DNA from: Helicobacteraceae bacterium
GTDB taxonomy: Bacteria > Campylobacterota > Campylobacteria > Campylobacterales > Sulfurimonadaceae
DNA: 55,952 nucleotides
Assembly: GCA_027859195.1 (NCBI GenBank)
Contig: JAQIBF010000171.1
Coordinates: 1-55,952 of the forward strand
Direction: 5' to 3'
The translations under genes and the position numbers were made by a program. The notes under the pieces were generated by a model, which was not told where the DNA came from, ran no database searches, and saw only the letters and a program-made list of their open reading frames with translations. Of this stretch, positions 1-55,952 are shown piece by piece (positions within the stretch are counted from its first letter, which is position 1; each line of letters begins with the position of its first letter).

Positions 1-306
1 CCTCTCCTGGTATAGCAAATCCAAAGACTTTTACGGCATTTTGCATCCATTTGGTGTCAGTGACTACGGCTATTTTCTCCCAAGCTGTCCAGTGCGAGAG
101 ACCAACTTTTGTATCATCCCACATAGCCTCTAAGTCATACCCGTCAAAATCAGGACCAAGATGGTATAGAAGTCGAACTTTAGGGAATGATTTGAGTTTA
201 GCTTCTACAGCTGGAATCAATACATCTTCGTAGTCTTTGCCAGTAAGCCTTCCGCTCGCCTAAATCCCAATACATTATCTGGGAGATTAGATATTATCTT
301 TAACAT
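1..306 (-). pseudogene. SpoIIAA-like (STAS/SEC14) protein, frameshifted near 260-262, runs off the window start
   Basis: ATG at 306 with GGAGG RBS gives MLKIISNLPDNVLGF. After a one-base shift the frame reads ASGRLTGKDYEDVLIPAVEAKLKSFPKVRLLYHLGPDFDGYDLEAMWDDTKVGLSHWTAWEKIAVVTD, typical of the SpoIIAA-like family. Confidence 0.7.
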
Positions 307-349
307 TTTGTTATCCTCCGAACAAATAAGAGCTGACCCAACAATATTA

Positions 350-373
350 GGTGTTTCAAGTATAGCCGATGTT
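350..373. repeat. 24-bp imperfect direct repeat, copy 1 (partner 2767-2790)
   Basis: ggtgtttcaagtatagccgatgtt vs ggtgtttcaagtatggcagaagtt, 21/24 identical. Confidence 0.6.
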
Positions 374-685
374 AGTTACACGTTTGACACGAAAATGCAT
401 ACTATAGCCCTCAGAAACGAACAAGCTTCTCCTAAAAAAAAACAAGAAAGCAGAGATCGAATCCAAGGTAACAGACGAACAAAAGCGCATCGAAACCATG
501 CGTCCAGTAGGCGGCTACAACGACTGGGTTATCTGGCTCGCTGTTTTAATGCATGCATTTCTTTCGATCTCGGTCTTCTACATGTTATTCGCCATGATGT
601 GCTGACTCAGCAATAATCTATAAAAAAGAGGTTATCGTTATTGCAGACCCTTATTTTTGACACGCCCCACGAAAAGAGATTCAAT

Positions 686-2599
686 ATGACAAATAAAAAC
701 CGTACCACGATCACGCCACTCAAAGACGGGCCACTCCGAATAGAAGGCCTCAATACGTTCGAGGGTGACTACGGCCAAATCGAGACCACACAAGAGATGG
801 CGCTTTGTCGCTGTGGCCAGTCAAAGAACAAACCGTTCTGCGATGGTACACACGCAGCTTGCGGTTTCACGGACGAACGCGGTGAGAACGAGGATGACGA
901 ACGTCTGGTTTTTTCCGGTGACCCCATCACAATCTACGAGAACGTTGCGATCTGTTCGCATGCGGGCTACTGTCCAAGAGGAAAGCCGGACAAGTGGCGA
1001 CCAAAGACGAAGAACAGCGGATTCACCGACGAAGAGCTGATCGAGAAGATTTTGAAATGTCCTTCCGGGACACTCAGCTATGCCAGGGGGACAACTGAGC
1101 ATCGAGACCCGAAAGCGGGTCGTCCCCAGAAGATACGGATAAGGAAGGATGGCCCCCTTGAAATTGAGGGAGGAATTGAATTGCGAAACAGTGAGTGGGG
1201 TGAAGGTGCGTCACGCGAGCACTACGCGCTTTGCCGGTGCGGTGCCTCAAAGATGAAACCTTTTTGCGACGGAACCCATGACGAGGTTTGGAAGCACGGC
1301 GAAGGGGATTACAAACCAAAGACCGAGGCTCAGTCGGCCAAATCGACGCCACTGGAGCCACACGTGGCTGTCATTCACAACTTGGCGCGGATAGGAATCC
1401 CAGGAGAGGATGGAGTCGGGGCTGAAGGGCCGATAGGCGCAATGGGACCGCCGCGGACGGAGCTGCCGACCTGGGATCATATTCAGATCATGACCGCGCA
1501 GCTCAATCCTGCACCGCTGGCGCAGGACGCAGAGGTCGGCACGGAGCTCATAATTGGTCCGAAGGCCCGAAAGCCTCTTCGCCTGAGCATGCCGATCTTT
1601 GTGTCCGACATGAGTTTCGGAGCGCTTTCGCAGGAGACGAAGGTCGCTCTCTCTAAAGGGGCCGAGTTGGCCCAAACCGGTATCTGTTCCGGAGAAGGCG
1701 GTATGCTGCCTGAGGAGCAAGCGGCCAACAGTCGCTATCTCTATGAGCTTGGCTCCGGGAAGCATGGCTTTCACGAGGAGCAGCTCCGCAAGGTGCAGTC
1801 TTTTCACTTCAAAAGCGGACAAGCTGCGAAGACAGGAACCGGTGGACATCTGCCCGCCAGCAAGGTGACGGAAAAGATCGCCAAAATCCGTGGGATTGAG
1901 CCGTGGACAGCCTCCAAGTCGCCGCCGACGTTTACAGATATGTCGAGTGTCGCCGACTTCCGGAACTTCGCGAATCGGGTGCGTGAGATCAGTGGAGGAA
2001 TCCCAATCGGGTTCAAGATCTCTGCCAACCGGCTGGAACAGACCATCGACTTTGCGTTGGAGGCTTCGGCTGACTACATCATCCTCGACGGTCGGGGCGG
2101 CGGCACCGGCGCGGCACCTCTGCTTTTCCGGGACAATATATCGGTGCCGACAATCCCCGCGCTGGCTCGGGCGAGGCACCATCTGGATCGCTGCGGGGGA
2201 AGTGGCGATGTTACACTGATCATCACAGGAGGATTGCGGACACCCGCTGACTTCGTGAAAGCGTTAGCTCTGGGTGCGGATGGGATTGCGTTGGCGAATG
2301 CTTCAATTCAGGCGGTCGGCTGTATCGGAGCCCGGATCTGTCATACAAACATGTGTCCGGCCGGAATTGCCACCCAGAATCCCGAACTGAGAAAACTTGT
2401 CGACGTCGATGCGGCAGCGCAGAGAGTTGCCCGATTCTTTGATTCCGCCAACTAGCTGATGCAGGTGATGGCGCGAGGGTGTGGCCATAACCACCTCAAT
2501 CAGTTCTCAAAACAAGACCTCGAAACCTGGCACTCGGAAATGGCCAAACTCACCGGCATCGAGTTTTCCGGGCTGCTCGAGGATCGACCGATTTGGTAA
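686..2599 (+). CDS. CDGSH Fe-S / divergent 4Fe-4S / CDGSH fused FMN-binding glutamate synthase family protein, interrupted by in-frame TAG at 2453-2455
   Basis: Two CxCGxSxxKPFCDGTH motifs and CSHAGYC...CPSG. The Glu_synthase domain has SDMSFGALS, GEGG, KSGQAAKTGTGGHLP, DGRGGGTGAAP and CxxxRxCHTNxCP. The frame continues past the TAG as LMQVMARGCGHNHLNQFSKQDLETWHSEMAKLTGIEFSG to TAA 2597-2599. Confidence 0.85.
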
Positions 2600-2766
2600 A
2601 GAGTTCTAAGTCCGGGTTGGGTAAGCTTTATTATATTGATAATTTTTTCCATAGTAAACCTCTCTCTTGGCTCATTAACAGGGAGAGAAAATAGAGATAC
2701 CAAGTAGAAAATTTCATTTTCTCGCTGGATGTGACTCTTTGGTTTTATAACATCTATAGTTGTCTT

Positions 2767-2790
2767 GGTGTTTCAAGTATGGCAGAAGTT
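2767..2790. repeat. 24-bp imperfect direct repeat, copy 2 (partner 350-373)
   Basis: 21/24 identity to 350-373. Confidence 0.6.
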
Positions 2791-2849
2791 TATTTGAATA
2801 TCTAAAATCTAATACTCTCAATGAAAGATTAACCGAGCAAGGAAAATAA

Positions 2850-4667
2850 ATGCAACATCAACATCTCACGGAGATTATGGCATCAATACTTATCGTTGGT
2901 ATTGCTTTGCAATGGATAGGCTGGCGTTTCAAAATACCGGCATTAATACTCTTGATAATCGCAGGGTTTATTATGGGACCCCTAACCGGATGGATTAATC
3001 CAAAAGAAGATTTTGGAGATATGCTACATCCTATCGTTTCGCTCAGTGTTGCAATAATTTTATTTGAAGGCGGGTTAAATTTAAAATGGCATGAATTTAA
3101 ACAAAATGCACAAGTCATAAACCGCTTAATAACTTGGAATGTTGCAGCCACCTTTTCACTTGGAGCAATAGGTTCATACTACTTAGTAGGTCTCTCTATG
3201 CCTGTAGCATTAATATTTGGCGCTATTATCATCGTAACCGGGCCTACAGTAATTGTACCGCTATTAAAGCAAGCCAACTTAAATAGACGACCGGCAGCTC
3301 TATTACGGTGGGAAGGGATTATAAATGATCCTGTTGGTGCTTTACTTGTGGTATTGATCTATGGCTATTATATGCTATCGCAAAGCGAGACTTTGGTCAT
3401 TAACATAGTTATGGGACTGGGATTAAGTCTTGTCGTATCCTTGATGCTTGGTGTCGGTGTTGGTTTTATTGTTGCAGAAGCTTTTAAAAAGGGAAAAGTT
3501 CCTGAACATTTAAAATCACCTATCATTTTAATCACTGTTTTTCTTGTTTATTCCTTGGCAAACCTTGTGCAGACTGAAGCTGGACTTATGGCGACGACTA
3601 TATTGGGAATAACGCTTGCCAACCAAAAATTAAACTCATTAGGTGAATTAAGACGCTTTAAAGAGTATGTGACAATACTCCTGGTTTCATCTATATTTAT
3701 AATATTGACAGCAGAGATAGAACCGGAAATATTACAACGATTAGGTTGGCAAAGTTGGTTACTTCTGTTTTTAATAATCTTTGTGTTTAGACCATTGACT
3801 ATTTATTTATCTACAATCAGAACCGATATTGACTGGCATGAGCGACTATTGATAGCCTGGATTGCTCCAAGAGGTATTGTCGCAGCAGCCGTTGCGGGTT
3901 TGTTTAGTCCTCAACTTATAGAAAAGGGCTATGCCGGTGCTGAGTTATTACTTCCGTTAGTTTTTACATTAATTATTCTCACTGTTATTTTGCATGGCTT
4001 AAGTATTGGCTGGTTGGCAAAAAAACTAGGTTTGGCATCCAGTCATCCCGATGGACTGATGCTAATCGGTGCATCAGCTTGGAGTATTGCACTAGCGAGT
4101 GAATTACAAAAGAATGAAATTCCAGGATTGGTAGTCGATAAAATATGGGAAAAATTAAAACCAGCCAGAATGCAAAATATCCCTACTTTTTACGGAGAAA
4201 TTTTAGCAGAGAGAACCGAAGAGGTCTTAGAAATTTCACACATTACCAAACTCCTCGCTTTAACACCAAATAAATCCTACAATACGTTAGTATGCTCACA
4301 CTTTGCCCCAGAACTTGGCCATAATAATGTTTATGAAATAGGTTGGAAGCAAGTAAATGAAAATGAAAATAAATTACCAAGTGAAGCAGTGAGAGGAGAT
4401 TCTCTTTTTGGCTCAGAACTGTTTTATAGTGATTTTATCAGTCATTTTAATGAAGGGTGGAAATTTCAGACAACGTTGTTGTCTGAAGAGTTTACTTACG
4501 AAGATGCTATACGAAAAAATGCAGAAGATTCTTTGGTTATTGCCGTTATAACAAAGAGTGAGCATATATTTCTTTATCCTTTTGAAGAGGATGAACTAGA
4601 TAAAGCGTTAAAAAATCTTATCTTGTTCGTGCCTCCAGAAAATATAATTCCTAAAGCTGTATCATAA
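2850..4667 (+). CDS. CPA1/NhaP-type cation:proton antiporter with C-terminal TrkA-N-like domain
   Basis: Many TM helices; ILFEGG, TGPTVI, WEGIINDPVG, WIAPRGIVAAA motifs; AAGGA RBS. Confidence 0.9.
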   Translation: MQHQHLTEIMASILIVGIALQWIGWRFKIPALILLIIAGFIMGPLTGWINPKEDFGDMLHPIVSLSVAIILFEGGLNLKWHEFKQNAQVINRLITWNVAATFSLGAIGSYYLVGLSMPVALIFGAIIIVTGPTVIVPLLKQANLNRRPAALLRWEGIINDPVGALLVVLIYGYYMLSQSETLVINIVMGLGLSLVVSLMLGVGVGFIVAEAFKKGKVPEHLKSPIILITVFLVYSLANLVQTEAGLMATTILGITLANQKLNSLGELRRFKEYVTILLVSSIFIILTAEIEPEILQRLGWQSWLLLFLIIFVFRPLTIYLSTIRTDIDWHERLLIAWIAPRGIVAAAVAGLFSPQLIEKGYAGAELLLPLVFTLIILTVILHGLSIGWLAKKLGLASSHPDGLMLIGASAWSIALASELQKNEIPGLVVDKIWEKLKPARMQNIPTFYGEILAERTEEVLEISHITKLLALTPNKSYNTLVCSHFAPELGHNNVYEIGWKQVNENENKLPSEAVRGDSLFGSELFYSDFISHFNEGWKFQTTLLSEEFTYEDAIRKNAEDSLVIAVITKSEHIFLYPFEEDELDKALKNLILFVPPENIIPKAVS

Positions 4668-4881
4668 AAATGCCAGCCAATGGCATTTTACACATGTCAA
4701 TCTAAAGCGTCAACACGCCTTTCCTCAAAGTGATGGCTAACTGAAAGATTGTCAAACTCCAGGCTCTTATAGGCATAGTCCACTTTTTATGAGCATTTTT
4801 CACCCTCAAACACCCCTTCTTCATTTGAGAGTATTATCCTGGTGTTTCTTTAAAACACAAAATATAAGGTTACAATACTGC

Positions 4882-5343
4882 ATGAAATATTTCACATTTG
4901 TTGACAAAGATTCCTTTATATATTCACGCTCAAAGATTTGGGACACCGTCTTAAATGTGACGGCTTGGCCCGAGTTATGGAAGCATGTCACCAGTGTGCA
5001 GATACATACCCAAGGAGAGATCAGTCAACATTCTAAGATCGACTGTTATTTCACTCTTTTTTATATCTTGCACCTGCATTTTTATATTAAGATCTCAAGA
5101 TTACAAAAACCGTCTTATGCCTCCTTTGAAGTTGGAGGTGACTTTTCAGGACAGGGAAGATGGATACTGCGTGAAAATGGAAATGAAACCTCATCAACAC
5201 TTCACCTGCATCTGCGTACACACCATTTTCTGCTTATGTTTGTTTCCTCCCTTCCCTACGGAAAACGTCTTATACAGTACAGCCATAAGCGTGTCATGCT
5301 TGAAGGAAAAAAGATGATCATTAAAAGGCTTTCAGGTGCATAA
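4882..5343 (+). CDS. SRPBCC/polyketide cyclase-like protein
   Basis: IWDTVLNVTAWPELWKHVTSV and GDFSGQGRW patterns; ATG at 4882. Confidence 0.6.
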   Translation: MKYFTFVDKDSFIYSRSKIWDTVLNVTAWPELWKHVTSVQIHTQGEISQHSKIDCYFTLFYILHLHFYIKISRLQKPSYASFEVGGDFSGQGRWILRENGNETSSTLHLHLRTHHFLLMFVSSLPYGKRLIQYSHKRVMLEGKKMIIKRLSGA

Positions 5344-5896
5344 GTTACTTTTGTTGCTTCTTCCTGTACTACTTTTTTCTTGGCAGGAGTACAAAGAGAT
5401 AGACGGAATCAAGATCTATAAGAAGTATGATAAAAAGTTCGAGTTTGTCCAGTTTAAAGCCCAGACACAGATGCCTTACTCTTCTGAAGTCATCTCTAAT
5501 ATCATTATGAACCCACAGACCTATCCTTCTTGGTTGGCAGATTGTATACAAGCAGACAGCATAGATAAACAAGTCTATCTTCTAATGCAGCCGCCATGGC
5601 CACTTGACCAACGTCAGGTCTGGGCAGAAATACAAAAAACAGAGTATGCAGACAGGCAGGTCATCACCCTGCGTTCTATCAAGAAGTATGAAAGTAAAAA
5701 CAGAGGGGTTTGGTTCAATAATCTTTATGCTGAATTTGTACTGGAAGAGACACAAGATCTTCAAACTCGGGTCACACTCACTCTGCTTGGAGACCCGGGA
5801 GGTTATCCCCCAAGCTGGCTGGTCAACCTAATGGCTTGGCAAATCCCCTATAAAAGTCTTAAGGGCTTGAATACCTATATACGTAACGGTCAATAA
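5336..5896 (+). CDS. START-domain lipid-binding protein with signal peptide
   Basis: W..DGIKIY, YPSWLADC, PWPLDQR, DPGGYPPSWLVN motifs; overlaps the upstream stop. Confidence 0.75.
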   Translation: MHKLLLLLLPVLLFSWQEYKEIDGIKIYKKYDKKFEFVQFKAQTQMPYSSEVISNIIMNPQTYPSWLADCIQADSIDKQVYLLMQPPWPLDQRQVWAEIQKTEYADRQVITLRSIKKYESKNRGVWFNNLYAEFVLEETQDLQTRVTLTLLGDPGGYPPSWLVNLMAWQIPYKSLKGLNTYIRNGQ

Positions 5897-5927
5897 ACCT
5901 AAATTTCTCAATCTGTATTGTTTCATA

Positions 5928-7403
5928 CTACTCCGCATATGAGATCGATTCTTTGTTCACTTTCTTGAAAATTAAACTTCTATTCATCTCTTCTGGTGAA
6001 TTACAGCCCGATGCTGCCAATAATTCCCAAAAATCTTCCAAGATGTTTTTGTGGTAATTTTGGACTCTTTTCCATTTTTCAGATACCACTAAACCTCTAA
6101 TAAGTTTTGGGTTATTTGTGGCTACTCCGGTCGGGCATTCATTGGTATTGCACTTCAGGGATTGAATGCACCCCAAGGCAAGCATCATGCCTCGAGCGGA
6201 GTTGCAAACATCCGCCCCAATACAAAGGGCTTTAAAAATATCAAAAGCTGTAAAGATCTTGGTGGCAGTTATAACTTTAATCTCTTTTTTGAGGTTATAT
6301 TGGTTGAGTGTGTCCACAACAAATATCAGCGCTTCTTCCCAAGGCATACCAACATAGTTTGAAAAATCTATGGGAGCGGCACCCGTACCCCCTTCGGCAC
6401 CATCTACGGTTATGAAATCCGGTTTTATATTGGTTGTCACCATCATCTCGCATATATCAATGAACTCTTGTTTGCTGCCTATCGCCAGTTTGAATCCGAC
6501 AGGCTTAAAACCAGACAGTTCTCTCAACTCTCCAACATATTCCAAAAGTCCCTTGGCATCTTTAAAAGTCGAGTGCCCTGGAGGAGAGAGTATATCGGTA
6601 TGGGGTGACACTCCCCTTATTTCAGCTATCTCCTCGTCATTCTTAGCTGCGGGAAGTACACCGCCGTGTCCAGGTTTGGCGCCTTGTGAAATTTTTATTT
6701 CAATCATTTTCACTTGCTCCAAATTCGCTTTTTCTTTGAATTTTTCTGCATCAAAATTGCCATCAGCTCTCCGGCATCCGAAATAGCCTGTACCGATCTC
6801 CCACACTAGATCTCCGCCTTGCAGGTGGTACTCCGAAATGCCCCCTTCCCCCGTATCGTGAAAAAAGTTACCTGCTTTTGCACCGAGGTTCAGCGCTGTA
6901 ATTGCATTTTTACTCAAAGCACCATAACTCATGGCTGAAATATTGAAAAGACTCGCACTGTAAGGTTGTCGGCAATCTTTTCCGCCAATAACAACTCTTG
7001 GCGGTGTTTCCATTTTTTGGGCAGGATAGATGCTGTGTTGCATCCATTTATAATTATCATCATCTATATTGAGCTCTGTACCAAAGGGGTGTGTTTCGCT
7101 CTGTTCTTTGGCTCGTTCGTATATGTAATTGCGATGATTTCTATTAATGGGTTTGCCATCGGTATCTGATTCCACAAAATATTGATGAAGCTCCGGGCCA
7201 TTCATTACCAATAAATAGCGCATATGCCCAATAAAAGGAAAGTTCCTAAGAATCGTATGTTTTTACTGAAATAAGTCATAAAATCCAATTAATGTGAGCA
7301 AGGTTGCAAGAGCGGTAATACCAGGCAAAGGCCATATAAACACGCCTGTAAGTATGGCAAAAGTCAGTAGTGCCATTATTGTAAATCTAATAGCTTTCTT
7401 CAT
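5928..7403 (-). pseudogene. Membrane-anchored FMN-binding glutamate synthase family protein with in-frame TAA at codon 47 (7263-7265)
   Basis: ATG 7403 gives MKKAIRFTIMALL...IGFYDLFQ*KHTILRNFPFIGHMRYLL, in frame with the 5928-7223 ORF (ISAMSYGALS, TGEGG, KISQGAKPGHGG, DGAEGGTGAAP, CIQSLKCNTNECP). Confidence 0.8.
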
Positions 7404-7409
7404 TGTGTA

Positions 7410-9149
7410 TTACAATAACTCTCGTAAGTATTTCAGATCACTCTTGGTTGTATCTACGATGTCTGCAAATTTTCCATTTAGCATTAATTTTGCCATGGAT
7501 TGCGCATAGCCTTTCATTTGGTCAAACGTTATGGAAGGCGGCATTGCCAGAGCATTAGGGTCTGTGAAAATATTGATGATCGCAGGGCCCTTATGTTTAA
7601 ATCCATTGATAAGCGCTTGTTCCACATCTTTGGATTCTTTGGCTTCCCATGCTGCAATGTTCATGGATTCCGCCAGTTTTACAAAGTCAGGATTTACCAT
7701 GTCGGTTTGCCAATTCACATAGCCTTGAACCCGCATTTCAAGTTTTACCATGCCCAGAGTCCGATTATTAAAAATGATGATCTTGACAGGGATCTGATAT
7801 TGGCTGATCGTCATCAAATCGCCCAAAAGCATGGAAATACCGCCGTCACCGCAAAAAGCAATTGTTTGTCGATGAGGATGTGACAGGCCAGCTCCAATGG
7901 CCATTGGCATCGCATTCGCCATCGACCCATGGTTGAACGACCCGGTCAGGTAGCGGTTCTTGCCTGCTTTCAGGTAGCGTGCAGCCCATACGGCACTCAT
8001 CCCTGTATCAACCGTAAATATTGCATCGTCATCTGCCAATTTATTCACCAAATAGGCAACATATTCGGGGTGGATGTTTTTTTCGGATCCCTTTTCTTCT
8101 ACATAACTGTCATATATAGTTTCAATTTCTTGATGCAGGGAACGCATTTTGTCAAGGTAATCAGTAGAAGTTTTTGCTTCAACCAGTGGCATCAGCTCTT
8201 GCAGCGTTGGTTTTATATCGCCACAGTAACCGTAGTCAACTTTAGCTTTACGCCCTAATTTTTCAGGCTTCGTGTCAATTTGAATTATTGTACATTTTTC
8301 GGGAAGGAACTCACTGTAAGGAAAATCTGTACCCAACATCAAAAGGAGATCGGCTTCGTGCATGGCTTCAAAACCTGCTTTGCTGCCCAAAAGTCCATTT
8401 AATCCAACGGCATAGGGATTTTCTTTACGTTCAAAAAATATTTTTCCTCTAAAACTATAACCCAAAGGCGACTTAAGCATTTGTGCCAGCTGCATGACTT
8501 CATCGACTGCATAACGACACCCATGTCCGCAAAACAGCATCACTTTTTCATGGGAGTTGATGATATCTGCAAGTTCAAGCAGATCTTTATGATCTGGAAT
8601 TATTGTTGGTTGTGTATAGAAGTTTTTATTGGAAGAGTGCACAGACTCCATTTCGGCTGCAGCCACATCGCCCGGAAGCCCAAGAACAGCAACCCCCTTC
8701 TGGCTTATGGCATGCTGAATTGCAGTTTGTATGCCATTGATGGCTTGTTTAGGTGTATTGGCTTGAAAGACATATTTCGAACAATCCTGAAATAAAGATT
8801 CGGGTCTTGTCTCTTGAAAGTTGTCCAGACCCATTTTTTCGGTATGAATGGTTGAGGCAATAGCAATCACAGGGTTTTCAGATTTGTTGGCATCATATAG
8901 CCCATTGACCAAATGCACATGCCCGGGTCCGCTACTTCCCATGCAGCAGCCGATGCCGTTGAGCTCAGCTTCCATGGAAGCCGCATAGGCTCCGGCTTCT
9001 TCATGTCTGACATGTATCCATTGGAGTCTGCCATCTCTTCGTACAGCGTCATTTACCGGATTAAGACTGTCACCTGTTACCCCATAAACTCTCTTTACAC
9101 CTGCTTCTACAAGCATTTCTACTAAATGGTCCGATATATTTTTTGACAT
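7410..9149 (-). CDS. poxB: TPP-dependent pyruvate oxidase / ubiquinone-dependent pyruvate dehydrogenase
   Basis: GVTGDSLN, HVRHEEAGAYAA, GSSGPGHVHL, SFNHGSMANA, GDGG TPP motif, LGMVKLEM. Confidence 0.88.
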   Translation of the reverse strand: MSKNISDHLVEMLVEAGVKRVYGVTGDSLNPVNDAVRRDGRLQWIHVRHEEAGAYAASMEAELNGIGCCMGSSGPGHVHLVNGLYDANKSENPVIAIASTIHTEKMGLDNFQETRPESLFQDCSKYVFQANTPKQAINGIQTAIQHAISQKGVAVLGLPGDVAAAEMESVHSSNKNFYTQPTIIPDHKDLLELADIINSHEKVMLFCGHGCRYAVDEVMQLAQMLKSPLGYSFRGKIFFERKENPYAVGLNGLLGSKAGFEAMHEADLLLMLGTDFPYSEFLPEKCTIIQIDTKPEKLGRKAKVDYGYCGDIKPTLQELMPLVEAKTSTDYLDKMRSLHQEIETIYDSYVEEKGSEKNIHPEYVAYLVNKLADDDAIFTVDTGMSAVWAARYLKAGKNRYLTGSFNHGSMANAMPMAIGAGLSHPHRQTIAFCGDGGISMLLGDLMTISQYQIPVKIIIFNNRTLGMVKLEMRVQGYVNWQTDMVNPDFVKLAESMNIAAWEAKESKDVEQALINGFKHKGPAIINIFTDPNALAMPPSITFDQMKGYAQSMAKLMLNGKFADIVDTTKSDLKYLRELL

Positions 9150-9279
9150 AGATCACTCCTATTTAAATAAAGAGCACCTCTAAAGATGCTTTGTAAAAAT
9201 TGGCTACAACGCTGCAGTTTCTTAGTATCACTATTTCATTGTATAGCGTATATGCTAATCAACAAAGAATGGACACATG

Positions 9280-9388
9280 AATTACGAAGTCAAGAGGTCA
9301 GGTTAGTACTATTTGGATATTCACAAAATGCTGTTGATAAAGTGTTGGGTTTGACGAAAGTAACAATTAGTCATATTTTACGAAAAGA
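9280..9388 (+). pseudogene. Possible remnant of the C-terminal HTH of a RAYT/Y1-type transposase
   Basis: Translates RSQEVRLVLFGYSQNAVDKVLGLTKVTISHILRK, resembling the GYSQ..IA..LG.....IS HTH tail of Campylobacterota Y1 transposases (recalled family pattern). Confidence 0.35.
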
Positions 9389-9469
9389 TAACGCCCACCT
9401 CAGCCGTGGATAATAGGATTTTGTGAGATGACACCGCATTTGCATATAGTTGTATCTGATATTAGGAAT

Positions 9470-10600
9470 TTAAGCGTAAAAAGAGACTCTGTTACGCCCG
9501 TTATCTTTGGATTGGTACATCGCTGCATCTGCGCGTTTTAAGATCACTTCAGAGGTAAAATCATGATTAATGAACATCGAGACACCGATACTTGCTGTAC
9601 AAAAATGCTCTATTATAATCTCTTTACCCTCATTGTTCTCATGTATCAATACAAAAGGTTCTTCCAGTGAGGCACGGATCTTTTCGGCGACGACACCGGC
9701 TTGTACCTGGGAAGATCCATGGTCAGAATTAAGCTCCGTGAGCATGACAACAAATTCATCACCGCCAAAACGGGAAACAGTATCCATTTCGCGTACACAG
9801 CGGGTGAGACGTCGTCCCACTTCAATAAGGAGCAGATCGCCCACACCATGTCCATGTGTATCATTGAGCGGTTTAAAATTATCTAGATCCATATACATGA
9901 CCGTACCGTAGTTTCCACTTCGTTTACTGACTATCATAGCATGTTCTAAACGTTCATTAAACAAGCGGCGGTTTGGCAGTCGTGTCAACGCATCATAAAA
10001 AGCTAGCATACGTATCTGTTCTTCAGATATTTTACGTTCGGTGATATCTTCCATGATGCCCATCACATTTTCTATGGGTCCATCACTCTCTTGTATCGGG
10101 ATTAAATAGGACTTGAATATCCGGTCCGACCTAACACATTTATACTCAAAATTGCTACCGGCACCGGCAAATGCGTTGTTAAGCAACTCCTCTATCGTTT
10201 CCAGGTCGTTTTCGCCGATCGTATCCAGGTATGATAAACCTTTTAGATCCGACTCATCTTTAAATCCTTGCAGGAGAAGTCCCGCCTGATTAATAGAAAC
10301 AATTTTACCTTTATGGTCTATTTCATAAATGCCCATAGGGGTGTTTTCGATGAGCAAACGACTGCGATTTTCACTTTCACGCAAAGCACGGGTCATCTTC
10401 TCGTTTTGCAGTAAAGATGCGTTCAGCTCCTTGGTACGGCGGTGCACTTCATCTTCAAGGGTGATTGCAGTCTGAAACAGGTTGAAGTCCGACCCTTGAA
10501 AAGTAGCACTGCGTTCAGCACGGTTCATCAATGCCTGAACCATCTTGTTTAGCCGTACGATCTCATTTTGCAACGTTTGCACATCGGGACTAGACGCCAT
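9470..10600 (-). CDS. Coiled-coil/PAS/GGDEF diguanylate cyclase (NosP-associated)
   Basis: D.LT.LPNRR, DLDNFK and SRFGGDEF motifs; PAS domain; N-terminal coiled coil; GAGG RBS; overlaps the nosP stop. Confidence 0.9.
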   Translation of the reverse strand: MASSPDVQTLQNEIVRLNKMVQALMNRAERSATFQGSDFNLFQTAITLEDEVHRRTKELNASLLQNEKMTRALRESENRSRLLIENTPMGIYEIDHKGKIVSINQAGLLLQGFKDESDLKGLSYLDTIGENDLETIEELLNNAFAGAGSNFEYKCVRSDRIFKSYLIPIQESDGPIENVMGIMEDITERKISEEQIRMLAFYDALTRLPNRRLFNERLEHAMIVSKRSGNYGTVMYMDLDNFKPLNDTHGHGVGDLLLIEVGRRLTRCVREMDTVSRFGGDEFVVMLTELNSDHGSSQVQAGVVAEKIRASLEEPFVLIHENNEGKEIIIEHFCTASIGVSMFINHDFTSEVILKRADAAMYQSKDNGRNRVSFYA

Positions 10601-11735
10601 CATTTTCCTCCGAAGACCTTCCAATAGCGATTCCGGTGAGGGTCTGGTTGACATGGACACCGTGAAATTGCTCACCGTAGCTGCTGAAGCCGATGGTGTT
10701 GTTGTTCTTAAAAATTTCCCCAACGCGACTTTTCTGATTATTTTGTGTCATTTCCTGATTGCGCAAGATACAGTCACAGCCAATGACGAGCTGCGGTTCT
10801 CCTATATCATCATGAATCTTCTCAAATGTTTGTTCCAGATTTGAGATAAGATTTACACCATGCGCGACTCTGAGCACCAAGCCCTCTTCAATGGCGCAAA
10901 AAAATGTGAGGCTGCCATCCGGATTGGCTTTCTGAATAGAACGTACATAATCTGTCCCGTCGATCATCACTACAATGGGGGATGAAGCAAAATGCATAGG
11001 ATCGAGTTCTTGCATGCTGATACCTAGCAGTCTGGCATACTCTTCGGCTGCAGGAAGACCATTTATCTCTTTGACAATGCGCTCTTTGATATTGGCTTCT
11101 GTAACGACAAGCCGCTCTTCGGTAGAGACAAAATGTTGTGTTTTGAATATTTTGAAAGGTAAAGAAGTGGCGATGAGAACCACGACAGTACTGTCAGAAT
11201 GGAACCTGCCTTTATAGTATACAAAGGTTTCTGAAAATTTCAAGCCGTCCCCTGCCGAGCCGCCAAACAGAGGTATCGACCCCAAAGAGTGCTGCAATGC
11301 ATGGGACACAGGTTCTTCCCGTACTGACAAACCGTCAATCAGCATTAGAGCAAAGCACTCTTCAGAAGGTGCGTCCGGGACCTTGTTCTCCAGTTGCTGC
11401 AGCAGCGTTTGCGCGAACTCATGTGTACGGGAGATCGTGAATTCGTTTAAATCTTCCAACAGTCCCATAACGGCAACACAACTCTCAGACGGAAGACTTG
11501 CTCCCGAAATACTATGGTTTATATAACCGACCGGTCCAATTTCTCCGGCTGTGGTACAACCGATGACTTTCACTCCGGCGAAGAGGCGGTTCATCTCCTC
11601 TGCCAGTACGTCAAGGTCGAATTCGTTAGAGCAAAAAAAGATGACCAGTTCCATCTCCGCTTGCACTACAGATGTATAAAACTCTTTAACAGCTTCTAAC
11701 ACCGCTGTTGAGCGAGATTGCCCTGTACGGATCAT
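10590..11735 (-). CDS. nosP: FIST-domain nitric-oxide/heme sensor NosP
   Basis: GCTTAGEI, IDGLSVREE, GGSAGDG, EINGLPAAEEYA, GCDCILR, YGEQFHGVHVNQTLTG motifs; AAGGAG RBS before ATG 11735. Confidence 0.85.
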   Translation of the reverse strand: MIRTGQSRSTAVLEAVKEFYTSVVQAEMELVIFFCSNEFDLDVLAEEMNRLFAGVKVIGCTTAGEIGPVGYINHSISGASLPSESCVAVMGLLEDLNEFTISRTHEFAQTLLQQLENKVPDAPSEECFALMLIDGLSVREEPVSHALQHSLGSIPLFGGSAGDGLKFSETFVYYKGRFHSDSTVVVLIATSLPFKIFKTQHFVSTEERLVVTEANIKERIVKEINGLPAAEEYARLLGISMQELDPMHFASSPIVVMIDGTDYVRSIQKANPDGSLTFFCAIEEGLVLRVAHGVNLISNLEQTFEKIHDDIGEPQLVIGCDCILRNQEMTQNNQKSRVGEIFKNNNTIGFSSYGEQFHGVHVNQTLTGIAIGRSSEENDGV

Positions 11736-12104
11736 TATGACTCCTTCTTGACACATCATATGTATAGTATACTATACATTTTACTTATACTAAAGTCTTA
11801 TTCTATATTCTGTTTTCTCAGTTTTTTATAAAATGTCCAAACTTTTTTCCATGGTCGTGACTAATGTATTAAACAAGGATAGAAAAAGTGGTACGTTTAC
11901 TTCTTGCTCTCACACCAATTCAATCCTATTGTTTTATCAACTGTAGGGCTATAAAAAGTCTTGACAACAAGATAAAACATGATATTGGCCATACAGCAGC
12001 GCCGGAGACTATGAGGCCTTAACGGGTATAATCATAATTGAAAAAAAATTAACCATTTATGCATGCATTCCAAGAGCTACTTGGAGATGAAAAAAAGGGG
12101 TAAA

Positions 12105-12551
12105 ATGATCTGTCCGTGTGGTTCTGGAAAAACATATGAGTCGTGTTGTAAGCTTTACATTGAAGAGGGCAAAAAAGTGCCGAACGTTGAGTACTTAATG
12201 CGTTCAAGATATACGGCGTTTGTGCTCAGAAATGCCCAATATATCTTAGAGACCAACTATCGACAGGTCATTAACGATAAAGAGGTCAAACTGCTTGAGC
12301 GTGAGTTTGACAGCGTGGAGTGGCTACAGCTTGATGTCATCGACTCCACAAAAGATGAGGTCGAGTTTAAAGCCTACTATAGAGACTTTAATGAAAAAAT
12401 TCATGTCATGCATGAAAACAGTCACTTTGTCTTTGAAGATGGCAAATGGTACTACCGCGACGGGGTCATCTATAAGTCAAAGATCGAACGCAACGAGCCA
12501 TGTCCTTGCGGCAGTGGTAAAAAGTACAAAGATTGTTGTGCAAAAAAGTGA
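12105..12551 (+). CDS. ychJ: YchJ family protein with SEC-C motifs
   Basis: CPCGSGKTYESCC, LMRSRYTAF, WYYRDG, RNEPCPCGSGKKYKDCC. Confidence 0.9.
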   Translation: MICPCGSGKTYESCCKLYIEEGKKVPNVEYLMRSRYTAFVLRNAQYILETNYRQVINDKEVKLLEREFDSVEWLQLDVIDSTKDEVEFKAYYRDFNEKIHVMHENSHFVFEDGKWYYRDGVIYKSKIERNEPCPCGSGKKYKDCCAKK

Positions 12552-12783
12552 GTTAAACTAATTCGCTATTTAGATATTTTTCGTGTTTAAAATATAAGCT
12601 TTAATAATCAATACGGTATAGTTTTTCATATTTGTTAACAGGATTATGAATGGTACCTACTGACAACAATCAACACGATTACGACGACAGAATGCTCGAA
12701 GTTTTTGTCAACAAGCCTGAATCAACCGTATGGTATAAAAATGTTTTCAGCCGCTTTAGTGTCAACGGCGTTGAGAAGATGTC

Positions 12784-14451
12784 ATGGGTCTGGAGATGGT
12801 AAGCCGTCGTACTCCATACGCTCTTCTAAATCTCAAACATTTTCTCGCTGCACTCCTGCTTGTAACCTTGGCCGCTGGCCTGAGGGTATGGCCGCTACAA
12901 GCGCTTGAGTCGGAACTTCCCTGGCTGACATTCTATCCTGCAGTGATTGCTGTTGCCCTCTATGCTGGACTTTACGGCGGATTGATGGCCACCGTGCTTG
13001 CCTGTCTCACGGTCCTATTCATCTGGCCGCTATTGGTTGCCCGCCCTTTTATTGAGAATGGCTTTGACCTTCTGGAGATGGCCCTTTTCGCCATCATATG
13101 TGCGCTAATCTCCTACCTTGCCGAAGCCATGCACCGCATTCAAAAGAGACTCGAGCAGACCGAATCACGCTCACAGGCCACTGCCCAACATGGGCAATTC
13201 ATCGGATCCATCATTGATTACATGCCCAACATGATCGGCTATTGGGATAGAGACTTGCGCTGCCGATTTGCTAACAATGCCTACCGTGAGTGGTTCGACA
13301 AGCAGCCCGAGGAGATAATCGGTATCACGTTTAAGGAACTGACGGGCGAGAACCTGTTTACCCTCAATGAACCCCATATTCACGGAGTCCTGGCAGGCGA
13401 GTCGCAACGCTTTGAGCGGACTCTAAACAAAGCCAATGGCAGCGTAGGTCATATCCTCGGCCATTATATCCCCGATTTCGATGCCGATGGCAGTGTCAAA
13501 GGATTTGCGATTCAGGCCAGCGAGGTGACGGAGCTAAAGGAGACGCAGGCGCAACTTCAACTGGCCGCGTACGTCTTTGACAACACGGTAGATGGTGTCG
13601 TGATCACCGATGCCCAAGGGATCATCTTGTCGGTTAACCCGGCCTTTATCGAAATAACCGGCTATACAGCTGAGGAAGCTGTCGGAGAGACCCCTCGCAT
13701 CCTTAAATCCAACCGGCACGACCCGGAATTCTATGCCTCTATGTGGGAAGATATAAACACCAAAGGCCAATGGAGTGGCGAGATATGGAACCGTCGTAAA
13801 GACGGGGATGTTTTCCTGGAACGCCTGAATATCAGCATGGTTCACGACGCGGACGGCGAACCTGTTCGCTATGTATCGATATTTAGCGATATTACTGATC
13901 GTTGGCGTAAAGATACACACTTAACGCACCTGGCTTTTCACGATGCCTTGACCGACTTGCCAAATCGCACCTTGCTGATGGAGCGACTGGAACAAAAGAT
14001 CATCCATTCCAAGCGTCAGGAGGGGAACCTGGCGCTGATGTTCCTCGACCTTGACGGGTTTAAGCTCGTCAACGACCAGTTTGGCCACAACATCGGAGAC
14101 GACCTCTTAAAGGTGGTCGCCGAAAGACTCCTGACACTGGTGCGACAATCAGATACTGTGGCCCGCATAGGCGGTGACGAGTTCATCTTTATGCTTAACA
14201 ATCCGAAGAGCAAAGAAGGGGTTATGTATGTTGCCAACCGTGTTCTCAACTCCATTAATGAGCCTATTGAGATTCGCGGTGAAGTGCACCAGATAGGGAC
14301 ATCCATCGGCATTGCCATCTTCCCCGCTGACGGAGAGACATCCGTTGAGTTGATCAAGAATGCCGACACGGCAATGTATGCCGCCAAAAGCTCGGGTAAA
14401 AATACAGTTAGTTTTTTCTCGCCTGAAATGTCAACGGCCAGAAACAGCTGA
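12784..14451 (+). CDS. Membrane (DUF4118-like)-PAS-PAS-GGDEF diguanylate cyclase
   Basis: N-terminal TM region, two PAS domains, HDALTDLPNR, DLDGFK, ARIGGDEF. Confidence 0.9.
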   Translation: MGLEMVSRRTPYALLNLKHFLAALLLVTLAAGLRVWPLQALESELPWLTFYPAVIAVALYAGLYGGLMATVLACLTVLFIWPLLVARPFIENGFDLLEMALFAIICALISYLAEAMHRIQKRLEQTESRSQATAQHGQFIGSIIDYMPNMIGYWDRDLRCRFANNAYREWFDKQPEEIIGITFKELTGENLFTLNEPHIHGVLAGESQRFERTLNKANGSVGHILGHYIPDFDADGSVKGFAIQASEVTELKETQAQLQLAAYVFDNTVDGVVITDAQGIILSVNPAFIEITGYTAEEAVGETPRILKSNRHDPEFYASMWEDINTKGQWSGEIWNRRKDGDVFLERLNISMVHDADGEPVRYVSIFSDITDRWRKDTHLTHLAFHDALTDLPNRTLLMERLEQKIIHSKRQEGNLALMFLDLDGFKLVNDQFGHNIGDDLLKVVAERLLTLVRQSDTVARIGGDEFIFMLNNPKSKEGVMYVANRVLNSINEPIEIRGEVHQIGTSIGIAIFPADGETSVELIKNADTAMYAAKSSGKNTVSFFSPEMSTARNS

Positions 14452-14669
14452 CAAACGGAGTAAGAGACTAAGAGGAGGCAGTTGGCTATTGTATATTGAG
14501 CGTTGATGGTGACATAAACTCTCGTACGCATTTCCATGTAAATATAGGAATATTTACGTCAGATCCTTTACCCCCTGCTTCTCTTTCACCTCAACCTTAC
14601 CATTTCTCTCCGTCACTTAATCGTGACTGATCTCACCCGCAATTTCCTGCTCTTTGACCTTAATACCCT

Positions 14670-14837
14670 CCGACATCGCCGCCGAGTAAATACAACAGAA
14701 ATATTCCCAACTGGCTCGACTCCGTCATCATGAGGGCGATCGCTATGGACGTTTCGGAACGCTACCAACACTACTCCGAGTTTTTTTTAGCTATGGTTTT
14801 TATAGAAATTGCTACAATACTCTACTTTACTACATAA
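14670..14837 (+). pseudogene. Remnant of the C-terminus of a Ser/Thr protein kinase (kinase/phosphatase type)
   Basis: Start-less frame PTSPPSKYNRNIPNWLDSVIMRAIAMDVSERYQHYSEF plus a short TM; resembles kinase subdomain XI. Confidence 0.5.
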
Positions 14838-14874
14838 ACAGATCTCTACATCAAGAGACTGCCAAAGGACTCTT

Positions 14875-15405
14875 ATGCGTATTTTTCTCGCTCTTTTTCT
14901 TGCCTTGTTGATCGGCGGATGTTCGTCGCTGAAAGTGGCAACCGACTATGACCCTGACGCTGACATCAGCGCTCCAAAAAGCTTTGCGATCGTCCATAAA
15001 ACGCTCGAAGGTGAAGACACCTTGACTGCCGACCGTATTATTGCCGCATTACAAAATGAGCTCAAAGCCAAAGGGTACACCGAAACAACCCAAGAGAGTG
15101 CTGACTTTTACATCCTCTTCCACACCGGGGTCACGTCCAAAACACGTATCGACACCGACTACCAATATGTCAACATGTACCCTTACTCCTACGGTTACGG
15201 CTACCAAACAATCGCTATCCCCCAGACACGTACCTACACCTATGATGAGGGAAAACTGATCGTCGATGCTGTTGTTCCCCAAAAGAACAAGATCATCTGG
15301 CGCGGTACTGCGGTCGATTATCTTAAAAGTATGAAAACACCCCAAGAGAAGACAAATTATATTAACAAAGTTCTCAAAGCATTGATGCAAAAGTTTCCAA
15401 AATAA
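14875..15405 (+). CDS. DUF4136 family lipoprotein
   Basis: Lipobox LIGGC, DYDPDAD, YDEGKLIVD, IIWRG, C-terminal FP. Confidence 0.8.
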   Translation: MRIFLALFLALLIGGCSSLKVATDYDPDADISAPKSFAIVHKTLEGEDTLTADRIIAALQNELKAKGYTETTQESADFYILFHTGVTSKTRIDTDYQYVNMYPYSYGYGYQTIAIPQTRTYTYDEGKLIVDAVVPQKNKIIWRGTAVDYLKSMKTPQEKTNYINKVLKALMQKFPK

Positions 15406-15464
15406 AGACTATTTTTAGGCGTCGCACTCTATACTCATCGTATAGATGGCAATAAGGAGTTTGG

Positions 15465-16793
15465 ATGGGTGACTGGTTTTATCGTCTCTTGCATTATAAA
15501 AAAACTTCAGAGCCTATACTTCATGACTTTGGACGCGATATTAATGCCCGGATCAACCCCCAAGAGCATCAGCTTTTCAACCAGGCCGTAGAAGCTTTCC
15601 GTGAAGGAAAAAAAGTAGAAGCTTTTGAATACTATCTCCGTTCATTGGAGAACTTCAACGCCGGTGTGTCTAACGAGAATGTACGGATTCACTATGAAGA
15701 GGAGGCGCTGCACTTTGTACTTTATCAGGGAACTGCCGTTGTACACGGTGTGATCACTGACAAGACATTTCAGGCCAACACGGTCATAACCAGCAAGGCA
15801 CTGATGAATGTTGCCGTAAAACGCCACATTTTAGAACGCAACGAGCTGCTAACCTATGTCTGCTACTATACTCACAGTGACTTTTTGGAGCTCAAGCTCT
15901 ATCTTGACAACACCACGATGACACCCCAAAAGATCTTCTACCCGCTCCGCGAACTGGCCCTTAACGCCGACTATGAAAAAGAGTACCTGCACTATCACTT
16001 TAAGCAAGAACGGTTGACAGAAGTAGAGCACCTTCAAAAGATTGACGAGAACGAGCTTCGGATCAAATACGACGCCATGCAAAAGTGGATCGAAGAGTGC
16101 CAAGAAGAGTTGACACAGCTTCCGGCCAATGACAACATCAGCACCGTCTCTTTTACCCTTTTGAGACTCCTTTTTCAGATAGACTACCTGCTCGTTCCGC
16201 ATAAAGATATGATGCAGGAGATCTTTGAAAAGGTCAACAGCTATTTTACGGACGATGAACGTCTAGTCGATCAGAAAAACGATGAGCTGCTCGTCTGTAT
16301 TCAAACCTTGCAAAAACTCGAGTTCACAGCGTTCTCATCGCAATTTTACAAGGCGCACTACACCTTTTCACCGATGGAGCACACCACCTCAGAAGAGCTG
16401 AACCAGTTCATAGAGGGTTCCCTTGAGAAGTACCGCTGGTTCAGACAGCACCGTTATGATCATGTTGCCTCCACCATCAACCGTTACATTCCGCTATACA
16501 TCCTGTACAACTACGGCCTGCACCCTTCCTACCGGACGCTTGTACACCTGCTTGTCGAGATCCAGAACAGTGATTTTTTTGTTTCGCTCGGATACAAGCC
16601 CTTGTACCATACCGAGAGCAAGCGCTTTGAGAAAGATGCCATCGTCAAGGGTATTGATGCTGCAATAAGACCTTATAAAGAGCAGTTCACCCATCTTAAA
16701 GCTTTTGGAAAGACTCTCGACTATACCACACTGGAGGAGTTCAGTCACAGTTTTTTTCTACACCTGAAAAACCTGAACTATACCGAACGATGA
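15465..16793 (+). CDS. Hypothetical protein with probable YbjN/T3SS-chaperone-like domain
   Basis: 442-aa ORF, AAGGAG RBS, ATGA overlap with the downstream protease gene. Confidence 0.7.
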   Translation: MGDWFYRLLHYKKTSEPILHDFGRDINARINPQEHQLFNQAVEAFREGKKVEAFEYYLRSLENFNAGVSNENVRIHYEEEALHFVLYQGTAVVHGVITDKTFQANTVITSKALMNVAVKRHILERNELLTYVCYYTHSDFLELKLYLDNTTMTPQKIFYPLRELALNADYEKEYLHYHFKQERLTEVEHLQKIDENELRIKYDAMQKWIEECQEELTQLPANDNISTVSFTLLRLLFQIDYLLVPHKDMMQEIFEKVNSYFTDDERLVDQKNDELLVCIQTLQKLEFTAFSSQFYKAHYTFSPMEHTTSEELNQFIEGSLEKYRWFRQHRYDHVASTINRYIPLYILYNYGLHPSYRTLVHLLVEIQNSDFFVSLGYKPLYHTESKRFEKDAIVKGIDAAIRPYKEQFTHLKAFGKTLDYTTLEEFSHSFFLHLKNLNYTER

Positions 16794-17881
16794 ATACACA
16801 GACCATACTGCAGACCTACATCAACAACATCATCCAGATCAACACCCCTTACGGCAGCGGCAGCGGTTTTGTCATCGGCAAACTTATCATCACAAATTCC
16901 CATGTGGTCAGCGGCCTCAAAGAGGTGGTGATCTCCGCTAAAAAGATCAAACGACAAAAGGCAACCGTCATCTATGATGACCAGGTCGTGGACCTTGCCT
17001 TCATTGCACTCCCGCCTCTCGAGATAGACAACCCCCTGACCTTGGCGACAGAGGCGGTGCATGACGGCGATATCGCCATAGCGGTCGGCCACCCTTACGG
17101 CCTTAACTACTCTGCAACAGAAGGGATCGTCTCAAAAGCAGACCGCTTGGAGAACGAAATCGAGTACCTCCAGATCGATGCCGCCATCAACCCCGGCAAC
17201 AGCGGCGGTCCGGTGCTTAATGTCAACGGCGAAGTCATCGGAGTCAACACCTTCATTTTGCTCAACACACAAAACCTCGGATTCGCCCTTCCCTACTACT
17301 ATGTCCGTGAGGCGCTCGACACCTTCAATGCCCTCAATACAACCAACATCATCCGCTGTTTCTCCTGTAAAAACCTCATTGAAGAGGCGAATATAGAGAA
17401 TGACTTCTGTCCCCGCTGCGGGGTTAAACTTGATGTTGCAAAACAGCGGCGTCTTGGATACCGCCCATCGGGGACAGTCGCCCTTATCGAAAAGATACTG
17501 GCATCCATGAATGTCGATGTCACCATCGCCCGAGTGAGCCAGCGCAGCTGGAAGTTTGACGAAGGCAGCGCCCGCATCAACATCATCTTTTATGAGAACG
17601 GCATCATCATGGCCGACGCCTGGCTCTGTAATATGCCCAAAGATAACATCGAAGCGATGTATGACTATCTTCTGAACAAAAACGGCAGCTTCAACTACCT
17701 GCACTTCTCCATCAGTGAAAACACCATCATCCTCTCCTACCTCATCATCGACTCCTCACTCACCTTTGAAGAGGGTAAAATCGGCCTCCAGCGTCTTAAA
17801 AAGGCGGCGAATAAATATGATGATATTTTGATCGAGAAGTTTGGGGCGACACGCCCGAAAAGGGATGAAAATGAGTTTTAA
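16790..17881 (+). CDS. Trypsin-like (S1C) serine protease with zinc ribbon and YbjN-like C-terminal domain
   Basis: GSGF, ITNSHVV, DLA and INPGNSGGP triad motifs; CFSC...CPRC; no signal peptide or PDZ. Confidence 0.85.
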   Translation: MNTQTILQTYINNIIQINTPYGSGSGFVIGKLIITNSHVVSGLKEVVISAKKIKRQKATVIYDDQVVDLAFIALPPLEIDNPLTLATEAVHDGDIAIAVGHPYGLNYSATEGIVSKADRLENEIEYLQIDAAINPGNSGGPVLNVNGEVIGVNTFILLNTQNLGFALPYYYVREALDTFNALNTTNIIRCFSCKNLIEEANIENDFCPRCGVKLDVAKQRRLGYRPSGTVALIEKILASMNVDVTIARVSQRSWKFDEGSARINIIFYENGIIMADAWLCNMPKDNIEAMYDYLLNKNGSFNYLHFSISENTIILSYLIIDSSLTFEEGKIGLQRLKKAANKYDDILIEKFGATRPKRDENEF

Positions 17882-18257
17882 AATACGAAGAAGATCAATA
17901 ATAAAAACAGGACTCTTTCTCACGATTTACATTACCTTTTCAGGCTGTAGTGTGACCAATATGCTTCAACCGGACGCCGCAAATGTCCAGATATCTGAAA
18001 ACATGCCAAACAGTGTCGAATGTACCTATCTTGGGGAAGTCATCGGGGCCGAAGGTAAACTCTATAACTACTTGTTTATCTCCAACTATGATTTGACAGA
18101 GGGTGCACGTAATGACCTACGGAACAAAGCGCATGCACTCGGCGGCAATGTTGTGCAGATAGAAACAAGATCTTCGTATTATTCAACATCGACGGTGTAT
18201 GTAGGAAATGTCTACCGATGCCCTGATATCAAATATACAGAGACACCTCATTTATAG
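17871..18257 (+). CDS. DUF4156 family lipoprotein
   Basis: FSGC lipobox, CTYLGEV, GARNDLRNKAHALGGNVV, YRCP. Confidence 0.75.
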   Translation: MSFKIRRRSIIKTGLFLTIYITFSGCSVTNMLQPDAANVQISENMPNSVECTYLGEVIGAEGKLYNYLFISNYDLTEGARNDLRNKAHALGGNVVQIETRSSYYSTSTVYVGNVYRCPDIKYTETPHL

Positions 18258-18260
18258 TCA

Positions 18261-18839
18261 CTATTTCTCAAGTTTTTTAGCCGTATCGTAGACCAGTTCA
18301 TAATAGCGGTTACTGTTATACTCGAACTCCTGGATGACCTCAAGCCCGAGTTTTCGGGTATGGGCTGCGTAAGAGCGCGGGTTGATTTTGTTGATGAAGG
18401 TGACCAAAATAGGAAACCGCTTTGCCATATGTTCGCGGGAAAAATCAAATATCTCTTCCAGAAGCCCACTTCCCCGGACACTTTTGTCGATGCAGACCGG
18501 TCCATACTGGTAGGAGTTCTCGACACTTAACCTCTGACCCAAATACTCCAGATCACCCAAGCCTATTATCATGTGAGCGAACATCGGCCACGATGACCAA
18601 AAGTGCCACGACGCCGCCATGACATAGGCAACCACCTTTTCGTCATCTCTTGCGATAAACAGTCCGCTTTCTTCATTGATAAGAGTGGTTAACTGCTCTT
18701 TGGTAAATGCTGTTGTCACAAAGCCGTCTTTCTTATCGTCTACGTGGATAGAGTCTACCTGGTATCTGTAATGCAGTGTCAATACATCATCGATATCACT
18801 GAGTTCGGCTATTTTAAATCGCAGACCATCTCTTTTCAA
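18261..18839 (-). CDS. GNAT family N-acetyltransferase
   Basis: DGFVTT, YGPVCIDKSVRGSG, FINKINPRSYAAHTRKLG; TTG start after GGAG. Confidence 0.85.
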   Translation of the reverse strand: MKRDGLRFKIAELSDIDDVLTLHYRYQVDSIHVDDKKDGFVTTAFTKEQLTTLINEESGLFIARDDEKVVAYVMAASWHFWSSWPMFAHMIIGLGDLEYLGQRLSVENSYQYGPVCIDKSVRGSGLLEEIFDFSREHMAKRFPILVTFINKINPRSYAAHTRKLGLEVIQEFEYNSNRYYELVYDTAKKLEK

Positions 18840-19105
18840 ACTTCTATCTCCTCACTAAGGTAATGCACGGGTTCCATCCCAGCACCCTGCATCATGTTAA
18901 AGAAGAACTGGGCCAGCTTTGCGTCACGAAATGGATCCTTAGAGTCAACATTATTGACCTCTCAAATGACCCGGCTTTTGAGCAGCAGCGTATGAAGATC
19001 TTTTGCTGTTTCATTACCCTTGTAGACTATAGCCAGGGATCCTCCGTTTACACCGATCTTTTTTAGTGTTTTGTACGCTGCCCAATGCACATCGATAGGA
19101 GAGCT
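18836..19105 (-). pseudogene. yceI-like gene, 3' part (interrupted by IS110; internal TGA at 18962-18964)
   Basis: SSPIDVHWAAYKTLKKIGVNGG...VI*EVNNVDSKDPFRDAKLAQFFF, with YceI-type W.AYKT..K.GV and RD..L..FFF motifs. Confidence 0.6.
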
Positions 19106-19107
19106 CG

Positions 19108-19113
19108 TATACT
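19108..19113 (+). promoter_or_regulatory. -10 box (TATACT) at the IS left end, candidate circle-junction promoter for the bridge RNA
   Basis: TATACT lies 2 nt inside the left end; analogous to IS621 junction promoters. Confidence 0.5.
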
Positions 19114-19119
19114 ACAAAT

Positions 19120-19345
19120 AACCACTCAGGTGGTACTATTATCAAACGGTAGAACGAGTTAGGATTAGCATATTGGACGAGAGCTAGACCAGTCTTACTG
19201 AGTCTGTAAAAAAGTTTAATAGCTAAACCCAAATCCTGAGTGGAAACGTAGTCAGAGTTTACCTCTAGACTGTATGTACGAGTATAGGTTAGGTTTAGCT
19301 GCAAGATCAAGCAAACGAGCATTTGCTCTAACGAACTCTACCGAT
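19120..19345 (+). ncRNA. IS110 bridge RNA with target-binding loop (19171-19221) and donor-binding loop (19221-19300)
   Basis: Stems tattgga/tttaata, agac-cagt/actg-gtct, agctaaacc/ggtttagct and agtc-agag/ctct-gact. Guides LTG 19177-19185, RTG 19209-19214, LDG 19240-19247 and RDG 19277-19282 match the flanks and ends. The exact RNA boundaries are inferred. Confidence 0.85.
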
Positions 19346-19362
19346 TTTCATTGGAGGTTCTT

Positions 19363-20376
19363 ATGAACAAGTATATCGGAATCGATGTTGCTAAAGCAAC
19401 TTTACAAGTATATATCCCTAAAAGTCATACAGACCTAGAGTTCGAGAATAGTCCTGGTGGACTCAAGAAACTCTATGCCGTGCTAAAAAAACAATACCAA
19501 GATGAATACCCATCACTCATCTTTGTCTATGAACCCACTGGAAGCTACTCTACTTTGCTAGATCGTTTTAGTATGCAGCACTCTATTGACTGTTTCAAGG
19601 TCAAGCCTTCTCAAAGTGCCTCTTTTTCCAAGAGCTTAGACAATCGTAATAAAAGTGATAAGATCGATGCAAGGCTATTGCATAAAATGGGTGCTATTGC
19701 CAGACAAAAAAATATTGCTGTTCCTCACCTTGACGAAGATGCCCATTTCTTGCAGTCTCTTTACAAATACCTTCGTCGCATCGTCAAAGAGACTACTGCT
19801 CTTAGTAACTACTTAGAAGCATCTTTACTTCATCAAGAAGATCCTTTTATTATCAAGCGCCTTCGTTCTAAAATCAAGCGTCTTGAAACAGAAGAAAAAG
19901 AGATAACACAGAAAATCTTGACGTTCATCAAACAGAATAAAGCCTATAACAATGACTTTGAGAACATCACATCTATCAAGGGTGTTGGACCTGTTGCCGG
20001 TATCGCTCTCTTTTACCTCTTTTTACGTTACCCGGATATCTCTCGTAACAAACTCACGGCACTTTGCGGACTTGACCCTGTGACTAAGACTTCTGGCAGC
20101 TCCGTCAATAAAAAAGGTCACATCTCCAAGCAAGGGAACAAGATCATCAGGAGCACGCTCTTTATGCCTGTACTTTGTGCGACAACATTCAATCAAGAAC
20201 TCAAAACCTTTTATGAACATCTTAAACGCAATGGAAAGCACTCTACTGTCGCGCAAGTCGCTGTCATGAAAAAACTGATACTTTTAGCTTATTCTCTTTA
20301 TAAAAACAATCAAAAATATGACCCTCATAGATTTCTGAAATATCAACAGCTCAAGCAAGAAAACCTAATAATGTAA
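19363..20376 (+). CDS. IS110 family transposase/recombinase (DEDD RuvC-like + Tnp20 domain)
   Basis: YIGIDVAK, VYEPTG, NKSDKIDA (D-E-D-D), SIKGVG, GLDPVTKTSGSS (catalytic Ser), ISKQGN; GGAGG RBS. Confidence 0.95.
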   Translation: MNKYIGIDVAKATLQVYIPKSHTDLEFENSPGGLKKLYAVLKKQYQDEYPSLIFVYEPTGSYSTLLDRFSMQHSIDCFKVKPSQSASFSKSLDNRNKSDKIDARLLHKMGAIARQKNIAVPHLDEDAHFLQSLYKYLRRIVKETTALSNYLEASLLHQEDPFIIKRLRSKIKRLETEEKEITQKILTFIKQNKAYNNDFENITSIKGVGPVAGIALFYLFLRYPDISRNKLTALCGLDPVTKTSGSSVNKKGHISKQGNKIIRSTLFMPVLCATTFNQELKTFYEHLKRNGKHSTVAQVAVMKKLILLAYSLYKNNQKYDPHRFLKYQQLKQENLIM

Positions 20377-20412
20377 ATCCATCTATATTCAGACTTTTTA
20401 AAGGTGGAAACT

Positions 20413-20490
20413 TTTTGGTTTCGTTTTTTGCGGTGTAAAAAAGAAAGAGCAGTCGATAAAAGTCAAGAAATCAATTTAGTTTCAAACCCA
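20413..20490 (-). pseudogene. Degraded 5' part of the yceI-like gene right of the IS110
   Basis: Frame ...FTPQKTKPK joins SSPIDVHW once the IS is removed; upstream hydrophobic signal-like sequence is broken by stops/shifts. Confidence 0.45.
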
Positions 20491-20541
20491 TTTTTTCAAG
20501 AAAAATTACAATTAAGGTTTATTAACTACCAATTAAAAGAG

Positions 20542-21840
20542 CTATGTTTTACTATTGGTGACAATAGCAAAAGTAAGATCATTGATCTCCGTATGCTTCT
20601 TGATATAGGCATTTAGATCATCAAGTCCCAATACTTTGATCTTCTCAAGCTCTTTAAGGCTGGAACCCAGTTCCTGGCCTTTGTAGTACTCCTGAAAAGT
20701 ACGGGAAAGACGCTGAGAGAGAGTCTCGACGCGAAGCGGTTCAGAACCAAGCAGAAACTTTCTGGCCTGGTCAAGCTCAGCCTGCGTTACCCCCTCTTTT
20801 ACAAAAATAGAGATGACCTCTTTTACGGTTTCTTCAGCCTCTTTTTGAGACTCAAGTTTTGTCTGCAGGTAACCCGAAAAGTAGACATTAGAACGGGCTG
20901 CATTGACACGGGCATAAGCAGAATAAGCCAGACCGCGTTTGACACGGATCTCTTCCATCAAGCGACTGCCGAAACCGCCCATACCCAGAATGTAGGTCGC
21001 AACACGTGCTTTGTACTCATCTTCATCACCCACTTTGATGTTGTAGGGAGAGCCAAAGTAGACATAGGCCTGTTCAGTGTCACGCTCAAGTACCGTACGC
21101 TCACTCTTCTTAACCACCTCTACATATGGCAGAACACTCTCTTCACCTTTGGAAAGTGTTTTTAAAAGTGCCGTCGCTTTCTCTTTGGCTTCGGACATTG
21201 AAATGTCTCCACCGACTACGACCACTGCTTTTGAAAGCACAAGATGCTCTTTTAAGAAATGCTTGATGTCATATGATGTTAATCTTTTTACATCATCAAC
21301 CGTTCCATTAGAGGGGTGTTCCAGAAGAGTACCGTCAAACAACTCTGCTTTTAAGGCTCTATCCGCCACATAATCGTAATCATTCTCTTTACGGCTCAAA
21401 GCCCCTATTGTGACTGCTTTCACCTTGTCCAGTGTCTCTGTATCTAAATTTGGGTCTGTTAACAGATCTTCAAATTTTTCCAGCGCATAGTCAAAAGACT
21501 CTTTAAGTGAGGACAGTTCAATGACAAATGTTTCTGTACCGGCATGAGCACTTAAGTGAACTGCTTTCGCATCCAGCACTTTTGCGAAACCGATACTCCC
21601 CAGTTTGGACGTTCCTTCGTTCATCATTTTCGCACTCATCTTGGCCAGACCCGGTATCTTTTTATCTTCGATAGAACCGCTTTGTTTAAAGACCAGCTGC
21701 ATAGAGACCATTGGAAGACGGTTATCTTCTTCATGGATAAGAGGAACATTGACACCCTCGATAGTAATATAGTTTATACTCGAAGCCATAGAGATTCCTT
21801 GAATTAATAGTAGTAAAAATAGAATATTTTTGATGATCAT
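20542..21840 (-). CDS. M16 family (pitrilysin-like) peptidase, non-catalytic subunit type
   Basis: GGFGSRLMEEIRVKRGLAYS; HxxEH replaced (GLAKMSAKMMNEGT); signal peptide. Confidence 0.88.
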   Translation of the reverse strand: MIIKNILFLLLLIQGISMASSINYITIEGVNVPLIHEEDNRLPMVSMQLVFKQSGSIEDKKIPGLAKMSAKMMNEGTSKLGSIGFAKVLDAKAVHLSAHAGTETFVIELSSLKESFDYALEKFEDLLTDPNLDTETLDKVKAVTIGALSRKENDYDYVADRALKAELFDGTLLEHPSNGTVDDVKRLTSYDIKHFLKEHLVLSKAVVVVGGDISMSEAKEKATALLKTLSKGEESVLPYVEVVKKSERTVLERDTEQAYVYFGSPYNIKVGDEDEYKARVATYILGMGGFGSRLMEEIRVKRGLAYSAYARVNAARSNVYFSGYLQTKLESQKEAEETVKEVISIFVKEGVTQAELDQARKFLLGSEPLRVETLSQRLSRTFQEYYKGQELGSSLKELEKIKVLGLDDLNAYIKKHTEINDLTFAIVTNSKT

Positions 21841-21849
21841 CTGGATATG

Positions 21850-22899
21850 CTAAGCAAATATCTGCAGGGTGTCATATGCTGTGTTACGAATAGCCGGTGT
21901 CTCACCGATATCGGCAATCAGACGGACCATCTCATCTTTAGCCATTCTGAAGCCGGCACCCGCACTTCGAACGACATTCTCTTCCATCATCGTTGAGCCC
22001 AGATCGTTGGCACCGTATTTCAGTGCCATCTGGCCGATGTAAGGCCCTTGTGTGACCCATGAACTTTGGATGTTAGGGACATTGTCTAAAAAGAGACGCG
22101 AGACAGCAAGTAGACGTAAGTAGCGGTTAGAGGACGGTTTTTTAATATCAGGAAGCTCTTTCATCAACTGTGTGTTCTGTCCTTGGAACGACCACATGAT
22201 AAAAGCACGGAAACCGCCTGTCTCATCTTGAAGCTTGCGTACCATGTTCCAATGTTCAATGATCTCTTCGTCTGTCTCAACGGTACCGAACATCATCGTT
22301 GCTGTGGACTTAATACCCAGTTTATGAGCCTGACGGTGCACATCGATCCACACTTCTGAGTCATGTTTTTTAGGTGCAATAATATCACGGACACGGTCAC
22401 TCAGTATTTCGGCACCCGCACCAGGAATCGAAGAAAGTCCTTTAGCTTTAAGACGCGCCAACACTTCTTTGATCGTTATTTTAGAGATCTTTGCGATGTA
22501 ATCAAGTTCGATAGCCGAGAAGGCATGAATTGTGATCTGCGGATACTTATCATGAATGTGTCCGACAAGCTCTTCATAAAACTCAATTTTAAGTTTGGGG
22601 TGAACACCTCCTTGAAAAAGGATCTGTGTCCCGCCTATTTCAACGAGTTCATCGATCTTTTGGTCGATCTCATCATGCGTTAATATATACGCGTCATCCG
22701 CTTTAGCATGGCGATAAAAAGCACAAAAACCACAATCAACCCAACAGACATTAGTGTAATTGATGTTGCGATCAACGATGAATGTCGTCAGCCCGTCAGG
22801 GTGCAACTCTTTCTTTCTTGCGGATGCCATCTTGCCAAGTTCTAACAACTCAGCATTTTGAATAAGGTCTAACGCCTCTTCGCTTGTCATTCTACTCAC
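21850..22899 (-). CDS. mqnC: Dehypoxanthine futalosine cyclase (radical SAM)
   Basis: DRNINYTNVCWVDCGFCAF, PGAGAEIL, NIQSSWVTQG, GSTMMEENVV. Confidence 0.93.
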   Translation of the reverse strand: MSRMTSEEALDLIQNAELLELGKMASARKKELHPDGLTTFIVDRNINYTNVCWVDCGFCAFYRHAKADDAYILTHDEIDQKIDELVEIGGTQILFQGGVHPKLKIEFYEELVGHIHDKYPQITIHAFSAIELDYIAKISKITIKEVLARLKAKGLSSIPGAGAEILSDRVRDIIAPKKHDSEVWIDVHRQAHKLGIKSTATMMFGTVETDEEIIEHWNMVRKLQDETGGFRAFIMWSFQGQNTQLMKELPDIKKPSSNRYLRLLAVSRLFLDNVPNIQSSWVTQGPYIGQMALKYGANDLGSTMMEENVVRSAGAGFRMAKDEMVRLIADIGETPAIRNTAYDTLQIFA

Positions 22900-22901
22900 T
22901 G

Positions 22902-23333
22902 TTAACGTCCCGCCTCTGTTGTAATATTGTCTAGTATAAAATCCATCTTGTTGAGCAGTTTTTGACTAGTAAGATTGTGCTCGGCATTCAACCAGGCACC
23001 GTCTCTATATGCGATCTTAGTATTGAGTTCTTTATCTTCAAATACAAGGATACGGATAGGAAGGTCTAGACCGACCTCCATCTTCTCTTGCATAAGCATT
23101 GTCCCCATCTTTGGATTGCCAAAAATGATCTCTTTTGAAGGCGGCAATTTCATACGTACTTTAGTAGCACCGGCTTGATGGTCTACAACCGCAAAAACAG
23201 TAAACCCTTTTTTACTGACGATGTTTTGAAGTTTATTCATTGTTGCTTCAACACTTTTATTGGAACTTTTAAGAATAATGTCATTAGCAAATAGCCCTAC
23301 TGCCAATGCCAGGATAAAGACTAGTTTACTCAT
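22902..23333 (-). CDS. DUF302 family periplasmic protein
   Basis: VFAVVDH, IFGNPKMGT.LMQ, GLDLPIRILV. Confidence 0.85.
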   Translation of the reverse strand: MSKLVFILALAVGLFANDIILKSSNKSVEATMNKLQNIVSKKGFTVFAVVDHQAGATKVRMKLPPSKEIIFGNPKMGTMLMQEKMEVGLDLPIRILVFEDKELNTKIAYRDGAWLNAEHNLTSQKLLNKMDFILDNITTEAGR

Positions 23334-25714
23334 TTCCATCTCCTTGAATTTTTACGTTTAAAAAATAATCTGTATATGATATAACTACCAAGCACAACTC
23401 CAACTAAGACTTGCAGCCAAGCTCCGATAAGTAAGAGTTTGTTTAAGATAGAGCCGTGCTCTTTTTTATCGATCTCGAGACCGGCCATCTTCGTTATATG
23501 CACCAATGCTGACACTGCAAGATCACCGTCAGGCATGTTTTTGTGACACGCAAGACACATCCCTTCGCGATCCGTTTTGGAACGCTGCTCGGCATTAAGT
23601 GGAGCCGAAAGCTTCCAGTGGTGTCCCACCGTCTGTAACTGGGTGCCGTTCTCATCTATAAAACGGGAGTAGTCGTTTTTCAAATTGGCAATACGCGGGA
23701 TCTGTTGATCCACTTTAGTCGGAAGAACACGGCCATCTGCTGTCATAAGGTCAACGATAGTATCTTTACTCGGGTCACCGTTAAGTTTGCCGCCGCCTAT
23801 ACCTAGACCTAGTGCCTTTGCAGAGGTATGACAAGACTCGCATGTACGTGACTCTTTAGAGATGGTGTGGGGCTGAACGGCTGACATATCAATGGCATTT
23901 TGTCCCTCTTCACCCGCACCTTCTGCGTTAGGGATTTTAAAGATATGGTTTTGCAACAGTGCTTTTCCATCTTTTCCAATAACGGTGATCGTCGTTTGAC
24001 AACCCGGTATAGTTGGCGAAATACGTCCTTCACCATTTTGTGAAAGTGCCGGGTCTTCCCAACGCATAAATGAGCGCGTTTCGGTTACTTGACCATCAAC
24101 AAGGTACTTTTGAAGAGAGCGCATACCGCCTGTTGTACCATGGAGATCCTGGTCATGCGAAGCCGCTAAAAAGTCGGGGTTCTGCTTACCGCCGGAGTAG
24201 TCTATCTTGACATGACAACCATAACATTGCGGGGCCCAAGTCGCATGACAGGTGTAACATTCCAACTCATCCGTATGGGCCTTTATCTGGTCCATAGCAA
24301 CAAGTCCCTCACGTGTTAGTTTATTATCTTCTTTGAGTTTTTTCAGTGGGGTGAGTTCAAGATCCTTGCCGGAGGCAAGGTGCATCATGATCTTGTCTCC
24401 TTGGCGTACGGCCTTAGTGATAGGGTTACCGCGGGCACTTAAGATAAACCCTTCCGGTGCTTCAGGGATAGAACCCATCTTGAGATACTCGGCCACTGTT
24501 TTTGTTGTACCGCGCGGTTCGCCGGATTTGGCCGTATCGTTAAACTCATCGGAGTAACCGAGAGGAAGTTCCCAAGGATAAGCGGATGTAGTACCGTGAC
24601 AATCCTGGCACTCTATCTCCACCGCGCCCAGGTTCGCGCCGCTTAAAAAACCGTCCCCGTGCATGTCATTAGAGGTGTGACAATCTTGACACAACATCCC
24701 TTTTTGATAGTGGATATCCTCTTGCATATGGAGGTAACGTTTGGTGTGCAGTTCCGGTTGACCACTGCCCTCTTCATCAAAGGTTGCCTGGTACTCAGTC
24801 TCCATCAACCCTTGGTAAGAGACCCCGATACGTTTACCGCGGTTATGGCAAGTCGAACAGGTCTCAACCGGTACGCCTGAATACTCAATATCATGGACTT
24901 TGACTTTTACATCGCGTGATGACTGGATGGAGTGAACAAGAAGATGTCCCGCGGTTTTGGGGATCTGTTTATCGCCCCCTTCGTAAAAACCGCTGTTGGA
25001 GTAAGGAATATGACATGAGGCGCAACCGATTCCTCTGAAATCACCCCGCTTAGACCGTCCCTTGGAACCGGTGTGGCAACGCAGGCACTCCTGGCGCAAA
25101 TAGGTATAAACTGCGAGAGAAGGGTCTTTTTGTATCTCTTCTGCTGTCGGAGCTTCGGGCAGTTCTGTCATCTCTGAAGGAAAGCCCTGCGGCTCCAGCG
25201 CTGAAAGTTCAGACATATACTTTTGGTAGATGTCTGTTCCTAAACGGTTATGCGGATCTTCTGGGTTTTTGGTCTCATACGTTCCAACATTATGGTTGTA
25301 CCCCTCTTTTGCACCAAAACTCCACAGGGCACCTTGGATCTTACCCTGTTCCGTCATCATCAGAGAGTTCATCTGCGCATCGATCTGCTCTTGGTGACAC
25401 ATACCGCAGGTGTTCTGGTTGATCCAGGTACTGCCCGGTGCCGGGTAGTACTCTTTAGGACCCTTGTTCTCTAAAAAATAGTCTACTGTACCCTTGTGTG
25501 CACGCTTTTTGACCATTGTCGTCGGGTTGCCCCCATGACAGACAATACAGTCGTTACCTGTATGTCCAGCTTTTTCAGCGATTTTGTAGATCTCTTCCAT
25601 CATCTTGGAATTCGGGTCGCGGATCTCTTCAATACCCTCATGACATTTTAAACAGTTGTTAGCACCATAAAGTGCCGAAATCGTCAAAAGTATTACAAGG
25701 AGTATTCTAAACAT
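23330..25714 (-). CDS. Dodecaheme cytochrome c with signal peptide and C-terminal membrane anchor
   Basis: 12 CxxCH motifs counted; N-terminal signal; C-terminal TM followed by a basic tail. Confidence 0.9.
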   Translation of the reverse strand: MFRILLVILLTISALYGANNCLKCHEGIEEIRDPNSKMMEEIYKIAEKAGHTGNDCIVCHGGNPTTMVKKRAHKGTVDYFLENKGPKEYYPAPGSTWINQNTCGMCHQEQIDAQMNSLMMTEQGKIQGALWSFGAKEGYNHNVGTYETKNPEDPHNRLGTDIYQKYMSELSALEPQGFPSEMTELPEAPTAEEIQKDPSLAVYTYLRQECLRCHTGSKGRSKRGDFRGIGCASCHIPYSNSGFYEGGDKQIPKTAGHLLVHSIQSSRDVKVKVHDIEYSGVPVETCSTCHNRGKRIGVSYQGLMETEYQATFDEEGSGQPELHTKRYLHMQEDIHYQKGMLCQDCHTSNDMHGDGFLSGANLGAVEIECQDCHGTTSAYPWELPLGYSDEFNDTAKSGEPRGTTKTVAEYLKMGSIPEAPEGFILSARGNPITKAVRQGDKIMMHLASGKDLELTPLKKLKEDNKLTREGLVAMDQIKAHTDELECYTCHATWAPQCYGCHVKIDYSGGKQNPDFLAASHDQDLHGTTGGMRSLQKYLVDGQVTETRSFMRWEDPALSQNGEGRISPTIPGCQTTITVIGKDGKALLQNHIFKIPNAEGAGEEGQNAIDMSAVQPHTISKESRTCESCHTSAKALGLGIGGGKLNGDPSKDTIVDLMTADGRVLPTKVDQQIPRIANLKNDYSRFIDENGTQLQTVGHHWKLSAPLNAEQRSKTDREGMCLACHKNMPDGDLAVSALVHITKMAGLEIDKKEHGSILNKLLLIGAWLQVLVGVVLGSYIIYRLFFKRKNSRRWK

Positions 25715-26112
25715 TACTTGTCTTTAGAAATTGCGTCGAGTACACCATTAATAAATTTAGGAGACTGTTCTGTTCCAAAGGCTTTAGAAACTTCAATAGC
25801 TTCATTGATCACAACGGCAGAGTCAAGCTCAGAGTGCATGATCTCATACGCGCCTAGACGCAGTGTGGCACGTTCAACTGAACCAAGACGTTCGAAATCC
25901 CAATCTTTCAAGTGCTTCACGATCGCGGCATCGACCGCTTCAAGGTTCTCCATAACACCGCGAAAAAGTTCGAGAGCAAACTCTTTTTGTTTGTTACGGA
26001 TCTTTTTGTCTTCTAAGATCTCATCGGTATAATCGGCAATGCTTTTGTTACCCAAGTCATATGCATACAGTAGACTTACAACGGCCATTCTGGCGTGGTG
26101 ACGAGTTGCCAT
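25714..26112 (-). CDS. nusB: Transcription antitermination factor NusB
   Basis: [24 protein letters not shown]. Confidence 0.95.
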   Translation of the reverse strand: MATRHHARMAVVSLLYAYDLGNKSIADYTDEILEDKKIRNKQKEFALELFRGVMENLEAVDAAIVKHLKDWDFERLGSVERATLRLGAYEIMHSELDSAVVINEAIEVSKAFGTEQSPKFINGVLDAISKDK

Positions 26113-26582
26113 TATGCCTCCATCGCTTCATAGAGGTCAAGCATCTCGATGACAACTGTCATCGCTTCAAAACCTTTGTTGCCCGCTTTCGTTCCGGCGC
26201 GTTCAATTGCCTGCTCGATGGTGTCTGTCGTCAGTAGTCCGAAAGAGACCGGCTTAGCGTATTTCAGAGACATCATGGCGATCCCTTTTGTTGCCTCTGC
26301 AGAGACATAGTCAAAGTGTGGTGTCGAACCACGGATAACAGCACCTAGTGCACAGATAGCATCATATTTGCCGCTGGCAAGGAGACGGTCAATCACCATT
26401 GGCAGTTCAAATGCCCCCGGAACCAAGACATGATCCAGGTCTTCCGTATTACCGCCGTGACGGTCAAAAGCGTCTTTTGAACCCTCGACCAATCTATCCA
26501 CAATGAAGTGGTTCCAACGTGTACTTACAATAGCAATTTTCTTGCCATTAATAACTTTTAATTTACCTTCGATTAAACTCAT
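26112..26582 (-). CDS. ribH: 6,7-dimethyl-8-ribityllumazine synthase
   Basis: [32 protein letters not shown]. Confidence 0.96.
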
Positions 26583-27385
26583 TTTGATCCTTTTACTGTT
26601 TCTTGAATTGCTAAGATTATCTCTGTCGTTTTGTATAGATCTTCTAATTTTAACATATTGGGTCCATCACTGAGTGCGCAGCTTGGGTCGATATGGGTCT
26701 CAAAAAAGAAACCGTCAACACCTACAGCCGCTGCAGCACGTGAAAGATGCGGCACCATCGAGCTGTCACCCGAAGTGGTGCCACCTCCTCCGCCCGGCAT
26801 CTGTACAGAGTGTGTTGCGTCAAAGACCACCGGCGCATACTCACGCATGATGACCAGAGAACGCATGTCGACAACCAGGTTGCCGTAACCAAAGCTTGAA
26901 CCGCGCTCCGTTAAAAGAACACCGTTATCTTTGGCATTTTGGTAAGAGACCTCATCACAGCCTCGTGTTTTAAGCACTTTCAAAACCGAATATTTCATAT
27001 CAATAGGGTTCATAAACTGCCCTTTTTTGATATTGACGATTCTGTCCGTTTTAGCCGCGGCCACAAGCAGGTCGGTCTGACGGCATAAAAAAGCAGGTAT
27101 CTGCAGGATATCTGCCACTTCAGCAACAGGTGCGACCTGATACGACTCATGGATGTCGGTGACGATCTTGTAACCAAAATCGTCTTTGACCTTTTGTAAA
27201 ATACGCAAGCCCTCTTCAAGACCCGGTCCACGGTAGCTCTCTAACGAGGTACGGTTTGCCTTGTCAAAACTGGCTTTAAAATAAAAATCGATACGTTCAT
27301 CTTCTTGATAACGTTCGAGTTTTTTAGCGATATCAAAGATATTTTTTTCGCTCTCGATGACACAAGGTCCTGACATCAAGATCAT
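26579..27385 (-). CDS. kdsA: KDO-8-phosphate synthase
   Basis: [39 protein letters not shown]. Confidence 0.96.
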
Positions 27386-27591
27386 TTTTTATACCCTGCA
27401 GCTTTGTCAAACTCGTCAGCCGCTTTGTCCAGCTCACCCGACACTGTTATCCCAGAATTATGGGCATAAATAAAATAACCGCCTATGGCAAGTAAAAGAA
27501 CCATCGTTAGTATACGATTCGTTCGATATGCCATGAAAGCAAGTATGCCGATCAATAACAACCCACCATAATACATTGTATTTGCATCCAT
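27382..27591 (-). CDS. Small hypothetical membrane protein (2 TM)
   Basis: 69-aa ORF coupled to kdsA by ATGA overlap. Confidence 0.65.
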
Positions 27592-27602
27592 AAGATCATC
27601 TC

Positions 27603-28490
27603 CTATTTTTTGACAACGAGAATCCCGCTGATAATGATTAAGATTATACCAAAGAGTGTTATAAAGTCAGGTAGTGCATCGCCAAGGAGCAGTCCTACCC
27701 CTATAGAAAAGACAATATTGGTATAGCTCACTGCCCCGACGATACCCGCTTGTGACTCGCCGTACGCCTTGGTCATGTAAAGTTGTGCAAACGTCGCAAA
27801 AAGCCCCATCCCAGCGACGTAGAACCAGACAATACCACTCGGCATGACAAAGGCACCCAACATAAAATCCAGTTCAGGTGCCTCAACATAGGGCGAAATC
27901 AACAGTAAAAGCAGTGGTCCGACAGTACCGACAGTCATAAAGGAGAGCACAATCGCCCGCGTATCATAATACTTTTTCAGTTCACGGACAGAGGTGTAGG
28001 CTAAGGCCGCACCTATACCGCTGAAGATACCGAGCAGATCAGTTTTCGAGAACATCAGTCCACTCGGCTGCGTAATAAAAACGATCCCGACAAAACCGAT
28101 TAAAATCGCAAGCCAGCCTATTTTAGGCAGTTTCTCCTGTAAAAACAGCCACGCAAAGATCGCAGTAAAAATGGGGGAAGTCTTAGAAAAGGTCATCGCG
28201 TCGCCAAGGGAGATGTGCGCGATATTATAGAAAAATGCCAAGAGTGCCACGAAGCCCATAAATCCCCTGAAAAAGAGCAAAAAAGGTCTCCCTCCGACAT
28301 GCTTCATCGGTTTTCGTATAACAGCAAAACCGACGAGAGCCACACCAAACACATTTCGGAAAAAAACCACTTCCAGTGAGCTCATAGAGTCACTGGTCAG
28401 TTTTGCAAATGCCCCCATCACGGCAAAGAAAAAAGAGGCCAGAAGCATATAGAGCACGCCTCGGTCAAGTTTGGAAATATAGTGTTTCAA
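27603..28490 (-). CDS. DMT/EamA family transporter
   Basis: About 10 TM helices; EVVFFRN, SPIF.A.FAW.FL.EK. Confidence 0.9.
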   Translation of the reverse strand: MKHYISKLDRGVLYMLLASFFFAVMGAFAKLTSDSMSSLEVVFFRNVFGVALVGFAVIRKPMKHVGGRPFLLFFRGFMGFVALLAFFYNIAHISLGDAMTFSKTSPIFTAIFAWLFLQEKLPKIGWLAILIGFVGIVFITQPSGLMFSKTDLLGIFSGIGAALAYTSVRELKKYYDTRAIVLSFMTVGTVGPLLLLLISPYVEAPELDFMLGAFVMPSGIVWFYVAGMGLFATFAQLYMTKAYGESQAGIVGAVSYTNIVFSIGVGLLLGDALPDFITLFGIILIIISGILVVKK

Positions 28491-28568
28491 AAAGGCCCTT
28501 TTTTCTTGGAATCTTATCAGCTAAGATGTTATAGACTAGTTAGAATCATATGTAAAAAGGTGGACACT

Positions 28569-29339
28569 ATGCTTCGAATAATCATTCTTACTCTTTTTTC
28601 GCTTTCGCTCTACGCTATCGGCTATCCGGCACTTTACGGCAAACTGGCCGGCCCGCTTTTTGAAGCACGGGTACAACTTGATGATCTTGTCTACCACCCC
28701 TCCCTGCGTCATCAGGTACTGGCTTACGAAGCCCATAGTGACAGAGTCCTGGGACGATACCGCCGCGTCAAAGACGACAGCGATCCGGCAATCAAGGCCA
28801 ACTACTCCCTTGCTCTTCTTGCGCTGCAAAAAAACCATCAAGAGTTAAAAAAGTTTTTACAGCAACAATTGGCACACGCCATCGAAGCCGACAACTACCT
28901 GCTTTTTTTGGCTATCGTCGATACTAAAATCGAAGAGGCGTATCAAAACCCCTACCTCAGAGAAAAGATCTACACCTACTACAATGCCCATCGCCACGAG
29001 AACAGTTCATGTTATCTTGACCATCGCATCGAGCAGGAGTGGGACAATATAGCAACCTACTGCCCGTCAAAAGACCTTGTCAACTATGAAGAGACTTCAA
29101 ATGCCTACTACCGTGAAGTGATACTGCTGAGTACGCTGCGTTCACCTTACAGTGCAAAAGTGAGGGCCTTTTTAAAAAGAAACCGCGTCAAGTTCATTGA
29201 GTATGACATTGAGACCAGTGATGAAGGTAAAGATGTGTTTGAACAGTATAAAGGTACGCGCGTGCCTTTAGTCGTTATCAACAATAGAGTGGTCGAAGGC
29301 TACAATGAGTTTGAGATGGACAGACTGCTGCGACATTAA
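28569..29339 (+). CDS. Exported protein with C-terminal glutaredoxin-like domain (CxxC replaced by SPYS)
   Basis: Signal peptide; STLRSPYSAKVRAFL...YDIE...VPLVVIN....GY glutaredoxin pattern. Confidence 0.7.
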   Translation: MLRIIILTLFSLSLYAIGYPALYGKLAGPLFEARVQLDDLVYHPSLRHQVLAYEAHSDRVLGRYRRVKDDSDPAIKANYSLALLALQKNHQELKKFLQQQLAHAIEADNYLLFLAIVDTKIEEAYQNPYLREKIYTYYNAHRHENSSCYLDHRIEQEWDNIATYCPSKDLVNYEETSNAYYREVILLSTLRSPYSAKVRAFLKRNRVKFIEYDIETSDEGKDVFEQYKGTRVPLVVINNRVVEGYNEFEMDRLLRH

Positions 29340-29394
29340 GTCATATAGCAGTACAGCCCCGCTGAAGTCCAGCCTTATGGCTGCGTTTTAACAG

Positions 29395-30051
<657 letters not shown>

Positions 30052-30125
30052 CTAATTATTATGATGGTGCAATTATACAAGAACGCACTTTAATCAAGGG
30101 ACGTGGCCTTAACAGCTAAGTTGCA

Positions 30126-30950
30126 TTGAAACCATATGTTCGAATCTTCAAGCAGAGCGCTTACTTGGCTTTTGTTAAAAACCAGATGTATGCACAGTTC
30201 TACTTACTGGGATTTATAGGTGTCCTGACCACGCTGATATTCTCATTGCTAAGCTACTTTTCTCTGGTAGATCCGAGTCAGAATATAGCGTATATATTTG
30301 AACTAAGCATTATCTTCGAGGTGAGTGTCTTCTCGTTCGCACTCTCATACAAACATAAGGAGGTGACGCTCGCTTTACAGCAGAACGAACTGCTCTTCAA
30401 AGAACTTTCGCATAGAGTGAAAAACAATCTGCAATCCATTATCAGTATTTTGACACTTCAAAGACCACATCTGAAAGAGCCCCTGTTAAAAGAGTATATG
30501 CAAGAGACCATCAAACGGATATGTTCCATCTCCTTGATCCATGAAAAACTTCAAGAGAGCGATGCGGTTGCAAAAGTCGCACTCAGCAGCTACTTGGAGA
30601 GCCTTTCAAATGAGTTTAAATCGTTCAACGCCAAACTGGAGATTGACGTCTCATGCGACAGTGACCTTTACTTAGGCGTTGAAAAGACAACGCCACTGGG
30701 TCTGATCATAAATGAGTTGATCTCAAACTCCGTCAAACACGCCTTTGATGATATACAAACCTCTAAGATCGAGATCAGTTTGGTTAAAAACGGGCAAGAG
30801 TACACGTTTACCTATAGTGACAACGGAAAGGGCTACGTCAATGCGACAGAGTCCTTAGGCGCACTGCTCATCAAAACACTGAGTGAGACCCAACTCAAAG
30901 GGATCTATACTATCTCTTCTGACGAGCAGTATTGTAAGAGACTATTTTGA
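30126..30950 (+). pseudogene. N-terminally truncated HisKA_2-type sensor histidine kinase
   Basis: ELSHRVKNNLQ, NELISNSVKHAF, DNGKG; only the last two TMs of a sensor region are present; TTG start without a clear RBS. Confidence 0.6.
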
Positions 30951-31171
30951 CGAGCATAACCGGCAATCAGCTTGAAGATATAGCTTATGACCTCAACAAT
31001 TGATAGAGAAGTTTCTAACGTCAAAAGCAGATCTCTCTTGCGCTAATGCTTGATGCACTGAGGGCCTTAGATGACATCATCAAATGATAAACTATCTGCA
31101 TGCAACACACCTTGTTTAACCGATGTTGTTTTGATTTTGGCATAATCTATTATCAAATCTATAGGATACCT

Positions 31172-31936
31172 ATGTCAACAATTATCACCATTATCTTTCT
31201 CTTTTTAATCTTCAGATGGATCTTTAACAGCTACAAACGTTTTCAACGCCACTACTACACCCAGGGGCAGTTTCAAAATACCTCTCTGACCTACGAAGCC
31301 GTTGCGAATTCCGAACTGGGTGTCTTTGTAGCACTCGTTGCCAAGGTCGCCAAAGCAGACGGACGGGTTCATGAACTCGAAGCGGAGCTGGTAAGCAATA
31401 TGTTCGGCGACATCTCTAAAGCGTTTGGCGAATCCCACAAAGAGAAAGTGCGGGAGATCCTCAAAGAGGTCTTTAATCGTGAAAAAGAGATTGTCCGCAA
31501 TGTTGATATGCTTGCTTCGAAACTTCAAGCCCTTACCCGCGGTGACAAACAGAAACGACTGATGATGATCACCTTCTTGATCAACCTGGCCTACATCGAT
31601 GGAGAACTTTCTCATGCCGAAGAGAACCTCATCATCAAGATCGCGGCCTTTATAGAGATCAGCGGTGCAGAAGTAGAGGGCATCATGCAGCGTTTTGCCT
31701 CTATGTTTAACGGTAATGCCAGCCAGAGCAGTGTCAGTGATGCCTATGCAGTGTTAGGTGCCAGCCGGGATGATGATCTTGGTACGATCAAGAAAAAGTA
31801 TCGTGCACTTGTCAAAAAGTACCACCCGGACATCATGAAAGCAAAAGGGGCATCAGAAGAATACATCAAAGATGCGACCCAAAAAGTACAGAAGATCAAT
31901 ACCGCCTATGAGATGGTTAAAAAAGAGAAAGCTTAA
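31172..31936 (+). CDS. djlA: DjlA-like co-chaperone (TerB + J domain)
   Basis: N-terminal TM, AKVAKADGRV, KKYHPD J-domain motif. Confidence 0.88.
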   Translation: MSTIITIIFLFLIFRWIFNSYKRFQRHYYTQGQFQNTSLTYEAVANSELGVFVALVAKVAKADGRVHELEAELVSNMFGDISKAFGESHKEKVREILKEVFNREKEIVRNVDMLASKLQALTRGDKQKRLMMITFLINLAYIDGELSHAEENLIIKIAAFIEISGAEVEGIMQRFASMFNGNASQSSVSDAYAVLGASRDDDLGTIKKKYRALVKKYHPDIMKAKGASEEYIKDATQKVQKINTAYEMVKKEKA

Positions 31937-32418
31937 GCGTCTATCTCATCTTCAAAGTCAATGGAGAGAATCCATTCGTAAGGGATAATGGCATTTTTAT
32001 CTTTCATCTCCACAAGATAGAAGTGGCTGTAAAACGGAATCAACTCCTCTGAAAAAAGCCCTGTTGCTGCCACATCTTCACACCGCATCTTTCGCAATAC
32101 CTTGGCGCTTTTAAACGTCTGCATATAACTGCCTTCAACTTCTTCTGCAAATTCAACACTGTCGCCCATACGTATCAGTTTCGCTTTTGCCGGTTGCATA
32201 AACCGATAAAAACGGTTTTGCAGGAAAAAAGCGACTGCTAATATAATAATTTCACCTCCACTCCAAAGCGCATGCACTGCAAAGGCGATAAAAAATGCCA
32301 TTATCCACCACACCACTGTTACAACCAGTTTGTATTGTGTAAAAACAACAAGCCTGATTGAAAGCCACATCGACGTTATATAAAGCCAGAAAAGTTTTTT
32401 GTTCAAAAGAAGGTCCAT
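31933..32418 (-). CDS. Hypothetical membrane protein
   Basis: 161-aa ORF with N-terminal TMs. Confidence 0.6.
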   Translation of the reverse strand: MDLLLNKKLFWLYITSMWLSIRLVVFTQYKLVVTVVWWIMAFFIAFAVHALWSGGEIIILAVAFFLQNRFYRFMQPAKAKLIRMGDSVEFAEEVEGSYMQTFKSAKVLRKMRCEDVAATGLFSEELIPFYSHFYLVEMKDKNAIIPYEWILSIDFEDEIDA

Positions 32419-32508
32419 TATTTTATTATTACGACTACATTATACAAAACAAGTCTTCCTTCAAAAGAAAGAAGTTATGATTTCCCTCTAAATTTAGCAG
32501 GGAACACC

Positions 32509-33732
32509 ATGAACACAGACACAACAACCGAGATCAACACCTCCATCACTACAAACACCATTTCCGAAGTTACCGATGTGACCAAGATGACGCATGCACT
32601 GCATGATTCTGTTGCTGGGATGATTCTTGACAAACTTCCAATTTCGGACAATGTCATACAGGTTGTCAAACTCAATTTTGTCGGTAATGCTCTGGGCACG
32701 TGGTTCTCAGCTCTCATTATATTTGTCATCTTTTTACTCCTGCGTAAACATCTGACCACTTTGATCACCCTCATGGCCCTTAAATGGGTTAGCAGAACAA
32801 AGACTCAACTCGATGATGAGATACTCGATATTCTTCAACGCCCGATAGCATTCGGAATGATCATCCTGGGATTTAATGTAGCGTTCAGCTTTTTGACCTT
32901 TAGTGAGAGTTTCTCAACCATGATCTCCAACACCCTCTCAACACTCACTACTGCCCTTTTTGCCTGGGTTTTATACCAGATAGTCAAACTGTTTCAAAGT
33001 TCGGACGAGTTGATCGCTACCCGTTTTAAAACCGGCAATGGCATAACCCTTGCAAAACTGCTGCTGACCATTTTAAAAGTGATCATCCTGATCATTGCAG
33101 GTATGGACATTCTCTCGATCTGGGGAGTCAACATTACAGGATTTGTGGCCTCTCTCGGTCTTATCGGTATGGCCTTTGCTCTGGCCGCAAAAGATACTGC
33201 CAGCAACTTTTTCGGATCAATGGTCATCTTTACCGATCAACCCTTTAAGGTCGACGACTGGATCAAGACGCCGGAGGTCGAAGGTATTATTGAGCATATC
33301 GGTATCCGCTCCACCAAAGTAAGGACATTTGCCCGTGCACTTGTCAGTGTTCCTAACGGTAATCTAGCCGATACCGCTATCTTAAACTGGTCAGAAATAA
33401 ACAAGCGCCGAATCAAAATGACACTCGGCTTGACCTACAGTACCACTTCGGCTCAAATGCGACAGATACTCGAAGATATCCGCACACTGCTCAACAGTGA
33501 TGAAGAGATACACCAGGAGACCATCTATGTCCATTTCACTGAGTTCCAGGATAGTGCTCTCGGTATCTTCTGCTATTTCTTTACCAAAACGACCAACTGG
33601 GGCGAATACATGCAGGTCAGAGAGCGTATCAATCTTGAGTTGATGTCCATTGTCGAAAAAAACGGTGCCAGCTTTGCTTTTCCATCCCAGTCGCTTTATG
33701 TAGAAAGCATGCCTGAGAACACGATGCTTTAA
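32509..33732 (+). CDS. MscS family mechanosensitive channel
   Basis: ALAAKDTASNFFGS, DQPFKVDDWI, IGIRSTKVR, AFPSQ. Confidence 0.92.
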   Translation: MNTDTTTEINTSITTNTISEVTDVTKMTHALHDSVAGMILDKLPISDNVIQVVKLNFVGNALGTWFSALIIFVIFLLLRKHLTTLITLMALKWVSRTKTQLDDEILDILQRPIAFGMIILGFNVAFSFLTFSESFSTMISNTLSTLTTALFAWVLYQIVKLFQSSDELIATRFKTGNGITLAKLLLTILKVIILIIAGMDILSIWGVNITGFVASLGLIGMAFALAAKDTASNFFGSMVIFTDQPFKVDDWIKTPEVEGIIEHIGIRSTKVRTFARALVSVPNGNLADTAILNWSEINKRRIKMTLGLTYSTTSAQMRQILEDIRTLLNSDEEIHQETIYVHFTEFQDSALGIFCYFFTKTTNWGEYMQVRERINLELMSIVEKNGASFAFPSQSLYVESMPENTML

Positions 33733-33872
33733 GAGTACTCTAAAGGCCGGTCAAACGCATTTTGCACACACAATGACTACACAATCCGAGCCTACTGTTA
33801 TACAGGTGCAATGGTTCGCTATTTTAAGAGTCATTCACCTATAATTGACCCACTAATCAACAAGGATTTCAA

Positions 33873-34466
33873 ATGAACAAGATCTTAATCTCATCGGCAC
33901 TTGCCACACTTATGGCAATCACTTTTAGCGGTTGCAGCGACAAAGAAGCTGAACCTGCAAAAAAGCCGATAGCGATCACAGAATGTACCATTGACAAAGC
34001 AGATGCACCAAAATGGGCCTGTGGAATTGTGGAAGGGTATGATGAGATGTACACCTCTACAGGCACCGCCAAAATGTCAAAGGCCGGAGCAGGTTTCACA
34101 CGTAAAAACGCACTTGCCGACGGTCGTTCGAACCTTTCGCAACAGATCGAAACACTGGTAAAAGACAAAGTGGAACGATTTACACGTTCTACAGGTATTG
34201 CTGAAGATGAGACAGTCGACACTGTTTCAACCCAAGTCTCAAAACAAGTCGCAAAAGTGACCCTCAACGGTTCAAAGCAGCTTGCCTATTGGCAGCATCC
34301 TGAAAATGACGATATCTACCTTTTAGTAGGCGTGACACAAGAGAGTGTCAACACGTCGGCAAAAGAGAACGTCATCTCAAGTTTCAAAAACCAAGATGCA
34401 CTTTGGCAGCAGTTCCAGGCTAAAAATGCGCTAGAATCCCTTGACAAAGAATTTGAGACAAAATAG
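33873..34466 (+). CDS. LPP20 family lipoprotein
   Basis: FSGC lipobox, APKW, A.ADGR..LSQQI, V.TVSTQVS. Confidence 0.8.
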   Translation: MNKILISSALATLMAITFSGCSDKEAEPAKKPIAITECTIDKADAPKWACGIVEGYDEMYTSTGTAKMSKAGAGFTRKNALADGRSNLSQQIETLVKDKVERFTRSTGIAEDETVDTVSTQVSKQVAKVTLNGSKQLAYWQHPENDDIYLLVGVTQESVNTSAKENVISSFKNQDALWQQFQAKNALESLDKEFETK

Positions 34467-34472
34467 AGATCA

Positions 34473-34496
34473 TTCCCAGGCTTAAGTGCTTGGGAA
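34473..34496 (+). terminator. Hairpin downstream of the LPP20 gene
   Basis: ttcccaggc / gcttgggaa stem; no strong U tract. Confidence 0.45.
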
Positions 34497-34572
34497 GGGA
34501 TACCTGCTACTTCACTGCCCACTCCATTACATCTGTACTCTGACAAAAAATACATTTAAGTAGAAATTTAGA

Positions 34573-34723
34573 TATAATTCCGGCAACAATACCTTAGTTA
34601 AGGTTAGGCAGGTTTTCATCCTTTATTGAAAACACCGTAAAAGCAACAGGTTTTTACACAAGCGATTTCTAAACGACTTTCTTGGCCTACTCTCTCCTAA
34701 GCACCTAAACACAAAGAAATACT
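34573..34723 (+). promoter_or_regulatory. sigma70 -10 box (TATAAT 34573-34578) and structured ~140-nt 5' leader of der
   Basis: Stems taggc/gccta, gttttca/tgaaaac, gtaaaagc/gtttttac, caag/cttg. Confidence 0.5.
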
Positions 34724-36307
34724 ATGAAAAAACTAGCCATTATTGGTCGTCCAAATGTGGGTAAAAGCTCATTTTTTAATCGTCTGCTTAAACAGCGTGA
34801 TGCGATCACTTCTGAACAAGCGGGTACAACACGTGACGTCAAACGCCGTGTCCTTCAACTCAATGAAAAAGAGGTCGAGATCTTAGATACAGGTGGACTT
34901 GACCAGGGTAACGAACTTTTTGACGCTATCAAAAAGATGTCGGTCAAGGCCGCTAACGAAGCAGATATCATCTTGTATATGGTAGATGGTAAAAGTCTTC
35001 CTGAAAAGGTAGACAGAGACTTCTTCTATGAGCTTCAAAAAAAGGGCAAGACAATGGCCCTTGTTGTCAACAAAATCGACAACGACAAGATGATGGAAAA
35101 AGTGTGGGAATACTATGAGTTCGGATGCGACAACATCTTTGGTATCTCTGTCTCGCACAACCGTCATATCAATGCCCTGCTGCAGTGGATAGAAGACCAG
35201 CTTCCTGAAAAAGAGAAGGTCGCAGCACCTCTCATGGCTGAAGAGAGTGATACGACTAAAGAGATCGACTCCCTCGAAGAAGAGTACATTGAAGATGATG
35301 AGGTTGAAGAAGAGGATGACGAATTCGAAGATGATGACGAGTTGGAAGAAGAGCCCGAATTTAAAGATGATGACGGCTACTTTGTACCACGCGAGGACTA
35401 TGACTTTCAGCAAGAGGTCCTAACTGCCGACGAAGAGGTCTTTATTGATGACTCTGTCTTTGGTCCAAATGACAACGTACGTGAGTTCGATGAAACCGTT
35501 CTAGGAAAGATGCGTGTTGCCATCATCGGCCGGGTCAATGTCGGTAAAAGTTCCCTTCTGAATGCCCTGCTAAACGAAGAGCGCTCTGTTGTCAGTTCTG
35601 TCGCCGGAACAACAATTGATCCTATTGATGAGACCATCGAATATCAGGACAAAGAGATCACTTTTATCGACACTGCCGGTGTTCGTAAACGCGGAAAGAT
35701 CCTTGGTATAGAGAAGTTCGCGCTGATGCGTACTGAAGCGATGCTCGAAGACGCGGACATCGCCCTGCTCGTCCTTGACGCTTCGGAGCCGTTTAAAGAA
35801 CTCGACGAGAAGATTGCCGGACTTGTCGACAGTAACCGTATGGCCTGTCTGATCGTTCTGAACAAATGGGATCAGGTCGAGGGAGAGGATTTCGCTAAGA
35901 TCACACAGGAGATCCGTGACCGTTTTAAGTTCTTGCATTATGCACCGATTATTACTATCTCGGCAAAAAGCGGCCAGCGTGTACAAAAGATCTTCGATAA
36001 ACTCATCGAGATCAATGACAACTTCTCGCAGCGTATTCCTACTGCTAAGCTTAATGAGGCTTTGGAGTGGGCACAACGCAAACACCACCTGCCGTCAATG
36101 AAGGGTCAGATGATCCGTATCTACTATTCGACCCAGTACGACATCCGTCCACCTCAGATAGCACTGATCATGAACAAGCCAAAAGGGCTGCACTTCACCT
36201 ACAGACGCTACCTGACCAATCAGCTTCGAGAAGCCTTCAACTTTGAGGGCGTGCCTATCTTGTTTAAAGCAAAAGCTAAAAATGAGAAGCGCAAGCTAAA
36301 ACGCTAA
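34724..36307 (+). CDS. der: Ribosome biogenesis GTPase Der (EngA)
   Basis: Two G domains (GRPNVGKS/DTGG/NKID; GRVNVGKS/DTAG/NKWD), KH-like C-terminus, long acidic linker. Confidence 0.97.
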   Translation: MKKLAIIGRPNVGKSSFFNRLLKQRDAITSEQAGTTRDVKRRVLQLNEKEVEILDTGGLDQGNELFDAIKKMSVKAANEADIILYMVDGKSLPEKVDRDFFYELQKKGKTMALVVNKIDNDKMMEKVWEYYEFGCDNIFGISVSHNRHINALLQWIEDQLPEKEKVAAPLMAEESDTTKEIDSLEEEYIEDDEVEEEDDEFEDDDELEEEPEFKDDDGYFVPREDYDFQQEVLTADEEVFIDDSVFGPNDNVREFDETVLGKMRVAIIGRVNVGKSSLLNALLNEERSVVSSVAGTTIDPIDETIEYQDKEITFIDTAGVRKRGKILGIEKFALMRTEAMLEDADIALLVLDASEPFKELDEKIAGLVDSNRMACLIVLNKWDQVEGEDFAKITQEIRDRFKFLHYAPIITISAKSGQRVQKIFDKLIEINDNFSQRIPTAKLNEALEWAQRKHHLPSMKGQMIRIYYSTQYDIRPPQIALIMNKPKGLHFTYRRYLTNQLREAFNFEGVPILFKAKAKNEKRKLKR

Positions 36308-36315
36308 CTCTCCTC

Positions 36316-36335
36316 TAAAGCCTTAACTGGCTTTA
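36316..36335 (+). terminator. Hairpin after der
   Basis: taaagcc/ggcttta stem 9 nt after the stop. Confidence 0.45.
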
Positions 36336-36370
36336 CCTTCATACAATTACACCCCATGGGTTGAATCTCC

Positions 36371-36655
36371 AATAAGTAATATCAGCCAAGCAGCCACCTC
36401 TGGGAAGATCGCTATAGATCCAAATACATCACTTCCGAATCATATCTATAGACACTGGCAGCTTCTCTTTTGAATGCAAAAGCCTACCAATCCTACTGCA
36501 AGGTATCAATACTCAATAAAGAGTTCGACATACAAGCACTCACGGAGTTGCTTGACGTACCGGTGTCAGAGGAGATAAACTATCTAAGAAAAATGCAGAA
36601 GGAAAAAATAGAGAAAACCAACAAGGGTATAAAAGTAAAGAAAAAGGAGGTCTGG
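36371..36655 (+). pseudogene. Degraded RAYT/Y1-type transposase fragment
   Basis: One frame reads NK*YQPSSHLWEDRYRSKYITSESYL*TL..., matching the N...R.GHLWQ.RY.S motif of Y1 transposases, with stops and apparent deletions. Confidence 0.55.
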
Positions 36656-36781
36656 GATAACTATAACTACTTCAAGACCGCTTCGTTTTACCTCGTGCCA
36701 AAGCTATCAGACCGCTGGTAAAAAAACACAAGTCAACAAAGTATTCAGTTACGTTAAAGTATCGTATTTTAGAGGCGTTAA

Positions 36782-36840
36782 TGGTGCGCCCGACACGATG
36801 TGAACGTGTGACCGCAAACCATGCGCTATAGCTGGGGTGC
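36782..36840 (-). pseudogene. Degenerate tRNA (probably tRNA-Val GAC) relic
   Basis: Minus strand ends GGTC-ACACG-TTCACAT-CGTGT-CGGGCGC-A-CCA (T arm, acceptor 3' strand, CCA). The 5' part is collapsed (GCACCCC AGCT ATAGCG CATGGT). Confidence 0.55.
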
Positions 36841-36857
36841 AAGAGTTGTAAGATTAA

Positions 36858-37289
36858 CTAAAACGGTTTAACAATTACCATAGCAACAATGATCAGAAGC
36901 AAGATAGTCGGGCCTTCATTATAGAACCTGAAGAACTTTCCGCTTTTTGTGCAGTTATCATTGAGCAGTTTCGTGCGGTAGTACCCCATGGAGAAGAAGT
37001 ATGCGATCAAGATCGCTACAAAGAATAGCTTGACATGGAACCAGCCGCCCGTTGCAAAGATGTTGGTCGGGTACATGAAGATAAGCGCTATACCCGAGAT
37101 GAGTGTCGCCCAGAAGGCCGGTATACCAATGTATTTATAGATCTTCATCTCCATCACTTTTACGACCTCAATAAAACCTGCGTTATCCGCATTTTCTACA
37201 TGATAGACAAACAGACGAGGCAGATAGAAGAGTACTGCAAACCACGAGACCATCGAGATGATGTGAAACCATAACATCCATTGATACAT
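36858..37289 (-). CDS. hemJ: Protoporphyrinogen oxidase HemJ
   Basis: WFHIIS..SWFA.LFYLPRLFVYH, W.HVKL, FR.YNE.PT, KPF; AAGGA RBS. Confidence 0.93.
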   Translation of the reverse strand: MYQWMLWFHIISMVSWFAVLFYLPRLFVYHVENADNAGFIEVVKVMEMKIYKYIGIPAFWATLISGIALIFMYPTNIFATGGWFHVKLFFVAILIAYFFSMGYYRTKLLNDNCTKSGKFFRFYNEGPTILLLIIVAMVIVKPF

Positions 37290-37299
37290 AATTAATCCT

Positions 37300-37929
37300 T
37301 TAAAAGTTTTTTTCCAGTGTGACCATATTATAGTTTGAACCACCATGGACCCCGTTGAAAAGTCCAAAAACACCCGAACGGTGTTTTAACGTATATCCCA
37401 AATAGAGGTTTTCCATACTTTCGATTTTAGACAATCGCCCGACATCAAAATCAACCGAGACATCAAGATAATTTAGAAATTTAGCAGTAGGGTCAACAGT
37501 ACCATCCTCGTTTGTGGCATCAATAATCTCAACCTCCGGAATCTCCTCTGCAAGTGAAAGCCCCTCGCCTAAACCTATACGAACACGGTTTTTCCAAAAA
37601 TCCAGCTTGAGATACACTTTGACATAGAGTGTTGCTTCTAAAACATTATCCTGATACCCATTTTCACCAAAATACGAGATACCGCCCTTAAGGTACCAAT
37701 CAAAAGGCAAATCCTGCATGTTATGAACAAAACGGTACCCACCATCAAGGTTAATAGCATAATTGTCTCCGCTATAACGTTGCCAATCACCCATCAAGAT
37801 CTCGCCTAGGTCATTGAGGTCAGCATAACCACCGCCCAAACGAAGAGAATAAGGGTTATTCTCTTCGCGCACTTCTTGCGCAGAAAGTATTGTCAAAAAA
37901 AAGGTAAGGAGTAATAGTAAAAGACGGAT
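37300..37929 (-). CDS. Outer-membrane beta-barrel protein (PagL/acyloxyacyl-hydrolase-like); start apparently ATC
   Basis: GEGLS, LNYLD, KHRSGVFG...GGSNY and C-terminal F; the hydrophobic signal peptide extends in frame to ATC at 37929, 7 nt after GAGGA. Confidence 0.6.
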   Translation of the reverse strand: MRLLLLLLTFFLTILSAQEVREENNPYSLRLGGGYADLNDLGEILMGDWQRYSGDNYAINLDGGYRFVHNMQDLPFDWYLKGGISYFGENGYQDNVLEATLYVKVYLKLDFWKNRVRIGLGEGLSLAEEIPEVEIIDATNEDGTVDPTAKFLNYLDVSVDFDVGRLSKIESMENLYLGYTLKHRSGVFGLFNGVHGGSNYNMVTLEKNF

Positions 37930-37931
37930 GG

Positions 37932-37960
37932 ATAATTCCTCGAATAAAGTGAGGAATTAT
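37932..37960. repeat. Perfect 10-bp inverted repeat between trxC and the OMP gene
   Basis: ataattcctc / gaggaattat. Confidence 0.6.
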
Positions 37961-37979
37961 AACGAAAGAGTCTTGGTAT

Positions 37980-38414
37980 TTATGCAATAACCTGACTAAC
38001 CCACTGCTTGATCTGATCAACATTCAATGCACCGGATTGGCGGGCAACTTCCTTGCCATTTTTAAAAATGATCATCGTCGGAATAGAACGTATCCCAAAC
38101 TTCGCCGCCGGGGATTGATGCTCTTCAGTGTTGAGTTTTGTAAATCGCACTTTTAGAGGGAAGGTTTTGGCCGCCTCCTCAAATGCTGGTCCCATTATCT
38201 TGCAAGGACCACACCACGGTGCCCAGAAGTCAACAACCACGGGAATATCACTGTTTACCAGATGCAGGTCAAAGTTTGATGATGTCAATTGTAGGGGAGT
38301 GGTCTCTAAAAGTGACTTCTTGCAGTGTCCGCAGTTTGCCTTGTTATAGCTCTCTTTCTTTGGAATAGCATTGACTTTGTCACAGTGTGGGCATACGATT
38401 TTAATTTTTTCCAT
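37980..38414 (-). CDS. trxC: Thioredoxin 2 with zinc finger
   Basis: CPHC...CGHC plus WAPWCGPC. Confidence 0.93.
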   Translation of the reverse strand: MEKIKIVCPHCDKVNAIPKKESYNKANCGHCKKSLLETTPLQLTSSNFDLHLVNSDIPVVVDFWAPWCGPCKIMGPAFEEAAKTFPLKVRFTKLNTEEHQSPAAKFGIRSIPTMIIFKNGKEVARQSGALNVDQIKQWVSQVIA

Positions 38415-38489
38415 TTGAAATCCTTCTTAGGGCACCTCTAAAAAATACGACTTGGGTAAAAAGCAGTCGGATGACTGCTATGTGAGGGG

Positions 38490-38843
38490 TTACGCTTCTT
38501 CTTCTTCTATTTCTACTTCTTCATCTACGTTAAGACCTTTGATACCCGCACCGCGGCGTGTTACATCTTTGTCATGCATACGACGAAGTGCTTTAGCTGC
38601 ACGATCCACTGCCAAGTCGATAGCTGCATCCAAGTCTTTATCTTCTTGATTGATAACAACTGGTGTGTGATGTGCAATATTAAATTCAAACTCAACACTA
38701 ACTCCAGTGTTTGCTTTAGCAATAACAATATTAGTTGATATGATATCTAAACCATATTTTTTGAACTGATCCATTGCTGCGTTTAGGTGTGTTTTATTAT
38801 GTTCGCTTAGTGTAATATCTTTTGCTCGAATCTGAACGCTCAT
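38490..38843 (-). CDS. hpf: Ribosome hibernation factor / RaiA family (short form)
   Basis: QIRAKDITL, DLDAAIDLAVDRAAKALRR.HDK. Confidence 0.85.
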   Translation of the reverse strand: MSVQIRAKDITLSEHNKTHLNAAMDQFKKYGLDIISTNIVIAKANTGVSVEFEFNIAHHTPVVINQEDKDLDAAIDLAVDRAAKALRRMHDKDVTRRGAGIKGLNVDEEVEIEEEEA

Positions 38844-39049
38844 CTTCTATCCTTTTTTCTTGATATATTTAGAATATCATATCTATTCTAATAAATGATT
38901 TATAGAATGCCCCTCCAATATCAAATAATGCAATTTAGAGGCTAATTGGCTATAATTGCGCATTCAAAGAACCCTTTTCATCTATTACTAATAGATAATC
39001 TAACTTAGTTTCCAATTCAGTTATGAGGGTCGTATACAAAGGAATCATC

Positions 39050-40015
39050 TTGCGCGTTTTAACTGGCATCCAATCCTCCGGAGATCTACATATCGGTAAC
39101 TATTTTGGTTCGATCAAGCAAATGGTCGATTCACAAGAAACAAGTGAAGTCTTCGCTTTTATTGCGAACTACCATGCAATGACATCTGTCAGCGATGGTG
39201 AGCGTCTTGCTTCATTGACAATGCAAGCTGCTATCGACTTTTTAGCGCTTGGCATGGATCCGCAAAAATCGACATTTTGGGTACAGTCTGATGTCAAGGA
39301 GGTTCTCGAACTCTACTGGGCACTTTCAGCTTTTACGCCAATGGGTCTACTGGAACGTGGGCATAGCTATAAAGATAAAACAGCAAGAGGTATTGCAAGT
39401 AACCACAACCTTTTTTCATACCCTGTTCTTATGGCGGCAGATATCTTACTTTTTAACTCAGACATCATTCCAGTCGGAAAAGACCAGATCCAACATGTTG
39501 AGATGGCACGTGACATTGCGACCAAATTCAACAACCTTCATGGTGATGTCTTTGTGATCCCTGAACATCGTGTTGATGACAATGTCGCAACCGTTCCAGG
39601 TATTGATGGGCAGAAAATGTCAAAATCTTATGGCAACACGATCAATATCTTTGGTGAAGAGAAGAAACAGCAAAAGACAATTAAGAAGATCGTCACCGAA
39701 GCAATACCGCTGGAAGATCCTAAAGAGTATGAAGATTGTAATGTCTATAACATCGCTAAACTCTTTTTAAATGAAAGCGAGCGACAAGAGTTACAAGAAC
39801 GTTATAAACGCGGCGGCGAAGGTCACGGTCACTTTAAACTCTACTTGCACGATGTTATCTGGGAGTATTTCCGTCCTTATCGTGAAAAGCGCGAATACTT
39901 TGAGAACAATCAGGACGAAATACGCGAGATCCTTGCTTTTGGCGCTTCTAAAGCGCGTAACATTGCGATGCCCATCATCGAAAAGGTTCGCCAAGCTACT
40001 GGTATTCAATACTAA
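39050..40015 (+). CDS. trpS: Tryptophan--tRNA ligase
   Basis: LHIGNY, YPVLMAADIL, PVGKDQ.QH, KMSKS; TTG start after AAGGA. Confidence 0.97.
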   Translation: MRVLTGIQSSGDLHIGNYFGSIKQMVDSQETSEVFAFIANYHAMTSVSDGERLASLTMQAAIDFLALGMDPQKSTFWVQSDVKEVLELYWALSAFTPMGLLERGHSYKDKTARGIASNHNLFSYPVLMAADILLFNSDIIPVGKDQIQHVEMARDIATKFNNLHGDVFVIPEHRVDDNVATVPGIDGQKMSKSYGNTINIFGEEKKQQKTIKKIVTEAIPLEDPKEYEDCNVYNIAKLFLNESERQELQERYKRGGEGHGHFKLYLHDVIWEYFRPYREKREYFENNQDEIREILAFGASKARNIAMPIIEKVRQATGIQY

Positions 40016-40118
40016 TATTCTCTCTATAACTTAATCTCTATACGGAGTGAAAACTCCTTATCTCCCCTTAAATCTCTTTAACTATACTTCGCCAAAATAT
40101 TACCAAGGGATAGATACT

Positions 40119-40325
40119 ATGTATAAAGTTATTATAGAAAAAGAGTGTGGCTGTGTGCGTCGTGCCAATATGTCAGCAGAGTCAAGTTTCAATGACAAAG
40201 ACGATGCACTCATCGAAGCAGGTGAAATGGCCCGTAAAATGAATGACGAATTTTGCGGTAAACATCAGTTTGCAGTACGACAAGAAGGTGAAGATTTTTT
40301 AATCACAATGCAGATGCGCGGGTAA
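40119..40325 (+). CDS. Small hypothetical Cys/His protein
   Basis: 68 aa, ECGC...FCGKH motifs, AAGGGA RBS. Confidence 0.7.
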   Translation: MYKVIIEKECGCVRRANMSAESSFNDKDDALIEAGEMARKMNDEFCGKHQFAVRQEGEDFLITMQMRG

Positions 40326-40360
40326 TATCAATCACCCGTCAATAGGGAGGCAATAGCCTC

Positions 40361-41560
40361 TTAAAAGCGAATGTTCGCTTTAGTAATAAACTTCTTATCG
40401 CTCCACTCTTTCTCTTTCAGCTCCAACAACTCTCTAACTTCATTATTGACCAATCTATAAGAGACAGTGACAAGAGCATTTCCGGCTCCCTTTGGAATGC
40501 CAACAGCAAAACTTCTATTACTGTTAGCCGGTATAGAAAAGTCTTCAGTCGCCTTAACAGCCAAGTGAGGAATCGTAACGTTTCCACGCTTGTCAGTGTA
40601 GTGCTGTGTTAGTGACAACTGCTTCTGTTCAACCGTTGCGCTTCCTGACATATAAGTAATATCTACAATAATTTCTCTCGCACCAAAACCTGTCGGAATG
40701 TTATGCGGGTTATCGTTAGTGATCGTCAAAAGAAGTTTCGAACCCTTTTGCGTGCCCGTAATGGTAAGTGCTTCTTCCCACATTGATGCTGTGTGTGCAC
40801 CAATAAATCCATGTTCACGTACCATACGTTTTTTCGCTCTGCCGTTTTCAATAGGCAAGGTACTGGCGACACCTTCTCTTTTTGGACTCATATGACAGTC
40901 AGCACACTGCTTTTCTGTCTCTTTATACTCTTTTTCTGTATTGGCAAAAACGAGTCCAGCGACTGAACGGTCGTTGGCATGACAAGTAAAGCAGAGTGTT
41001 TTAGGATCTTTACTGAAAAAATCACGCTGCTGTGTCTTATGATAAGGTGACTTAGCATCAGCGAATGGTCCGCTCATAGTACCGATTGGATTCCACTTAA
41101 TACGGTGTATTCCACGTTTAGAAGCTGGAAGATTCTCATCAATACTGTCAACATTATGACAAACTAGACAGTTGATTCCCTCTGCAATATCATCATTTTC
41201 AACTGCTTTGTTGATCGCTGAGTTTTTGTCAAGATTCATCACCGCCGCGATCTCATAATCTGTTCCGGTCTCAGTTACAGCTATACGAGGGTTGTGACAT
41301 ACCGCACACTGTACTTTTACGCCATTGATAGATTTACGTGTTTTACGATGTACATATTCCATAGAAGCACGCAAGTACTCATTACTATCGTAATGTGACT
41401 TAGCATGATATGACTTTTGCCACGCTCTAACAATCGGCATATGGCAACTTTTACAGTTACTTGAATCTTGATACTTTTCATTGAGCACAGGTGCCGCTTC
41501 TGGTGAAGCAGCAAAGCTGATGCCCATGAAAAGAAGAAGTGAAATTCCAATTTTAAACAT
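40361..41560 (-). CDS. Pentaheme cytochrome c (c554/c552-like) with Ig-like C-terminus
   Basis: CKSCH, CAVCH, CLVCH, CFTCH, CADCH; signal peptide; H.IPTG motif. Confidence 0.88.
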   Translation of the reverse strand: MFKIGISLLLFMGISFAASPEAAPVLNEKYQDSSNCKSCHMPIVRAWQKSYHAKSHYDSNEYLRASMEYVHRKTRKSINGVKVQCAVCHNPRIAVTETGTDYEIAAVMNLDKNSAINKAVENDDIAEGINCLVCHNVDSIDENLPASKRGIHRIKWNPIGTMSGPFADAKSPYHKTQQRDFFSKDPKTLCFTCHANDRSVAGLVFANTEKEYKETEKQCADCHMSPKREGVASTLPIENGRAKKRMVREHGFIGAHTASMWEEALTITGTQKGSKLLLTITNDNPHNIPTGFGAREIIVDITYMSGSATVEQKQLSLTQHYTDKRGNVTIPHLAVKATEDFSIPANSNRSFAVGIPKGAGNALVTVSYRLVNNEVRELLELKEKEWSDKKFITKANIRF

Positions 41561-41693
41561 ATACTCTACCTTAAGAAATTTATCGACTTTCAGAGTATAC
41601 CCTTATTGAAAGAAAGTATTCTTGAAATCGTGGGTTATTGGACCGTAAAAGATAAAAAGTAAGCGATAATTTCTGCTTATAATACAGAGTCTA

Positions 41694-41732
41694 AAAATTC
41701 TACCTGCTTTTCAGATGATCAGGTAAAATTTT
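41694..41732 (-). terminator. Inverted repeat downstream of argF
   Basis: aaaattctacctg / caggtaaaatttt. Confidence 0.45.
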
Positions 41733-41741
41733 ATCTAACGT

Positions 41742-42662
41742 CTACTGTTGTCTATCCAACCAGACCATTAGACCTTTTTGAGCATGTAGACGGTTTTCGG
41801 CCTCTTCAAATACAACACTCTGCACGCCTTCTAAAACAGCCTCACTCACTTCTTGACCACGGTACGCCGGTAAACAGTGTAAAAAAATCGCTTCACTGTC
41901 CGCTTCTTCCATCAGCGCTTCATCGACAATAAACCCGCCAAAAGCTGTGATGCGTTCTTCTTTTTCATCTTCCTGTCCCATCGAAGCCCATGTATCAGTT
42001 GTGACCACAGTTGCCCCTGCGACTGCTTCATGCGGAGAGTTTGTAAATATCAGTTTTGCCCCGCTCTCTTTAGCAATAGATTCCGCTTCCGCTCTAATAT
42101 CAGCATCCACCTCATAGGCATGAGGCGTTGCAACACGTAACTCAAATCCGAGTTTTGCCGCTAACATCATCCATGAATTTGTCATATTATTGCCATCGCC
42201 TACATACGCTGCAACGATGTTCTCACTTTTATTGTGCTCTTTTATAGTCATATAATCTGCCAAGAGTTGGATGGGGTGGTACGTATCCGTCAGTCCATTA
42301 ATAACAGGTACTTTTGAATATGCCGCGAACTCTTCTAACATACTGTGTCCAAATGTACGGATCATCACCATGTCACACATTGATGAGATAACCCGGGCAG
42401 TATCTTTGACTGGTTCGCCGCGTCCCAGGTGGATGTCACGGTTAGAGAGGAAGAGACCGTGTCCACCTAATTGAAAAACACCTGTCTCAAAACTGACACG
42501 CGTACGCGTTGAACTCTTTTCAAAGATCATAGCTAATGTTTTGTTTAGCATGTATGGTTTTCTTTCACCGTTTTTAAGCTCTTTTTTAATTGCTAAACCC
42601 AGATCAATGATCTCCAGGATCTCTTCTTTGGAATAATCTTTAAGTGTTAAAAAATGTCTCAC
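41742..42662 (-). CDS. argF: Ornithine carbamoyltransferase
   Basis: [31 protein letters not shown]. Confidence 0.97.
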
Positions 42663-45073
42663 ATTTTTCCTTTTTCTATAATCATGTCACAACTCTCTGC
42701 CTTGCCAAAGTAGTAACCTTGTGCATATTCGATACCTAGTTCTTGAATAATAACATAAATCTCAGGTGTACTTACAAATTCTGCGATCAATGCGATGTTA
42801 AGTGTATGTGCAAAATCCACTATCCCTTTTACTATATTACGGCTCTCTGCATTGACATCGATATCTTTGATCAATGAACCGTCAATTTTTATAAAGTCAG
42901 GTCGGATCTGTGCCAAGTAAGCAAAATTTGAATAACCTGTGCCAAAATCATCAATCGATATCTTAAAGCCTAATGCTTTGATCGCCTGAATGATCTTAAT
43001 ATACTTCTCATGCAGTAACTCTTCTGTCTCAACTAATTCTATTGAGATCTCTGAAGCCTTGACATTATGCAGACAGAGACTTTCTTCGAGATAATGCAGA
43101 ATATCGTCATCCAGATCATCCCGTGTCATATTAATAGAGATCGCTTTCTCACACCTGTACATCAACGCAAAGCTCTGATCAATAATCACTTTGGTCAGAC
43201 GTTTTTCTAACCCCATCTTCTGTAGAACTGTCAAGAATTCAACAGGGGCGATAACCGCGCCTCCATCTTCCTCGCGCAAGCGGATCAAAACTTCAAACTT
43301 GACACAACTCCCATCTTTTGTCGAAACAATAGGTTGGAAGTGGGCTTCGAACCGGTTTTGCTCAAATGCATTTTTTATGCGTTTTACCCACTCCAGATTT
43401 GACTGGTATCTTATTTTATATGAGTCGTCACCCGTATAAACACTGTAACGTTTTTGATTAGAAATCGCATCTTTAACAGCCAACTCGGCTTGTGTTAAAA
43501 TGGAACTTCGAGTCGAATTTTCACTACTGTTGGCCAAACCAAAATTGAAGGTTAACGGCATATCGATCCCGTTGTAGCGCACTAAATAGGTATTGGTCAA
43601 TGCCTCGACCACCCGTGAAATATACTGCTGATTTGCGCAGACGATAATAAACTCATCTGAACCCATACGATAGACCTGTAACTTCATCATCGGCTCAGTC
43701 GCTATCCCTGTCACAAGCTTTTTCAGGACATCTGCTGCCTCTTTCAAATAGATATCGCCGACAGATTGACCAAAAGAGTCATTAATCAGTGAAAAATTGT
43801 AGATGTCGATATAGATCAGGCTGAATTGCTTTTTCTCTTCCAACGCCTTTTCCAACACATTCAACAACTTAACACGGTTTGGCAGTGTTGTCAATGGGTC
43901 TAACTCATAGTTGTCGCGAATAGTCTTAAACTGTTTGTTGATCTTTGTATTGAAGGCAAAAAGTTTACGATACACCTGCCCCAACTCACTTGGAGATTTT
44001 AGCAGTAATAGACGGTCTTTCTTTCTCTCGGCAGTACTACGGTCGCTTAAAAAATCCAACATTGTTCGCAGGGCGATATTGATATCCAGGAAGACAAAAT
44101 AAGCGATCATGGCCACAATCAAAATAGGAATGACCAACATAATCAAGTCTATGTAGACTCTTGAAAGATAACGTTCCGTCTCATTTTCCAGTTGCGAAGT
44201 AAGTTTTTCAAATTCAATATTAGAAATCTCTCTAAGATTTTGAATATTGTTTTTTGTCGCACCACCCCAAGCAGTCACGTCAAAAGGCTCTCCTTCAATC
44301 TTGAAAACGTGGTTTCGAAAATTCTCTTTTTGAATGTTCATCTCAACAAAGTCACTGTTTCTATAACTTGCATATAGTCTTTTGATAGCTATAGGACCGG
44401 CACTGCGTTTAAAACGGTCCAGTTCGCTCTGTGCCTTGCCGCTTTGTAACACAATGACTTCAAAAAGGTCAGGGCTAAGCGAGCCTTCACCCATCACTGC
44501 CATAGTCAAATCTGCTTCTAGAGCACTGTACTCCACTGCATTTATCATATCGGTGTAAGCGACAAAGCCATCCGTACTATTGTTTTTGGTAATGCCGGAG
44601 ACAATGTCGATAAGGTGCTTGATAATCCCATCTGTGTAATATCGAACCACTTCTGTACCACTGAGATTTTGGGCGAGAAGTTTTTTGTATATTGCGGGGA
44701 AGTTATCCAAACTTTTGTGGATGATGTTTTGTTTCTTTTGAAAGGTGCAGTGTTGTATCAGCTCTTGTAGTTTAACGAGCTTGGCTTTCCTCATATCAAC
44801 TGCACGGTTATAGGCAGCCGAATCCTGAGTAACATATAAAAAGCTAAGGGCTTCCCGGCGCTCTTCTTCAAAAGAGGCGATCAGCATTTGGATCTCTCGT
44901 ACTTTTCGCAAGGCTTCTAAATTGCTGACTTTTGTAGTATAGACATTGTAGTTAGTAGCGATATACGAGAGGTTCCAAAAGACGATGCCCGTAATCAAAA
45001 ACAGGATCAGAAAACCGACTTTGAACTTAACGCTAAAACGGCTAAGAAAGTAGAGAATGGAGTTGGTCATCAC
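42659..45073 (-). CDS. TM-NIT-like sensor-GGDEF(degenerate)-EAL c-di-GMP phosphodiesterase
   Basis: Periplasmic helical domain (FEEERR, YYT..I..L, VEYSALE), [34 protein letters not shown]. Confidence 0.85.
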
Positions 45074-45079
45074 TACCTC

Positions 45080-46048
45080 TTATCTCAAAAGCTTTGCCAC
45101 TTCTTTTGCATGATAAGAGATAATAATATCGGCACCCGCACGTTTAAAAGCGATCATTGTCTCCATTAAGACGCGGTCATAATCAATGAGCCCTTTTTCC
45201 CCTGCATATTTAAGCATTGCATATTCACCACTGACATTATAAACAGCAAGCGGTAGACGGGTATTCTCTTTAATGTCGCGAACTATATCAAGATACGCAA
45301 GAGCTGGTTTCACCATTAAGATATCGGCGCCTTGCACTTCATCTGCGATACTCTCATTAATTGCTTCACGACGATTAGCCGGGTCCATCTGGTAAGAACC
45401 GCGATCACCGAAAGAGGGGGTGGACTCCGCAACATCACGGAATGGCCCATAATAACCACTGGAAAACTTCGTCGAATAACTCATAATCGGCAAGTTCTCG
45501 TACCCGCCTTCATCGAGTGCGGTTCTAAGTGTCTCAATGATACCGTCCATCATACCTGAGGGCGCGATCATATCAGCGCCGGCCTTGGCATGCACCAAGG
45601 CCTGTTTACCGGAGATCTCAAGCGTCGCGTCATTATCGACTGTCTCATGCAGATGATCGATGATCCCGCAGTGTCCATGGTCGGTATATTCACAAAAGCA
45701 CAAATCAGTCACCACAAACATCTCCGGATGGGCTTTTTTGATGCTTCGTACTGCTTCAGCGATGATGCCATGTTCGCAAAGCGCATCTGAACCTACCGAG
45801 TCTTTTGTCTCCGGAATACCAAATAATATAATAGCCTTGAGACCCAGTTTTTTTAGTTCATCACACTCTTTCACTGCCTCGTCGATACTCATTTGAAAAA
45901 CACCAGGCATCGAAGCGACCTCAGTTCTAATACCCTTTCCAGGACGTACAAAAAGCGGGTAGATAAAGTCATCAGTTGAGACATGTGTCTCGCGAACAAG
46001 GGCGCGAAGATGCGGATTTAAACGGTTGCGACGAAATCGTTGAAACAT
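45080..46048 (-). CDS. hemB: Porphobilinogen synthase
   Basis: [41 protein letters not shown]. Confidence 0.97.
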
Positions 46049-46172
46049 TAATAGCCTTTGGCTTAAATAGGGTCTCTGGAGGTTCCCTACAGCTTGAATA
46101 ATTTTTTTTATGTATAATTCTAAAAACAATATAATATCGATTAGATTATTAAATATAGGTAGAATAAAAAAA

Positions 46173-46736
46173 ATGAAGATAAAAATTTCCGATGTTGCCA
46201 AGCTCCCCTCACGATTTGGTAACTTTAAAGTCAAAGCCTTTAAAGAAGGGCACAAAGAGCACCTTGTCATCTATAAAGAGCCTTTAAACGAATCCCCTAT
46301 CGTTCGTATACACTCGGAGTGCCTGACCGGGGATGCTTTGGGCAGCCTTAAATGTGATTGTCGTGATCAATTAGAGTTTGCGCTGAATAGTATTGAGAAA
46401 GCCGGCGGCATGGTGATCTATTTACGTCAAGAGGGACGTAACATCGGGCTATTAAACAAGATCAACGCCTATGCACTGCAAGACAAGGGGCTTAACACTG
46501 TCGAGGCCAACCATCAACTTGGATTTGCTGCAGATGAACGCACCTATGAAGTTGTCACAACTATTTTAGAACATTTCAACATTCAAAAGATCCGTCTCCT
46601 TACCAATAATCCTGACAAGATCAACTCACTAAAAGATATTGAGATCGTAGAACGTCTGCCGATCATCATCGATTCAAACGAGCATAATGAGGGTTATCTA
46701 CAAGTCAAAAGAGATGAGATGGGCCATTTACTGTAA
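46173..46736 (+). CDS. ribA: GTP cyclohydrolase II
   Basis: [11 protein letters not shown]...[20 protein letters not shown]. Confidence 0.96.
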
Positions 46737-46740
46737 AAAC

Positions 46741-46781
46741 AGATCAACCACTCTTTTTACGCAAGAGGTGATCTTCTTTTT
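46741..46781 (+). terminator. Rho-independent terminator after ribA
   Basis: agatca..ctctt / aagag..tgatct hairpin followed by a T run. Confidence 0.5.
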
Positions 46782-46838
46782 AGCGCATATGTTATATGAT
46801 AAGCGTCAGATAAATTCAATTATTAAGGTAGATTTTCA

Positions 46839-47372
46839 ATGAAATTTTTCACATTTTTATTTCTTGCACTGCTTCCCTACTCACTGTCAGCAGAAAGCGG
46901 CGAATGGTTTGTCGGTATAGATGCCGGTGCAACGGGGGTTAAACTTACGGATCAGACGGTAAAAACTGACTCTATTTATGGAGCTGAATATGGCCTGAAA
47001 GTCGGTCTGCGTGAAGATCATGGGCGTATCTACATCGGGGTTACTTCAGCGAATGATATTGGTGACGAAGTCAGTAAAACTCTCAATCCGTATATTGCCC
47101 TGGAAGGGATCAGTGACGAATTCAAAGTCATCGCACAATCGACTGCAAAGTTCTATTTCGGTGCTCGTTTTGGTGCTTCGATCGCTGATATCAACAGTAC
47201 ATCTACCACGGCCGGCTTAGCCGGTGTGCAAGGCGGACTTGTCTTTTTACTGCCTGCTGATTTCGAGATCGAACTTGCCTATCGCCACTACTGGACGTTC
47301 AGAGACAAAGCAACTAATTTTAGTGCTGGTGCCGTTTATAGCAGTCTGAACTACAAATTCGGTGCCTTTTAG
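46839..47372 (+). CDS. Small outer-membrane beta-barrel protein
   Basis: Signal peptide, alternating beta strands, [14 protein letters not shown], terminal NYKF(GAF). Confidence 0.7.
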
Positions 47373-47380
47373 AGTCTATC

Positions 47381-47956
47381 GTGAATATAAAAGCAGAACT
47401 CCTAAAAGACAATATTGCGCTTGATGAACAGTTTTTTACCTGGGTCACACAGTATAAAGAACACCTCAAAAAATGGAACAAGATCCATAACCTTACGGGT
47501 GCAAAAAAAGAAGAACTGATGGACAAATTCATCTACGATGCTGTCTTTCCTGTCTCTTTTCTACCTAAGGTCAACACTATTTTAGACATTGGGACCGGTG
47601 CCGGATTCCCGGGGATGATCCTTGCTTTTGCTCTGCCTGAGACAGAGGTCATCTTATGTGAACCACTGCAAAAACGGGCCAGTTTTCTACAGTTTATCAA
47701 AGCCGATCTTGGACTAAAAAATGTCACTGTTGCCAACTGCCGTGTTGAAGAGCTGGAACCTCGGCCTATCGACCTGGTCACTTCTCGTGCAGTAACGGAT
47801 ACTTCTATGTTGATGAAACTGAGTAAGCCTTTCGTCACCAAAGGGAGTAAACTCCTCTTTTACAAAGGCGAGCGCGTTTTTGATGAAGTGGATATGTCAC
47901 TGAACCATCAGATCATTCAGACACAAAACCGTCACTATCTTATTATTGAGGTCTAA
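47381..47956 (+). CDS. rsmG: 16S rRNA m7G527 methyltransferase
   Basis: [23 protein letters not shown]. Confidence 0.94.
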
Positions 47957-47965
47957 GGAGAATCC

Positions 47966-48190
47966 ATGTTATTAAAAGCATTGCTTGTTATCGGCGTTAT
48001 CGCGGCCATCTACTTCTTCTTTTTTAAAAAAAGCACCCCGCTTACCAAAGAGCGTTATGATAAAAAGAGAAAAGATGATGAAGAGACGATGGTAGAGTGC
48101 GAAAGCTGCAGCACCTATATCAGCACCGCTGAAGCTATTGTGGTATCAGGCAAGTTCTACTGCTCGACAGAATGCCGCGATAAAGCCTAA
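47966..48190 (+). CDS. PP0621-family small protein
   Basis: N-terminal TM, MVECESC.TY.....A......YCS.EC. Confidence 0.8.
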   Translation: MLLKALLVIGVIAAIYFFFFKKSTPLTKERYDKKRKDDEETMVECESCSTYISTAEAIVVSGKFYCSTECRDKA

Positions 48191-48199
48191 GGAGTCAAG

Positions 48200-48592
48200 A
48201 TGCTTCTTTTTGGCCACCCTTACATCGACTTTGAACCGTTTTACCATATTGTCGAGATCAATGAGATTGAACGTACCCCTGCTAACAGTACCCTTTTTGT
48301 TCACTTTGACGAGTCCAATCTCGATATCATCAGACACATGAAAAACAATCATCTCTCTTATGCAATTGAAGCTGCGAACCTGAGTGAAGTCATTCTCGCG
48401 CACAACCTTGGCGCAAACTATATTCTTGTCAAAGAGAACCTCGCCAAATCAGCACAAAATGTCGCCGAGAACTATCTTTTTGATGCCAAGATCTTATGCC
48501 GACTGACAAACGATGTCGATCTTGAAGAGAAGATCATCGAAGGGATCGACGGGGTCATCTACGCCCAAGCGATCATAAAAACAAGTAATTGA
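48200..48592 (+). CDS. Hypothetical protein
   Basis: 130 aa, AAGGAG RBS, AQ..AENYLFDAKIL...GIDGVI. Confidence 0.75.
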   Translation: MLLFGHPYIDFEPFYHIVEINEIERTPANSTLFVHFDESNLDIIRHMKNNHLSYAIEAANLSEVILAHNLGANYILVKENLAKSAQNVAENYLFDAKILCRLTNDVDLEEKIIEGIDGVIYAQAIIKTSN

Positions 48593-49071
48593 GACTCTTC
48601 TTCATCCGTATTGCTTGTTCAATCCTGATCTTAGCCCTTTTCAGCGGCTGTTCCACACGTTCAGCAGGCCACGTTGCCTCACCAAACAGTGCACATGTTA
48701 ATTACAGTGATCTGGACAAACTTTACCCTTACCACAACCAATGGCACCAGACCCCCTACAAACTTGGCGGGTTTGGTGCCAAGGGAATTGACTGTTCAGC
48801 CTTTGTGCAAAGAGCCTATCAAGACCTTTTCAACATGACTATTCCCCGTACGACCAGAACATTAGCCAGATACGGTCGGAAGGTACCACGTTCGGATATA
48901 ACGACAAGCGATCTTATCTTTTTTAAAACAGGGTATAACACGCGCCATGTCGGTATCTATTTACAAAATGGTGACTTTATGCACACCTCGTCAAGGGAAG
49001 GCGTTATCATTTCAAACATCAATGATCCGTACTGGAAAAAACGCTACTGGATGACAAGAAGAGTTAAATAA
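48589..49071 (+). CDS. NlpC/P60 family lipoprotein endopeptidase
   Basis: FSGC lipobox, PYKLGG, GIDCSAFV, HVGIY, FMH. Confidence 0.92.
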   Translation: MRLFFIRIACSILILALFSGCSTRSAGHVASPNSAHVNYSDLDKLYPYHNQWHQTPYKLGGFGAKGIDCSAFVQRAYQDLFNMTIPRTTRTLARYGRKVPRSDITTSDLIFFKTGYNTRHVGIYLQNGDFMHTSSREGVIISNINDPYWKKRYWMTRRVK

Positions 49072-50080
49072 CCACGCGCGCTATTTCAGGGTGCAATCCT
49101 ACCAATACCTCATACCCTATCGTCCCGGCAGCCTCGGCATAACGATTCGCATCCTCAAATATTACCAACTCTTCTTTATCGCCAGTAAAAGAGCTGTTGT
49201 CCATAGAGATACGCCCAAGAAGCTGTTCCCCGGAAGGTGTTGTGTATCGGTTTGAAGCGGCTCGTAACAGACCATCTCCATACCCAACATCATACGTTGA
49301 GACAAGCATCTCTTTGTCGGCTCTATATGTGGCGTTATACCCGACATGCTCACCTTCTTTAAGAGTACGCGTAGCAATTTTTTGTGCGGTTAATGTCATT
49401 ACCGGCTGCAAGTCAGGCTGCTCTAGGGTCAGATCCATCTCTAAGCAGCCGTAAGCAGCTATCCCTACCCTTACAAGGTCTTCATCAAATGCTTTATAAC
49501 GAAAGGCGGAAGCTGAGTTAGATGAGTGAAAACGGGGTGTCTCATATCCATAGGTGGTTTGAGATGCCGACACCTGTTTTTTGACTTTTTCAAAGTTTTT
49601 TCGCTGCCAGAACCACTCTGAGCTCAACGTGTCTGCGCTGCGATTATGGGTGAATACACCTTTTAAGAGAAGTCCTTTTTTTGTGATCAGCAAAAGGGCC
49701 TCTTCAACCTCACGCATCGATACACCATTACGGTGCATCCCTGTATCGACTTTAAGTTCAACCCGTATACCTGCCGGCATTTTCTCTATCTGTGCCAGAG
49801 TATTGATCGCATAGTGTATCTTCTCGTCAACACTGTATTCATGCCCCGCTAGCACCAATATCGTTTCAAAATACCCTTTTATCTTCTCTGCTTCATTACT
49901 ATTATGAACCACCGCCGCTCTGATGCCATACTCATGTGACAGTTTCGCCATTTCAAGAAGGCCATGCCCATACGCGTTATCTTTTAAGACTACTGCGATT
50001 TTAGAGACAGCACCAACTTTTTGTGCGATAATGTCAAGATTATTAAAATATGCCTTACGGCTGAGTCGTATAATTGCCAT
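49064..50080 (-). CDS. alr: Alanine racemase
   Basis: VLKDNAYGHG, KVDTGMHRNG, GYGDG, GRISMD. Confidence 0.95.
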   Translation of the reverse strand: MAIIRLSRKAYFNNLDIIAQKVGAVSKIAVVLKDNAYGHGLLEMAKLSHEYGIRAAVVHNSNEAEKIKGYFETILVLAGHEYSVDEKIHYAINTLAQIEKMPAGIRVELKVDTGMHRNGVSMREVEEALLLITKKGLLLKGVFTHNRSADTLSSEWFWQRKNFEKVKKQVSASQTTYGYETPRFHSSNSASAFRYKAFDEDLVRVGIAAYGCLEMDLTLEQPDLQPVMTLTAQKIATRTLKEGEHVGYNATYRADKEMLVSTYDVGYGDGLLRAASNRYTTPSGEQLLGRISMDNSSFTGDKEELVIFEDANRYAEAAGTIGYEVLVGLHPEIARVVI

Positions 50081-50120
50081 GCGTAATTATAACAAGCAAA
50101 GGTAAAATAGGAGGCCTTAC

Positions 50121-51161
50121 ATGTCTAAGCCAAACACACACAAAAACAGATCCACTCGCCTCCCCGCCGAATTTGAAAAACAATCGTTTGTGCAGATGAT
50201 CTTTCCCCATGCCGATAGTGATTGGGCTCCCTACCTCCAAGAGGCCTCTGAAACCTTTGTTGCTATCGCGACGGCTATCTCCAGATTTGAAAGATGTCTA
50301 ATGATCTGTGATGACATTGTACGTGTCAAAGCATATTTCAGTAAAACAGACAACATCTCTTTCATACAAGCGGACAGCGATGACACCTGGGCGCGGGACT
50401 GCAGTGGTATTACTGTGATCAATGATACAAAACCGACCGTGATAGACTTTACCTTTACAGGCTGGGGCAATAAGTTTGATGCTTCTCTCGATAATGCCCT
50501 GACCTCAAAAATTGCCGACTATTACGGTGCAAACTATAAAAGAGAGCGAGTGATCCTCGAAGGCGGCGCTATTGAATCAAACGGCGATGACTTGATCTTA
50601 ACGACAACCGAGTGTCTACTCAACCCCAACCGAAACATCAAGTTGACCCAAAAGTTCGAAATAGAAAATATTTTAGCAGAGAACCTCGGAACCAAAAAGA
50701 TCCTCTGGCTCAACCACGGGTATCTTGCAGGCGACGATACGGACAGTCATATTGACACCTTGGCCCGATTCTCGGACAGAGAGACGATTGTCTATGTTCA
50801 GTGTCTGGAGAAAGAAGATGAACACTATGAAGCCTTGTCACTGATGGAGGAAGAGCTGCAGTTATTGCGAGATCTTGAAGGAAAGCCCTTTAAACTCCTG
50901 GCACTGCCAATGACCGATGCCATCTATTATGACGAGGAAAGGCTGCCTGCCACCTATGCCAATTTTTTGATCATCAATGACGCTGTGATCGTACCGACAT
51001 ACAGTGACCGCCATGACGGCGAAGCACTCGAAACAATCCAAAAGGCCTTTCCAACAAGAGAGGTCATCGGTGTAGAGTGCTCCGTACTGATCCGACAGCA
51101 CGGTTCACTCCACTGTGTTACGATGCAATTTCCGGAAGCAGTTACTTTGAAAGCGGAGTAG
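50121..51161 (+). CDS. aguA: Agmatine deiminase family protein
   Basis: PAEFE, DTWARD, LEGGAIESNG, DDTDSHID, GSLHCVT.Q. Confidence 0.9.
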   Translation: MSKPNTHKNRSTRLPAEFEKQSFVQMIFPHADSDWAPYLQEASETFVAIATAISRFERCLMICDDIVRVKAYFSKTDNISFIQADSDDTWARDCSGITVINDTKPTVIDFTFTGWGNKFDASLDNALTSKIADYYGANYKRERVILEGGAIESNGDDLILTTTECLLNPNRNIKLTQKFEIENILAENLGTKKILWLNHGYLAGDDTDSHIDTLARFSDRETIVYVQCLEKEDEHYEALSLMEEELQLLRDLEGKPFKLLALPMTDAIYYDEERLPATYANFLIINDAVIVPTYSDRHDGEALETIQKAFPTREVIGVECSVLIRQHGSLHCVTMQFPEAVTLKAE

Positions 51162-51294
51162 GACTTTGTGACGGTTGGGACGTCATTTCGTCTTCTGACA
51201 TAAGTAGAGAAAAACCGCTATAGATAAAATAACCCGATGCAAGGGCACCAAGGAAAACAAGGGCGATACGTTTGATTTTGTCTGATCTATTCAT
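51142..51294 (-). CDS. Small hypothetical single-TM protein (50 aa; not in ORF track)
   Basis: MNRSDKIKRIALVFLGALASGYFIYSGFSLLMSEDEMTSQPSQSPTPLSK*; TATAAT just upstream on the minus strand. Confidence 0.45.
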   Translation of the reverse strand: MNRSDKIKRIALVFLGALASGYFIYSGFSLLMSEDEMTSQPSQSPTPLSK

Positions 51295-51448
51295 AAATGG
51301 ATTATAACAAAAAATTCACACTACCGACCAGCTGCAGTATCCCATTGATACTATGCAGTAACCCGAATGCCTACAATTCTGGAAATACAATTTTATTTAC
51401 TTCGTCTCGATTGTAATCGCACCTTTCAACTGTAACTATCCTAGCGTT

Positions 51449-51556
51449 TCAATGCATACAGTCCACAGTAATGAGAGTAAACCACACAGCAGAGACGACG
51501 ACAGCTACAATGACGAATCTAACAATCGAGTACGGAAAGTTCCCTGATTTAAACAT
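51449..51556 (-). CDS. Small single-TM peptide ending in Cys-Met-His (35 aa; not in ORF track)
   Basis: MFKSGNFPYSIVRFVIVAVVVSAVWFTLITVDCMH*; GAGGA RBS. Confidence 0.45.
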   Translation of the reverse strand: MFKSGNFPYSIVRFVIVAVVVSAVWFTLITVDCMH

Positions 51557-51632
51557 GTGATCTTCCTCTAAACTACCCATAGTATAGAGCATAGTTACAT
51601 TGAGTAAGAAGATCAACTTTATCTACTATTTT

Positions 51633-51663
51633 TAACACTAATGTAACACTCTTTTTTTATACT
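51633..51663 (+). promoter_or_regulatory. Tandem TAACACT repeat (11-bp period) plus TATACT -10 upstream of the TonB receptor
   Basis: taacact at 51633-51639 and 51644-51650, tatact at 51658-51663; OmpR/PhoB-box geometry. Confidence 0.5.
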
Positions 51664-51702
51664 TATTTGAACTAACAGTAGTAATAACTTGGAGAATGAA
51701 TA

Positions 51703-53784
51703 ATGAAAATGAAAAAATTAGTATACCTGTCAATTGCCTGTTCAGCAGTACTCGGCGCAGCTGAGATCGAAATCGATCCTATTTCCGTTGAGAGCACCAC
51801 TCTTGAGGATGTCAGCGGTGAAGAGATTAAATCTGCCGACCTTGCCGAAGCATTGGCTAACAAAGTACCAAGTGTCTCTCTTGTCCGCCGCAGCGGTATT
51901 GCCAACGACATCATCCTTCGCGGGCAGAAAAAAGACAACATCAATGTGCTTATCGATGATGCGAAGATCTACGGGGCTTGTCCTAACCGTATGGACCCGA
52001 CAACCTCACATATTGCTACCAATAATATTGAAAGTATCGAGATCACTGAAGGTCCTTATGATGTTGAAAACTTCGGTACATTAAGCGGTGCTGTCAAGAT
52101 AACGACCAAACAACCTGAAGAGGGTGTCCATGGTGACGTCAATCTCGGTGTTGGAAGCTATGGTTATCAAAAAGCTGCCGGTACGATCACTGGCGGGACA
52201 GAACGTTTCAAACTTCTTCTGAGTATGTCCGGTGAGACGAGTGGCCAGTATAAAGATGGTGACGGCAATACCTTTGCCGAGCAGGTTGACAATTTTGTAG
52301 ACGGAAATCCAGCACTTGGTGGTGTTAGATACCAAGATCAATACAGCGATATGGACGCCTACACTAAACTTACCGGCACGGCCAAAGCCTTTTTCAACAT
52401 TACTGACGATCAAGAACTTCGTCTTGGCTACATGGCAAACCGCAGTGATGACATCATGTATCCAAACAGCAAGATGGACGCACTCTATGATGACTCTAAT
52501 CTCTACACAGCTGAATATATCATCCGTAACATCGGACGTGCTTCTAAAGAGATTGACGTTCAATACTACTACTCGGATGTAGAACACCCTATGTCAACCT
52601 ACTACAGAGTCGCTGCTGACAGTAACACATCTGACGGTGTAGAAGACTCTCTCAACCAGATGACCAGCAAACTGACAACAACAACTCAGGGTGCTAAAAT
52701 AAAAAATGTGGCTGATATTACGGACAACATTGAGTTTACGCTTGGTCTTGATGCAAGCCGACGAAACTGGGACGGTACCTATTTTAACAACGCCGGAGCC
52801 ATACCGAGTAAAGCTGGTGGAGTTAAATACAGTATTACTGATGTTAATACAGATAATATTGCGATTTTCAGTGAGCTTGATAACAATTTCGGGGCATGGA
52901 ACGTAAAGATTGGTCTACGTTATGACGATACAACTATTACGCCCTCAAGTGATCAACAGAGTAATGATTACAGCGCGTTTAGCGCTAACGTCTTCTCCAC
53001 GTACAATGCGACATCCAATCTGCAATTCTTTGGCGGTATAGGTAAAGCATCGCGTGTTCCTGATGCCAGAGAACTTTACTTCTACTCTGCAGGAAATATG
53101 ATGACAACCGGAGAGCAGGTTGAAGTCGGTACACCGGACCTTGATCAGACTACCAACTATGAAGTCGATCTAGGAATGGAAAACAAGTATGAGAGCTTTA
53201 CTTTAAAAACTAAGCTCTTTTACAGCGTCTTGAAAAACTACATCTACTACAACTCAACTGCACCTGTCGTTGACCTGGGTAACATACGTGTACAAAATGC
53301 CTTTGAAAACATTGACGCGACGATTTACGGTTTAGAGATCACAGGTAGCTATTACGCATTAGACAACCTCTATGCCGACTTCGGTATTGCCTACCAGCGT
53401 GGTCAAAAAGACAAAGCCCTAGCCGGTCAGACAAACACCAATCTCGCAGAGATCCCGCCGCTTAAAGGCAATGTTGCTCTTAATTATGTCTATTACCAGG
53501 AAAGTACTGCAACAGTAGAATTTGTCGGTGCAGACACATGGAAAAACTATGATTCAGACAACGGTGAGCAGGAGATCGCGTCATGGGGCATCATGAACCT
53601 GAAGATCGACCACCAATTCCCATATGGCTTTGGTTTGGCTGCCGGTGTTGATAATGTATTAGATAAGACATATGCTGTGTCAAACACCTACAAAGACCTT
53701 ACACTACTGCTTGATGGTTCCGATATTATGATGATGAACGAACCGGGACGTTACTACTACGTCAACGCCAGTTATAAATTCTAA
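51703..53784 (+). CDS. TonB-dependent receptor, OprC/NosA-like copper transporter
   Basis: Plug motif GACPNRMDP (CxxxM), barrel HPM (HxM), EPGR..Y.NASYKF C-terminus. Confidence 0.85.
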   Translation: MKMKKLVYLSIACSAVLGAAEIEIDPISVESTTLEDVSGEEIKSADLAEALANKVPSVSLVRRSGIANDIILRGQKKDNINVLIDDAKIYGACPNRMDPTTSHIATNNIESIEITEGPYDVENFGTLSGAVKITTKQPEEGVHGDVNLGVGSYGYQKAAGTITGGTERFKLLLSMSGETSGQYKDGDGNTFAEQVDNFVDGNPALGGVRYQDQYSDMDAYTKLTGTAKAFFNITDDQELRLGYMANRSDDIMYPNSKMDALYDDSNLYTAEYIIRNIGRASKEIDVQYYYSDVEHPMSTYYRVAADSNTSDGVEDSLNQMTSKLTTTTQGAKIKNVADITDNIEFTLGLDASRRNWDGTYFNNAGAIPSKAGGVKYSITDVNTDNIAIFSELDNNFGAWNVKIGLRYDDTTITPSSDQQSNDYSAFSANVFSTYNATSNLQFFGGIGKASRVPDARELYFYSAGNMMTTGEQVEVGTPDLDQTTNYEVDLGMENKYESFTLKTKLFYSVLKNYIYYNSTAPVVDLGNIRVQNAFENIDATIYGLEITGSYYALDNLYADFGIAYQRGQKDKALAGQTNTNLAEIPPLKGNVALNYVYYQESTATVEFVGADTWKNYDSDNGEQEIASWGIMNLKIDHQFPYGFGLAAGVDNVLDKTYAVSNTYKDLTLLLDGSDIMMMNEPGRYYYVNASYKF

Positions 53785-54374
53785 TCCGCAACCATATTGC
53801 AGTCATACACGGTTTGCCCCTCGGCAAACCACCAGGTCAACGCAAACATCATCCCCGGTGTTTTCACCATCTTTTCATCATATATAAATGCTTTAGCCTC
53901 ATCTATCGGCAGATAGACAACCTCAATCGCCTCGACGTCTATGCCCCCGCCTCCGTGTACCTTGTCCTCTTCATCTACCACCACATAATAAAGCTCTTGT
54001 TTAGCACCTGCAAAACCTACCGCCGTATAAAAAGAGGTGATTTTATTAATCCGCTCTAATGTAACAGCATACCCTGTCTCTTCCTCGACCTCTTCTTGCG
54101 CGATCTTCGTAAGCGGCATCTTTTTATCAACAATCCCGGCGCACAGTTCAAATGTAAAGCCGTCCTGATTTTTCAGGTAGACAGGCGGACGAAACTGTTT
54201 GACCAGGATAAAGGCATCTCTGCCCTTGTGATAGATGAGTACGGCCACGCTGTCATGAACCTGGGCTAAATCCCAACTTCGTTTCTCGCCGCCTTGGGTG
54301 TAATGCATCCGCTCCAACTTGACAAAGGCCGAATCACAGCATGGTTCTAATGAGATATTTTCTATTCTATACAT
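53781..54374 (-). CDS. NUDIX hydrolase (NudK/ADP-ribose pyrophosphatase-like)
   Basis: VKQFRPPV, ELCAGIVDK...AQEEVEEETGY Nudix box. Confidence 0.9.
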   Translation of the reverse strand: MYRIENISLEPCCDSAFVKLERMHYTQGGEKRSWDLAQVHDSVAVLIYHKGRDAFILVKQFRPPVYLKNQDGFTFELCAGIVDKKMPLTKIAQEEVEEETGYAVTLERINKITSFYTAVGFAGAKQELYYVVVDEEDKVHGGGGIDVEAIEVVYLPIDEAKAFIYDEKMVKTPGMMFALTWWFAEGQTVYDCNMVAD

Positions 54375-54441
54375 ACGGTGATTATATCAAAAATGAGGGT
54401 GAATAGATGGCGTAGCTCATCTTCAAACAACCCTTGAACAG

Positions 54442-54552
54442 GAAAAAGTTTTAGATTTGGGACAGGTTGTGCAAAATGTTTAGCCGACTGCGTACATCGG
54501 TACGCCGAGAGCTAAACTTTTGTGCAAGATGCGCCAAAGCTGGAACTTTTTC
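54442..54552. repeat. ~110-bp imperfect palindromic element (MITE/RPE-like)
   Basis: Nested stems gaaaaagtt/aactttttc, tttgg/ccaaa, ttgtgcaaaa/ttttgtgcaa (G-U pairs), gtttagc/gctaaac, gcgtac/gtacgc. Confidence 0.65.
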
Positions 54553-55904
54553 TATTTGACTAGGATTAGGGATGCTAACCCCAGGAAACTTAAAAAGCCA
54601 AAAACATCCGTTGCCGTCGTCAGTATGACTGTCGAGCCGACAGCCGGGTCTATATTTAGACGTTTTAACATCAATGGGATCAATGCACCAAAGGTCCCGG
54701 CAATCAAAAGGTTGATGATCATAGCCAAACCGATGACAAGACCCAATTTAGGAATGTCAAACCACACAAAGGCGACAAGCCCCATCAAAACAGAGAAGAT
54801 CAGACCATTAAGCAGTGAGACAATAAACTCTTTAATAACAGCCTGCTTTGCATTGATGACATCGATATCACCCAGTGCCAGCTTACGTACCATAACAGTC
54901 AAGGTCTGTGTTCCTGCATTGCCACCCATAGAAGCTACGATAGGCATTAGAATAGCCAACGACACAAACGCGGCCAAGGTGGCATCGAACATACTGATAA
55001 CTATTGACGCTAAAATAGCCGTGATCAGATTGATAAAAAGCCAAGAAGCCCTGTTTTTAAAGATCGCTAAAAGGTCCTCTTCTTGTTCTACATCATCATT
55101 TACCCCGGCAAGGTTATAGATCTGTTCCGTTGCTCGTTCTTCGATAACATCATACATATCATCAGAGGTGATACGTCCAACCAAATGTCCTTGACGATCC
55201 ACTAACGGAAGTACAGAGAGGTCAAACTGTTCAAACATAGACGCGACATCTTCTATATCGGCAGAGGCTTCAACATAACGGAATTCTCTAGATTCCAACT
55301 GCTCGCCAAAGGTCTTGTCGAAGTCAAACAGGATTACATCTTCCAGCGGTATCGTTGCAATAAGCCGTCGATCTTCATTGATAATAAAGACTTGATGAAT
55401 ATTTTCTAATTCACCTGAGCTCTTTAGCGCCTTTAAACGGTCGCGTGCAACCTGGATCTTTTCATCCAAGATCGCATCAAAAAGTTCAGTCTGCATCCAA
55501 GCACCTGCTTGGTCCTCTTCATAATGGAGCAGGTGCTCGATCTCTTCACGATCGCCTTCATCAAGGTGCGCAATAACTGCATCGGACTTCTCTTCATCAA
55601 ATTCGTCAATATCTTGGATAAGGTCTGTCGCATCATCCGACTCAAGACCCTCGATTGCTTCAGCCAGCTCTTTTGTCGTGAAAAAGCTGATCGCCTCATC
55701 TCTAAGTTTGTCTGTTAGTTATAGAAGTACATCTCCACGTGCATCTTGTGGAATTCTCGAAAGTGATGAAAAAAACTCATCTTTATCTTCTTTACGAATC
55801 TTTTTAAGAAGATACGCGACCTCACTAGCATGCAGCTCATGCTCTTCGCTGCCTTTTAAGTAAAGTTCAAGTGCTTGTTGCATCTCATTCTCATTATGTT
55901 GCAT
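54552..55904 (-). CDS. mgtE: Magnesium transporter MgtE with in-frame TAA at 55719-55721
   Basis: MgtE-N (LESDDATDL), CBS pair (AGAWMQTE), PIVASMGGNAGTQ, IDPAV..., TATDV. The 55719-55904 ORF is in frame with the 54552-55496 ORF across a single TAA. Confidence 0.88.
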
Positions 55905-55952
55905 TGCAGTCCCCTTCGACTTTTAACTTATCTTGTTTCACATAGCTAAGAC

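Follow-up and report, generated by a model that had tools for sequence, protein, structure and literature searches.

Introduction

IS621 of Escherichia coli encodes an IS110-group bridge recombinase that works with a bridge RNA of 177 nt (PMC11208160, PMC11208158), and in the IS110 group the left end is described as long and the right end as short (PMC11208160). ISCro4 (IS622; PDB 9t56), an enterobacterial relative of IS621, is a bridge recombinase used in human cells; 72 orthologs were screened in the preprint concerned (bioRxiv 10.1101/2025.05.14.653916), and the passages of it that were examined do not mention Campylobacter, Helicobacter or Sulfur. ISPpu9 and ISPpu10 of Pseudomonas putida are IS110 elements which, according to the abstracts of two reports, are inserted in REP sequences or other conserved repeats between genes (PMC12288879; bioRxiv 10.64898/2026.03.19.712850). 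Among the papers searched, in their main text, none joined IS110 with Sulfurimonas, or IS110 or bridge RNA with Campylobacterota.

The window, the whole 55,952-nt stretch of DNA that was analyzed, contains at positions 19104-20412 what is, judged from its sequence, very probably an intact insertion sequence of the IS110 group; its left end (LE) encodes a two-loop RNA that is likely to be a bridge RNA. The mechanism class is already known; the element adds a new, well-supported IS110-type RNA-guided member to it. It resembles IS621 in having a protein with PF01548 and PF02371 domains in which the catalytic D/E/D/D and Ser-Gly residues align, a CT core, a repeated element as its target, and an RNA in the LE in which a 5' stem-loop is followed by target and donor loops; in both, the 9-nt LTG has the sense of the top strand and the RTG and RDG are reverse complements. 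Each inner hairpin has a bulged A, and the linkers that precede the guides contain G, recalling the flipped-out A and the syn G described for IS621. However, the two proteins are distant from each other (phmmer E 8e-22 against the solved IS621 structure, the coiled-coil region being gappy), and the RTG has 7 nt as compared with 4 nt in IS621. The loop domains of the RNA are not separated by a linker, the 3' strand of the target stem being also the 5' strand of the donor stem. At the core, the LDG has CG in place of CU; the LE also has an additional 3' hairpin as well as a conserved CUAACGAACUCU preceding the ribosome-binding site, and the activity of the window element is a prediction. ISCro4 belongs to the same family and is matched at about E 6e-21 (phmmer, 5.7e-21), but is, as noted, on the enterobacterial side. 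With ISPpu9 and ISPpu10, compared here by description, the window element shares the character of a multi-copy IS110 element that inserts into a single intergenic repeat at many of its copies, but the host phylum and the repeat are different.

Results

The order of the element on the + strand is CT (19104-19105), a 257-nt non-coding LE that holds the putative bridge RNA (19106-19362), an intact 337-aa IS110-family recombinase gene (19363-20376), a 34-nt right end (RE; 20377-20410) whose last bases, GGTGGAAA, form the left donor half, and a second CT (20411-20412). The left target half AGGAGAG together with the core occupies 19097-19105 (AGGAGAGCT), and the core with the right target half TTTTG occupies 20411-20417. 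The span had been proposed in a first-pass annotation of the DNA, and every position and string given there is present in the sequence; its assignment of CT as the core is likewise borne out, since CT stands on both sides of the element and uninterrupted sites (...CGAGAG-CT-TTTT...) have one CT only. The LE start CGTATA(A/C)T is kept in orthologs. Terminal inverted repeats were tested for and found absent, the left end beginning CGTATAC... and the right end finishing ...GGTGGAAA.

The recombinase matches PF01548 (E 1.6e-15; 57.6 bits against a Pfam cut-off of 29), PF02371 (E 1.3e-15) and the NCBIfam equivalog model NF033542, "IS110 family RNA-guided transposase" (165.5 bits against a cut-off of 140). 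Asp8, Glu57, Asp99 and Asp102 align with Asp11, Glu60, Asp102 and Asp105 of IS621, and Ser244-Gly245, within TSGSSV, aligns with Ser241-Gly242, in agreement with the DEDD and SGSS motifs recognized earlier. The nearest loci are in Helicobacteraceae, Sulfurimonadaceae and Campylobacteraceae MAGs, in agreement with the description of the element as a Campylobacterota ortholog.

The same genome contains four left and seven right junctions, including those of the window copy, all with identical boundaries. The boundaries originally placed at 19106 and 20410 withstand this comparison, as the three further left junctions (C69, C108 and C115) have the same start base, at which identity between copies begins if the conserved target is set aside, and the six further right junctions (C92, C104, C111, C114, C133 and C183) have the same end base. 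The ends of the copies are 100% identical to one another, which points to recent activity. The left flank in C108 and C115 is ACGAGAGCT, matching the LTG at 9/9 positions, and that in C69 is TCGAGAGCT; six of the seven right junctions read CTTTTTT (7/7 to the RTG), and the window copy reads CTTTTTG (6/7). A second type of copy, C182, is 72% identical to the window copy and differs from it at 8/9 LTG positions and in the RTG, with the donor loop kept; from its sequence, this appears to be a case of natural reprogramming. It should be noted that C182 matches its own flanks at only 5/9 (LTG) and 6/7 (RTG) positions.

The preferred target, ACGAGAG-CT-TTTTT, sits in a repeated intergenic element of roughly 250-300 bp with about 30 copies, which would account for the many copies of the insertion sequence. 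The exact 14-mer target is not found in the genome without an insertion, and of 10 sites with one mismatch, 7 are inside the repeat; within the intergenic repeat, all exact targets appear to have been filled by the insertion sequence. An Rfam scan of four target-repeat loci gave no match. The possibility that the repeat marks the terminus of some larger mobile element was rejected because the neighboring genes differ around nine copies. At least one gene has also been struck by an insertion of the element.

The assembly consists of 187 contigs, many of which terminate within this insertion sequence, and the element accounts for part of the fragmentation. In a genome of the same genus, the C41 left flank lies next to the C183 right flank, indicating that the window contig combines one half each of two insertion sites. 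The earlier statement that the guides match the element's own target therefore holds for each half taken separately: each flank half matches its guide, but the two flanks belong to different sites. The split flanks and the many contig ends would fit a window copy that was a non-functional relic or an artefact of assembly, a chimeric contig across a collapsed repeat in an arrangement that may not exist in the cell. As an account of the element, this is improbable: the element is complete, its 337-aa frame is open, all catalytic residues are present and its ends are identical to those of the other copies, and a chimeric contig alters the flanks, not the element.

The LE contains, 2 nt from its start, a -10-like hexamer TATACT (19108-19113) in a putative promoter (TGCACA-16-TATACT, 9/12 matches); the box is TATAAT in most orthologs and TAT(A/C)(A/C)T in 19/19 aligned LEs, and we infer a promoter function from its sequence. 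It is followed by the 5' stem-loop ACCAC-TCAG-GTGGT (19121-19134; -6.6 kcal/mol, with 1% of shuffles folding equally well), a position at which 13/19 orthologs have some hairpin.

The target-binding loop domain (19165-19226) is defined by its stems and by guides that covary with the flanks, and it includes a candidate handshake position. Its stem is formed by TTAGC (19165-19169), a bulged A19170 and TATT (19171-19174) on the 5' side and by AATA (19218-19221) and GCTAA (19222-19226) on the 3' side. Inside it are the linkers GG (19175-19176) and GT (19206-19207), the LTG ACGAGAGCT (19177-19185), a hairpin at 19186-19205 with a bulged A19201, the 7-nt RTG AAAAAAG (19208-19214) and a handshake-like UU (19215-19216). 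The TATT/AATA pairs (19171-19174 with 19218-19221) of the outer stem in the first-pass annotation are confirmed, but the adjoining GG, there drawn as part of the stem, is a conserved unpaired linker. The donor-binding loop domain (19222-19299), identified from helices that are 98-99.5% paired and from comparison of the LDG and RDG with the ends of the element, has a stem of GCTAAACC (19222-19229) with GGTTTAGC (19292-19299) and an inner helix of CCT (19235-19237) with AGG (19286-19288). These enclose the linkers GA (19238-19239) and GT (19272-19273), the LDG GTGGAAACG (19240-19248), a hairpin at 19250-19271 with a bulged A19267, the RDG TACGAG (19277-19282) and a handshake-like UA (19283-19284). 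Further downstream, the 3' hairpin AGCAAA...TTTGCT (19310-19327) is 93% paired, with compensatory changes at 6/6 pairs.

Covariation was assessed in 19 Campylobacterales LEs. A covariance model has a sole match in the window, at 19162-19301 on the + strand (114.5 bits, E 5e-20, with a rough calibration and the sequence itself in the seed), and finds 28 sites in 34 sources, of which 9 are outside the seed. In the model-fitted alignment, 97.8% of cells are paired and 27/30 pairs have compensatory changes. On a plain MAFFT alignment with the manual structure, the values are 90% and 29/35, as compared with 29-42% paired when the 3' partners are slid. The two loop domains are conserved by covariation in the LEs of relatives, as examined with a covariance model of the kind proposed at the outset. 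RNAalifold recovers the donor domain, with compensatory changes at 23/32 pairs, and the inner hairpins and donor stem described at the outset are reproduced by RNAalifold and the pair counts. The inner target hairpin is paired in 66% of cells on the plain MAFFT alignment and in 96.6% on the model-based alignment, the low value arising because hairpin lengths differ between orthologs. Single-sequence folds likewise resolve this hairpin. No relevant family was found in an Rfam 15 scan of 18800-20700 at E up to 10.

In the window copy, the LTG matches the left flank AGGAGAGCT (19097-19105) at 8/9 positions, GTGGAAAC (19240-19247) is identical to 20404-20411 (8/8) and TACGAG is the reverse complement of CTCGTA (19104-19109; 6/6), all as previously noted. 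The right strand had been taken as AAAAAG (19209-19214), which is indeed the reverse complement of CTTTTT (20411-20416), but the RTG is one nucleotide longer at its 5' end, as given above. In 20000 mononucleotide shuffles of the 257-nt LE, the four guide matches arose singly 484, 3291, 89 and 1244 times and jointly 0 times. The ninth LDG base, G19248, mismatches the core T, being G where U would read the second core position; in the LTG of orthologs, the corresponding base is often one other than U.

Whether guide positions covary with the flanks of each copy, a test suggested in the first-pass annotation, was examined across orthologs: the loop strands follow the flanks and ends of the element to which they belong, with the polarity that the IS621 model requires. 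The mean match of LTG to left flank is 6.79/9 for cognate and 4.19 for non-cognate pairs (0/20000 permutations; 14 representatives), and that of RTG to right flank is 6.67/7 and 3.93 (0/20000; 12 representatives). The corresponding values for LDG and right end are 8.08/9 and 7.17 (0/20000), in a test that is partly circular because the right-end boundaries of orthologs were placed by a motif taken from the right-end/LDG pattern; those for RDG and left end are 5.50/7 and 5.13 (41/20000). The donor-guide tests have low power because the element ends vary little. Four wrong-sense or wrong-loop controls were null (14804 to 19821 of 20000 permutations).

Handshake pairing was scored between the base 3' of the RDG and target position 7 and between the base 3' of the RTG and donor position 7. 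The donor-loop base could form a Watson-Crick pair with target position 7 in 8/14 representatives (567/20000), or 12/14 if wobble pairs are included (126/20000), and the target-loop U faces a donor A in 17/19. In the window copy, the donor-loop base and target position 7 form only a G-U pair, and the donor-loop handshake base U19283 is able to pair with A7 of its own donor; in IS621, as described in the available text on that system, pairing of a handshake base with its own donor hampers strand exchange.

RNAalifold predicts a helix between a conserved GAACT (19333-19337) and GGTTC (19356-19360), two pairs of which show compensatory changes, and GGTTC overlaps the ribosome-binding site GGAGG (19353-19357); in this structural model, the pairing may have a regulatory role. 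It could be argued from this that the structured LE is only a cis-acting 5' leader that controls how much transposase is made, for instance by masking the ribosome-binding site, with the protein selecting the target and the matches between loops and flanks being incidental. That reading is very improbable in view of the change of the loop strands with the flanks across orthologs, in the predicted sense and loop and with null controls, and a leader role would in any case be compatible with a guide role. Assignment to the IS1111 group, which shares the protein family, the DEDD/Ser recombinase and a two-loop RNA guide, would place the guide RNA (seekRNA type) in the right end and is extremely unlikely, since the RE is 34 nt and the LE 257 nt, the model match and all covarying loops are in the LE, the available description of the IS110 group gives it long left and short right ends (PMC11208160), and IS1111 elements are described as having a long right end with longer subterminal inverted repeats.

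Discussion

If the LE-encoded RNA acts as a bridge RNA, the mechanism of IS621, as set out in the available text on that system (PMC11208160, PMC11208158), would apply as follows. The element would be excised as a circle joining GGTGGAAA-CT-CGTATA, and transcription of the RNA would start from the TATACT box near the outer edge of the LE. In the target loop, the top strand of CT-TTTTT would be bound by the RTG AAAAAAG; the LDG GTGGAAAC and RDG TACGAG of the donor loop would hold the circle junction likewise. Strand exchange at the CT core would be carried out by tetramers of the recombinase via a phosphoserine intermediate at Ser244. An RE-to-LE circle or tandem junction has 0 matches in the assembly.

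From its sequence, the element appears to be a cleanly delimited, active Campylobacterales bridge-recombinase ortholog with the donor GTGGAAA-CT-CGTATA, the natural target ACGAGAG-CT-TTTTT and a 7-nt RTG. About two dozen natural relatives with differing guides constitute a covariation set for guide rules beyond the enterobacterial IS621/ISCro4 branch.

The strand 19222-19227 (GCUAAA) serves, over 5-6 nt, in two stems: in that of the target loop it is the 3' half and pairs with 19165-19169, and in that of the donor loop it is the 5' half and pairs with 19294-19299. Both alternative pairings are kept through compensatory changes. A doubtful but specific reading is that the bridge RNA of this Campylobacterales clade is bistable by design, one molecule being able to stem fully either the target loop or the donor loop, not both. 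If true, bistability would write into sequence the two-RNA division of labor seen in the IS621 synaptic complex. By eye, a possible closing helix AGAGUU/AACUCU can be drawn around the whole RNA, the 3' strand of which also fits the ribosome-binding-site helix.

Boundaries of the Element and Its Recombinase

In the genome that contains the window (187 contigs, the window being contig C41), the left end of the IS110-type element terminates three further contigs and the right end lies at the start or end of six further contigs, in each case with 100% identity over the assembled parts, and a seventh further contig (C84) begins with the last two bases of the element. All left junctions read ...GAGAG-CT followed by the element's CGTATAC, and all right junctions read GGTGGAAA followed by CT-TTTT, but empty sites (e.g. 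in contigs C67 and C53) read ...CGAGAG-CT-TTTTT... with one CT only. The shared junctions and the single CT of the empty sites therefore define the element as positions 19106-20410 with a CT core on both sides, the boundaries proposed in the first-pass annotation. At 257 and 34 nt, the left and right ends have the long left/short right layout given for the IS110 group in PMC11208160. No right-end/left-end circle junction is present in the assembly.

Between the ends, the recombinase gene (19363-20376, + strand) is an open frame of 337 residues with GGAGG in front. Its product contains PF01548 (DEDD_Tnp_IS110) and PF02371 (Transposase_20) domains and scores 165.5 bits against NCBIfam NF033542, "IS110 family RNA-guided transposase" (cut-off 140); its only solved relatives by sequence are the transposases of IS621 (8wt6, E 8.3e-22) and ISCro4 (9t56, E 5.7e-21). 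Asp8, Glu57, Asp99, Asp102, and Ser244-Gly245 align with Asp11, Glu60, Asp102, Asp105, and Ser241-Gly242 of IS621, described as catalytic in PMC11208158, so that the DEDD and SGSS motifs are kept, as had been noted previously. The neighboring genes, both on the - strand, encode a protein with a weak GNAT-like acetyltransferase match under the Pfam cut-off (18261-18839) and an M16-family peptidase (20542-21840).

Guides of the Predicted Bridge RNA

Every guide string in the first-pass annotation is present at the position assigned to it. The left target guide (LTG), ACGAGAGCT, agrees at 8/9 positions with the left flank in the window and at 9/9 with those in contigs C108 and C115; for C69 the figure is 8/9. 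The right target guide (RTG), first given as 6 nt (AAAAAG), is better described as the 7-nt AAAAAAG (19208-19214), with which six of seven right junctions agree fully (CTTTTTT, 7/7), whereas that of the window reads CTTTTTG (6/7). The left donor guide (LDG), GTGGAAAC, reproduces the last 7 nt of the right end and then the core C, its ninth base being G as against the core T, and the right donor guide (RDG), TACGAG, is the reverse complement of CT-CGTA. When the left end is shuffled 20,000 times, the four guide matches arise singly in 484, 3291, 89, and 1244 cases, but jointly in none.

Orthologs and RNA Structure

Three full relatives have 89 and 86% (Helicobacteraceae and Sulfurimonadaceae MAGs) and 53% (a Campylobacteraceae MAG) amino acid identity. 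In a sample from the same order, 33 of 401 genomes, the window's own included, match at E values up to 1e-40. Of 34 loci, 26 have more than 200 nt upstream, and 19 left ends including that of the window were aligned with MAFFT; those left out are cut by contig ends (L032, L033, L050), have long insertions that push the boundary beyond the stretch taken (L034, L046), or contain N or lack a recognizable boundary once aligned (L042, L044).

From this alignment RNAalifold predicts 32 pairs, 23 of which show compensatory changes; they make up the donor domain, a 3' hairpin, and a further helix at the ribosome-binding site. In a manually drawn structure, 90.0% of cells are paired and 29 of 35 pairs have changes on both sides, a value reached in 0 of 500 shuffles; sliding the 3' partners by 1-3 columns lowers the paired cells to 29.5-42.2%. 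The inner target hairpin is only 66% paired on the MAFFT alignment because its length varies; nearly all sequences, when folded singly, form this hairpin with a bulged A in its 3' strand. A covariance model of the kind envisaged in the first-pass annotation, seeded with 19 sequences, locates 28 sites among 34 sources, including 9 outside the seed, with a single hit in the window (19162-19301). In the model alignment, which is fitted to the structure and so biased toward it, 97.8% of cells are paired, each helix is at least 95% paired, and compensatory changes are seen in 27 of 30 pairs. The same layout occurs twice over: a stem, a G-bearing linker, the left guide, a hairpin with a bulged A, a G-N linker, and the right guide. 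The bulged A and G-containing linkers parallel the flipped-out A and syn G nucleotides described for the IS621 RNA, and probably correspond to them nucleotide by nucleotide.

The strand 19222-19226 can join either of two mutually exclusive helices. With 19165-19169 it lengthens the target-loop stem beyond the bulged A19170 (compensatory changes in 5/5 pairs, about 90% of cells paired), and with 19295-19299 it forms part of the donor-loop stem (19222-19229/19292-19299; 99.5% paired, again with compensatory changes). Enforcing one or the other gives isoenergetic ensembles for the window RNA (-39.3 and -39.4 kcal/mol), and among 23 orthologs the donor stem is favored by a median of 2.4 kcal/mol (range -3.7 to +6.5). 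In IS621, as described, a linker separates the two domains, and a complex takes its two loops from two different RNA molecules, whereas here one strand is shared by two competing stems.

All 19 left ends keep a -10-like TATACT/TATAAT box two bases in from the element boundary; in the window TATACT lies 16 nt past TGCACA in the flank, as a match to consensus only. In the region ahead of the start codon (19328-19360) is a conserved CUAACGAACUCU. Here GAACU (19333-19337) could form a helix with GGUUC (19356-19360), which lies at the ribosome-binding site; orthologs show compensatory changes in this helix, which might serve translational control. By eye, AACUCU is also pairable with AGAGUU further upstream, which in the window lies around 19153-19158 and is interrupted.

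Covariation of Guides with DNA

Guides were compared with DNA using one representative per near-identical clade (L023, L024, L029, L043, and L049 being dropped as duplicates), giving 14 left-side loci and 12 with a right end in the locus (L041 and L053 have none); it should be noted that the right-end boundaries of orthologs were set by a degenerate motif and that related elements are not fully independent. Mean matches to cognate as opposed to non-cognate DNA are 6.79/9 versus 4.19 for LTG and left flank, 6.67/7 versus 3.93 for RTG and right flank, 8.08/9 versus 7.17 for LDG and right end, and 5.50/7 versus 5.13 for RDG and left end; the observed sum is reached in 0 of 20,000 permutations for the first three and in 41 for the last. 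For LTG and RTG the count is still 0/20,000 with non-core positions alone, but in the controls (LTG against the reverse complement, RTG in the same sense, donor-loop strands against target flanks) the observed sum is reached in 14,804 to 19,821 permutations. The covariation of guide and flank to which the first-pass annotation had looked is thus seen. Individual loci illustrate it: the RTGs GUGGGAG (L025), CUCCAAG (L035), and ACACAG (L048) face CT-CCCAC, CT-TGGAG, and CT-GTGT, and right-end changes between GTGG and GTAG and among A, C, and T are mirrored in LDG.

The base 3' of RDG forms a Watson-Crick pair with target position 7 in 8 of 14 representatives (567/20,000 permutations), or in 12 of 14 with wobble allowed (126/20,000), the window having a G-U pair; the U 3' of RTG is opposite donor A7 in 17/19. 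U19283 of the window could pair with its own donor too. This agrees weakly with the handshake positions described for IS621.

The observed structure and guide matches are real, exceeding chance by a wide margin. The reading of the left end as a putative bridge RNA is supported by the family to which the protein belongs, by the conserved anatomy, and by covariation of two independent kinds, and by homology to IS621 the element would share its mechanism. That mechanism class is already known, and the element would be one more member of it. Among the papers searched, none joins IS110 and Sulfurimonas, and the bridge-RNA papers listed make no mention of Campylobacterota; the element may already be inside their large supplementary ortholog tables.

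Target Repeat and Flanks of the Window Copy

Most copies are flanked on both sides by parts of a modular intergenic repeat about 250-300 bp long, for which Rfam has no match. A loose pattern finds 32 places in the genome, two of which (C126, C166) are not alignable with the family. Repeat copies, about 30 in all, include C67:~800-1100 and C182:~6300-6600, 8250-8500, and 8950-9200; the repeat has hairpins, e.g. CCCGACAGCTGTCGGG, and contains the target ...GCCGTCACGAGAG-CT-TTTTT.... The neighboring genes differ around nine copies, so this is a dispersed repeat, and its identification as the end of a larger element is rejected. No unoccupied copy of the exact 14-mer ACGAGAGCTTTTTT is left in the genome; there are 10 one-mismatch sites, 7 of them in the repeat, and 36 two-mismatch sites. 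A stretch of contig C67 (639-759) is 80% identical to window 20201-20321, in the 3' part of the recombinase gene, and lies ~230 nt upstream of an empty repeat copy.

In the window copy the right flank is repeat (20411-20470 being its right part) but the left flank is not. In a genome of the same genus (L061), the homolog of this left flank (18872-19084, 72% identity) is directly followed by that of the sequence flanking the C183 copy on the right (minus strand; 79% over 1397 nt). The adjacency of these homologs indicates that one insertion hit AGGAGAG-CT-TTTTT, which matches the guides at 13/14 positions. By eye, this site falls within the 5' portion of a small gene on the minus strand, which one copy of the element thus interrupts. 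The window contig joins the left junction of this apparent gene insertion to the right junction of an insertion in the repeat, through recombination between copies or else through chimeric assembly.

Diverged Copies

A second IS110 copy (C182:6692-8003; L002:1501-2812), with 72% DNA and 64% protein identity and an intact frame, has donor loop guides identical to those of the window but differs at 8 of 9 LTG positions and in RTG, and its inner target hairpin is CGTC/GATG where the window has CAGT/ACTG. Its guides match its own flanks at only 5/9 and 6/7 positions. In a 52-53% identical clade (L025:166; L029, oriented position 1246) the left junction is TT and the right junction CT; LTG ends in UU and RTG still reads a CT core, so that the two halves of the target loop specify different core dinucleotides. 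Three relatives have inverted ortholog pairs 1.0-1.4 kb apart (G169:C1:541333-544289, G136:C1:1160992-1164340, and G023:C1:1577361-1580538), and locus L046 has two covariance-model hits on opposite strands.
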